Shown here piece after piece: positions 1 to 36,588 of a stretch of DNA of 36,588 nt. The translations under genes and the position numbers were made by a program. Positions within the stretch are counted from its first letter, which is position 1. Each line of letters opens with the position of its first letter. This DNA comes from a virus (lineage: Duplodnaviria; Caudoviricetes), in the IMG/VR virus record IMGVR_UViG_3300017645_000191, positions 1-36,588 of that record; one strand, written 5' to 3'. The notes beneath the pieces were generated by a model that saw only the letters and a list, made by a program, of their open reading frames with translations, was not told the origin of the DNA and did not search any database.

Positions 1-489
1 CTTCGTAGAATAGGCGCGGCGCGTCTCCTGATCCAAGGCGAAGCCTGTTACTCTGAGCCCATTGTTGTTCTGCGCATCAACTTGGTTGAGGGCGAAACTA
101 GGAGACGTGAAGTACAGACGCCTCGCCCCCCCGAAATGCTGCACCAAGACAGCACCGTTACTCGACAGGAGCGTGGCATCTCCGAAAAGAAGCGGGTACA
201 CGCTGACTGTGGTTCCTGCGCCCGAATACATCGGCTTGCAGACCGTGACCAATGAGCCATGCCAAGGGATCGGCATGATACCGCCGCCGTGGAAGGTGTT
301 GTCGAGCTTCAAGCAACGATGGCCATCTATGGTTTCGAAGATCGGGCTGCCTACGTCGATAAGCAGCTCGGCTCTGTCGCCGTATCCGGCCATGTCCCGA
401 AAGGCTTGGCGATCAGCGTCATAGAAGTATGGTTCGTCCGAAAAGCGATAACCCTGGACATAACTTGGAACGTCTCTCGCGGGGATCAT
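1..489 (-). CDS. Tail-associated protein, partial (runs off left edge), possibly a beta-sandwich/lectin-like domain
   Basis: Not in ORF track. ATG at 489 overlaps the upstream TAA (TAATG); frame open to base 1: MIPARDVPSYVQGYRFSDEPYFYDADRQAFRDMAGYGDRAELLIDVGSPIFETIDGHRCLKLDNTFHGGG... Confidence 0.7.
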   Translation of the reverse strand, partial: MIPARDVPSYVQGYRFSDEPYFYDADRQAFRDMAGYGDRAELLIDVGSPIFETIDGHRCLKLDNTFHGGGIMPIPWHGSLVTVCKPMYSGAGTTVSVYPLLFGDATLLSSNGAVLVQHFGGARRLYFTSPSFALNQVDAQNNNGLRVTGFALDQETRRAYSTK

Positions 490-1691
490 TAGCCTTGCCT
501 CACTTTGTTGTAGGATTGGGGCATGGCCCATTTGTAGTTGATGTAGGAGGGGTCGAAGATTGAGGGCCAGCCTGGGGACTGAGCGCGGATTAGCGAGCCA
601 GCATTGTTTTCCGGACCGTTCATGAGTGTTGCTGGTGTCGCCTGCGATGCTACGCGAAGGGCTTGTTGCTCGACCGCACCAGTCGGGACCGAAGCTAAGG
701 TTCCGCGCACTCTCCAACCTTCATAGACCAGCGTCGAAATGGCTATGTTCGTTCCGTTATCGAACCATTCCATACCGTCTTCGGCGTTTGCAGCATTCAA
801 CGATTGACCGTAGGGAACTGCGTCATCTCTCACTACCGGCTCTGAAAAAGTGGCCACGAACTCTGTTCCGTTGAGCGTGACATCAATGATGCGGAGCGGC
901 TGGTAGATGGAACCAAACGTAGCGTACTCTTTAAGCACCTTACCAACAGCTTCGCCACGCATGACATAAGACGCGGGGAGCGGGTGCACCCGGTCCGACT
1001 CCATTGGCCACTGGTAGATGGGGCCAAGATTAATGGCATTCGGTAGAGCTTCTGCAATGCGTTTGATCGCCGCCTTGATGGCAATATCCCGCTGGCCGGC
1101 GTCACCATTATTGGACTGGTTAGGGTACGTGAAGACAACTGGAGCAAGATAGCCAGGCTTCCGCATCGCTTGAGCAGCGTAAAGCTGCATCTTCCCGTAA
1201 TACTCCATGCCGAGGTCGTAGTACTCGCTCTCGGGTGTGTTCGCTGCCGCGTTTGCTTCACCGTGCGCGGTATAGAACATAGCCTCTGGGTCATAGCCGT
1301 CTTCGCGTGCAATTTGGCAAAGCCGGTGCAAGATGGCATTCGGGTTCATGATCGGAGCGCCCATCAGCACCTGCAATGTACGCGCACCAATGGCTGCGTT
1401 GCCGATGTAGATGCGGGAATATTTTCCGCCAGCAAGGGTATTCACTATTCCGCTGGCCGGTGTCTGGCCAGCTCCTTCGGTGAAGTCCGCGACCGACGCT
1501 AACTCCCCCCAGTTCCCTGCCCACAGTGGGTTGGTCGTGTTGTAATCCCAAGTCGTTATAGCCAAGCCGCCAACTGGTATCTTGGCTATAGGGGCAGCTT
1601 TGGTTTCCACCGCGGTAGACCAGGGTGCATTCAGGGACTGGCCCAACAGCACTACAATCGCTGCCTTCGGACGGCTTGCCCCGCTCGACAA
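489..1691 (-). CDS. SGNH/SASA-like acetylesterase tailspike domain (no convincing own start; probably the distal half of a frameshifted gene)
   Basis: SGNH blocks GQSLN, GNAAIGARTL, AHGEANA and DRVHP; lies downstream of tail-tip gene; TTG start inside the upstream gene; lower GC than the structural genes. Confidence 0.75.
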   Translation of the reverse strand: MSSGASRPKAAIVVLLGQSLNAPWSTAVETKAAPIAKIPVGGLAITTWDYNTTNPLWAGNWGELASVADFTEGAGQTPASGIVNTLAGGKYSRIYIGNAAIGARTLQVLMGAPIMNPNAILHRLCQIAREDGYDPEAMFYTAHGEANAAANTPESEYYDLGMEYYGKMQLYAAQAMRKPGYLAPVVFTYPNQSNNGDAGQRDIAIKAAIKRIAEALPNAINLGPIYQWPMESDRVHPLPASYVMRGEAVGKVLKEYATFGSIYQPLRIIDVTLNGTEFVATFSEPVVRDDAVPYGQSLNAANAEDGMEWFDNGTNIAISTLVYEGWRVRGTLASVPTGAVEQQALRVASQATPATLMNGPENNAGSLIRAQSPGWPSIFDPSYINYKWAMPQSYNKVRQG

Positions 1692-3168
1692 TGGCGGCAG
1701 TTCCTTCCTGCGACGTATCCCATTGGTAGGCCGCAGAGGGCATGGACTGCACCTGCAAGGTCACGCCCTGCACGATGCCGCCCTCGCCCAGAATGAAGCG
1801 GAAATCTTGAACCTCAAACACGCTGTTGATGCCGAACAGCGGATACTGAATGCGAACGAAGCGCTCCCCGAAGGCAGCGAGCGCCCGCAGATTGCAGGTG
1901 AAGGTTCCAACCCATGACGGGTTCGATCGATACCACTCCAGTTTCATCAGCCGCCGCGCCTGGCTGTGCGACGGGGCCATGTTGATTTGGATGTCCTTCG
2001 CGATCTCACCGCGTTCTGAAACATCTGCCTCATCGATCCATGGATCTGCGTCGGCGGCCTGATAGTCCTGATCTGTCGCGAGGTAGGTGGCGCGGATGGC
2101 GTTGGCCGTAGTCATGATGTCCCGGCCTCGTCCAAGCTGAGAAAATCCTACTATGGCGTCTGCGTTGATGATGACCGACGGCTCCGCCCAAGTGCCGATG
2201 TCGAGGGTAATTCCGCCATCTGGCGTCGGGACGATGCGGCCATCGCAGCAGTTGAGCATCCGGCCCAGAACATCGGCAGGCCGCTCGTCGAGACGATACG
2301 ATCCCCAGAGGCGGTAACGCTTCTCCGTCCCGCCCGCCGCGATTGGAATATCCTCATTTGCGCGGTTGTAGGCGGCCACCCATCCCGCTTGTGCAAGCGG
2401 GGTTGTGAACAGGCTTTCCGGCAAGCGCATCCCGTCTCGGTGCGTCATGTAATCCCGAATGACAGCAGCAGCATTGTCGCTCCAAGCCACGACGCCCGTC
2501 ACTGGGTTTTTGACCTTCGAGGTTCGGGCGACAACGCGGTAGTTCATGTTGATGCCGTTCGGGAACCGATGCAGATACCAGTCTTGCGGGGTCGCAAACT
2601 GCGTGGCGTAAAGAGATGCCACCCCGTCCCCACGGTGCGCTGGTGTCCACTCCGGGAATGTCGAAGCCAGAACGTTGTAGTAAGTCTCCGTGGGCTGCCC
2701 TAGACGGAAATGTATACGCAGCAAGGAGTCGTGGCCGCTGCCGGTCCACGGTGCTCTCTGGACGCGCCCGTTCGCATCAATGGTGCCGGTAACGTTCTTG
2801 TCGTCCACCCAGACCTCTTCGATGGCATCGAACGGGCCCTGACCGAGTGCGAGAACCTTATGGAAGTTGCCGCTTTTCGCTTCCGCGAATACCCAGATGC
2901 CAGAGGTTTTCACCCGTCCATAATGGCGATAGCGAGGGGCCGTATTCTGCCGAAACGATTGCTGCACATCTTCTGGCTTGGGCTGTTGCGGCCGGAACAG
3001 GAACGAGGCCAGTGCCGACAACCCCACTGAGAGTCCGATGTTTATCAGCGCGCCGCCGATCGCGGTCGCCCCGCCGATCGCCATCCAGGCAAGCCCGGTC
3101 TGGAGGGCCACAGCTACAGCCGAGGTGCCGAGAACGCTCGCAATGAGCCCGGAAATCGCTACTGGCAT
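1291..3168 (-). CDS. Tail tip/central fibre (host-specificity J-like) protein; meaningful only to ~1695, out of frame after that
   Basis: Hydrophobic N-terminus then PRYRHYGRVK, WSDNAAAVIRDY, SHSQARRLMKL motifs of alphaproteobacterial tail-tip proteins; after WDTSQEGTA the translation looks like nonsense overlapping the SGNH ORF. Confidence 0.8.
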   Translation of the reverse strand: MPVAISGLIASVLGTSAVAVALQTGLAWMAIGGATAIGGALINIGLSVGLSALASFLFRPQQPKPEDVQQSFRQNTAPRYRHYGRVKTSGIWVFAEAKSGNFHKVLALGQGPFDAIEEVWVDDKNVTGTIDANGRVQRAPWTGSGHDSLLRIHFRLGQPTETYYNVLASTFPEWTPAHRGDGVASLYATQFATPQDWYLHRFPNGINMNYRVVARTSKVKNPVTGVVAWSDNAAAVIRDYMTHRDGMRLPESLFTTPLAQAGWVAAYNRANEDIPIAAGGTEKRYRLWGSYRLDERPADVLGRMLNCCDGRIVPTPDGGITLDIGTWAEPSVIINADAIVGFSQLGRGRDIMTTANAIRATYLATDQDYQAADADPWIDEADVSERGEIAKDIQINMAPSHSQARRLMKLEWYRSNPSWVGTFTCNLRALAAFGERFVRIQYPLFGINSVFEVQDFRFILGEGGIVQGVTLQVQSMPSAAYQWDTSQEGTAAIVERGKPSEGSDCSAVGPVPECTLVYRGGNQSCPYSQDTSWRLGYNDLGLQHDQPTVGRELGGVSVGRGLHRRSWPDTGQRNSEYPCWRKIFPHLHRQRSHWCAYIAGADGRSDHEPECHLAPALPNCTRRRL

Positions 3169-3548
3169 TCAGTGCTCCATGCCTTCCACACCGCATTGAG
3201 CGGTGCACCAATCAGGCCGTTCTCGTCGTGTGAAAACCAGTACTGCCCGCTGTTAACCGCCACGCAGAGCTTGCCGCCGTGGATCACCAAGCCGACATCG
3301 CCGGGCAGCGGATCTTCCGTCTTGCTGAAGCCGGCTGCGCGCATCACGCGATTGACAGCCACCGCAAGGCCGCCGAAGTCTGACAGCGCTCGTTGGGCTT
3401 CCTCGGCTGTTTCATAGGCCGCGATGAGCGGAGAGAAGTCCTTGCCGGTCTTGATCTTCAGCCAACGGGCAGCCGTCGAGACGCAATCAGTCTCGCCCCA
3501 CCGGAAAGGCTTCTCGGCCTCGGCGGCAATGAATTCCTGAATGTTCAT
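3159..3548 (-). CDS. DUF6950/NlpC-P60-like tail assembly peptidase
   Basis: Probable start MNIQEFIAAEAEKPFRWGETDC (ATG 3548); PFxWGxxDC and PGDVGLV motifs; position before tail tip. Confidence 0.8.
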   Translation of the reverse strand: MNIQEFIAAEAEKPFRWGETDCVSTAARWLKIKTGKDFSPLIAAYETAEEAQRALSDFGGLAVAVNRVMRAAGFSKTEDPLPGDVGLVIHGGKLCVAVNSGQYWFSHDENGLIGAPLNAVWKAWSTECQ

Positions 3549-3552
3549 GCGG

Positions 3553-4143
3553 TCAGTAATCCGGGTACACGAAGACTTTGTTGACGAGCTTCGGCGTGAA
3601 CTGGAAAAACCTATCGCCGGGAGACCTGACCTGCTGGTCGCGGTCTGTATACTTGCCGTACGCCGGCCGAGAACGATTGAAGAAGGCATTCTCAGCAGTC
3701 ATCGAAATTGACTGGATGGCTCCCTCAGCGCCCCCCATCTCTGTGCGGGCGATCCGCGGCGGCTGCATGAACCCCCACCAGATCGGCGCGGGGTTGCCGA
3801 GCGTTTGCCATTCCTCGTCAAATAGCTGCATCGAAATGACGACGATCCGCTGATCGACCTCGTTGTTCGCATCAAGGGCCATAGCCAGGAAGTCAAGCGC
3901 CTGACTTGGAAGGCCGCTCATATTGAACGTGACCGCCTCCGATGCCGTCCCAGTCGTCATGCCGAGGCCGTCAATCGAGCCGTAGCCGTACATGGGGAGA
4001 TAGGTGTTCCCGCCCGCCTCAAGCGCCGTGTTGCCGTTCCAGACGCGCATCGTCTCAGAGGCGAAGCGGAACTCAACAAGCAGATCGAGGCGCACTTGAC
4101 GCTTGGCGAACTCGCCCACCTGTTCAGGCGTAAAGAAGGCCAT
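3553..4143 (-). CDS. Minor tail/hub protein (DUF2163-like)
   Basis: 196 aa, RLDLLVEFRF..RVWNG, YTDRDQQ..PGDRFF; synteny. Confidence 0.7.
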   Translation of the reverse strand: MAFFTPEQVGEFAKRQVRLDLLVEFRFASETMRVWNGNTALEAGGNTYLPMYGYGSIDGLGMTTGTASEAVTFNMSGLPSQALDFLAMALDANNEVDQRIVVISMQLFDEEWQTLGNPAPIWWGFMQPPRIARTEMGGAEGAIQSISMTAENAFFNRSRPAYGKYTDRDQQVRSPGDRFFQFTPKLVNKVFVYPDY

Positions 4144-4823
4144 CAGACATCCTCGATGAAGTTGACAGTCGGGTAGGTCCAGGTACCGCGAGCGAGCGGC
4201 AGATCAAGCTCGCCGTCGCTTGCAAGCCGCATCCGGCAGACCGGTTTGTCAAACTCCAGCTTGGTGCCGATGCTTGCCGCTTCTCGTGCAGGCGGCCGGA
4301 AGGTGATGGTCGCCGTTCCCGTCCCCGTCTGCTCGAGGGTGCGGATACGATAGAGGCGTTCCCCAATGGAAAAGTGCTGCCCCGGCTGGATTTCATGCGC
4401 CACGTTGATCGTGATATTGGCCGTGGTGCCGCGCACTGGGATGTTGCTCGCGAGCGTGACATCGATCACGGTCCCCTGATACTCGCTTCCATCTCCGAAT
4501 TGGCTGCCATCTGAATGCGGGACGGGTTCATAGAGGACCTGCCACTCAGGCGAATATGGTTGGTAGGATCGGCACAAGGGAACAAGGATCGGGTTCATCC
4601 GCCCCTCAAGCAAAGCTGCAAGCGCCCTGAACGCTAGAACAGGCTCGCGTTTTCTGGTGTTCGTGATGACGTTGGCGAATGTCGCCTTCCAGATGCCAGC
4701 GTCGGACGCGACTACTTGCGACACTCCGGAGACGCTGGACGGCCCTGCAAGGGTTCTCGCTGCGATCTCAAACGTGACGCTCTGCGGCTTGAGAACCCCG
4801 ATCGGCCAAAGCACTAACGCCAT
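4143..4823 (-). CDS. Distal tail protein-like
   Basis: 226 aa directly after tape measure, coupled stop/start; AGIWKATF, GQHFSIGERLY, LEFDKPVCRMRL. Confidence 0.7.
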   Translation of the reverse strand: MALVLWPIGVLKPQSVTFEIAARTLAGPSSVSGVSQVVASDAGIWKATFANVITNTRKREPVLAFRALAALLEGRMNPILVPLCRSYQPYSPEWQVLYEPVPHSDGSQFGDGSEYQGTVIDVTLASNIPVRGTTANITINVAHEIQPGQHFSIGERLYRIRTLEQTGTGTATITFRPPAREAASIGTKLEFDKPVCRMRLASDGELDLPLARGTWTYPTVNFIEDV

Positions 4824-6877
4824 TACATCTTCCTCGCTTGAGCGTCGGCCAACATGCTTGGTAGCCCTTGGTTCACCTGCCTCACTGCGATGGTAGCACC
4901 CGCCTGCGCAGCCTGCGCGCCCATCTGCGTTACCTGCGCTCGCACGACGCCATTGTCATCGACGAAAACCCCGGACACCGTGACCTCGACCTGCTGCGGT
5001 TGCGCGCCCATCTGCGCACCACGTGGCAGCACAACCTCGCCCTTCTGCAAGATCGCTGGGACTTCGCCAGGCTGAAGACCTGCAACGCCGCCCCGGTGAT
5101 ATCGTTTGGCACCAGTGAACACCGAAGGCGAGACCGCGCGGCCGTGGCCGTAGCCATCCTTACCCGCCACGCCGCCGCTGTGGAGGATGCCGGGGATAAG
5201 CACGCCGCCAAGCAGGCCGCCCCCGCGAGAGCCGGTGCCTGAAAACAGGCTGTTCAGCGCCATCTCAAGCAGTTTGTCTGCCACCTTGCCAAGAGCGTTC
5301 GCGAGAGCTTCTGTCGCGTCCACCCCGTTCATCATATCTTGGATGAAGCCACCCATGACATTCTTGCCAAGCTCGCGCATCTCTTCGGCGGTCTGGCGAA
5401 CACGGTCTTGCTCCTCGGCTAGCCGTGCGGCCTCTGCCGTTGCGGTCGCATATGCCCCGGCCAGTTCCTCGATCTGCTGCCGTAGCTGCGGAGTGATTTC
5501 CAACCCCGCCCGCTTGGCGGCGTTTTCGAGCTCGACGATGGTTGCTGCCCGCTCGAGGCTAAATCCGTAGTCATCAACGAGCGGGTTAAGCTCTGCCTGC
5601 GCTGCCGTCATCGCCTGCGTTAGTGCAATCCGGTCGCGGAGCTGTTGCACTTCCCGCTCGTAGTCATTCTGACGCGCGCCACCAGCCCGGCCCTTCTTGC
5701 CGCCGCCACCACCGCCGCGCGCCGGCAGAGCGTAATCCTTGATAGATATCTGTGGCAGGACGGTGGGGCCTGCTGTCGCGGGGCCAAGCCGATCCGTAGT
5801 GGGCGTGCTGCCATTCGAGAACGCATTGTCCACCCGACTCTGCGAAACTGAGTCCTGTAGCTCTCCCAGGATGCTTTTCCCTATACGGTCAGTACCGAGC
5901 GCCTTCCCCCATTGCTGTCCGAGTTGGTTTAGTGCGTTGGTGAGATTGAGAACCCACTCGACTGCGCCACGAACGCCATCGATAAAGTCGAGCGTTCCAT
6001 TGATGATCGGACCCCAGTCAAAGGACTCGACCATCCCTGCCAAGTCTTCGATGGCATCTGCCAACCGCTCACTCGCACCGGACCCTTCATTGAACTCTCT
6101 GGCCGTGTCTACCAGCACGTTCTGCAGTCGAACAAATGCTTGGCTTACAGTCAGTTCGGCTCCAGCCAGCTTCTCTTCGAGCGTGTATGAGCCCGCTTCG
6201 ATTGCCCGGAAAAACGCTTCAGATGAAACCTGCCCGTCTTTCACCAGCCGAGTTAGGGTAGCAACATCCCCGCCAGCTTCCTTCATCCCCGCCGCCGCAG
6301 CTTGCAGAAGCGGATACATGCTGTCGAGCATGCTGTTGTATTCTTCAGCCTGGACAACGCCGTTGGACAGTGCCTGCCCTAGCTGGAGAAGCGCGCCGCT
6401 AGCCGCCTGCGCGTCTCCACCCTGAACGCGCATCGCCATAGCCACGGTTTCGGATAACTGGGTAAGCTCTTCGGTAGATGCTTTGAGGGTTGACTGAGCC
6501 TGAGCCGCGCGGCCATAGAGGCTCACAAGAGCTTCGAGGGGAACCGCGTTCCGTTGCGCACTAGCGAACAGCTTGTCATAGACCTTGTTCAGGTCCTCGC
6601 CAGCCAACCCCGTTACCTTCAGCGCATTCTGTATTCGCGTCGACGCATCAATAAGCTGCTGCGCCGCCCGAATACTCGCCGCACCAGCGAAGGCTCCTGC
6701 CATTGAACGGCCAAGCCCTACAAACTGGCTGTTCAGAGATTTATTCATCCTCTGAAAGCGGCTCTCAATCTGACGCGCGCGGCGGTCAGCGGTGCTGCTG
6801 GCCGCCGCCATCTGGCGCTCGAAACCCCGCTGGGTGGCTTCCAGCCGAACGATTAGTCTCTCGACATCGGTAGCTAT
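4823..6877 (-). CDS. Tape measure protein (start extended to ATA at 6877)
   Basis: Tape-measure N domain (ALLQLGQALSNGVVQAEEYNSM), Ala-rich helices, C-terminal HxGG/EVPAILQKGEVV; in-frame extension ATDVERLIVRLEA preceded by GGGAG. Confidence 0.9.
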   Translation of the reverse strand: MATDVERLIVRLEATQRGFERQMAAASSTADRRARQIESRFQRMNKSLNSQFVGLGRSMAGAFAGAASIRAAQQLIDASTRIQNALKVTGLAGEDLNKVYDKLFASAQRNAVPLEALVSLYGRAAQAQSTLKASTEELTQLSETVAMAMRVQGGDAQAASGALLQLGQALSNGVVQAEEYNSMLDSMYPLLQAAAAGMKEAGGDVATLTRLVKDGQVSSEAFFRAIEAGSYTLEEKLAGAELTVSQAFVRLQNVLVDTAREFNEGSGASERLADAIEDLAGMVESFDWGPIINGTLDFIDGVRGAVEWVLNLTNALNQLGQQWGKALGTDRIGKSILGELQDSVSQSRVDNAFSNGSTPTTDRLGPATAGPTVLPQISIKDYALPARGGGGGGKKGRAGGARQNDYEREVQQLRDRIALTQAMTAAQAELNPLVDDYGFSLERAATIVELENAAKRAGLEITPQLRQQIEELAGAYATATAEAARLAEEQDRVRQTAEEMRELGKNVMGGFIQDMMNGVDATEALANALGKVADKLLEMALNSLFSGTGSRGGGLLGGVLIPGILHSGGVAGKDGYGHGRAVSPSVFTGAKRYHRGGVAGLQPGEVPAILQKGEVVLPRGAQMGAQPQQVEVTVSGVFVDDNGVVRAQVTQMGAQAAQAGATIAVRQVNQGLPSMLADAQARKM

Positions 6878-6967
6878 GACACTTCTCCCAGCATTAGTGC
6901 TGCACTCATTGACCTCAGCTCAGGTCGGTGCAAACCTTGCGTCAACGCCATTTAAGAGGTCTTTGGA

Positions 6968-7303
6968 ATGAACCGTTTGCTTTACGCTGTGGCCGCTCTT
7001 GCCGCCGTGCTCAATCCGGCTATAGCCGCCGATCCCGTCACTCTAGAGTACGAAAACTTCCAACGGCTTCCGAACGGGGCCACAGAAATCGTTCTAAAGT
7101 TCACCAACAACACGTCGAAGCCGTTAAGCCTCATTTCAGCGGATTGCGCATTCTTGGGAGCGGACGGGAAGGCCCTCACCGTCTTGCCCATAGTCGCGCA
7201 GAACGTGGCTGCAGGCGAAGTCGCTTACGGGAATACGTTCTCTCCGCGTCACGTGGTCGGCGTTGAGAAAGCCCAGTGCCGGCTAAAGTATCACGACGAC
7301 TAA
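6968..7303 (+). CDS. Secreted FxLYD-like domain protein (moron)
   Basis: Signal peptide MNRLLYAVAALAAVLNPAIAA; FTNNT..AFLGADGK..NVAAGE pattern; antisense to tail operon; candidate promoter TTGACC-N17-AAACCT at 6909-6937. Confidence 0.7.
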   Translation: MNRLLYAVAALAAVLNPAIAADPVTLEYENFQRLPNGATEIVLKFTNNTSKPLSLISADCAFLGADGKALTVLPIVAQNVAAGEVAYGNTFSPRHVVGVEKAQCRLKYHDD

Positions 7304-7539
7304 AAACCCTCGATCCCAAGCTCGGCCAGACGGCCTTCGTCCATGTCGCCGCCCTTGGGCTTCGCCTTCGGATTGTTGGCGAGGAGATACCCGTCAACCA
7401 TCGCGCCGAACTCCCAAAGCGTCATTTGCCCGATGTCACGCGGGACTATTCCCGACCAGTTGTAGAAGCTGGAGAACCGCCATTTTCCTCGCGGGAGAGG
7501 TTCCCGGCTTTGCCGTTCTCCCCCGCTTGAGACTCCCCC
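7300..7539 (-). CDS. Tail assembly chaperone C-terminal extension (gpGT-like, reached by -1 frameshift)
   Basis: -1 frame open from GGGGGAG (7539-7533) to TAG 7302-7300: ...GKWRFSSFYNWSGIVPRDIGQMTLWEFGAMVDGY...LGIEGF. Confidence 0.75.
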   Translation of the reverse strand, partial: GGVSSGGERQSREPLPRGKWRFSSFYNWSGIVPRDIGQMTLWEFGAMVDGYLLANNPKAKPKGGDMDEGRLAELGIEGF

Positions 7540-7850
7540 GTGGGGTCTTCCTCCGCACCGAACAGAGCGCCCGCGAGAACCGCCTGGGCGGTCAGAACGC
7601 TTTCCGTGAGTGGGCGATCCTCCACGAACTTCTTGACGAGCTTGCGCGCGTCTTCCTTGCTCATGCCGCCGCCTTCGAGGCCGAGGCGGATGGGCTGGAT
7701 CACGTCATCGACAAACCAGCGGTTTTGCGTCAGCCGCTGAAGGATGAAGGCCGGTCCTGCATCGCACTTGTCTTGCAACGCCCGCAGCAGGTCGATCGTG
7801 AGCAGGAAGGTGTGCTCCCCACCTGCCCAGGTTAGCTCCATGCCGCGCAT
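7446..7850 (-). CDS. Tail assembly chaperone (GTA-gp10-like, gpG analogue)
   Basis: LTWAGGEHTF..LQDKCDAGP..IRLGLEGGGM; between tail tube and tape measure. Confidence 0.85.
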   Translation of the reverse strand: MRGMELTWAGGEHTFLLTIDLLRALQDKCDAGPAFILQRLTQNRWFVDDVIQPIRLGLEGGGMSKEDARKLVKKFVEDRPLTESVLTAQAVLAGALFGAEEDPTGESQAGENGKAGNLSREENGGSPASTTGRE

Positions 7851-8317
7851 TAGGACGAAGCATCCACTACGGCGCGGGTCGGTACGCCGTCGAACTGGAT
7901 CTCGATCTCCGCAGAAACCTTCTGCCCCTTCGTGCGGCTGTTATTGACGCTGGCAAGGAGGGCCGGCCCTTCTTCGGCGTAGGTATCGCCCGAGTCGCCG
8001 TCATTCTCCGCCTTCGCGTTCCGGATGCGGATGTTGCGGGTCGAACCGCTATACCACCAGTCCAGAACGGTTTCACTGCTCTGCAGCGCCCAGACGCCGG
8101 TCGCGGATACTGTCACTTCCTGCGAGCGGACTTGGCGCTCAAGTGCGAGCGGCAGACTCTCATCGGCGCAGTCCGGGATTTCAGACGTGTCGATGTTCGA
8201 CGTCCGGTTGATCGTGACATCAGTCAGGCCGCAGATCGCGGCGAAGGTACCGGAGCCTGGGGTGGTCTCAACCTCCAGAATCATTTCCTCAAAACGTGCT
8301 GTGGTGGCGCGCGCCAT
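7850..8317 (-). CDS. Tail tube (major tail) protein
   Basis: FAAICGLT..IPDCADE, EIQFDGVP motifs; GGAG RBS; synteny. Confidence 0.85.
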   Translation of the reverse strand: MARATTARFEEMILEVETTPGSGTFAAICGLTDVTINRTSNIDTSEIPDCADESLPLALERQVRSQEVTVSATGVWALQSSETVLDWWYSGSTRNIRIRNAKAENDGDSGDTYAEEGPALLASVNNSRTKGQKVSAEIEIQFDGVPTRAVVDASS

Positions 8318-8363
8318 TGCAATTTCTCCTAGTGAAAGCGGGCCAGTGCTCGACTAGCCGTGG

Positions 8364-8601
8364 TTACTGGGCCTCGATGCCCTCTGGGTTGGGCTCGTCT
8401 GCCCGCTTGCCGCGCTTCAGAGCGCGTTTCTGGTCAGCGGTGGGGCTTTCCACCCGCTCCGCCTTACCCGCCGCTACGGCGGCAGCGATGACCCGCTCGG
8501 GGAACTGCTGCGGCACGTCGGAGGGCCGAATGAGTTGGCTCACCGCCTTCTGTGGGCGATGATCGAAATTAAATTCTTTCTTGAAAGATCGCCCAGGCCA
8601 T
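8364..8601 (-). pseudogene. Small conserved neck/tail-region gene broken by a +1 frameshift
   Basis: ATG 8601 coupled to upstream TGA reads MAWAIFQERI*; removing one T from ATC TTT C gives a 78-aa protein MAWAIFKKEFNFDHRPQ...VIAAAVAAGKAERV...EAQ ending TAA 8366-8364. Confidence 0.65.
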
Positions 8602-9005
8602 CAGTTTTCCTCTACGATAGCTTGCACTGTGACGACGCCGTGAGATGTCAGGCCGTCGGGGTCGCGGAAGTATCGGATGCTTTCGACGGTCATCTCGACG
8701 AGGGCATTCACGGTCAGCGTTCCGGCGTAGCGATGCAGCGCCTTCTTGACCGCGTCGGCGAGGTCTTTCACTTCACGGAAACCGCCCTGATACCGAGACC
8801 AGCAATCGATCTGGACCGTCTCAATGCGGCCGGTGATGCAGTCTGCGTCATCCTCCACCACGTCAGAGGGCCCAAAGGAGATGTAGGGGAACGCGTCCTT
8901 GCCGATCGGGTTGTCATAGACGCGGCTGCCGACGATGGCCGTCACGCCAGTGTTGCCGGTCAGGCGCTGGTAGATGAGCGCCTGCAATTCGTTCGAAGCA
9001 CTCAC
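8601..9005 (-). CDS. Tail terminator, DUF3168 family
   Basis: IVGSRVYD..FPYISFG..IDCWS..DPDGLTSHG. Confidence 0.85.
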   Translation of the reverse strand: MSASNELQALIYQRLTGNTGVTAIVGSRVYDNPIGKDAFPYISFGPSDVVEDDADCITGRIETVQIDCWSRYQGGFREVKDLADAVKKALHRYAGTLTVNALVEMTVESIRYFRDPDGLTSHGVVTVQAIVEEN

Positions 9006-9442
9006 TTCGCGCCCTCCTTCAAGCCCTTCTTGATCGCCCTGGAGACGCGACTTTTGACGCTCTTTTTGTGTGCCCTATAGGCAGGGTAAAAGAAGGGGTT
9101 GGGTGGCATATTCTGCGTCCCGAACTCCTGCAACCGTGCATTCTGGAAACGAACGCCGCGCTTGTTTGTGACCATCGTGCTTTCGTCGCCCGCGTAGATC
9201 GTGGCGGCGATGTCCCCCGGCTCAGACTTGCGCTTTGATGATATGCTCCCAGGCGGGGGATCTCCCATCGTCCAGCCAATAGACCCTTTGAGCCGACCGG
9301 TATCTTGCGGTGCAAAGGCTTCCATCGTGTCCGTGATAGATCGCGCCGCCCGTTTCAGGGCTTCCTCGGTGTTCTTCCTCACCCGCTCGGGTATGGACTT
9401 GGACAGCTTGCGCTTGAGCCTAGCGAGGCCTTCGATCGCCAT
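9002..9442 (-). CDS. HK97 gp10-like neck/tail-completion protein
   Basis: Start MAIEGLARLKRKL (ATG 9442); APQDTGRLKGSI, QEFGTQNMPPNPFFYPA. Confidence 0.85.
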   Translation of the reverse strand: MAIEGLARLKRKLSKSIPERVRKNTEEALKRAARSITDTMEAFAPQDTGRLKGSIGWTMGDPPPGSISSKRKSEPGDIAATIYAGDESTMVTNKRGVRFQNARLQEFGTQNMPPNPFFYPAYRAHKKSVKSRVSRAIKKGLKEGAK

Positions 9443-9783
9443 CAGACGGCCACCCCACTCTCGGCAAGGATCTCGATGAACCGGCGGTCGTCTGTCGGGG
9501 TGATGCCGCGGATGTTGTAGAGCATGCCGGTGCGCGTGTCGCGAATGCGCCACTCCGTTCTCACCTGCTTCGTCTCGCTGGATGCACGAACGGTGATGAC
9601 TACCGGCTGGCGACCTTCCAAACGTGCGGCCTGGACTGTCTCGCCGCCGCGCAGGAAGCGGTAATGCGCGCGGTACCGGAAACGCTCCTGCCATCCCTGG
9701 ATGACGCCACCCTGCCCGTCACTGACTTCGGTCGGCGCGTCGAAAGCGATGCTTTGCTGGAGAGAATGTGCCGTGATGGCCAT
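9442..9783 (-). CDS. Head-tail adaptor/head closure protein
   Basis: DGQGG..W, GGETVQAARLEG, YNIRGI motifs. Confidence 0.85.
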   Translation of the reverse strand: MAITAHSLQQSIAFDAPTEVSDGQGGVIQGWQERFRYRAHYRFLRGGETVQAARLEGRQPVVITVRASSETKQVRTEWRIRDTRTGMLYNIRGITPTDDRRFIEILAESGVAV

Positions 9784-10367
9784 TAGATATACATCCTGCG
9801 ATATTTCGAGATCAGAGCGTCCTCTACCCGCTGGACATTGGCCGAATTGTTCTCGGCGGCCTCATCGTAGGACAACTGGACCCGGAGAATGATGGCCGTG
9901 CGGAGATCGTGAGGAACAGTGCTGCGGCCATCAACGACAGGCCACCCGGCTTTGTATTCCACCTGCACCGCCGCGCTCTCGTAGAAATCGCTCGGGCGCG
10001 AATAGCCGCTACCGAAACGGACGAATGACCGGCCCCCGCCGTCGGTGCGCAGCGCGTAATCACTCGCCGCAACAGTGAACAACTGGCCCAGTCTGTTGCG
10101 CCACTTCACCGAGACAACTTCCTGCACCGGCCCAAGAGGCAGGCGCAGGCACTCGCTTAAGCTGTCGAAGTCCTGGCGCCACGTCTGCTCGACCAGCACG
10201 ATACCAAGGATGCCGTTCCAGCCCTCGTAGTGATCCACAGCAGAGCGAATGAGACCCTCGAGGACCATATCATCGTCGCTATGTTCGATGCGCAGCGCCT
10301 GCTTTACGTCTGGCAGAGAGACCGGGAGAACTGCTGGCGCTTCCACGAGGATGGGACGGTGCATCAA
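9783..10367 (-). CDS. Head-tail connector (HK97 gp6-like)
   Basis: PVSLPDVKQALRIEHSDDD, QTWRQ, VPHDLRTAI. Confidence 0.85.
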   Translation of the reverse strand: MMHRPILVEAPAVLPVSLPDVKQALRIEHSDDDMVLEGLIRSAVDHYEGWNGILGIVLVEQTWRQDFDSLSECLRLPLGPVQEVVSVKWRNRLGQLFTVAASDYALRTDGGGRSFVRFGSGYSRPSDFYESAAVQVEYKAGWPVVDGRSTVPHDLRTAIILRVQLSYDEAAENNSANVQRVEDALISKYRRMYI

Positions 10368-10369
10368 GG

Positions 10370-10558
10370 CTACTCGCTTTTGTTCTTCGGGGCCGACTTC
10401 TCGGCTTTGTTGGCCACGGGCTTTTCGGCCTTGGCCTTAGCCTCCTCCAGGACGCCTGCTTTCACCAGATGCTGCACGTCGCTGGCAGTTGCATCGCGTT
10501 CTTCGCCCGGCATATACATCCGGTCGCCAAAATGCTGGCGGATGACGGTGTATTTCAT
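10370..10558 (-). CDS. Small head-region protein
   Basis: 62 aa, GAGGAG RBS, C-terminal NKAEKSAPKNK typical of small post-capsid genes. Confidence 0.7.
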   Translation of the reverse strand: MKYTVIRQHFGDRMYMPGEERDATASDVQHLVKAGVLEEAKAKAEKPVANKAEKSAPKNKSE

Positions 10559-10563
10559 GGCTG

Positions 10564-10926
10564 CTACTCCTCTTCAGCTGCGATGACTGCATCCGTCGGG
10601 GCGCTCGTCACAGACGCGGACCCTTTCCAGTTCACAGCCGTCTCGGTCACAGTGATCTCCACTCCAACGTCATCTTCAACAGGCGCGTAGGTTGTCCCGG
10701 TAGCGCCTGAAATCGGCTCGCCGTCTGCTTCCCACTGATAGGACAGCGACGGCGCAGCGACCCCAGCCCATTCGCCCGGGGTTACTGAGAGGGTTTCACC
10801 TACCTGAGCGGTTCCGGTGATAGCCGGGGCCGTCGTATTCTCAGGCGCTTCCGGCCGATCGCCTTCGTTCGCGCCGAGGAAGCCCGCAAAGCTCCGCTTG
10901 GCCTGCTGCTTGGATTTGATTGCCAT
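10564..10926 (-). CDS. Ig-like domain protein, candidate capsid decoration
   Basis: ATG 10926 after GGAAGGA; PAITGTAQVGETL..YQWEADGEPISGATGTTY..DVG..ITV Ig-like repeat; directly after major capsid gene. Confidence 0.7.
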   Translation of the reverse strand: MAIKSKQQAKRSFAGFLGANEGDRPEAPENTTAPAITGTAQVGETLSVTPGEWAGVAAPSLSYQWEADGEPISGATGTTYAPVEDDVGVEITVTETAVNWKGSASVTSAPTDAVIAAEEE

Positions 10927-10947
10927 GGGAATTCCTTCCATCAGTTC

Positions 10948-10974
10948 AGAGAGCGGGCAGCCGAAGCCGCCCGC
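10948..10974 (-). terminator. Hairpin terminator/attenuator after major capsid gene
   Basis: GCGGGCGGC-TTCG-GCTGCCCGC followed by TCTCT on minus strand. Confidence 0.6.
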
Positions 10975-10991
10975 CTTACCGAGCCGATCTC

Positions 10992-12200
10992 TTAGGAGAC
11001 ATACCCGAGATCGCCGTAGATGAAGGCTTCTGGCCGATACACGGCCAGCGCAAGCCGCTCTTCAGCCAGGATCGTGACAAGGTTCTTGGTGAAGTCGTCG
11101 TTCACGTAGCCTGTCTCGACGCGAGCATCCCACCGATCAAAGACCTGAGCACCGAGCTTGAACGCACCCACCAGGAATTTGTCCACGGTGATCGCCTTCG
11201 TTGCGACGACCGGCAGGCCCCAGAGGGTCGGATTAATGCCGCCCTGCGGTACGCCGATGATGTAGTTTCCGCCAGCATCCTTGGTCAGTTCGATGCGAGC
11301 CCAGTCGGTCGGGTTCATGACGATACCGGTGGCCGGATATTCCGCGAGAGCAGCCTGGAGGGCGGCGAGGCGGATGGTGTCGATCGCCGTGCCGTCGGTC
11401 GTCGTGAACGGAGCCGAGTAAGCCGTCGCCTGCGGGATGAGCCCGTGCAGGTTCTGGCCGGTTCCATCGCCGTTGAGGAGCTGGGTTTCCTCTACGTAGG
11501 CAAGACCATAGAGCAGGCGCTGGTCAATCATCGAGCGAAGCTGCGCGATATCAGACAGAACCTGCTTGGATGCCTTCATCCAATGCGCGATGACCTTGGC
11601 GGACGTGGTGACAATGTCGAACTTCAGGTCCGACTCCGGCTTGGCCGCACCTTCAGCGACCGGAGCGGCGCTATTGGTGAAGCCAGTTTCCTTGACGTAC
11701 TCCAGCGCATTACCGTCCATCTGCCCCTGGGTCAGGAGATCGCGAACGGTAAGCCGGCGCTGAGGGAGGGGAAGAATACCAGGCAGGCGCGTTGGCGCGA
11801 TCGCGTCACCGACAGAACCAGCCGCATCGCTCGTGAGGGAAGTGAGCGTTGCCTTGATGCGGATATCCGCGCCACGGGCACTCTTGGCAAAGCCGCTGTC
11901 AGCAAAGGACTTGAAGCCTTCCGACTCTACGAACTGTTCACCGAGCGACTTTTCGCGCTCGTCGCCGCCCCTGCCGCCCCGAGCCATCTTCTGCTCAAGT
12001 TCAGCGACCTGCTCGGTAAGGCCGTTCATCTTAAGAAGCGCCTCGTCAGCCTTCTCCTTCAGAGAGTTGGTCACTTCCTCACCGGATTTGGCCTTGCCGA
12101 GCGCTTCCTCGGCAATCGCTTTCACGACATCAACAGACTTCTGATGCTCGGCCTTGATTTCGGCAGCGAGTTCGGCTGCAGACTTGGTTTCGTTGCTCAT
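10992..12200 (-). CDS. HK97-fold major capsid protein
   Basis: Coiled-coil delta domain, RRLTVRDLL, VAEGAAKPES, LLNGDGTGQNLHG, FTKNLVTILAEERLAL. Confidence 0.95.
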   Translation of the reverse strand: MSNETKSAAELAAEIKAEHQKSVDVVKAIAEEALGKAKSGEEVTNSLKEKADEALLKMNGLTEQVAELEQKMARGGRGGDEREKSLGEQFVESEGFKSFADSGFAKSARGADIRIKATLTSLTSDAAGSVGDAIAPTRLPGILPLPQRRLTVRDLLTQGQMDGNALEYVKETGFTNSAAPVAEGAAKPESDLKFDIVTTSAKVIAHWMKASKQVLSDIAQLRSMIDQRLLYGLAYVEETQLLNGDGTGQNLHGLIPQATAYSAPFTTTDGTAIDTIRLAALQAALAEYPATGIVMNPTDWARIELTKDAGGNYIIGVPQGGINPTLWGLPVVATKAITVDKFLVGAFKLGAQVFDRWDARVETGYVNDDFTKNLVTILAEERLALAVYRPEAFIYGDLGYVS

Positions 12201-12229
12201 GGTTATCTCCTAGAGCGATGGGGTTGGGA

Positions 12230-12976
12230 TTAGCCGAGCAGTGCTTTCAGCAAGGCCACGGCGTCATTTGCCTGATCGCTCTCGGGATCGCCCCGAAAAG
12301 CTGCTTTCGCATAGCCATGCGAGGCAATCGCAGTAGCCATGCTTTTCGGAACCCCTGCCTCACGCAGGATGTCCTCGAATTCCTTGATGGGCATGGGGTC
12401 GCCATCGCGCAGACGACGGGCGAATTCATCCATGCGGCTTTGTTTTTCTAAAGGGGGTAGACCTTCGAGGGCGCGGGCCTCGTTGACGGTCAACACCCCT
12501 GCTTTGACCACATCCACCAGCGACCGCTTGTTCGCCGGCATGTTGACGACAGAGACTTCGACAAGATCGACCTTCTCAAGGATCGTGACGCCCGGTCGCT
12601 TCTCGTCGGGCTTTGAGCCGCCCGCGGGGATGCGATACCCGATTGACAATCCACGTACGCGCTTGCGCTTCATTGCGCGGTGGACGCGAATGCTCACCGG
12701 GTCTTCCAAGTCGAGAGCGCCTTTGGCCCACAGGCCCTTTCCATCTTCCGCGAACTCCAACCAGTCACCGATCGGCAACTCGCTAGCGTCATGGCCGAAA
12801 AACATCATCGGCATGGTGCCGTCGCGCCGATGCTTTACGAGACTTTCCGCGAAAGCGCCGGGGGCCACCACATCCCCATACGAGTCTGGGGATCCGCCGA
12901 ATGTACTGGCGTAGCCTTCAAAGATGCCGTCTTCCGACAGGTCTTTGACCTGCAGGGCGAAGTCCTTGGTTTTCAT
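12230..12976 (-). CDS. HK97-type prohead protease
   Basis: FEGYASTF..DSYGDVVAPGAF, GLSIGY, LVEVSVVNMPAN. Confidence 0.93.
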   Translation of the reverse strand: MKTKDFALQVKDLSEDGIFEGYASTFGGSPDSYGDVVAPGAFAESLVKHRRDGTMPMMFFGHDASELPIGDWLEFAEDGKGLWAKGALDLEDPVSIRVHRAMKRKRVRGLSIGYRIPAGGSKPDEKRPGVTILEKVDLVEVSVVNMPANKRSLVDVVKAGVLTVNEARALEGLPPLEKQSRMDEFARRLRDGDPMPIKEFEDILREAGVPKSMATAIASHGYAKAAFRGDPESDQANDAVALLKALLG

Positions 12977-12981
12977 ATCGG

Positions 12982-14229
12982 CTATTCCTGTTCTTCCGCG
13001 ATGATCTGGCGAACGGCCTCGCGGTCGCCTTCGGTAATAGGAACGTTCTGCATCTGCATCCTCGGGACCGAACCACCCTCTACAGGAGGCAAGTTTTCCA
13101 GCGCGCGGACCTCGTTGATGGTCATGGCCCCGATGGCGGTCATCTGCTGGTAGAAGCGCGCCCTGCCCGCACTGTCGGCGCGCAAGAGACCTTCAAGGTT
13201 GAATTCGATGGTGACGCCGCGCGCCCTGTCGTCTGGCGTGAGCAGTTGCTTTTCGCAGGCTTGCTCGATGCGCTTCAGACGGCGGCGCAGCGTGAACTTC
13301 TGGAACCCGAGCGTCTGTTGCTCAAGGCCGGTCCCCCAGCTGGTGGACTTCTCAGTGTGGCCGATCATGAACGGTGGGACGCCGAAGAAGCGGCAGATCT
13401 CTTCAACTGAGAAGCCGCGCGACTCCAGCATCTGCGCGTCTTCCGGGTTGATGGACAGCGTTTCTAGCTTCGCACCACCCTCGGATATGTATGGGCGGCC
13501 CGAGTTCATCGCGCCGACGTACTTCTCCATCAAGACGGTCTCAGCGAGCTGCCGCTGCTCTTGCGTCAACCACTTTTCAAAGACCAGCTGAAAGGATGGG
13601 CGGAGTCCATTCCTGAATGTGCCTCCCGCCGAACGATCGATTGCCCGAGCAAGGCTAAATGTGTTCCGGCCGAAATGGAGCGTCGACATGCCGCCGAGTG
13701 GATTGCCGCCGAAGCCGCGGATGTGCAGCATCGTTCGGTCGGTCTCGACGTATGACTTGCCGTCTTCCGACCAGCGATATTCAAGCGTTCCGTTAGACAG
13801 GCGACGAACCGAAACATTCGCGGGGTTGATCGGGTGGAGTCCACGCACTTGACCAGCGCTGCGCTCGACGAGGGCGTAGGCGTTGCCCCATAGCTCAATG
13901 GCCGCGCAGGAAAACTCCCAGAAATCTAGAGACGTCTGATCGTAGTTGGGGCTATCGTGCAGGACTCGATAGAGCGGGTGATCCTTCGCAACAACACGCT
14001 CGCCGTTGGCGTCACGTCGGTAGACCATCAGCGGCAGGCTGGCAATGGTGCCGGAGAGCAGGTTCACGCACGCCCATACGGCAGACAGGCCGAGTACGGA
14101 CTCGCTGGTCACGACCTCGCCGGCATCGCCGCGCATTGCGTCCGTGTGCCAGCCGTCAGGCTCGCGAACGGTCAGGCTGCGGAGGACCGTCGTTGCGGCC
14201 TTATAGGCCATGCGTTGTATTAGGTTCAC
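12982..14229 (-). CDS. HK97-family portal protein
   Basis: SAVWACV..IASLPL, WGNAY, DAQMLESR..EEICRFFGVPP, TINEVRALENLPP. Confidence 0.95.
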   Translation of the reverse strand: MNLIQRMAYKAATTVLRSLTVREPDGWHTDAMRGDAGEVVTSESVLGLSAVWACVNLLSGTIASLPLMVYRRDANGERVVAKDHPLYRVLHDSPNYDQTSLDFWEFSCAAIELWGNAYALVERSAGQVRGLHPINPANVSVRRLSNGTLEYRWSEDGKSYVETDRTMLHIRGFGGNPLGGMSTLHFGRNTFSLARAIDRSAGGTFRNGLRPSFQLVFEKWLTQEQRQLAETVLMEKYVGAMNSGRPYISEGGAKLETLSINPEDAQMLESRGFSVEEICRFFGVPPFMIGHTEKSTSWGTGLEQQTLGFQKFTLRRRLKRIEQACEKQLLTPDDRARGVTIEFNLEGLLRADSAGRARFYQQMTAIGAMTINEVRALENLPPVEGGSVPRMQMQNVPITEGDREAVRQIIAEEQE

Positions 14230-15923
14230 GCTGCACCTGCCAGGCTCTTGAAATAGTCATTCATGCCGGCATCCTGTGCTTCCGGGTTGCGACTCATGAC
14301 TGTCACTGCATCAAACAGCGCCATCACCGGGTCGATCTTGGCATCGCCCGCGTTCTGCTTGGTGGCGCGGATCGCTGTCGCAGTCGGCTCGATTTTCAGG
14401 TTGCCAACGCACCAAGTCATCATACTCGAGGCGCTGTGGCGGAGCGTGCCGTTCGTTAGTTTCCGCTCGGCTGTCTTGATTGCATTCATCATGGCGTAGC
14501 CCTGAGGTGCACCAATCAGGTTGCCGGCTTCTTGCGTTACGCCAATTTCGTCCAGAGCCTCAATCATTTCGCCGAGACCGGCGGGGTCGACAGCTACCGA
14601 GGCGAGCAAGCCAGTCTGGTTGATGTCGTCGATGATGCGGACGATCTCCGAGATGTCTTTCAACTCGTCGTCGACAATGGTCAGCTCGCCTACGCCAGCA
14701 AAGTCCCGCAGTCGGTCAGCGATCGTCTTTCGGCGAACAAGAACTCCCTCATGACACCAGGCATGCGTCCAGACCAGCCAGTCACGTGTTCCCTTATGCC
14801 GGCCGACTACGGCCAAACCGAAGAGATCGTCGAGACCGCCGCCGTCGATGCCTACCACCACCACCTCGCACGTATCGAGGATGTGCTGCAGCGTGATGGT
14901 ATTGTCTGTTCGGCGCTCCCAGAAATCCGCACCCGGCCACCGGTTGGCGCGCAGGTTCATGCCGATCTCGACGTTCAAATGCTTGGCAAGGAACGTCTGG
15001 AGGGTGTCGCCCTCCTCGTCGTCCCCTGCCCTGACCTTGGCGAGCTTCCGCTCTAACCAGTCCTGCCGGACAGACCGGCCCATGTTGGGGTTAGTGATGT
15101 AGAAGTTTGGCGGCTCCAGATACGCCTGCGCCTCGACCATCTTGTCTGGGAATTCATACAGCACCGGCAAGCTGCGCGGATCGTCGATGATGCCGTCACG
15201 CACGTTGCGGAAGTAGTCCAGCTTCTCTTTGAAGACGCCCGCCGGCGGCGAATCCGATTGCGTCGAGATGTAGATCACAAAGCCTTCCGGCCGAGATATC
15301 AGGCCACCCGTCGCCTCCTGCAGCATAGAGCTGGCGCCAGCCTTCTTGCCGAATAGCCAAAGCTCTTCGATGAGCACGAAACCTGACTTTTTACCGGCGG
15401 CTGTCGATGAATCCGCCGAAATGACCTTGAGGACCGCGTTCGTGCGTCGATGCTTGATTTGCTTCAGGTTGCGGTTGACGTGCAGCAGATCCTTCAGTTC
15501 GGGATCCGCATCGACCATGTCGGCGGCCGGGTTGAACGAATTGCCTGCGATCTCTTGCGTCGGTGCGAGGATCGTCAGCTCCTGCGAGTCGCGCCAGTTG
15601 CGGATCAATGCCGTCAGCATGATCCCGGCAGCCAAGGTGCTCTTGATGTTCTTCTTCGAGATGAGGAGGAAGAACTCCTCGATCATCCGTTGGCCTGTCT
15701 CAGCATCATAAGCGCCGAAGACCGCCCGGACAAAATCGAAGACGTACTCCTCGCAAGCCTCGCCGAATGTTGGTTGCCCTGCTACATCGACAATCTTTAG
15801 GGACTTGAAGACCTCGAGCGCTGCTTCGGCCTCGTCTGGGAACAGCGGGTCGAACGGGATGAGCGAACGGCCCTGGACAATGCGCTCTTCCCAGTCCAAG
15901 CACGCGGTCGACCAGCTTTTCAT
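14226..15923 (-). CDS. terL: Terminase large subunit
   Basis: Walker A-like KKNIKST, Walker B VLIEE, nuclease GIDGGGLDD and KIDP. Confidence 0.93.
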   Translation of the reverse strand: MKSWSTACLDWEERIVQGRSLIPFDPLFPDEAEAALEVFKSLKIVDVAGQPTFGEACEEYVFDFVRAVFGAYDAETGQRMIEEFFLLISKKNIKSTLAAGIMLTALIRNWRDSQELTILAPTQEIAGNSFNPAADMVDADPELKDLLHVNRNLKQIKHRRTNAVLKVISADSSTAAGKKSGFVLIEELWLFGKKAGASSMLQEATGGLISRPEGFVIYISTQSDSPPAGVFKEKLDYFRNVRDGIIDDPRSLPVLYEFPDKMVEAQAYLEPPNFYITNPNMGRSVRQDWLERKLAKVRAGDDEEGDTLQTFLAKHLNVEIGMNLRANRWPGADFWERRTDNTITLQHILDTCEVVVVGIDGGGLDDLFGLAVVGRHKGTRDWLVWTHAWCHEGVLVRRKTIADRLRDFAGVGELTIVDDELKDISEIVRIIDDINQTGLLASVAVDPAGLGEMIEALDEIGVTQEAGNLIGAPQGYAMMNAIKTAERKLTNGTLRHSASSMMTWCVGNLKIEPTATAIRATKQNAGDAKIDPVMALFDAVTVMSRNPEAQDAGMNDYFKSLAGAA

Positions 15924-16354
15924 TTGTTGTTGACCACCAACATCGGCGGCGTCGGAGGTGCGAACTTGCCCGCAACACGCTCCGCTGCCTGCTGCTGCTC
16001 TTCCTTCTTGCCGAGCTTCACTGCCTTGGTCTCGCGAGCCTTCACCGAAGCCTCTGCCGAGGCAACGCGGCTCATCTCTTCTAGCTTCTTCTGGGCGGAA
16101 ACGTTGCCGCCGCGCGCAGAGGTGAACAACAGACCAATCACTTCTTTCCGCCGCTGTGCGTGGCCGTCGGCGAGCTCGTCGGCGAAGTGCTTGCGGAGCG
16201 TGTCGGGATCAATTCCCAAGGCTCTCGCGATCGTGGCGTCACTTTCGCCGCAGAACTTCATTTCTTCGACGGTGCGGCGCTGTTCAATGGTGGCGCGAAA
16301 GGCTGGACGGCCACCTCTCGATGGACGCTTCGGTGTCTTGGATTTTTCCGTCAT
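15920..16354 (-). CDS. terS: Terminase small subunit
   Basis: GRP motif, HTH IARALGIDPDTLRKHF, GNVSAQ; immediately upstream of terL. Confidence 0.85.
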   Translation of the reverse strand: MTEKSKTPKRPSRGGRPAFRATIEQRRTVEEMKFCGESDATIARALGIDPDTLRKHFADELADGHAQRRKEVIGLLFTSARGGNVSAQKKLEEMSRVASAEASVKARETKAVKLGKKEEQQQAAERVAGKFAPPTPPMLVVNNK

Positions 16355-16384
16355 TTGTCACTTCTCAGCCGAAATTTCCGACGG

Positions 16385-16460
16385 CAGAAAAAAATGTGTT
16401 CGTGAGGGAGCGGCGGGTCTAGAAGCGCCCGGGTTAGGAGGTTTGATCTACCCCCCCCCA
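16385..16460. other. Probable cos packaging-site region
   Basis: Noncoding segment just upstream of terS with G-run, TCAAA, TCTAGACCCGCCGCTCCCTCACG and T-run on the minus strand, as typical between HNH and terS in HK97-like cos phages; exact cut site not determinable. Confidence 0.55.
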
Positions 16461-16510
16461 TCGACTCACCGCCTGCGCATATGCTTTCCTACGCCAGCTT
16501 GGAGGGCGCG

Positions 16511-16822
16511 ATGGGTCTTGATTCACTTAATATTGAACACTGGTGGAAGGCTGTGGCGGCGGCAGGCGTCGCACTGTGCGTCGCTGCGGTCGCTGCCAAG
16601 CACAACCAGTTGCTGCTACTTGGACTGGGGACGCTGTCCTGCGGCATCGGGGAATGGGTCAACCGGCCGCTGCAGCAGACGCTGGTTCAGCAAGGATTCG
16701 GGGGCTTGAACGGTATCGTAACAGGCTACCCGTGGAGGCCTAAGCCGTTAGGCCTGATCCTTGACGGCATCGGCATCCTTCTGATTGTGTACGGCACCAT
16801 TCGGATCATCATGCTCGCATAA
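16511..16822 (+). CDS. Small multi-pass membrane protein (moron)
   Basis: GGAGGG RBS at 16501, ATG 16511; three hydrophobic segments; opposite strand to flanking genes. Confidence 0.7.
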   Translation: MGLDSLNIEHWWKAVAAAGVALCVAAVAAKHNQLLLLGLGTLSCGIGEWVNRPLQQTLVQQGFGGLNGIVTGYPWRPKPLGLILDGIGILLIVYGTIRIIMLA

Positions 16823-17035
16823 TGGTGTAAAAGTGTACCCGGCCGGCAAACTGAATACAGATGGGTCCTGGTCTTCCATCTCGACGGTCACAGTTGTGCC
16901 GCTCACCCACCCAGCGAGATGAAACAGCTTGCATGCTAGCCATAAACGCAGGCCAAGGGCGCGGGGCATGCGAACTCTAAGCGTAATGCTGGACATCAGC
17001 TCACGCCCGTCAACAGTAAGTGTGCTCTTATCCAT
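16748..17035 (-). CDS. Hypothetical phage protein
   Basis: AGGAG RBS, MDKSTLTVDGRELMSSITLRVRMPRALGLRLWLA; 3' end overlaps the moron by 75 bp. Confidence 0.6.
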   Translation of the reverse strand: MDKSTLTVDGRELMSSITLRVRMPRALGLRLWLACKLFHLAGWVSGTTVTVEMEDQDPSVFSLPAGYTFTPLCEHDDPNGAVHNQKDADAVKDQA

Positions 17036-17057
17036 GCCTGCGCTCCTGTTGCTGCGC

Positions 17058-17351
17058 TCACCCTTCCCCAACAATCGGGCTACCAGAGGCGTCCCAGTCC
17101 GGCGGAGGTGGTGGCTTATTATGTCCGTTGATCTCTGCCGCACCACGACGTGCTATATACTCCAGCACGCGCAGGTCTTTGGTTGATGCATCCCGCCACA
17201 TAGCCCTGTGGACTGGCTCGGGCGATGGTGAGCCGATGTACTTGTAGTGATCGACTAATGTCTCTTCGACTTGCAGGATCAGCACACCTCGGAACCCTGA
17301 TCGGTAGCGTGTAGCGCCGGTCAGGTTGGATGACCCAGGTGGATACGGCAT
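17058..17351 (-). CDS. Hypothetical phage protein
   Basis: ATG 17351 just after HNH stop; LTGATRYRSGFRGVLILQVEE..WRDA motif. Confidence 0.65.
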   Translation of the reverse strand: MPYPPGSSNLTGATRYRSGFRGVLILQVEETLVDHYKYIGSPSPEPVHRAMWRDASTKDLRVLEYIARRGAAEINGHNKPPPPPDWDASGSPIVGEG

Positions 17352-17353
17352 TG

Positions 17354-17698
17354 CTAGCCTCGGCGTTCGGACCGCTGTTTCAGCGAATTGTGACAGTGTG
17401 CACACAACGTCTGGAACGGGCCAGCCCAGAAGGCTTCCTCGTTACCGTGGTGCTGCTCTACGTGGTCGCAGTGCAGACCGCCTTTGCTTGCGTCTACCCT
17501 GCCGCACATCTTGCAGGTGAAGTTGTCCCGTACCAGCACTGACCAGCGTAGCTTCTGCCAGCGTGCTGTCTTGTACCAGCGTCTCCACTCTTGGGTAACG
17601 TCACGGAAGCGACTGCGCTGCTGCTCGTTGCCTGACTGGTAGCCTAGGCGTGGGGCCATCTTGCCGACGAGTGGCTTCAGGGTCTTGAGCTTAGCCAA
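17354..17698 (-). CDS. Terminase-associated HNH endonuclease (HK97 gp74-like)
   Basis: WQKLR..VLVRD.FTCKMCG, CDHVEQH, QTLCAHCHN; upstream of cos/terS; probable TTG start (MAKLKTLKP). Confidence 0.88.
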   Translation of the reverse strand: MAKLKTLKPLVGKMAPRLGYQSGNEQQRSRFRDVTQEWRRWYKTARWQKLRWSVLVRDNFTCKMCGRVDASKGGLHCDHVEQHHGNEEAFWAGPFQTLCAHCHNSLKQRSERRG

Positions 17699-17760
17699 AT
17701 AGATTGCCCTTGCAGATCGAGGGGGTGTGGGCCAAACTTCAAGCTCACACGGAGGGGGCA

Positions 17761-18081
17761 ATGGAACTCAAAGATTTTGTGAAGTCGGCGATTAACGACA
17801 TTGTTGAGGGAGTTCGTTCCGCCCAATCTGACGTTGGGGATTCCGTGGCGATTGGGACAACTGGTCACAACGCTCTCAGAGATGCTCCAACCAGCGTTGT
17901 TCAAGACAGCACGGGCAAACTTTACTCGGTGGTTTCGTTCGATGTCGCGGTGACCACCGCCGACACTACAGAGGGCGGAGGCGGCATCCAGATTGCACCC
18001 TTCAAACTTGGAGCTACTGTGAGCGGGTCTTCAGAGACCGTTTCAAGAATACAGTTCGCGCTGACACTCTCACTGAATTGA
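17761..18081 (+). CDS. Trypco2-like protein (moron)
   Basis: GGAGGGG RBS; MELKDFVKSAINDIVEGVRSAQ..VSFDVAVT..GGGGIQI..VSRIQF pattern; candidate promoter TTGCAG-N17-CAAACT upstream. Confidence 0.65.
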   Translation: MELKDFVKSAINDIVEGVRSAQSDVGDSVAIGTTGHNALRDAPTSVVQDSTGKLYSVVSFDVAVTTADTTEGGGGIQIAPFKLGATVSGSSETVSRIQFALTLSLN

Positions 18082-18084
18082 GAA

Positions 18085-18113
18085 ACGCAAAAGGCCCGCG
18101 GGAAGCGAACCTT
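18085..18113 (-). terminator. tR'-like terminator in the late leader
   Basis: AAGGTTCGC-TTCCC-GCGGGCCTT then TTGCGTTT; G-U pairs work only on the minus strand. Confidence 0.65.
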
Positions 18114-18139
18114 GGGCGCAAGTTCAGCACCTATCCGGC

Positions 18140-18169
18140 GTTATCCCGCAAAATTCCCGCAGGAGTCAA
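18140..18169 (-). promoter_or_regulatory. Candidate late promoter (pR'-like)
   Basis: TTGACT-N18-GATAAC pointing into HNH/terminase; spacer region holds TGCGGGA twice at 11-bp period. Confidence 0.6.
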
Positions 18170-18349
18170 CAGGCAGAATCGCTTAGGAAACGACGGTAAC
18201 GTCATGTGATCGTTGAATAAACCTGAACAAGAGTCCGATTTGACTCTGCTTTCACTCATTGGGCTGATGTGGAAAATTCTCTAAATATTTCTGCCGCGTA
18301 GGTGCATTTGTTCGACCCACGCGACGGATCTTAGCGAATCACACTTAGG

Positions 18350-18553
18350 TCAAGCATTTCCGGCCACCTTTCCAATCGAATCCTCCGAAAGCATCATCAG
18401 CAGACTCGCGGTAATCTTCCATGCTTCAACACGATTGAACTCTGCCGTGCCGAACACGTCTCCGTTCTCACGATGGAGGCGCAGCGTGAGCCCTTCACAA
18501 CCGCAGGTGCAGCGGAAATACGAAATGTGGTGCGCAGACTCGCTCTTAGGCAT
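18350..18553 (-). CDS. Small Cys-motif hypothetical protein
   Basis: GGAGAGGG RBS; RCTCGC motif. Confidence 0.6.
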   Translation of the reverse strand: MPKSESAHHISYFRCTCGCEGLTLRLHRENGDVFGTAEFNRVEAWKITASLLMMLSEDSIGKVAGNA

Positions 18554-18692
18554 CTGCCCTCTCCTTCACGACCTTGACCTTGCTGATGATGACTGGGCGC
18601 AATGCAGTGGCTTGCTTGCGCGCGACGGTAGGATTTTCGGCATCCACGTCGAGGGTGCTGCCGTCGGCGAAATGAACGCGGAAGGTGATCAC
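18546..18692 (-). CDS. 48-aa hypothetical protein (not in ORF track)
   Basis: GTG overlapping upstream TGA (GTGA): MITFRVHFADGSTLDVDAENPTVARKQATALRPVIISKVKVVKERADA. Confidence 0.7.
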   Translation of the reverse strand: MITFRVHFADGSTLDVDAENPTVARKQATALRPVIISKVKVVKERADA

Positions 18693-19132
18693 AGGAAATC
18701 CTCCATATCGAGTTGTCCGCCACGGTTCCGGCGTGTGCGAGCTGCATTGTGTGCGTGGTGCTTGGCATCAAGGCGGAGGTGATGGCGCTGGCAGAGATGA
18801 GCCAGGTTCTCATCGTGCGAATCCGCCTCGTCGTGGTTGAGGTGAGCAACGGTCAGAATGATCTTCAGGACGCGGTATGCACCAAAAGCTGACAGCTTCA
18901 TGGTCGTCATGGAAAGACCTGTCTCGGCGTCGAACACCTCGCCTGTCTCGACGATCATGTACGCGTCACGGCCGCTATAGGTGCCGCGCGCGACCACCGT
19001 CATGTGCGGAGCGCCGCAGGCCTCGCAGCGCCATCCCGACCGCTCACCGATCCTCTTCCGGATCGCGCGCCACTCTGGCGACTTGATCGAGCCCCCGGGA
19101 TATAAAGCCATTCGTTCGGCACGGATCGGCAT
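18689..19132 (-). CDS. HNH-like nin-region protein
   Basis: MPIRAE..YP..W..RCEACG..LTVAHLNH..DENL..LCQRHH. Confidence 0.8.
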   Translation of the reverse strand: MPIRAERMALYPGGSIKSPEWRAIRKRIGERSGWRCEACGAPHMTVVARGTYSGRDAYMIVETGEVFDAETGLSMTTMKLSAFGAYRVLKIILTVAHLNHDEADSHDENLAHLCQRHHLRLDAKHHAHNAARTRRNRGGQLDMEDFL

Positions 19133-19179
19133 CACTGCCACCTCGCCAGAGCGCTTATTTTTGTGCTATCCGATCCCGC

Positions 19180-19878
19180 ATGGGGGAACACTATCATTTT
19201 AACAGCGCTATCTTTGCTGCCTTCGCCGGATTTGCCGGCGGGTTCTGTGCCTATTTTCTGACCGGGTACGTGATGAGCGAGAGCGCGTGGTGCATCACTG
19301 GAGAAGATCACTGTGTACGGGAATGGATATCTGCTCTCAGCGGGTGGGTGGCCGCCGCTGCTGCATTCACGACCATCAGCTATCTTGCGCGGCAAGCTTC
19401 CGAGGCTAGGCGACAAACTGAATTCATCGTAGGCGAAGCGCTGCCAAGCGCGAGCATCGTCGATACACCCGCTGGCGAACGCAATAGCGGCAGCTTCAAT
19501 CGGATATTCATCACTAACTGGAATCGGAACCCCATTGCGATTACCAGGATCGAGCATGACCGAGACACAGCAGCTGACAGCCTGGTGCTGGAGCCAGCCG
19601 CCCCCTGCTTCGTTATTCACTTGGACAACGAACGCTTGTCTAAACATCCACTGCCGATTGCCGGTTGGGTGAATCGAACCGAACCGCCGCCCGTGCAGGG
19701 GGTCGATATCCTTAGCCTGTTCCCCGCGTCCAAGTTGGTGAGAGAAGGTAACGTTGAACTGCGGAGATATGCTGGCTACAACATCTACATTACGATAGCT
19801 GGCGAGCGACACACTAATGTGGTTCTCCATGTGAGCCGACCCGACGCGCTGGTGTCGATAGGTTCGTTCGATAGGTAG
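19180..19878 (+). CDS. Membrane-anchored hypothetical protein (inserted moron)
   Basis: 232 aa; two N-terminal hydrophobic helices then a beta-rich soluble part; antisense to operon; flanked by AGCGCT repeats. Confidence 0.75.
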   Translation: MGEHYHFNSAIFAAFAGFAGGFCAYFLTGYVMSESAWCITGEDHCVREWISALSGWVAAAAAFTTISYLARQASEARRQTEFIVGEALPSASIVDTPAGERNSGSFNRIFITNWNRNPIAITRIEHDRDTAADSLVLEPAAPCFVIHLDNERLSKHPLPIAGWVNRTEPPPVQGVDILSLFPASKLVREGNVELRRYAGYNIYITIAGERHTNVVLHVSRPDALVSIGSFDR

Positions 19879-19889
19879 CGTTGACAAGG

Positions 19890-20216
19890 CTAAGCGCTCC
19901 TCTCCAGCTCTTCCGATTCAGCAGCCACGACCTTCACCTCCAACGCAGGCCAGATGTCATACTGCCCATCGTCGAGCTTCACCCAGATCTGGTCGCCGTC
20001 TGTAGCGAGTACCCTTCCCTCGGCACCGTCCGGCCAACGGACGCGTTCGCCAGCGTCGATCCGAGGTGCAATCAGGGTGACCTCGCTGGCGCCAATCATC
20101 AGAGGCGAATGGTAGCCATCGATTGATACGAAGATGAGCTTGTCGTCGAAGTTCTGATCGTGGCGGACTGTGCCGGTGAGGCAGACAATGTCGCCGTGGC
20201 GGAAGCGATTGGTCAT
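19890..20216 (-). CDS. Hypothetical protein, tandem SH3/KOW-like
   Basis: AGGA RBS, MTNRFRHGDIVCL..AGERVRW..GRVLATDGDQIWVKL. Confidence 0.7.
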   Translation of the reverse strand: MTNRFRHGDIVCLTGTVRHDQNFDDKLIFVSIDGYHSPLMIGASEVTLIAPRIDAGERVRWPDGAEGRVLATDGDQIWVKLDDGQYDIWPALEVKVVAAESEELERSA

Positions 20217-20239
20217 TTTTGATCCTACGTTGAGAATGG

Positions 20240-20701
20240 TCATGTGGATGGCTCTATCCAAAGCCGGTCATCGATCACCGCCTCGGCCCATGGACGCAGG
20301 CCCGCGGCTTCGAGCGCAGTCCGGTTCTCAGGGGTGTCGAGCACAACCTCGACAGGCCAGTGTTCTACGAGCGTTTCGATCGTGCGCTTCTGCTTTAGGC
20401 GATCACGGATCTCATCATTACCCTCGAACTTTAGGCAGTGCCCCTCGACTGACCACGCGCCATAGGTACCTTCGGAATAGAACTTGCCACTCTTCCAAAG
20501 CTGCTCGCGGAGTGATGATTTGGGGTCAACCCTTGTGATCCGGCCGTTCTTTCGATCACGCCAGACGAACTGCCCGTTCCGGTTGATCGTCTCAAGTACC
20601 ACCTTGCGCGGCAGGCCAGCCGTCGAGGCGATCTCGGATATCGTAGTGAAGTCCTTGAACTTCAGCAGAGCGCGGATGGTGTCGAGGACGGGGCGCGTCA
20701 T
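20240..20701 (-). CDS. Hypothetical protein with N-terminal HTH
   Basis: TTISEIASTAGLPRKVVLE; ATGA coupling to upstream gene. Confidence 0.65.
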   Translation of the reverse strand: MTRPVLDTIRALLKFKDFTTISEIASTAGLPRKVVLETINRNGQFVWRDRKNGRITRVDPKSSLREQLWKSGKFYSEGTYGAWSVEGHCLKFEGNDEIRDRLKQKRTIETLVEHWPVEVVLDTPENRTALEAAGLRPWAEAVIDDRLWIEPST

Positions 20702-20985
20702 GCAATGCCTCCCGCAATTTCAATGGCGGCAACTTTGCAGCGCTCCCATGCCTTCCTGCACAGACGATGAAGCCTGACAGCCTCAATTCGCCTCTTCGAT
20801 CCAGCCGGAAACTGCCAAAACGAAGCGTCACCGAAGCGGCGTTTATAGATGCGGAAGAACTTGTATTTGCGCCTACGAAGATGTGCAGGAACAGCCATCC
20901 AATGGGGTCTGCAAATCCATTCTGAGCAATCCGCCTTGCGCGTCCGCCGGCAGAAAGGAACGCAACAGGAGAGACGATCGGTCAT
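20698..20985 (-). CDS. Small Zn-finger-like phage protein
   Basis: MTDRLSCCVPFCRRT..EWICRPHW; ATGA coupling to MTase. Confidence 0.7.
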   Translation of the reverse strand: MTDRLSCCVPFCRRTRKADCSEWICRPHWMAVPAHLRRRKYKFFRIYKRRFGDASFWQFPAGSKRRIEAVRLHRLCRKAWERCKVAAIEIAGGIA

Positions 20986-21620
20986 GCCGCCTTCTCCATC
21001 GCATACCCGCCCCATTGATCCGCCATGGCTTCGGCGATTCCTGGAAAGAAGCGGCTGCGCTCCTTCCACCGATCGGGGCCGGGGCTCATGTGATGGACGC
21101 GGGGCACCCTGCCCTCGACGATATTCGTCGGTACGAGGATGGGCAGGTTCTTGAGCCACAAGCACGTGCGCTTTGTCTCGCCATGGCCGAACTGCCATGG
21201 CTGCACGGACTGAGCAGGCTCCTGATAGTTGCGGATGCGCTCCTTCGCGTGCCGATGCATGACGGGGTTCTCGACGGCTATCCGCTCGATTGGCGCGTTC
21301 CAGAGATCCGAGAACAGGGCCGCACCTTCATCCAGCTCAGCCCACATCTGTTCCATTGTGCGGCCACGAGGCGGAACTGAGAGCCAGCGGACGCCCGAAT
21401 TGCACAAACGGGTGCATGGTGGATGCGCGACGATCAGCAGATCCCAACCGTCATGCAGGATCTCACGAACATCGCCAGTGATGTGCTTGTTGGATCGGTC
21501 CTCGGCGGGCAGCAGGTCGCATGACCATGCATCGTGACCACGATTGGCAAAGGCTCGCCGGACGATGCCGGAGAATTCGCAGGCAACGAGAACGCGAAGT
21601 GTGGGCTGAAATGTGCTCAT
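20982..21620 (-). CDS. Short DNA cytosine (C5) methyltransferase-like protein
   Basis: RVLVACEFSG (motif I), AHPPCT (catalytic PC), VENP (motif VI), QFGH..KRT, RSRFFPGIAEAMADQWG. Confidence 0.8.
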   Translation of the reverse strand: MSTFQPTLRVLVACEFSGIVRRAFANRGHDAWSCDLLPAEDRSNKHITGDVREILHDGWDLLIVAHPPCTRLCNSGVRWLSVPPRGRTMEQMWAELDEGAALFSDLWNAPIERIAVENPVMHRHAKERIRNYQEPAQSVQPWQFGHGETKRTCLWLKNLPILVPTNIVEGRVPRVHHMSPGPDRWKERSRFFPGIAEAMADQWGGYAMEKAA

Positions 21621-21625
21621 GATTT

Positions 21626-21758
21626 AAACGTATACGTATTTTATACGTCGCGCAATAGCTTTCAGCTTTCATCATCTTCTCTATGCAGGTCGTCGTGTTG
21701 CAACGGACACCTCAAGAAGTATTCCGCATTTTTTCTGTTGCATTATACGTCTACGTAT
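21626..21758. promoter_or_regulatory. Divergent promoters overlapped by repressor-type operators
   Basis: Leftward TTGCGC-N17-TACGTT ending 6 nt before ATG 21620; rightward -35 TTGCAT at 21738; operators AAACGTATACGTAT (21626-21639) and ATACGTCTACGTAT (21745-21758). Confidence 0.7.
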
Positions 21759-21807
21759 GATTTGTATTGCTTCAGGCGATTGTGCCTACCAACGAAGGAA
21801 CCATCTG

Positions 21808-22011
21808 ATGCAAAATTCCCGTCGTATCACCACTGAACCCGAGACCGTCTCCATCCGGATTGCTGGAGCGAATGGTGAGGGTTGCGCCGTCTTCTCCTAT
21901 GAGGACTGGCGGGAAATGTGTCCCGCCGCCTGCGTGTTGGCCATCCACCATCAGCGACGTGACCTTACTGACGGCCAGCCATTCAATATCCTCAGCGTGG
22001 TTCGGAACTAA
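21808..22011 (+). CDS. Hypothetical protein (inverted early cassette)
   Basis: AAGGA RBS; MQNSRRITTEPETVSIRIAG... Confidence 0.6.
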   Translation: MQNSRRITTEPETVSIRIAGANGEGCAVFSYEDWREMCPAACVLAIHHQRRDLTDGQPFNILSVVRN

Positions 22012-22095
22012 CGCCTGGCGTAACCGGCGCACTCCGCCGGTTATCTGGTCGCTAGACCGCAAGGGCAATCGTGCCCACCAGCAAAGGAGAGAGAC

Positions 22096-22233
22096 ATGGC
22101 AAAGTTCGACATCCAGCCCGGAAAGAGCATCTTCACCCACGGCACCAAGGGCCGCATCCGGCGCGACGAGCGACGGCAGGCTATCAATGGCAAGCGCGCC
22201 TTTGCGTTCATGGGTTCGATCGGGGAGCGCTAA
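22096..22233 (+). CDS. 45-aa basic hypothetical protein (not in ORF track)
   Basis: AAGGAG RBS; MAKFDIQPGKSIFTHGTKGRIRRDERRQAINGKRAFAFMGSIGER. Confidence 0.65.
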   Translation: MAKFDIQPGKSIFTHGTKGRIRRDERRQAINGKRAFAFMGSIGER

Positions 22234-22235
22234 GG

Positions 22236-22391
22236 ATGACGCTAGAAACGATCCTCGCCTTCCTCGCTGCGATCAAAGCTTCTGACTGGAGAGGCTTCCT
22301 CGAGGACGCGCTCATGCTTGTCGTGACCGCCGGCTTCGTCGCCTCCGCCTTCATGCTGTGCGTCGGCCTTGCGCCCGACCTCCGACCGTAG
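22236..22391 (+). CDS. Small membrane protein
   Basis: GGGGAG RBS; MTLETILAFLAAIKASDWRGFLEDALMLVVTAGFVASAFMLCVGLAPDLRP. Confidence 0.6.
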   Translation: MTLETILAFLAAIKASDWRGFLEDALMLVVTAGFVASAFMLCVGLAPDLRP

Positions 22392-22400
22392 GAGGTTCGT

Positions 22401-22562
22401 ATGCAGACATCAGGAGCAATTCACAGGGTGACGCTGTACGCGCTCACCACACCACCCTCGCCCATGCTGTACCGAGAGTTTAACCGGTGCGATGATGCTG
22501 TGGAGTGGCAGGCGTGGGCAAAGCGAGAACTTCCCTGCCTCACACGAAGATCACGCCGCTGA
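22401..22562 (+). CDS. 53-aa hypothetical protein (not in ORF track)
   Basis: AGGAGG RBS; MQTSGAIHRVTLYALTTPPSPMLYREFNRCDDAVEWQAWAKRELPCLTRRSRR. Confidence 0.5.
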   Translation: MQTSGAIHRVTLYALTTPPSPMLYREFNRCDDAVEWQAWAKRELPCLTRRSRR

Positions 22563-22608
22563 CATGGCGGAATTTTTCGATATGCTGCGGCCTCAAACAG
22601 GGGGCCGC

Positions 22609-22872
22609 ATGCCGAGATATCGCTATATCAAGATGACGCCGGAGGAGATCTCCGTAGCACTTCAGAAGACAGGGCTTTCCGTCGGGCAGTTTTCGCGTCT
22701 TATCGGCGCCAGGTACAACGGGCCCAACGATTCGACGGTGCAGAAGTGGCTTGATGGAAAACAGGATGCGCCGACGTACCTGCCGGCACTGTTCGCGCTA
22801 CTGTCGTTGCCCGGGGGACTGGAGACGGCACGAGAAGCAGCGCAGCGGTATATCGAAGAGGATCCGTCGTGA
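22609..22872 (+). CDS. XRE-type HTH protein
   Basis: MTPEEISVALQKTGLSVGQFSRLIG..STVQKWLDGKQDAP; candidate promoter CTGACA-N16-TATGCT. Confidence 0.75.
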   Translation: MPRYRYIKMTPEEISVALQKTGLSVGQFSRLIGARYNGPNDSTVQKWLDGKQDAPTYLPALFALLSLPGGLETAREAAQRYIEEDPS

Positions 22873-22948
22873 ACTTCGCTCTGGCTCGCATATTCCGTGC
22901 ATGGACCGCCTACAAATAAATAACTCTTCAACCAAACGGGGGACTACA

Positions 22949-23269
22949 ATGTACCAAGCCGAAACCATGTTTCAAACGCTTGAGGTTGGTGCCGTACTAG
23001 CCATTTCTGGCAACATGCCACCGCCTATCGATGAACCTGTCGTGATCGTATTCAGCAACAACGAACGCCTTCGCGCCAGGTTTGTTGATGTTTCCATTGA
23101 CGAGATCACCATTCAGGCTGAGAACGGAACAAGATGGCAGCTAACTCCCACGGGGAAGGGAGAGATGGGCTCGGGTATCAACGTTGCACGCGGCCAGACC
23201 TGCGCTGATTGGGTCATTCGGAAAGTGTTGCCGCCTGTTGAGTCCTCTAAGGCACGCGATCCATCTTAA
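22949..23269 (+). CDS. Hypothetical protein (moron-like)
   Basis: GGGGGA RBS, ATG 22949, AT-rich upstream; converges on and overlaps the late regulator gene. Confidence 0.6.
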   Translation: MYQAETMFQTLEVGAVLAISGNMPPPIDEPVVIVFSNNERLRARFVDVSIDEITIQAENGTRWQLTPTGKGEMGSGINVARGQTCADWVIRKVLPPVESSKARDPS

Positions 23270-24026
23270 ATGACATCGTAGCGCCAGCCAGATCTGTCGC
23301 CGTGAACCAGTCTTGAGCTTCTGGCCAGCGGCGGCACATTTCCTCTCGGGTGACCTCGCTGCCCCGCTTGCCCTTGTCCAGAGACCATGACGCGAAGTCG
23401 AGGGACATCCGCACCATCTGAAACACTCCCTGCTCCCGCTTCCTGGACAACCTGTGCCATGGGAACTCATTGCGACAGATGATGGCTTCCAGCATGGCCA
23501 TGCAGGCCGGCGGAATGTCTCGGCGGAGATCCTGAATCATCTTCATGCAGGATAGCTTGCCGTGGCCCACATAGCGGGGCCCGAATGAGCCGCCAGGCAC
23601 TGCCTCGAAGTCAGGGCTGCGAAGGGGCGTCAACTCGGCCCGCTCGAACAGGTCCGCCAGTCTGGTCGCAGTGTTAATCCGGCCCCTGCCCTCTGACCAT
23701 GCCAACTCTATCGCCTTATCCGTTCTCGGGCCTTCAATGCGTGAGTTAAGATGCCCCTTCATGATCAGCCACTGCATCGCGTCAGCCGCATTGTTGCGAT
23801 AGGAGGCGATGCCAGGATGGCCGTACTTCTCGATCTCGGTCGGCGCGCTGTCACGACCCGGCTTCACGTCAAGCGGCTCTACCTTCTTTGGGAACGTCCA
23901 ACCTTCGAAGCCGAAGACGCGCGCGCAGTGCGCATAAAACGTCGAGCGCTCCAGTTCGATGTTGGAGCGCTCAGGACGATCGGCATCAATGGGGCTGCAG
24001 AGTTCTCGCCAGTGCACTCTTGTCAC
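23247..24026 (-). CDS. DUF6456/GafA-like late transcription regulator
   Basis: DAMQWLIMKGHL..RLADLFERAEL..LEAIICRNE..VRMSLD pattern resembling DUF6456; Q-like position after replication genes. Confidence 0.6.
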   Translation of the reverse strand: MTRVHWRELCSPIDADRPERSNIELERSTFYAHCARVFGFEGWTFPKKVEPLDVKPGRDSAPTEIEKYGHPGIASYRNNAADAMQWLIMKGHLNSRIEGPRTDKAIELAWSEGRGRINTATRLADLFERAELTPLRSPDFEAVPGGSFGPRYVGHGKLSCMKMIQDLRRDIPPACMAMLEAIICRNEFPWHRLSRKREQGVFQMVRMSLDFASWSLDKGKRGSEVTREEMCRRWPEAQDWFTATDLAGATMSFKMDRVP

Positions 24027-24319
24027 GTTTCCCTCGCAATAAAGAACTCGTCCGGAAGTGGCGGCTGATCATGGGCGCTGTCCAACCGATGAGCCTTCAG
24101 TCGATCGAGGAAGCGCTGGCGCACGGCTGCGGGCATCTCCTTGCGACGGTACGGCAGCCGGTAGATGATGGATTCGACGGCTTTCATCGTGAGCGGTACG
24201 CCGTAGAACTGCATGACACCGACAATGCGCGACGGGGTCAGGCCATGAAGATGCAGCACCTCGATGATGAACCGGTGCCGGTCTGAATATTTCGGCGGGC
24301 GGCCGCGGGGATTGTTCAT
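24023..24319 (-). CDS. Small DNA-binding protein (GRPPKY plus HTH-like)
   Basis: MNNPRGRPPKYSD..HGLTPSRI; coupled overlaps. Confidence 0.65.
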   Translation of the reverse strand: MNNPRGRPPKYSDRHRFIIEVLHLHGLTPSRIVGVMQFYGVPLTMKAVESIIYRLPYRRKEMPAAVRQRFLDRLKAHRLDSAHDQPPLPDEFFIARET

Positions 24320-24684
24320 GCCTTCCTCCGGCGCTTCTCGACCTGCACCTGCCGGCCACCTTTCACGAAGATCGTCTTCCCCTCCTTGTCGCCAAACACC
24401 TTCACTATCTCGGTCGCGGCGGCTTCCTCGCGCTGCTTCCGCCACTCCTCAATCCCGAGTACGTCCTGCTCAATTTCCGGCGCATGTTCGACGCGGATGC
24501 GTGTGTTGAGGATCTCCTTCACCCGTTCCTTCGCGACACGCAGGGCCTCGCTTGCCGTCTTGCACGTCACGGGCTTCTTACCCCTGAACACCTGACGCCA
24601 GTTCTCCTCGGCGAACAGGCGATAGAGCGGTCGGTACATGCTGCCTACTGGCAAGACGTTGTAGTCTGGTAGAAAATCGCGCAT
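24316..24684 (-). CDS. Hypothetical phage protein
   Basis: ATG 24684 overlapping helicase TGA; MRDFLPDYNVLPVGSMYRP. Confidence 0.65.
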   Translation of the reverse strand: MRDFLPDYNVLPVGSMYRPLYRLFAEENWRQVFRGKKPVTCKTASEALRVAKERVKEILNTRIRVEHAPEIEQDVLGIEEWRKQREEAAATEIVKVFGDKEGKTIFVKGGRQVQVEKRRRKA

Positions 24685-26144
24685 CAGAAACCTGCCAAGT
24701 ATTCTTGCTCCACTGGAGCACGGTCGGACTTGTAGCGAGTGAGCCGCGCCTCGAACACGAGCCGTTGGCGGATGTGAGGATTGCCGAAGCGCGACTTGAT
24801 GGAGCCGACCTCTGCTATGTCTTGCCCGTCCTGCCGAACAGCCGACGGGAACACCTTCTCGATCTTTTTCCAATCGGCCTCGCTACTCGCGATCGCCTTT
24901 CGCTCTTCCAGGAACTTGATGAAGCGGTAGAGATAGAAGATCGCGTCGAAAGGTGTCTTCGCTGGATCGCCCCCAAACAGGTCCATTGAGATCGGCCGGG
25001 GATTGTCGCGCTTCATGCCGAACGAATTGCGCTGATTGAGGACCAGCCACGCTCCACCGGTCATCTCAGCACCTGCCTTGAGTATCTGGCCGATCCCCTT
25101 TGCTTTTGTGCCCTCATCTGCCCTGCGGTCTTCCGGCTTCACTACGCCTATATGATCCACGACGATGAAGGGCACCTTGCCATTCCCATGCCGCTTCACG
25201 AAGGTTCGAGCGATGCCGACAAGCTGCGGCGCTGACTGGTCGGTGCACTTCACCACCTCGAAAGGAAGGGAGCCTACCCACTGCGCAAAGTTCATGCAGG
25301 TCTCAAACTCTCGCTCCGATAGGAGCTTGGCGTCGCGCTGCCGGCGCGCTTCTATCTCGTGCTCCTGCGCTACCATCTGCCGGAGAACCTGGTCGGATGA
25401 CTGGTCATAAGAGAGGAAGCAGACCGGGTGACCTTTCTTCATGGCATGGAGCATCAGCTGCACGGTCAACGACGTCTTGCCCTCACCCGACGACGACAGC
25501 AGACCGTATAGGTTCCCTCCTTCGAAACACGGTTCAGAGATGACCTCTGCAATCTCGTCGAGCGCGATCGGCACTCCATTCACGTCTTGGCGCTGGTATG
25601 AGGCTGAGAGAGCGTCAACGTAGGACTGGCCGGCATTCTTGATCGGGGCTGCCTTCAGAGCCTCAGCACGGACAGCGGCCATCCGCTCCTCTATAGGCTC
25701 GAAGGCTTTCAGCGGATCCTCACCCGGTGCCAGGTTGAAGTACGTGTCGACGCCTTCCTGCAGCGCGCTGATTGCCTGCCGAGCAACCCATGCATCATAG
25801 ATCGCTAGGGCATAGTCGGCCGCGTTGACGATGGTGACCGCTTCCGTGCAAAGCCTTGCCAGATATGCCGCTACCGTCGCCTGCTCGCCATCGATCTTCA
25901 GGCCATCGATCGTCGTGGGCAGATGGCTGCGGATGGTTACAGGGTTCACGCCTCGGCCGGAAGCTAGCGTCTGCCCAATCACCTCGTAGATCTTGCGGTG
26001 GAGAGGCTCGTAGAAGTGCTGGGGTTCGAGGAGGCGGTTGATCTTATCGAAGGCTGCGTTGTTGATCAGGATGGCGCCAAGGAGCGCACCCTCCGCCTCC
26101 ACATTCTCAGGCACGGCCCGGAGGTTGGGATCGTAAGCGTTCAT
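24684..26144 (-). CDS. DnaB-like replicative helicase
   Basis: PENVEAEGALLGAIL..HFYEPLHRKIY N-domain; Walker A SGEGKTS; IVVDHI; KSRFG. Confidence 0.9.
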   Translation of the reverse strand: MNAYDPNLRAVPENVEAEGALLGAILINNAAFDKINRLLEPQHFYEPLHRKIYEVIGQTLASGRGVNPVTIRSHLPTTIDGLKIDGEQATVAAYLARLCTEAVTIVNAADYALAIYDAWVARQAISALQEGVDTYFNLAPGEDPLKAFEPIEERMAAVRAEALKAAPIKNAGQSYVDALSASYQRQDVNGVPIALDEIAEVISEPCFEGGNLYGLLSSSGEGKTSLTVQLMLHAMKKGHPVCFLSYDQSSDQVLRQMVAQEHEIEARRQRDAKLLSEREFETCMNFAQWVGSLPFEVVKCTDQSAPQLVGIARTFVKRHGNGKVPFIVVDHIGVVKPEDRRADEGTKAKGIGQILKAGAEMTGGAWLVLNQRNSFGMKRDNPRPISMDLFGGDPAKTPFDAIFYLYRFIKFLEERKAIASSEADWKKIEKVFPSAVRQDGQDIAEVGSIKSRFGNPHIRQRLVFEARLTRYKSDRAPVEQEYLAGF

Positions 26145-26686
26145 GCCTGCGTCCTTTCAAGCATCTTGAGCTGCTGACAGTGACCGGCGGTCCATATCGC
26201 TATCGCTACGGCGTCGCGGGAGTCAGCGTTTGGGGACACAACCTTCAGGCTCTCGATAAACTGCTTCACTCGAGCTTTCGGCGGACCTTTGATGTGGGAG
26301 GGAATGATCCGCTGCCAGGTCTTCGGCTGAACCTCTATGCAGGGCACGTTCTGACCGGTCACACAGATCTGAGCAGCGCCCACCAGGCGATTCAGCATCA
26401 TGATGGTGCCCGGGTTGATCGTGGTGGTTTCCTCCTCCTCCCCGAACATCGTCTTCGTCTTCTTCGTGAAGCTGGGGATGAAGGAGAGTGGCGCTTCGAT
26501 ACTGCAGAAGTCTGGCCGGTGCTCGCGGATCAGCTTCGGCAGCTTCCTGCGCATGTCGAGAACCTTCTCGAATGCATTCGTGCCGGCAAAGTGGAGCGAG
26601 TTGGAGACGATGGCGGACGGCGGCCGGTCGAGGTCATAGATTGCCCAGCCGCACTTTGAAGCCACGTCGAGAGACAGGATTTTCAT
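26141..26686 (-). CDS. RuvC-like Holliday junction resolvase
   Basis: MKILSLDVASKCGWA, IEAP, VQPKTWQR, DSRDAVAIA. Confidence 0.75.
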   Translation of the reverse strand: MKILSLDVASKCGWAIYDLDRPPSAIVSNSLHFAGTNAFEKVLDMRRKLPKLIREHRPDFCSIEAPLSFIPSFTKKTKTMFGEEEETTTINPGTIMMLNRLVGAAQICVTGQNVPCIEVQPKTWQRIIPSHIKGPPKARVKQFIESLKVVSPNADSRDAVAIAIWTAGHCQQLKMLERTQA

Positions 26687-27255
26687 CGCCGCGGCTCCTT
26701 GGCTTCCCAGAGCAACCTCTTCGTTGAGAAGTTCCGGTCTGACGGCCCCCAAATGTACCAAGCATGGTCCTCTGTTCCTGTCGTCTGGCCGGGGAACCAT
26801 TGGATACGATCGAGCAGAGCTATCTTGGCCATAAACCGAGGATTGTCTGCGAAGAAGCGTCGGCGAGTTTTCCCGAAGTCGAATTTTGCGGTCAGCAAGA
26901 GAGCGATGTAGCCAGAGCAGCGCTCGAGGGAACGTTCGATGAAGCGAACAGCATCTCGGTTCCCCTTGCCATAAGGCGGGTTGGTGATGATCGCATCGAA
27001 GACTTCGTGGTCGTTCCTGTCTGATAGAAAGTCGAATAATTCGCTGTGAAATTTGTCGTAGGTTACGATGTCGGATGTAACCACGCGGGCACCGGCGGCC
27101 TCCAGGACATCTGCCATCATGTGGTTGCCAGCGGCTGGCTCCCATACGGTTAGACCGTGCACGGGCAAGTTCCGAATCAGAGCTTCAGTCGCCCACGGCT
27201 CGGTCTGATAGAGATCGTTTTCCTTGCGGAGGAAATTGGAAGGGACAACGGTCAT
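26683..27255 (-). CDS. Small DNA adenine methyltransferase
   Basis: DLYQTEPW, WEPAAGNH SAM-binding, IITNPPY catalytic motif. Confidence 0.8.
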   Translation of the reverse strand: MTVVPSNFLRKENDLYQTEPWATEALIRNLPVHGLTVWEPAAGNHMMADVLEAAGARVVTSDIVTYDKFHSELFDFLSDRNDHEVFDAIITNPPYGKGNRDAVRFIERSLERCSGYIALLLTAKFDFGKTRRRFFADNPRFMAKIALLDRIQWFPGQTTGTEDHAWYIWGPSDRNFSTKRLLWEAKEPRR

Positions 27256-27258
27256 GGA

Positions 27259-27393
27259 TCAGCACCGGCTCAGAAGGGCAAAGGTGAAGGCTGATGCCGC
27301 CACCAGTGCGAGTATGGATTGCACGATCAGAAATCGGATTTGTTCTTTGGTCACGTCCCACCTCGTAGGAGGAGCGCGCACGGCGCTCCCCAT
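27259..27393 (-). CDS. Small hydrophobic peptide
   Basis: MGSAVRAPPTRWDVTKEQIRFLIVQSILALVAASAFTFALLSRC fills the gap in the operon. Confidence 0.45.
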   Translation of the reverse strand: MGSAVRAPPTRWDVTKEQIRFLIVQSILALVAASAFTFALLSRC

Positions 27394-27401
27394 GGGATCC
27401 G

Positions 27402-27959
27402 TTATTCTTCGTCTTCGTTGAAGACGTCGTCTTCGCTGTCACCCTTGATCAGCTCATCTCCAGCCGGCTCAAGGGAAAGGATCAGCTCGCGCTCCTTGGT
27501 GCCTTCATGGAATGCTTCGATCCATGCTTGCCCCTGCTCGCTGTCGATCGCGAAGGGGTTCTGGTCCATGCCCTGCCCCATGATGCCGACGTAGCGGCCG
27601 AGCTCTTTCGCTTTGGCTGAGCTATCGCGGCTGGGCTGCTCAACGCGGAACATGTCGAGCTGCTTCTTCTCGATCGGTGTGCCCAGGATCATCAGGTATT
27701 CAGTCAGCGCCTTGAGGTAGGCGACCTTATCCTCAACCTTGCCGGACTTCTTGATCGATAGAGCGTCCTTGGCAGCGCCGAGATGGATCCCCTTCGCTTC
27801 GACGTGCTTCAGCGTGTTCCGGTAATTGCCGTTGGCGGATTCGAACTCCGCCTTTGCGCGCTGAATCTTACCAAGCTGAAGAGCGATAACGGCGTCTTCT
27901 GCCGGTCCATTCCGCTTTAGCTCGACCACGTTGTCTTCCTTCTTTGCAGCCCTTGCCAT
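27402..27959 (-). CDS. GapR(DUF2312)-like N-domain plus RMF-like C-terminal motif protein
   Basis: AAGGAG RBS; YRNTLKHVEAKGI..ALSIKK..EYLMILG; AKELGRYVGIMG..NPF..QAWIEAFHEG. Confidence 0.55.
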   Translation of the reverse strand: MARAAKKEDNVVELKRNGPAEDAVIALQLGKIQRAKAEFESANGNYRNTLKHVEAKGIHLGAAKDALSIKKSGKVEDKVAYLKALTEYLMILGTPIEKKQLDMFRVEQPSRDSSAKAKELGRYVGIMGQGMDQNPFAIDSEQGQAWIEAFHEGTKERELILSLEPAGDELIKGDSEDDVFNEDEE

Positions 27960-27980
27960 GCTCGGCTCCTTTAGCCTTCG

Positions 27981-28220
27981 TCAGTCTTTTCCAATGACTT
28001 TCGTCTTCAAGAATCCACCCAAGAACCCCATGGCCGCGCCGACCTCCCAGACAGCTAGGTCGTACGTGTCCACGCCAACGCGCGTCAGAAAGCTGAGGAT
28101 GGCGTCAGTAAAGAACAGGCCGACGACCCATCCCGAGAATGCTCCGAAAAGAACCCCGAGGATGGGAGCGGTGAAGGCCAGGATGACCACGGCCGCGGCA
28201 AGGCCCAGTATTTTCTCCAT
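27981..28220 (-). CDS. Small membrane protein
   Basis: AGGAG RBS; hydrophobic MEKILGLAAAVVILAF..GAAMGFLGGFLK. Confidence 0.7.
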   Translation of the reverse strand: MEKILGLAAAVVILAFTAPILGVLFGAFSGWVVGLFFTDAILSFLTRVGVDTYDLAVWEVGAAMGFLGGFLKTKVIGKD

Positions 28221-28231
28221 CTCATCGGCTC

Positions 28232-28777
28232 CTATTTCGCCATCTCTCGACGGCAAGCGCCGTCCGTTCCCACGCTCGAAAGAGCGCGCTCCAAATCAGC
28301 TTCATGCCGTAGTTCTCTGAGTTGCTGGCGCTCTGCCCGGTACTGTCGGGCGGCTGCCTCGTTACGATGGACCATGTCGTTGTAGGCAAGCATCAGTGCC
28401 CGATACTGTGATCCCGCCACTTCGCCCATCTCGCGCCACTTGTAGCGGAGACGCTTGAGGTAGCTTTCGGCGATGCCGGTTCTTTGAGCCACGCGGTACC
28501 GCGCCGCTTCACGAGTATCACCAAGCCCGCGGTACTCAGCCTTCTGTAACTCTTCCGCCCAGAACCGAGCCTCTTCCAGAGCTGCCTCGACATGGTCGGT
28601 ACGGCGAAGAGAATTTCCGGAACCGGAAACGCATTCTCCGCCGCCGCTCAACGCCGACGAGTAGGTCTCATCCATCGAAGTGAACCGATGAGTGGTCTGA
28701 GGGCCATGGAAAGGATGATGAGATGAAGAGCCGAAACCGAACGACGCAGTTGGAGTTGAACCTGCAAGCTCCATCAT
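28232..28777 (-). CDS. CII-position regulatory/hypothetical protein
   Basis: GDTREAARYRVAQRTGIAESYLKRLRY HTH-like; TGATG coupling at 28777 (alternative start 28675). Confidence 0.6.
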   Translation of the reverse strand: MMELAGSTPTASFGFGSSSHHPFHGPQTTHRFTSMDETYSSALSGGGECVSGSGNSLRRTDHVEAALEEARFWAEELQKAEYRGLGDTREAARYRVAQRTGIAESYLKRLRYKWREMGEVAGSQYRALMLAYNDMVHRNEAAARQYRAERQQLRELRHEADLERALSSVGTDGACRREMAK

Positions 28778-28929
28778 CAGAGCCCTGCCCGACGCGCAGC
28801 GTCTTCAACGGAGGCAGGCTGCTCGCTGTCGATCTCAGCGGCCTTGCCACGGTCGCGCCAAGCGGTGAGAACCGTCGGCGCAACCAATATAGCAACCCAG
28901 AGGGTGAGGATCAGACAGAGCGCCGTCAA
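28777..28929 (-). CDS. 50-aa membrane peptide (not in ORF track)
   Basis: TTG overlaps cro stop and TGA overlaps next ATG; MTALCLILTLWVAILVAPTVLTAWRDRGKAAEID... Confidence 0.55.
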   Translation of the reverse strand: MTALCLILTLWVAILVAPTVLTAWRDRGKAAEIDSEQPASVEDAARRAGL

Positions 28930-29156
28930 GCCTCGACCTCATCGGCCAGTTCGACATACTCAAAGAGCAGCGCGTCGTTCCACGCGATGCCACGATCTTT
29001 AGCTGCTTTCCGGATGGACTTGGCCACCGTCAGGGTGATCTCAGAGCCTGCCTCGAGACGGGACACGGTTGCTTGCGTGACGCCGATCGCGCTCGCGAAC
29101 TCGCCCTGCGTGTTCATACCGAAAAGGTTTGTGCGGATGTGCTTTATCACGTTCAT
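28926..29156 (-). CDS. cro: Cro-like HTH protein
   Basis: TQGEFASAIGVTQATVSRLEAG; divergent from cI; apparently leaderless. Confidence 0.85.
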   Translation of the reverse strand: MNVIKHIRTNLFGMNTQGEFASAIGVTQATVSRLEAGSEITLTVAKSIRKAAKDRGIAWNDALLFEYVELADEVEA

Positions 29157-29214
29157 ACGTCAATGTATAAGCGTATACGTATCACTGTGTCAATCCGCTG
29201 ATACGAGTACGTGT
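29155..29214. promoter_or_regulatory. OR-like switch region: pR and three operators
   Basis: Leftward TTGACA-N18-TATACA; ATACGTCAATGTAT 29155, AAGCGTATACGTAT 29169, ATACGAGTACGTGT 29201. Confidence 0.8.
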
Positions 29215-29249
29215 TTGCGACGTGCTGAAACACGGTCTAGCTTCCGCCC

Positions 29250-29924
29250 ATGAAGCTGACCGACATCATCATCGGCCTTGAGAAGGCCGGCCTTACGCAG
29301 AACATGATCGCCAATGCGGTCAGTGAGCGAGGCGTTAAAACCACCCAGGCAACGATCTCGCGGATCAAGAAGGGTTCGCAGACAAACGCGGATATGGATC
29401 GCGCTTTGCGTCAACTCGCAAGCGAGTACGGCTTGATCGCTGAGAGCCACAGCCGCGCACCAGGTGCGGTCAAGGACTACATCGATGAAGTAGATGTTTA
29501 CACAGGGCTCGGAGGAGGAGGCTTGTCGATCGTCGAAACAACGACGCAGAACGGGATGACATTTGCCACCGAGGCGATCCGCGATCATTGGCGGATACCT
29601 GAGTACATGCTGAATCGCTTCAATGCTCAGCCGCGGCACATCAAAGCATTTCCGGCCCAGGGTGATTCGATGTCGCCGACGATTCAGGATGGCGATGTCG
29701 TGTTCGTCGACACCCGCCACAAAGTGCCATCGCCTCCTGGCATTTACGTTCTGGCCGATGAGTTTGGTGGCGTAGTTACGAAGCGACTGGAAGTGATATC
29801 GCGCCCGAGCGACGAAACTGTCACCGTGCGGATCTCTTCAGATAATCCAAACCACAATGACCGCGAACTCACGCTCGACGAGATTCACATCATTGGCAGA
29901 TACATCGGCCGATTCACGGTGTAA
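29250..29924 (+). CDS. cI: CI-like repressor (XRE HTH plus S24 peptidase)
   Basis: TQATISRIKKG HTH; GDSMSP catalytic Ser and VTKRL catalytic Lys. Confidence 0.92.
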   Translation: MKLTDIIIGLEKAGLTQNMIANAVSERGVKTTQATISRIKKGSQTNADMDRALRQLASEYGLIAESHSRAPGAVKDYIDEVDVYTGLGGGGLSIVETTTQNGMTFATEAIRDHWRIPEYMLNRFNAQPRHIKAFPAQGDSMSPTIQDGDVVFVDTRHKVPSPPGIYVLADEFGGVVTKRLEVISRPSDETVTVRISSDNPNHNDRELTLDEIHIIGRYIGRFTV

Positions 29925-29929
29925 CGACG

Positions 29930-30538
29930 ACCTCGGTTGCCGTCTTTTCTCTCACGTAGACGCTAAGTTCTGAGACGTTGAAGAAACTAGAATCTTCCTT
30001 CTCTAGAGCCGTATTCTGAGACGTATGAGAACTATCTCCATTCTATCCCGTCAGGGATAGAGGCTTAGGAAACGGCGCAGTAATCCCTTGCACGCCGAAG
30101 AGCATCGACGCCAAGGGTAACTGCACGGTCAAGACAGAGCCTTGAGGTTCCCGTATGCATCCCCGCCCGGCCATATGACGGCCTGTCCCACCAGCGGTTC
30201 ATGGTCGGTTTCTATTGGCTGGTGTGCCTCACGCGCCGGGGCCGATCTCCCGCTGTGCTTGCGCGCCCTTCTCACCTGATTGCCGGTGAGCCGCTTGTGC
30301 CCCTGTCCTTGCACTTCCAAGCAGGGCGGACAACCGCACCCCTACTGCACGAGAATCGCAGCTTTCGCCGCTCAACCGTGAGGCCGTCCCTTTCAGGATA
30401 GGCACCCTTGCCTGTCCTGGATGACGTTTGACTTGAGGAATTCAGTGGTTCGCTCTATGTTTGAGCCCACTGGATACCGGCCGCCAAACCAGTTTCATCC
30501 AGTCTGGCCCCGACCGTAGCGAAACGGTGCGGGGCTTT
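29930..30538 (-). ncRNA. Candidate ~600-nt structured noncoding RNA (putative pre-primer/origin RNA)
   Basis: Promoter TTGACG-N17-CTACAA (30572-30544); no credible ORF; many stems whose G-U pairs and GAAA tetraloops favour the minus strand (30075-30126, 30358-30371, 30387-30398); 3' end unknown. Confidence 0.5.
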
Positions 30539-30545
30539 CTTTTTT
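30469..30545 (+). ncRNA. ~77-nt antisense sRNA (CopA/RNA I-like architecture)
   Basis: Promoter TTGAGG-N17-TATGTT (30433-30461); stem ACTGGAT/ATCCAGT with CCGCCAAA loop; terminator GCCCCG..CGGGGC-TTTCTTTTTT. Confidence 0.7.
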
Positions 30546-30571
30546 GTAGGCCCGGCTCGGCTCACTCGTCA

Positions 30572-30629
30572 ATACGTATAAAATTTAATCCGCATACGTA
30601 TTGACAGCAATACGTCGGCGCATTAGCGT
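30572..30629 (+). promoter_or_regulatory. pL/OL-like promoter and operators
   Basis: TTGACA-N17-TAGCGT (30601-30629); ATCCGCATACGTAT 30588, ATACGTCGGCGCAT 30610, half site ATACGTAT 30572. Confidence 0.8.
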
Positions 30630-30988
30630 TGATCATATCCAAGCAGGAATGATCGAAATGCTGACGAGCCACCTCATCCCCCTCAATGACGTACCCTCAG
30701 CTGATCATTCCGGCGATCACACCGTTGGAGGCCATGATGTAACCCGCAACGCGCTGCGCGTACCCGCTCGTATTGTCCTGAATGGTCGCCTGGCCGTGGG
30801 CGTAGACACGGTCACCAATTCGCCCGAACGGGCACGAACTGAACCCGCCGAGGCCGCAGTTACGGCGGGGACTGATTTGCGCAAACCTGTTGCTGCGGAA
30901 CAGGGCCAAATCATCAGGGAAGGCGGTGCGCGCCGAGAAACCGACCGCTTGCGCGGTGACGCTTCACGCCCTGATGCCGATTTCATAT

Positions 30989-31059
30989 CGCGCTCGCTTA
31001 CCTCCTCCCAAGCGATCGTGAAGCCGGAGGCAGGCTCCCTCCTCCCGTCTGTCTCCGGC
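30989..31059 (+). ncRNA. Cuckoo/alpha-r14-like tandem hairpins with CCUCCUCCC loops
   Basis: TCGCTT-A-CCTCCTCCC-AAGCGA and GCCGGAGGCAGG-CTCCCTCCTCCCG-TCTGTCTCCGGC. Confidence 0.65.
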
Positions 31060-31082
31060 AACCCTTCCCATGAGGTGACGGC

Positions 31083-31358
31083 ATGAAAACCGTCCTCACT
31101 CTTCCCCTCGAAGAGCAGCTTGAAATCGCCGAGCGCGATCTTTTCTGCGCGAAGATGATCGACAACACCGCGCGAATGTGGGCTGAGGTCGCCGAATGCG
31201 AGCGGCGGGTCGACGACGTTAAGAAACAGATCGAGATCGTCGACCGCCAACTTCGTGAGTGCGAGGAAATCCTGAAAACCGAAACGGAGATCAGCCGTCG
31301 GCGCGAAGCGCGTGACGAGTACCTCCGGCTGAGTGCGCAAAGGTACCGCCAACCATGA
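31083..31358 (+). CDS. Coiled-coil early protein
   Basis: GAGGTG RBS; Glu/Arg-rich helix. Confidence 0.7.
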   Translation: MKTVLTLPLEEQLEIAERDLFCAKMIDNTARMWAEVAECERRVDDVKKQIEIVDRQLRECEEILKTETEISRRREARDEYLRLSAQRYRQP

Positions 31359-31576
31359 ACCGTCTTCTCGTGCAGGTTTTCCGCAATGGCGCTTGGTGCA
31401 AGGTCACCACCGTTGCGTACGAGCCCGGCCACAACGCCATCGATGCTGAGCGCAAGTTCGCCAAGGCTCACAGAGAGGCGATGCGGCAGGTGAGCCGCTG
31501 GCGCGCCTACTTCTCCGATCCGCTCCGAATAGTCGAGCCGACGGCTAAGGGTGACTACCGCGAGGTGAGGACGTGA
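31355..31576 (+). CDS. Hypothetical early protein
   Basis: ATGA coupling to upstream gene. Confidence 0.65.
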   Translation: MNRLLVQVFRNGAWCKVTTVAYEPGHNAIDAERKFAKAHREAMRQVSRWRAYFSDPLRIVEPTAKGDYREVRT

Positions 31577-31761
31577 CGACGGATCTCGTCGAATCCGTCG
31601 CCTTCGCGATCTACCAGACGTGGAGCCGAGAGCGGGATCCTCATCGGGCTTTGTCTCGCTTCAAGCGCCTCCCAGACCCAACCAGAGAATCTTTTGAAGC
31701 TGAAGCCAAGTCCGCGATCCGCGTGTGCGAGGCATATTTCACCGGAGCCAGAACAGCATGA
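31573..31761 (+). CDS. Hypothetical early protein
   Basis: GTGA coupling; LVESVAFAIY..FEAEAKSAI motif of small phage proteins. Confidence 0.65.
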   Translation: MTTDLVESVAFAIYQTWSRERDPHRALSRFKRLPDPTRESFEAEAKSAIRVCEAYFTGARTA

Positions 31762-32837
31762 TCATGACGAATGTCGGCGAAATCGCCCAGGTATCGATCG
31801 TAGAGCGTTGGCGCTGGTGGCAGGAAGCGCTCAAGAGCCCCGGCAAGATCGGCACCCCTGATCTTCCCATCCACGCCAACGAGTATCAGCTCGGCTACTA
31901 TCGCTGCCGCCGCAAGAATGGACCGTGGGAACCGGTAGGCATCTATCCGGATGATGACGGCGTCGTCGTCGGGTTCCGCAGCGGCCTGCAGGTGTTGGAT
32001 CTGAACGATCTGTTTCTTTGGTGCTGCCGTTATCCGATCTCGTATGAGGCCTATGTGAAGGCGCTGGAGGGTGGTGGCTTTGATGACGAGCCCGCACCGG
32101 CCCCAACCATCGGGCACAACTCCGGCGATGCGGATCCTTTCGACGCGCTGATGATGGAGTACCTCGGCGAAAAGGAAATGGCCGAGGAGTTCCTGAAGCA
32201 GCCCGTTAAGACGAAAGCTGATGCCGACCGCGCCGCGATCTGGGCAGACAGACTGAAGAAAATCGCTTCAAAAGCAGTCGCCTTCCACAAAGTTGAGAAG
32301 CAGCCATTCCTTGATGGTGGCCGCGCAGTCGATGAGAAATGGCGAGGGCTGAAAGAAGAGCCTGGCACAGTCGTCGATGCGCTCCGCGCTCACGTCAAAC
32401 CTTACTTCGCCGAATTGAAGCGGCAGGAGGAGGAGCGCCAGCGCCTCGCCCGTGAAAAGGCTGATGCTGAGAGGCGCGAGGCCGAGGAAAAAGCGCGTGC
32501 GGCACGCGAAGCGGCAGCCAAGGCTGAGGAAGGCGATCTCGCCGCCGAGCAGGCGCGTCAGGAGGCCATCGAAGCGACTCGCCGCGCCAAGGAAGCGGAA
32601 AAGGAAACCGAAGCCCGGAAGATCAGTGCCGGTCGTACTGGCTCGCGCATGGGCTATAGGACTGAGACGGTCTACGTCGTCGCCGACTACGTGAAGGCAG
32701 CAACCGCCATCCTCTCCATGAAAGGCGACAACAGCAAAGATCTGGAAAAAGAGATCGAGCGCCTTGCCAAAAAGGTGATGAAGGCGGGCGTCCCACTCGA
32801 GGGCGTCGAAGCTCAGGAGCGGGAGGTTGTTCGATGA
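31758..32837 (+). CDS. Recombination-module coiled-coil protein
   Basis: GYYR..WEPV N-domain, IGHN linker, EKQPFLDGGRAVDEKW coiled coil; upstream of bet. Confidence 0.75.
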   Translation: MIMTNVGEIAQVSIVERWRWWQEALKSPGKIGTPDLPIHANEYQLGYYRCRRKNGPWEPVGIYPDDDGVVVGFRSGLQVLDLNDLFLWCCRYPISYEAYVKALEGGGFDDEPAPAPTIGHNSGDADPFDALMMEYLGEKEMAEEFLKQPVKTKADADRAAIWADRLKKIASKAVAFHKVEKQPFLDGGRAVDEKWRGLKEEPGTVVDALRAHVKPYFAELKRQEEERQRLAREKADAERREAEEKARAAREAAAKAEEGDLAAEQARQEAIEATRRAKEAEKETEARKISAGRTGSRMGYRTETVYVVADYVKAATAILSMKGDNSKDLEKEIERLAKKVMKAGVPLEGVEAQEREVVR

Positions 32838-33022
32838 TCGCCTCTGTCCAGTTCCCCAACTCCAGCCGTAGCTACGACTACATCGCCCCCTTCCCTGTCC
32901 ATGTCGGCATGAAGGTGGTCGTTGAGACCAAGCGGGGCGAAGCCGTCGTCGAGGTCGTAGCCGTTAAGGAGTCGTCGGAGGCCGCCACGGCATCGCTGGT
33001 CCGACCGGAAGCGATGTTCTGA
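32834..33022 (+). CDS. Small SH3-like protein
   Basis: SVQF..RSYDY..VGMKVVVET. Confidence 0.7.
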   Translation: MIASVQFPNSSRSYDYIAPFPVHVGMKVVVETKRGEAVVEVVAVKESSEAATASLVRPEAMF

Positions 33023-33068
33023 CGGCGTACCACCTGCCTCAAAATAGAAGATCTAGCGGAGAAGCCGC

Positions 33069-34127
33069 ATGAACGCCGTAACTACCATCGCTCCATCTCG
33101 CCTCCCGATCGCGCCCTCTATCGCCAAAGAGTTTGACCTGCAGCCTACGGAATGGCGGGTCTTGGTCGATCAAATTTTCCCTTCGGCTCAGTCTGTCGAA
33201 TCCGTGATGATGGCGCTTGCTTATTGCCGGAAACGCAATCTCGACATTTTCAAAAAGCCGGTTCACATCGTCCCAATGTGGTCGAGTGCGAAACGCGAGA
33301 TGGTCGAGACAGTTTGGCCTGGCATCGCTGAGATACGCACGACCGCAGCCCGCACCGGAGAATACGCCGGCATCGATGCCGTAGAATTCGGCCCCATTGT
33401 TGAGCGCACGTTCTCAGGGACCTTGGAACAGTGGGTTGAACCGGAAGGCGGCGGACGCAAGGTCAAGCGGCCGAATAAGGTCGAGAAGGTGGTGCGCTTT
33501 CCTGAGTGGGCTTCGGTTGTGGTGTACCGGATCGTCGGCGGGCAGCGATGCGCGTACCACGCCAAGGTCTTCTGGGAAGAGACCTATGCTACGATGGGCA
33601 AGACAGATATTCCAAACGAAATGTGGGCCAAGAGGCCGCGCGGTCAGCTCGACAAGTGCGTCGAAGCCGCAGCCCTGCGCAAGGCCTTTCCTGAAGAGCT
33701 CGGAAACATTTACGCGGCTGAGGAGATGGAGGGCCGCTCGATCGACGGCATGACGATAGAGCACGCTGAGCCTAAGGCACCTCCTACCCCACCGAAGCCA
33801 CCGGTGCCGCCGCGCGAGACGATCGAGCACAAGCACCAGGACGACGGCCGCACCGACGTCATTGATGTCGAGACCGGCGAAGTGGTCGACCAGCGCGAGA
33901 TCGTGCAAGAAACCGGCGAGCAGACGGCTGCGCTTATGGATGACGAGCCCGACGACACAGCCTTCTTTGAGAAGCTCGAGGCCGACATGGCCGAGGCCAG
34001 CGACGAAGCTGGCATCGAGGAGATCTGGACGGAGGCTGACCCGCTCGCACGATTCGAGGGCGACGAGACGAACCAGGCGATTGCGCTCGCGATCAAGAAG
34101 CGCGCCCTGAAGAAGGTGGCCAGCTGA
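33069..34127 (+). CDS. bet: Single-strand annealing recombinase (Redbeta/Bet family)
   Basis: LDIFKKPVHIV, RTTAARTGEYAG, MWAKRPRGQLDKCVEAAALRKAFPEE. Confidence 0.9.
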   Translation: MNAVTTIAPSRLPIAPSIAKEFDLQPTEWRVLVDQIFPSAQSVESVMMALAYCRKRNLDIFKKPVHIVPMWSSAKREMVETVWPGIAEIRTTAARTGEYAGIDAVEFGPIVERTFSGTLEQWVEPEGGGRKVKRPNKVEKVVRFPEWASVVVYRIVGGQRCAYHAKVFWEETYATMGKTDIPNEMWAKRPRGQLDKCVEAAALRKAFPEELGNIYAAEEMEGRSIDGMTIEHAEPKAPPTPPKPPVPPRETIEHKHQDDGRTDVIDVETGEVVDQREIVQETGEQTAALMDDEPDDTAFFEKLEADMAEASDEAGIEEIWTEADPLARFEGDETNQAIALAIKKRALKKVAS

Positions 34128-34128
34128 G

Positions 34129-34944
34129 ATGTCGAAGTCTGACGCCCCTGCTCTACGGCTTATTGTCGAACGCGGTCCGCGACTGGTCCCGGCGTCAGCC
34201 TTCGACGCCGAGCGGCTGGATACATATCAGGTTGGCCGTGTCATCCGGCTCACCCCTGTAGAGGAAGCGGACCGAAAGGACATCCGCCGCTGGTGGGCGA
34301 TCCTGAACCGCGCCGTTAAGGACGCGAAGACGCCATGGCGCACGCCTGCTCAAGCCAGTGAGGCAATCAAGCTAGCGCTCGGCATCGTCGAGTATGGGAA
34401 GACGGTCAACGGCAAGTTCATGCAATGGCCGAAGTCGCTCAAGGAGCTTGATGACCAAGAATTGGCTACGGCAGTTCGTGATATGGCCGCAATTGTCAGG
34501 GAGATAACCGGCGTCGATCCTCTCGACTGGAACAAAGAGTCGTCCGACGTTGGTCGCGACGAACAAGAGAAGCCCGAGACAGACGCCCCCTCGCCTCACT
34601 CGGGCTTGGGCGGCAGCGGAGCCACCCCCGGGTCCGCTGCCGCCGACCCTTCTGTCTCCTCACACGACAGCGACCAGAATGGCACGACTGCGCCAGATCC
34701 TGAGCTCGTGCGCCTCATGATGGAAGAGTGCATCGACACGATGATCCGCGATGCATTTTCCGAACCCGCAATCGAACGGCCGGCGAAGGTCGAGAAACTT
34801 CGTGCTGTGTTCTTGGAGCCTTATAACCTCGGCTCGCATGCCAAGTTTGTAGATCTCTGTGCTGAGACGGTTCGGCGCATCATCGGCAAACCGCAAGAGA
34901 AGGTGCGCGCGAAAGATTTCCTCATGAGCAAGAGGCCGATCTGA
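34129..34944 (+). CDS. Hypothetical protein (DUF1367/NinB-like N-terminal part)
   Basis: LVPASAFDAERL, RRWWAILN, IKLALG..PKSLKELD; low-complexity linker. Confidence 0.65.
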   Translation: MSKSDAPALRLIVERGPRLVPASAFDAERLDTYQVGRVIRLTPVEEADRKDIRRWWAILNRAVKDAKTPWRTPAQASEAIKLALGIVEYGKTVNGKFMQWPKSLKELDDQELATAVRDMAAIVREITGVDPLDWNKESSDVGRDEQEKPETDAPSPHSGLGGSGATPGSAAADPSVSSHDSDQNGTTAPDPELVRLMMEECIDTMIRDAFSEPAIERPAKVEKLRAVFLEPYNLGSHAKFVDLCAETVRRIIGKPQEKVRAKDFLMSKRPI

Positions 34945-35348
34945 TGGGTGTCGTCTCAGCCAAGCTCCGCAACAGTGCGCGTGGGCAGCATTGTCAGTTC
35001 TGCATTGCAGGCGTCTGCGATTACGACCCTGAGACAGTGGTGCTCTGCCATGCACCGTCAGAGGTTAAAGGCATGGGCAACAAGTCCGACGACTGGTTCG
35101 CTGCGTTTGGCTGCCATGCCTGCCACGAAGCCCTCGACCATCACCGTCTGCCGCGCGAGGAAGAGCAGTTCTACTGGCTACGCGCCCTGCAGCGCACCTG
35201 GTCGATATGGATCTCGTCCGGGCTCATAACCCTTCCCGTGAACCCCATCACAGCGAAGAACCGGCCGAAGAAGAAGGCATACATGCCCTCTCGCCCGATG
35301 CAGAGCCGTAACCAATTTCCAAGCAAGCGAAGGACCAGAGAAGAATGA
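34944..35348 (+). CDS. DUF1364 (YbcO-like) nuclease-fold protein
   Basis: KLRNSARGQHC..GVC..PETVVLCH..GMGNKSDD..AFGCHACH. Confidence 0.85.
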   Translation: MGVVSAKLRNSARGQHCQFCIAGVCDYDPETVVLCHAPSEVKGMGNKSDDWFAAFGCHACHEALDHHRLPREEEQFYWLRALQRTWSIWISSGLITLPVNPITAKNRPKKKAYMPSRPMQSRNQFPSKRRTREE

Positions 35349-35551
35349 GCCGGCGCGCCGCTAGGATCACGCATGACGAAGTCACCAGAATGGTTAAGGC
35401 CGTGAGGGATCTTGGCTTGCCCATCGGACGTGTCATCTTCAACGGTACAGAGCTATCGGTTGTGATCGGCGGGGATAGCGGGGAAATCTCCGAGAAGGTA
35501 GCTAGACAGGAAACAGAATCGCTCGCGCTAATTCGAGAGCCGAAACTGTGA
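35345..35551 (+). CDS. Putative excisionase-like protein
   Basis: MSRRAARITHDEVTRMVKAV..GL; coupled directly to integrase. Confidence 0.55.
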   Translation: MSRRAARITHDEVTRMVKAVRDLGLPIGRVIFNGTELSVVIGGDSGEISEKVARQETESLALIREPKL

Positions 35552-36588
35552 ACACTCCTGCAATGCTGTTTGAGCTCGAACACCTCACCGTGCGCACGAA
35601 TCGCGACGGGACAAAGCGATACTATTTCCGCCGCCGGGGACAGCCTTTGTGCCGCCTACCCGGCGAGCCTCTGTCAGCAGAGTTTATGGAAAAGTATCGG
35701 GAGTGCGAGCAATGGGACGGGCGTCACGCAGCTGCGGCTGAAGGATCGTTCCGGTGGATCTGCGACCAGTACATGGAATCGACATCTTTCACGTCGAAGG
35801 CCAAGGCTACTCGCGATGCTCGCCGACGTGTGATCCTGTCGATGATGAGTGAGCCCCTTGAGCGGGGCAAGCCTGAGACCTTCGGTGACGAGCGCGCCAA
35901 GCTGATCAGCAGGGCCCACATCGAGGTGCTTCGCGACCGAAAAGCAGACAACCCGAACGCTGGCAACGAACGTCTCAAGATCCTCGGGCAAGTGTTCAAG
36001 CTGGCGGTGGCAAACCGCTGGGTGGACTACAACCACATTCGTGACGTGGAGCGCCTGCGTGTGCCCCGTGGCGGGCACGACACCGCGACCGATGACCACA
36101 TCGAACAATACCTCACGAAGCACACCGGCGGCCCCGCCTGGCTCGCTATGATGATCTTGAAACACACCGGCGTCCGCATCTCTGATCTGCGGCTGCTAGG
36201 CCGACAGCACATCAAGAAAGGCCTGCTGGCCTTTGAGACGGTCAAGACCGGCGTCCTATGCGAGCTCCCGATCCACCCCGAGCTACATTCCGCCCTGCCC
36301 CGAGACAACATGACGTTTCTGCTGAGTGAAGCCGGGAAGCCTTTCGAGAGTGACAAGGCTCTCTCACAGCGCGTCTCGAAGTGGTTTCAGCAAGCTGGGA
36401 TCACAGGCATCACCGCCCACAGCGTCCGCAAATGGCGCGCCATCAAAATGGCAGAGGCTGGCGCTACCGAATATGAGTTGATGGCATCATTCGGGTGGCG
36501 AGATCCGAAGGAAGCCAGACCCTATGTGCAGTCGGCAAGTCGGAAAAGGTTGGCCCATGAAGCGGCCGAGAAAATGTCGCGTGTGTAA
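35548..36588 (+). CDS. int: Tyrosine integrase
   Basis: Arm-binding RYYFRR; catalytic TGVRISD, KTG, AHSVRK, FGW, Y; ends TAA at last base. Confidence 0.92.
   Translation: MNTPAMLFELEHLTVRTNRDGTKRYYFRRRGQPLCRLPGEPLSAEFMEKYRECEQWDGRHAAAAEGSFRWICDQYMESTSFTSKAKATRDARRRVILSMMSEPLERGKPETFGDERAKLISRAHIEVLRDRKADNPNAGNERLKILGQVFKLAVANRWVDYNHIRDVERLRVPRGGHDTATDDHIEQYLTKHTGGPAWLAMMILKHTGVRISDLRLLGRQHIKKGLLAFETVKTGVLCELPIHPELHSALPRDNMTFLLSEAGKPFESDKALSQRVSKWFQQAGITGITAHSVRKWRAIKMAEAGATEYELMASFGWRDPKEARPYVQSASRKRLAHEAAEKMSRV

Follow-up and report, generated by a model that had tools for sequence, protein, structure and literature searches.

Rep-free replication primed by an RNA has been described for ColE1 and for the MRB plasmids (PMC3035462). 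In ColE1, R-loop formation requires base pairing between a stretch of rG residues in the RNA and a stretch of dC residues in the template (PMC4412123), and the trigger of persistent hybrid formation has been called speculative (PMC5043065). The MRB plasmids pB1067 and pES213 have an ORF-free origin of about 500 bp, with a two-stem-loop RNA I of about 68 nt that includes a terminator, and with an RNA II of at least 465 nt that covers RNA I; in pES213, RNA I is kept and the body of RNA II differs (PMC3035462). Among tailed phages, T4 starts replication at oriF and oriG with a transcript that persists as a hybrid (PMC4412123, PMC12599619), a likeness to what is proposed below for another tailed phage, and the T4 origin R-loop is usable as a primer or to let primase act (PMC4412123). 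In contrast to the phage analyzed here, T4 is a virulent phage that encodes its own replisome and relies on a promoter combined with an unwinding element, and the passages on its origins describe neither a conserved folded RNA nor antisense control (PMC4412123, PMC12599619). A literature search that covered papers without their supplements returned no report of a temperate integrating phage with RNA-primed replication or of the RNAs described below. These folds may be entered, with no function assigned, in large catalogues of RNA motifs predicted in phages.

The window, that is, the whole stretch of 36,588 nt that was analyzed, is an entire viral record classed as a provirus and 81% complete. 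It represents a lambdoid-type phage with the structural genes, the early-right operon and cro all on the minus strand. Beyond the cro-like gene (28926-29156, minus strand, from a PHROG search) lie the cI repressor gene (29250-29924, plus strand, PHROG repressor matches), an interval of 650 bp and the pL operon with exonuclease, RecT and integrase genes. The cumulative GC skew has its minimum at 31-32 kb, but transcription diverges at the same place, so that this minimum was not counted as evidence. A DnaB-like replicative helicase (24684-26144, minus strand), which has no initiator gene adjoining it, served as the marker of the clade. The relatives are alphaproteobacterial prophages residing in genomes of Rhizobiaceae, Phyllobacteriaceae, Brucellaceae and Bartonellaceae, and the core genes over about 100 loci encode the helicase, a RuvC-like protein, a GapR-like protein and CI; an initiator is not among them.

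A sequence-only reading of the window had singled out the interval between cI and pL as a candidate protein-free, antisense-controlled replicon of the ColE1/MRB kind, and all features that it named were found in their places. The leftward promoter (30544-30572, minus strand) consists of TTGACG (30572-30567), a 17-nt spacer and CTACAA (30549-30544), is back to back with pL and is convergent with cI. The operator noticed next to its −35 box turned out to be an 11-bp inverted repeat (30569-30579 and 30594-30604) that overlaps the −35 boxes of both the leftward promoter and pL (TTGACA, 30601-30606). Its core, ATACGTAT, occurs four times in the window, compared with 0.08 expected occurrences, and one of the copies is at OR (29175). 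Thus, the repeat is likely to be the CI operator OL, judging from its sequence and position. A third copy of ATACGTAT at 21626-21650, just 5' of a DNA methyltransferase gene (20982-21620, minus strand), possibly marks a third repressor-controlled promoter. With a strict pattern, 9 of 24 homologues of the RNA family introduced below (type A; L120 and L129 were left out of this count) had a promoter-like match in the corresponding position, compared with 1.65% of 2000 random windows. A plain sigma-70 scan of the window called neither promoter and did not call the terminator.

From the promoter match, the family alignment and the strand tests, a long RNA II-like transcript of about 500 nt is predicted on the minus strand (30040-30538), which would run from the CI-overlapped promoter to just past the repeat R2 described below, both of its ends being predictions. 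No same-strand gene follows it in the window. The impression that the interval contains no credible ORF held up, because the indel lengths among homologues leave remainders of 1, 2 and 0 after division by 3 in 148, 59 and 25 cases, respectively, which shows that there is no conserved ORF and rules out a hidden one. In the RNA library of run X5, a single unstranded contig spans 29273-30357 at a depth of 7.5, compared with 2-5 for the other listed pieces, and run X13 has no piece over the core; the contigs of both runs are unstranded and cover the whole stretch in a scattered manner. Folding of the whole interval yielded z-scores of −4.7 on both strands (20 shuffles each), so that fold stability alone picks no strand; the homologues do.

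Helicase-anchored and pattern searches retrieved 43 loci with homologues of the RNA (31 distinct sequences, type A), most of which were found by a fixed pattern. The alignment of 29 sequences (two short ones were left out) contains 56 base pairs, with 92.8% of the 1617 cells paired and two-sided changes at 29 pairs. None of 500 shuffles reached the same level, and slid controls reached 36-43%. The RNAalifold structure alone comprises 43 pairs, with 95.4% paired and 17 two-sided. Covariation among homologues, which had been named beforehand as a check, is thus strong on the leftward strand. The consensus energy is −96 on this strand, compared with −74 on the opposite one, the leftward strand has the better z-score in 26 of the 29 sequences, and G-U cells outnumber A-C cells by 213 to 1, a count that is biased by how the structure was built. 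The proposal that the stems favor the minus strand is therefore supported by the homologues, not by folding of the interval alone. The 257-nt core of the window has a z-score of −0.7 and is not more stable than its shuffles, and the family mean is −1.5.

The conserved core (30158-30314, minus strand) contains the CUCACC/GGUGAG and GCCG-UCAUA-UGGC hairpins. In a scan of the same alignment, the two pairs of columns with the highest scores led to two 4-bp helices that cross the nested ones, and the core is accordingly predicted to form two pseudoknots, 30314-30311 with 30258-30255 and 30224-30221 with 30192-30189, the helices having been chosen on the alignment in which they were then counted. 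The 5' domain (30339-30404), with its UCCU-GAAA-GGGA hairpin, is present in about 17-18 of the 31 sequences. The last long hairpin (30076-30125; helices 10-11) is formed by GUGCAGU/ACUGCGC with the inner GCGUCGA/UCGGCGU, and the long-range closing helix shows one two-sided change only. Two other stems need correction: CACCAGC/GCUGGUG is a predicted 4-bp pseudoknot helix, and GCGGC-GAAA-GCUGC lies at the stated position but in a variable part of the family. The tract GGGCGGGG (30168-30161), which had been taken for a free G-tract, is mostly one arm of the covarying helix 8. Since the G-run is paired in type A and varies to CCGUGG, it was dropped as a nucleator of the hybrid, be it as a free tract or as a G-quadruplex. 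In an unrelated RNA of the same phages (type B), the G-run faces a C-rich arm in the alignment, as read by eye.

The Rfam search that had been proposed yielded nothing at gathering score for the window or for the cassettes of 14 further loci (types A, B, C and protein, see below). Weak matches of the window to traJ-II and rnk-leader RNAs were taken as chance; the former (RF01760) scored 20.7 bits against a threshold of 40, with an E-value of 0.61, on the strand opposite to the conserved fold. BLASTN of the window element gave no real match among annotated phages or 72,556 plasmids, BLASTN of a second type A variant gave none in annotated phages or plasmids, and an exact 21-mer of the element was absent from the viral contigs searched. 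None of 401 genomes drawn from the host order contained the type A pattern, so that type A is rare among the genomes examined. A relationship to ColE1 or MRB by sequence found no support, as neither a match to the Rfam families of ColE1 RNA I and RNA II (E-values up to 10 included) nor a match in the 72,556 plasmids was obtained.

Several column pairs of high information in the type A alignment are not complementary, and all of these belong to an imperfect direct repeat. Its copies, R1 (30122-30147, minus strand, about 26 nt) and R2 (30045-30069, minus strand), lie just 5' and just 3' of the last hairpin and covary in identity. In 30 homologues (one was skipped), R1 scored 25.0 against its own R2 and 15.6 ± 4.9 against the R2 of the others, a difference that was reached in 0 of 10,000 permutations. 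The covariation persisted on 22 distinct R1 sequences, and the mismatches are at fixed positions, which argues against gene conversion or a simple duplication. A complement of R1 in the upstream RNA was not detected beyond the non-cognate level (8.5 compared with 8.1 nt). R1 and R2 thus stay identical in their letters while neither has a partner in the RNA, so that a common partner is likely, the simplest one being the template DNA strand. By analogy to ColE1 RNA II, R1 could pair with the template strand at R2, which would make R2 the site where the RNA-DNA hybrid starts. The likeness to ColE1 is that an upstream RNA segment equals the non-template strand near the 3' end and can pair with the template (PMC5043065, PMC4412123); the difference is that the pairing segment of about 26 nt is freely variable here and is not a G-run. 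A point against hybrid nucleation is that the predicted single-strandedness of R1 does not exceed that of the remaining core (0.39 for both), and R1 folds partly as a small hairpin. The unrelated type B RNA has the same R1-hairpin-R2 layout, with scores of 27.0 and 19.5 for own and foreign repeats in 22 sequences (0 of 10,000 permutations; control p = 0.37), and the single sequence tested of a fourth RNA-like type contains an R1/R2-like repeat. In type C, the covariation was not significant (p = 0.75 in 8 and p = 0.34 in 5 sequences).

A direct repeat on both sides of a hairpin, next to a compact double-pseudoknot core with invariant unpaired stretches, would also suit a selfish or catalytic, ribozyme-like RNA that displaced the initiator, with R1/R2 as a self-recognition or duplication signature. 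We consider this very improbable: each genome has a single copy of the RNA, whose slot and orientation never vary, neither a reverse transcriptase nor a transposase is among the core genes, its carriers would have lost their sole initiator, and the fixed R1/R2 mismatches argue against duplication or gene conversion.

The convergent small RNA of the window is predicted at 30468-30546 (plus strand, about 78 nt) as an RNA I-like antisense RNA with a CGCCAA-loop stem-loop followed by an intrinsic terminator. It is preceded by a promoter-like site (30433-30461, plus strand; TTGAGG, 17 nt, TATGTT) whose boxes, as judged by eye, are kept in L002 and L003. The fold of this RNA comprises two stem-loops and a U-tail (z = −3.4; one of 200 shuffles was as good), and the RNA is conserved in loci L002, L003, L041 and L055. 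In the long RNA, sequence and fold place a UUGGCG loop at 30482-30487 (minus strand), which is likely to make the first contact with the antisense RNA. A UUGGCG loop on the target RNA is shared with the Inc RNA system of IncI/ColIb-P9 (PMC10724649, PMC3753616); however, Inc RNA blocks rep translation, and no rep gene follows the RNA of the window. When the first 71 nt of the long RNA were blocked, its minimum-energy structure changed, as computed by a method that ignores pseudoknots.

Antisense control as a defining part of the element was not borne out, as only about a quarter of the type A sequences (7 of 31, some with truncated upstream DNA) have the antisense terminator. Counted by cassette (three short loci were dropped), the terminator is present in 27 of 44 RNA cassettes (17 of 17 of type C, 6 of 20 of type B, one of them doubtful, and 4 of 7 of type A) and in 0 of 20 protein cassettes. 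The antisense RNA is thus an accessory tied to RNA cassettes; its terminator might, in addition, end cI read-through before pL. With ColE1, the element shares the lack of a Rep protein, a structured RNA of about 500 nt and a short antisense RNA over its 5' end (PMC5043065, PMC4412123), an overlap that is predicted from geometry in the window and is optional in the family. It differs from ColE1 in its place in an integrating temperate phage with a CI-type operator and a phage helicase, and in its antisense RNA, which has two stem-loops and is not present in every member. As in the MRB plasmids, two stem-loops and a terminator overlap the long RNA, and in L003 the small RNA of the window precedes a type B body, which parallels pES213 (PMC3035462). 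The MRB elements, on the other hand, belong to Vibrionaceae plasmids, RNA I is defining there and optional here, and no match to the pB1067 RNA I region of about 110 bp was found among the plasmids searched.

The slot behind the promoter that is back to back with pL was surveyed in 86 distinct phages sharing the DnaB-like helicase. It holds a type A RNA in 7, a type B RNA in 22, a type C RNA in 18 and an HTH_36 ORF in 20 phages. Altogether, 67 of the 86 phages have exactly one cassette type, and two types were found together in none. If the cassettes were independent, the chance of no overlap would be 4e-9 to 5e-14; the exclusivity is partly due to there being only one promoter-proximal slot. 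All cassettes are on the helicase strand, 0-4 kb from the 3' end of cI. The type B RNA has about 255 nt and is unrelated to type A, and the HTH_36 ORFs encode about 100-120 aa. On a quick helicase tree with 68 rows, 30 changes of cassette type were counted, compared with a mean of 36.0 after shuffling, and two sister pairs (L018/L020 and L027/L076) combine an RNA and a protein cassette. The cassette types are thus scattered on the helicase tree, indicating that they were swapped many times.

The ORFs in the slot match Pfam HTH_36 (18 of 18 tested) and PHROG replication-initiation families (7 of 9 tested). Directly 3' of the HTH_36 genes come direct repeats in pairs, then shorter ones, a run rich in A and T and a CTCTGAG word. 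The direct repeats are 11-26 nt long in 18 distinct tails, compared with at most 10 nt in 293 of 300 background cases and with 6-9 nt for the best repeat of the type A tails. Repeats adjoining an initiator gene together with such an AT-rich run are the iteron-origin layout of lambdoid and plasmid origins. From the families and the repeats, we infer that the HTH_36 cassette is an origin. The element of the window agrees with the lambdoid (lambda O-like) and sister HTH_36 cassettes in slot, promoter position and orientation, and differs in having neither an initiator ORF nor an iteron pair of that length.

The remaining 19 phages could not be assigned to a cassette; nine of these were inspected, and the other ten end before the slot or have no called repressor. 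Type A occupies the slot of L014, a contig that is the same as L111, and the slot ORFs of L035 and L059 match PHROG replication-initiation families. L024 and L066 have an HTH_36-like ORF (tested for L024 only) followed by 24-bp repeats. L012 and L075 carry the fourth RNA-like type, and L050 is weakly C-like. The slot of L025 (1200-1500) contains several short repeats and a run rich in AT and purines but lacks both an RNA and a gene, and this counts against the interpretation of the RNA as an origin.

The suggestion that the phage has no initiator gene was upheld: PHROG, Pfam and our own profile revealed none in the window, the record being 81% complete, and five type A records of 90-100% completeness also are without HTH_36 and phrog_270/391. 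Over whole records, HTH_36 exceeded the cut-off in 11 of 12 protein-type and in 0 of 38 RNA-type phages, with three hits below the cut-off. Among the gene families present in at least five loci, HTH_36 alone excludes the RNAs (p = 6e-16; next family, 3e-4). phrog_391 was detected in 5 of 5 protein-type controls and, weakly, in one of 39 RNA-type records. The only phrog_270/391 match among RNA-type records, in locus L018, was discarded, as it belongs to a family of small HTH ORFs that accompanies every cassette type. A DUF1376 scan gave no matches in any record, controls included. Of the candidates for a hidden initiator in the window, the ORF at 34129-34944 has DUF1367 relatives, and the gene at 27402-27959 (minus strand) is GapR/RMF-like by features only; several ORFs have no assignment. 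The GapR/RMF-like gene is a core gene, present in 87 of about 100 loci, and could be a helicase-loading aid across all cassette types. An ORF with DnaA domain IV only occurs in 21 of 50 records, independently of the cassette type (15 of 38 RNA-type and 6 of 12 protein-type), and is absent from the window. In phage BiPBO1, such an ORF has been called an initiator (PMC4729917), and it could act as one in some relatives.

The slot exchange, the mutual exclusion and the R1/R2 repeat lend strong comparative support to the idea that the RNA does the job of the initiator. This part of the original proposal is supported; antisense control as its defining feature, nucleation by the G-run and kinship to ColE1 or MRB are not. 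The HTH_36 split also bears on a different reading, namely that the RNA acts in the lysis-lysogeny switch, as a regulator or as an immunity RNA, or is a cis-acting leader for cargo genes, and that replication depends on an unrecognized protein or on host restart. Immunity RNAs of this kind have precedents in P4 CI and P1 c4, and the position in the immunity region, the CI-type operator and ORFs of the window without assignment are compatible with it. So is a same-strand gene that follows many type A copies at 60-130 nt. Directly 3' of the RNA, however, neither the window nor a number of homologues (among them L041, L108, L120 and L129) have such a gene, which others do have, and Rfam families of the P4 CI/P1 c4 type had no match in the window or in the 14 loci examined. 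As this reading leaves both the distribution of HTH_36 (0 of 38 compared with 11 of 12) and the covariation of the direct repeat R1/R2 unexplained, we regard it as unlikely.

Behind the RNA of the window there is an AT-richer tail (29935-30044) with 9-bp repeats (30022-30014 and 29976-29968) that contain the TCTGAG/CTCAGA word; we infer that it is the region of helicase entry. Within 200 nt behind the cassettes, 16 of 19 tails of the protein type and 13 of 31 tails of type A contain the word (mean 2.7 and maximum 8 after shuffling), often followed by GTAGAAGG. It was not significant in type B (5 of 20) and was absent from type C (0 of 17), the tail boundary being uncertain for many of these. 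The word, which type A in part has in common with the protein-type cassettes, is either a common downstream site or a common recombination boundary. Its presence behind both kinds of cassette fits a mechanism in which the cassette is an origin and the RNA is not a primer but opens or marks the DNA, by a transient R-loop or as a scaffold, so that the helicase and host primase load. All of the slot-exchange evidence fits this version and priming equally, every phage has kept its own DnaB-like helicase, and in T4, the origin R-loop may let primase act (PMC4412123). Yet the antisense module, which is confined to RNA cassettes, matches the ColE1 pattern slightly better, and we judge an origin of this non-priming kind to be quite unlikely.

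It appears fairly probable to us that the interval is a CI-repressed, RNA-primed origin in which a doubly pseudoknotted RNA replaces the initiator protein. Such an origin would most likely work like those of ColE1 and MRB without belonging to either family. Upon induction, CI would leave the operator, and host RNA polymerase would transcribe leftward from about 30538. The folded core would keep R1 near the polymerase. While the polymerase passes R2, R1 would pair with the template strand and keep the duplex from closing, so that the nascent RNA would remain hybridized as an R-loop. A host polymerase would extend its 3' end, possibly after trimming by RNase H, and the phage DnaB-like helicase would enter on the strand displaced in the AT-richer tail. 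The leading fork would then run with the early-right and late operons. The antisense RNA would be a second, optional lock that changes the 5' fold, guards the lysogen from leaky firing and may cap the copy number. More generally, initiators of these phages may be swappable cartridges, either proteins or independently evolved folded RNAs that, under control of the prophage repressor, locate their own origin by a reprogrammable template-pairing guide of 25-35 nt, a generalization to which we give an even chance. If the RNA-primed origin is real, it would explain how rhizobial prophages of a large clade, which have a helicase and no gene for an initiator, replicate, three or four orphan families of structured RNA would gain a function, and protein and RNA initiators would have been exchanged repeatedly at a single locus. 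The long, covarying R1/R2 repeat would make the trigger of hybrid formation at RNA-primed origins accessible to compensatory mutation, and orthogonal, tunable origins for alphaproteobacterial vectors could result.

The analysis of the relatives also revealed several additional features. Type B RNAs lie at 636-892 in L003, at 1400-1658 in L018 and in 20 more loci, and have no Rfam match. Type C RNAs, for example at 4770-5214 in L033 and 3170-3619 in L004, always come with the antisense terminator and have a common 5' part and at least two different 3' bodies; one subtype contains a hairpin with a CAUAUG/CAUAG loop similar to that of type A. The fourth RNA-like cassette (L075, 1760-2150; L012, 120-510) combines an antisense terminator with the R1/R2-like repeat. 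At 1446-1828 of L006, a type B body directly adjoins one half of the antisense hairpin of type C, a junction that is likely to be a recombination scar of a cassette swap. In L059, tandem 6-nt repeats at about 1095-1270, in the leftward operon, would encode a peptide rich in Gly-Tyr/Ser/Asp. Rfam matches in relatives were a DUF3800-VIII RNA (L009, 13778-13843), an abiF RNA (L033, 14750-14785) and a tRNA-like element (L077, 5238-5318).

Sibling types are also present in cultured phages, type C in BiPBO1 and type B in Yong-M2-251/Ssp-JY39, and types B and C are represented by named non-pathogenic lysogens (L097, L069, L073 and L067). A type B RNA resides in a prophage remnant of a 464-kb Pseudochrobactrum replicon (L140, 12001-12222), again between the recombination operon and the repressor. 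Two genomes deposited as Synechococcus phages, OM868082.1 (L139, 16159-16386) and PP438429.1, have the type B RNA and the gene order of the clade. Because this RNA is otherwise found only in alphaproteobacterial prophages, the Synechococcus host label may merit checking. Finally, the pL leader region of the window (30983-31068, plus strand) contains two CCUCCUCCC-loop hairpins that resemble the small RNAs ar14/CcsR1, with E-values of 7e-5 and 2e-5, under the gathering score.
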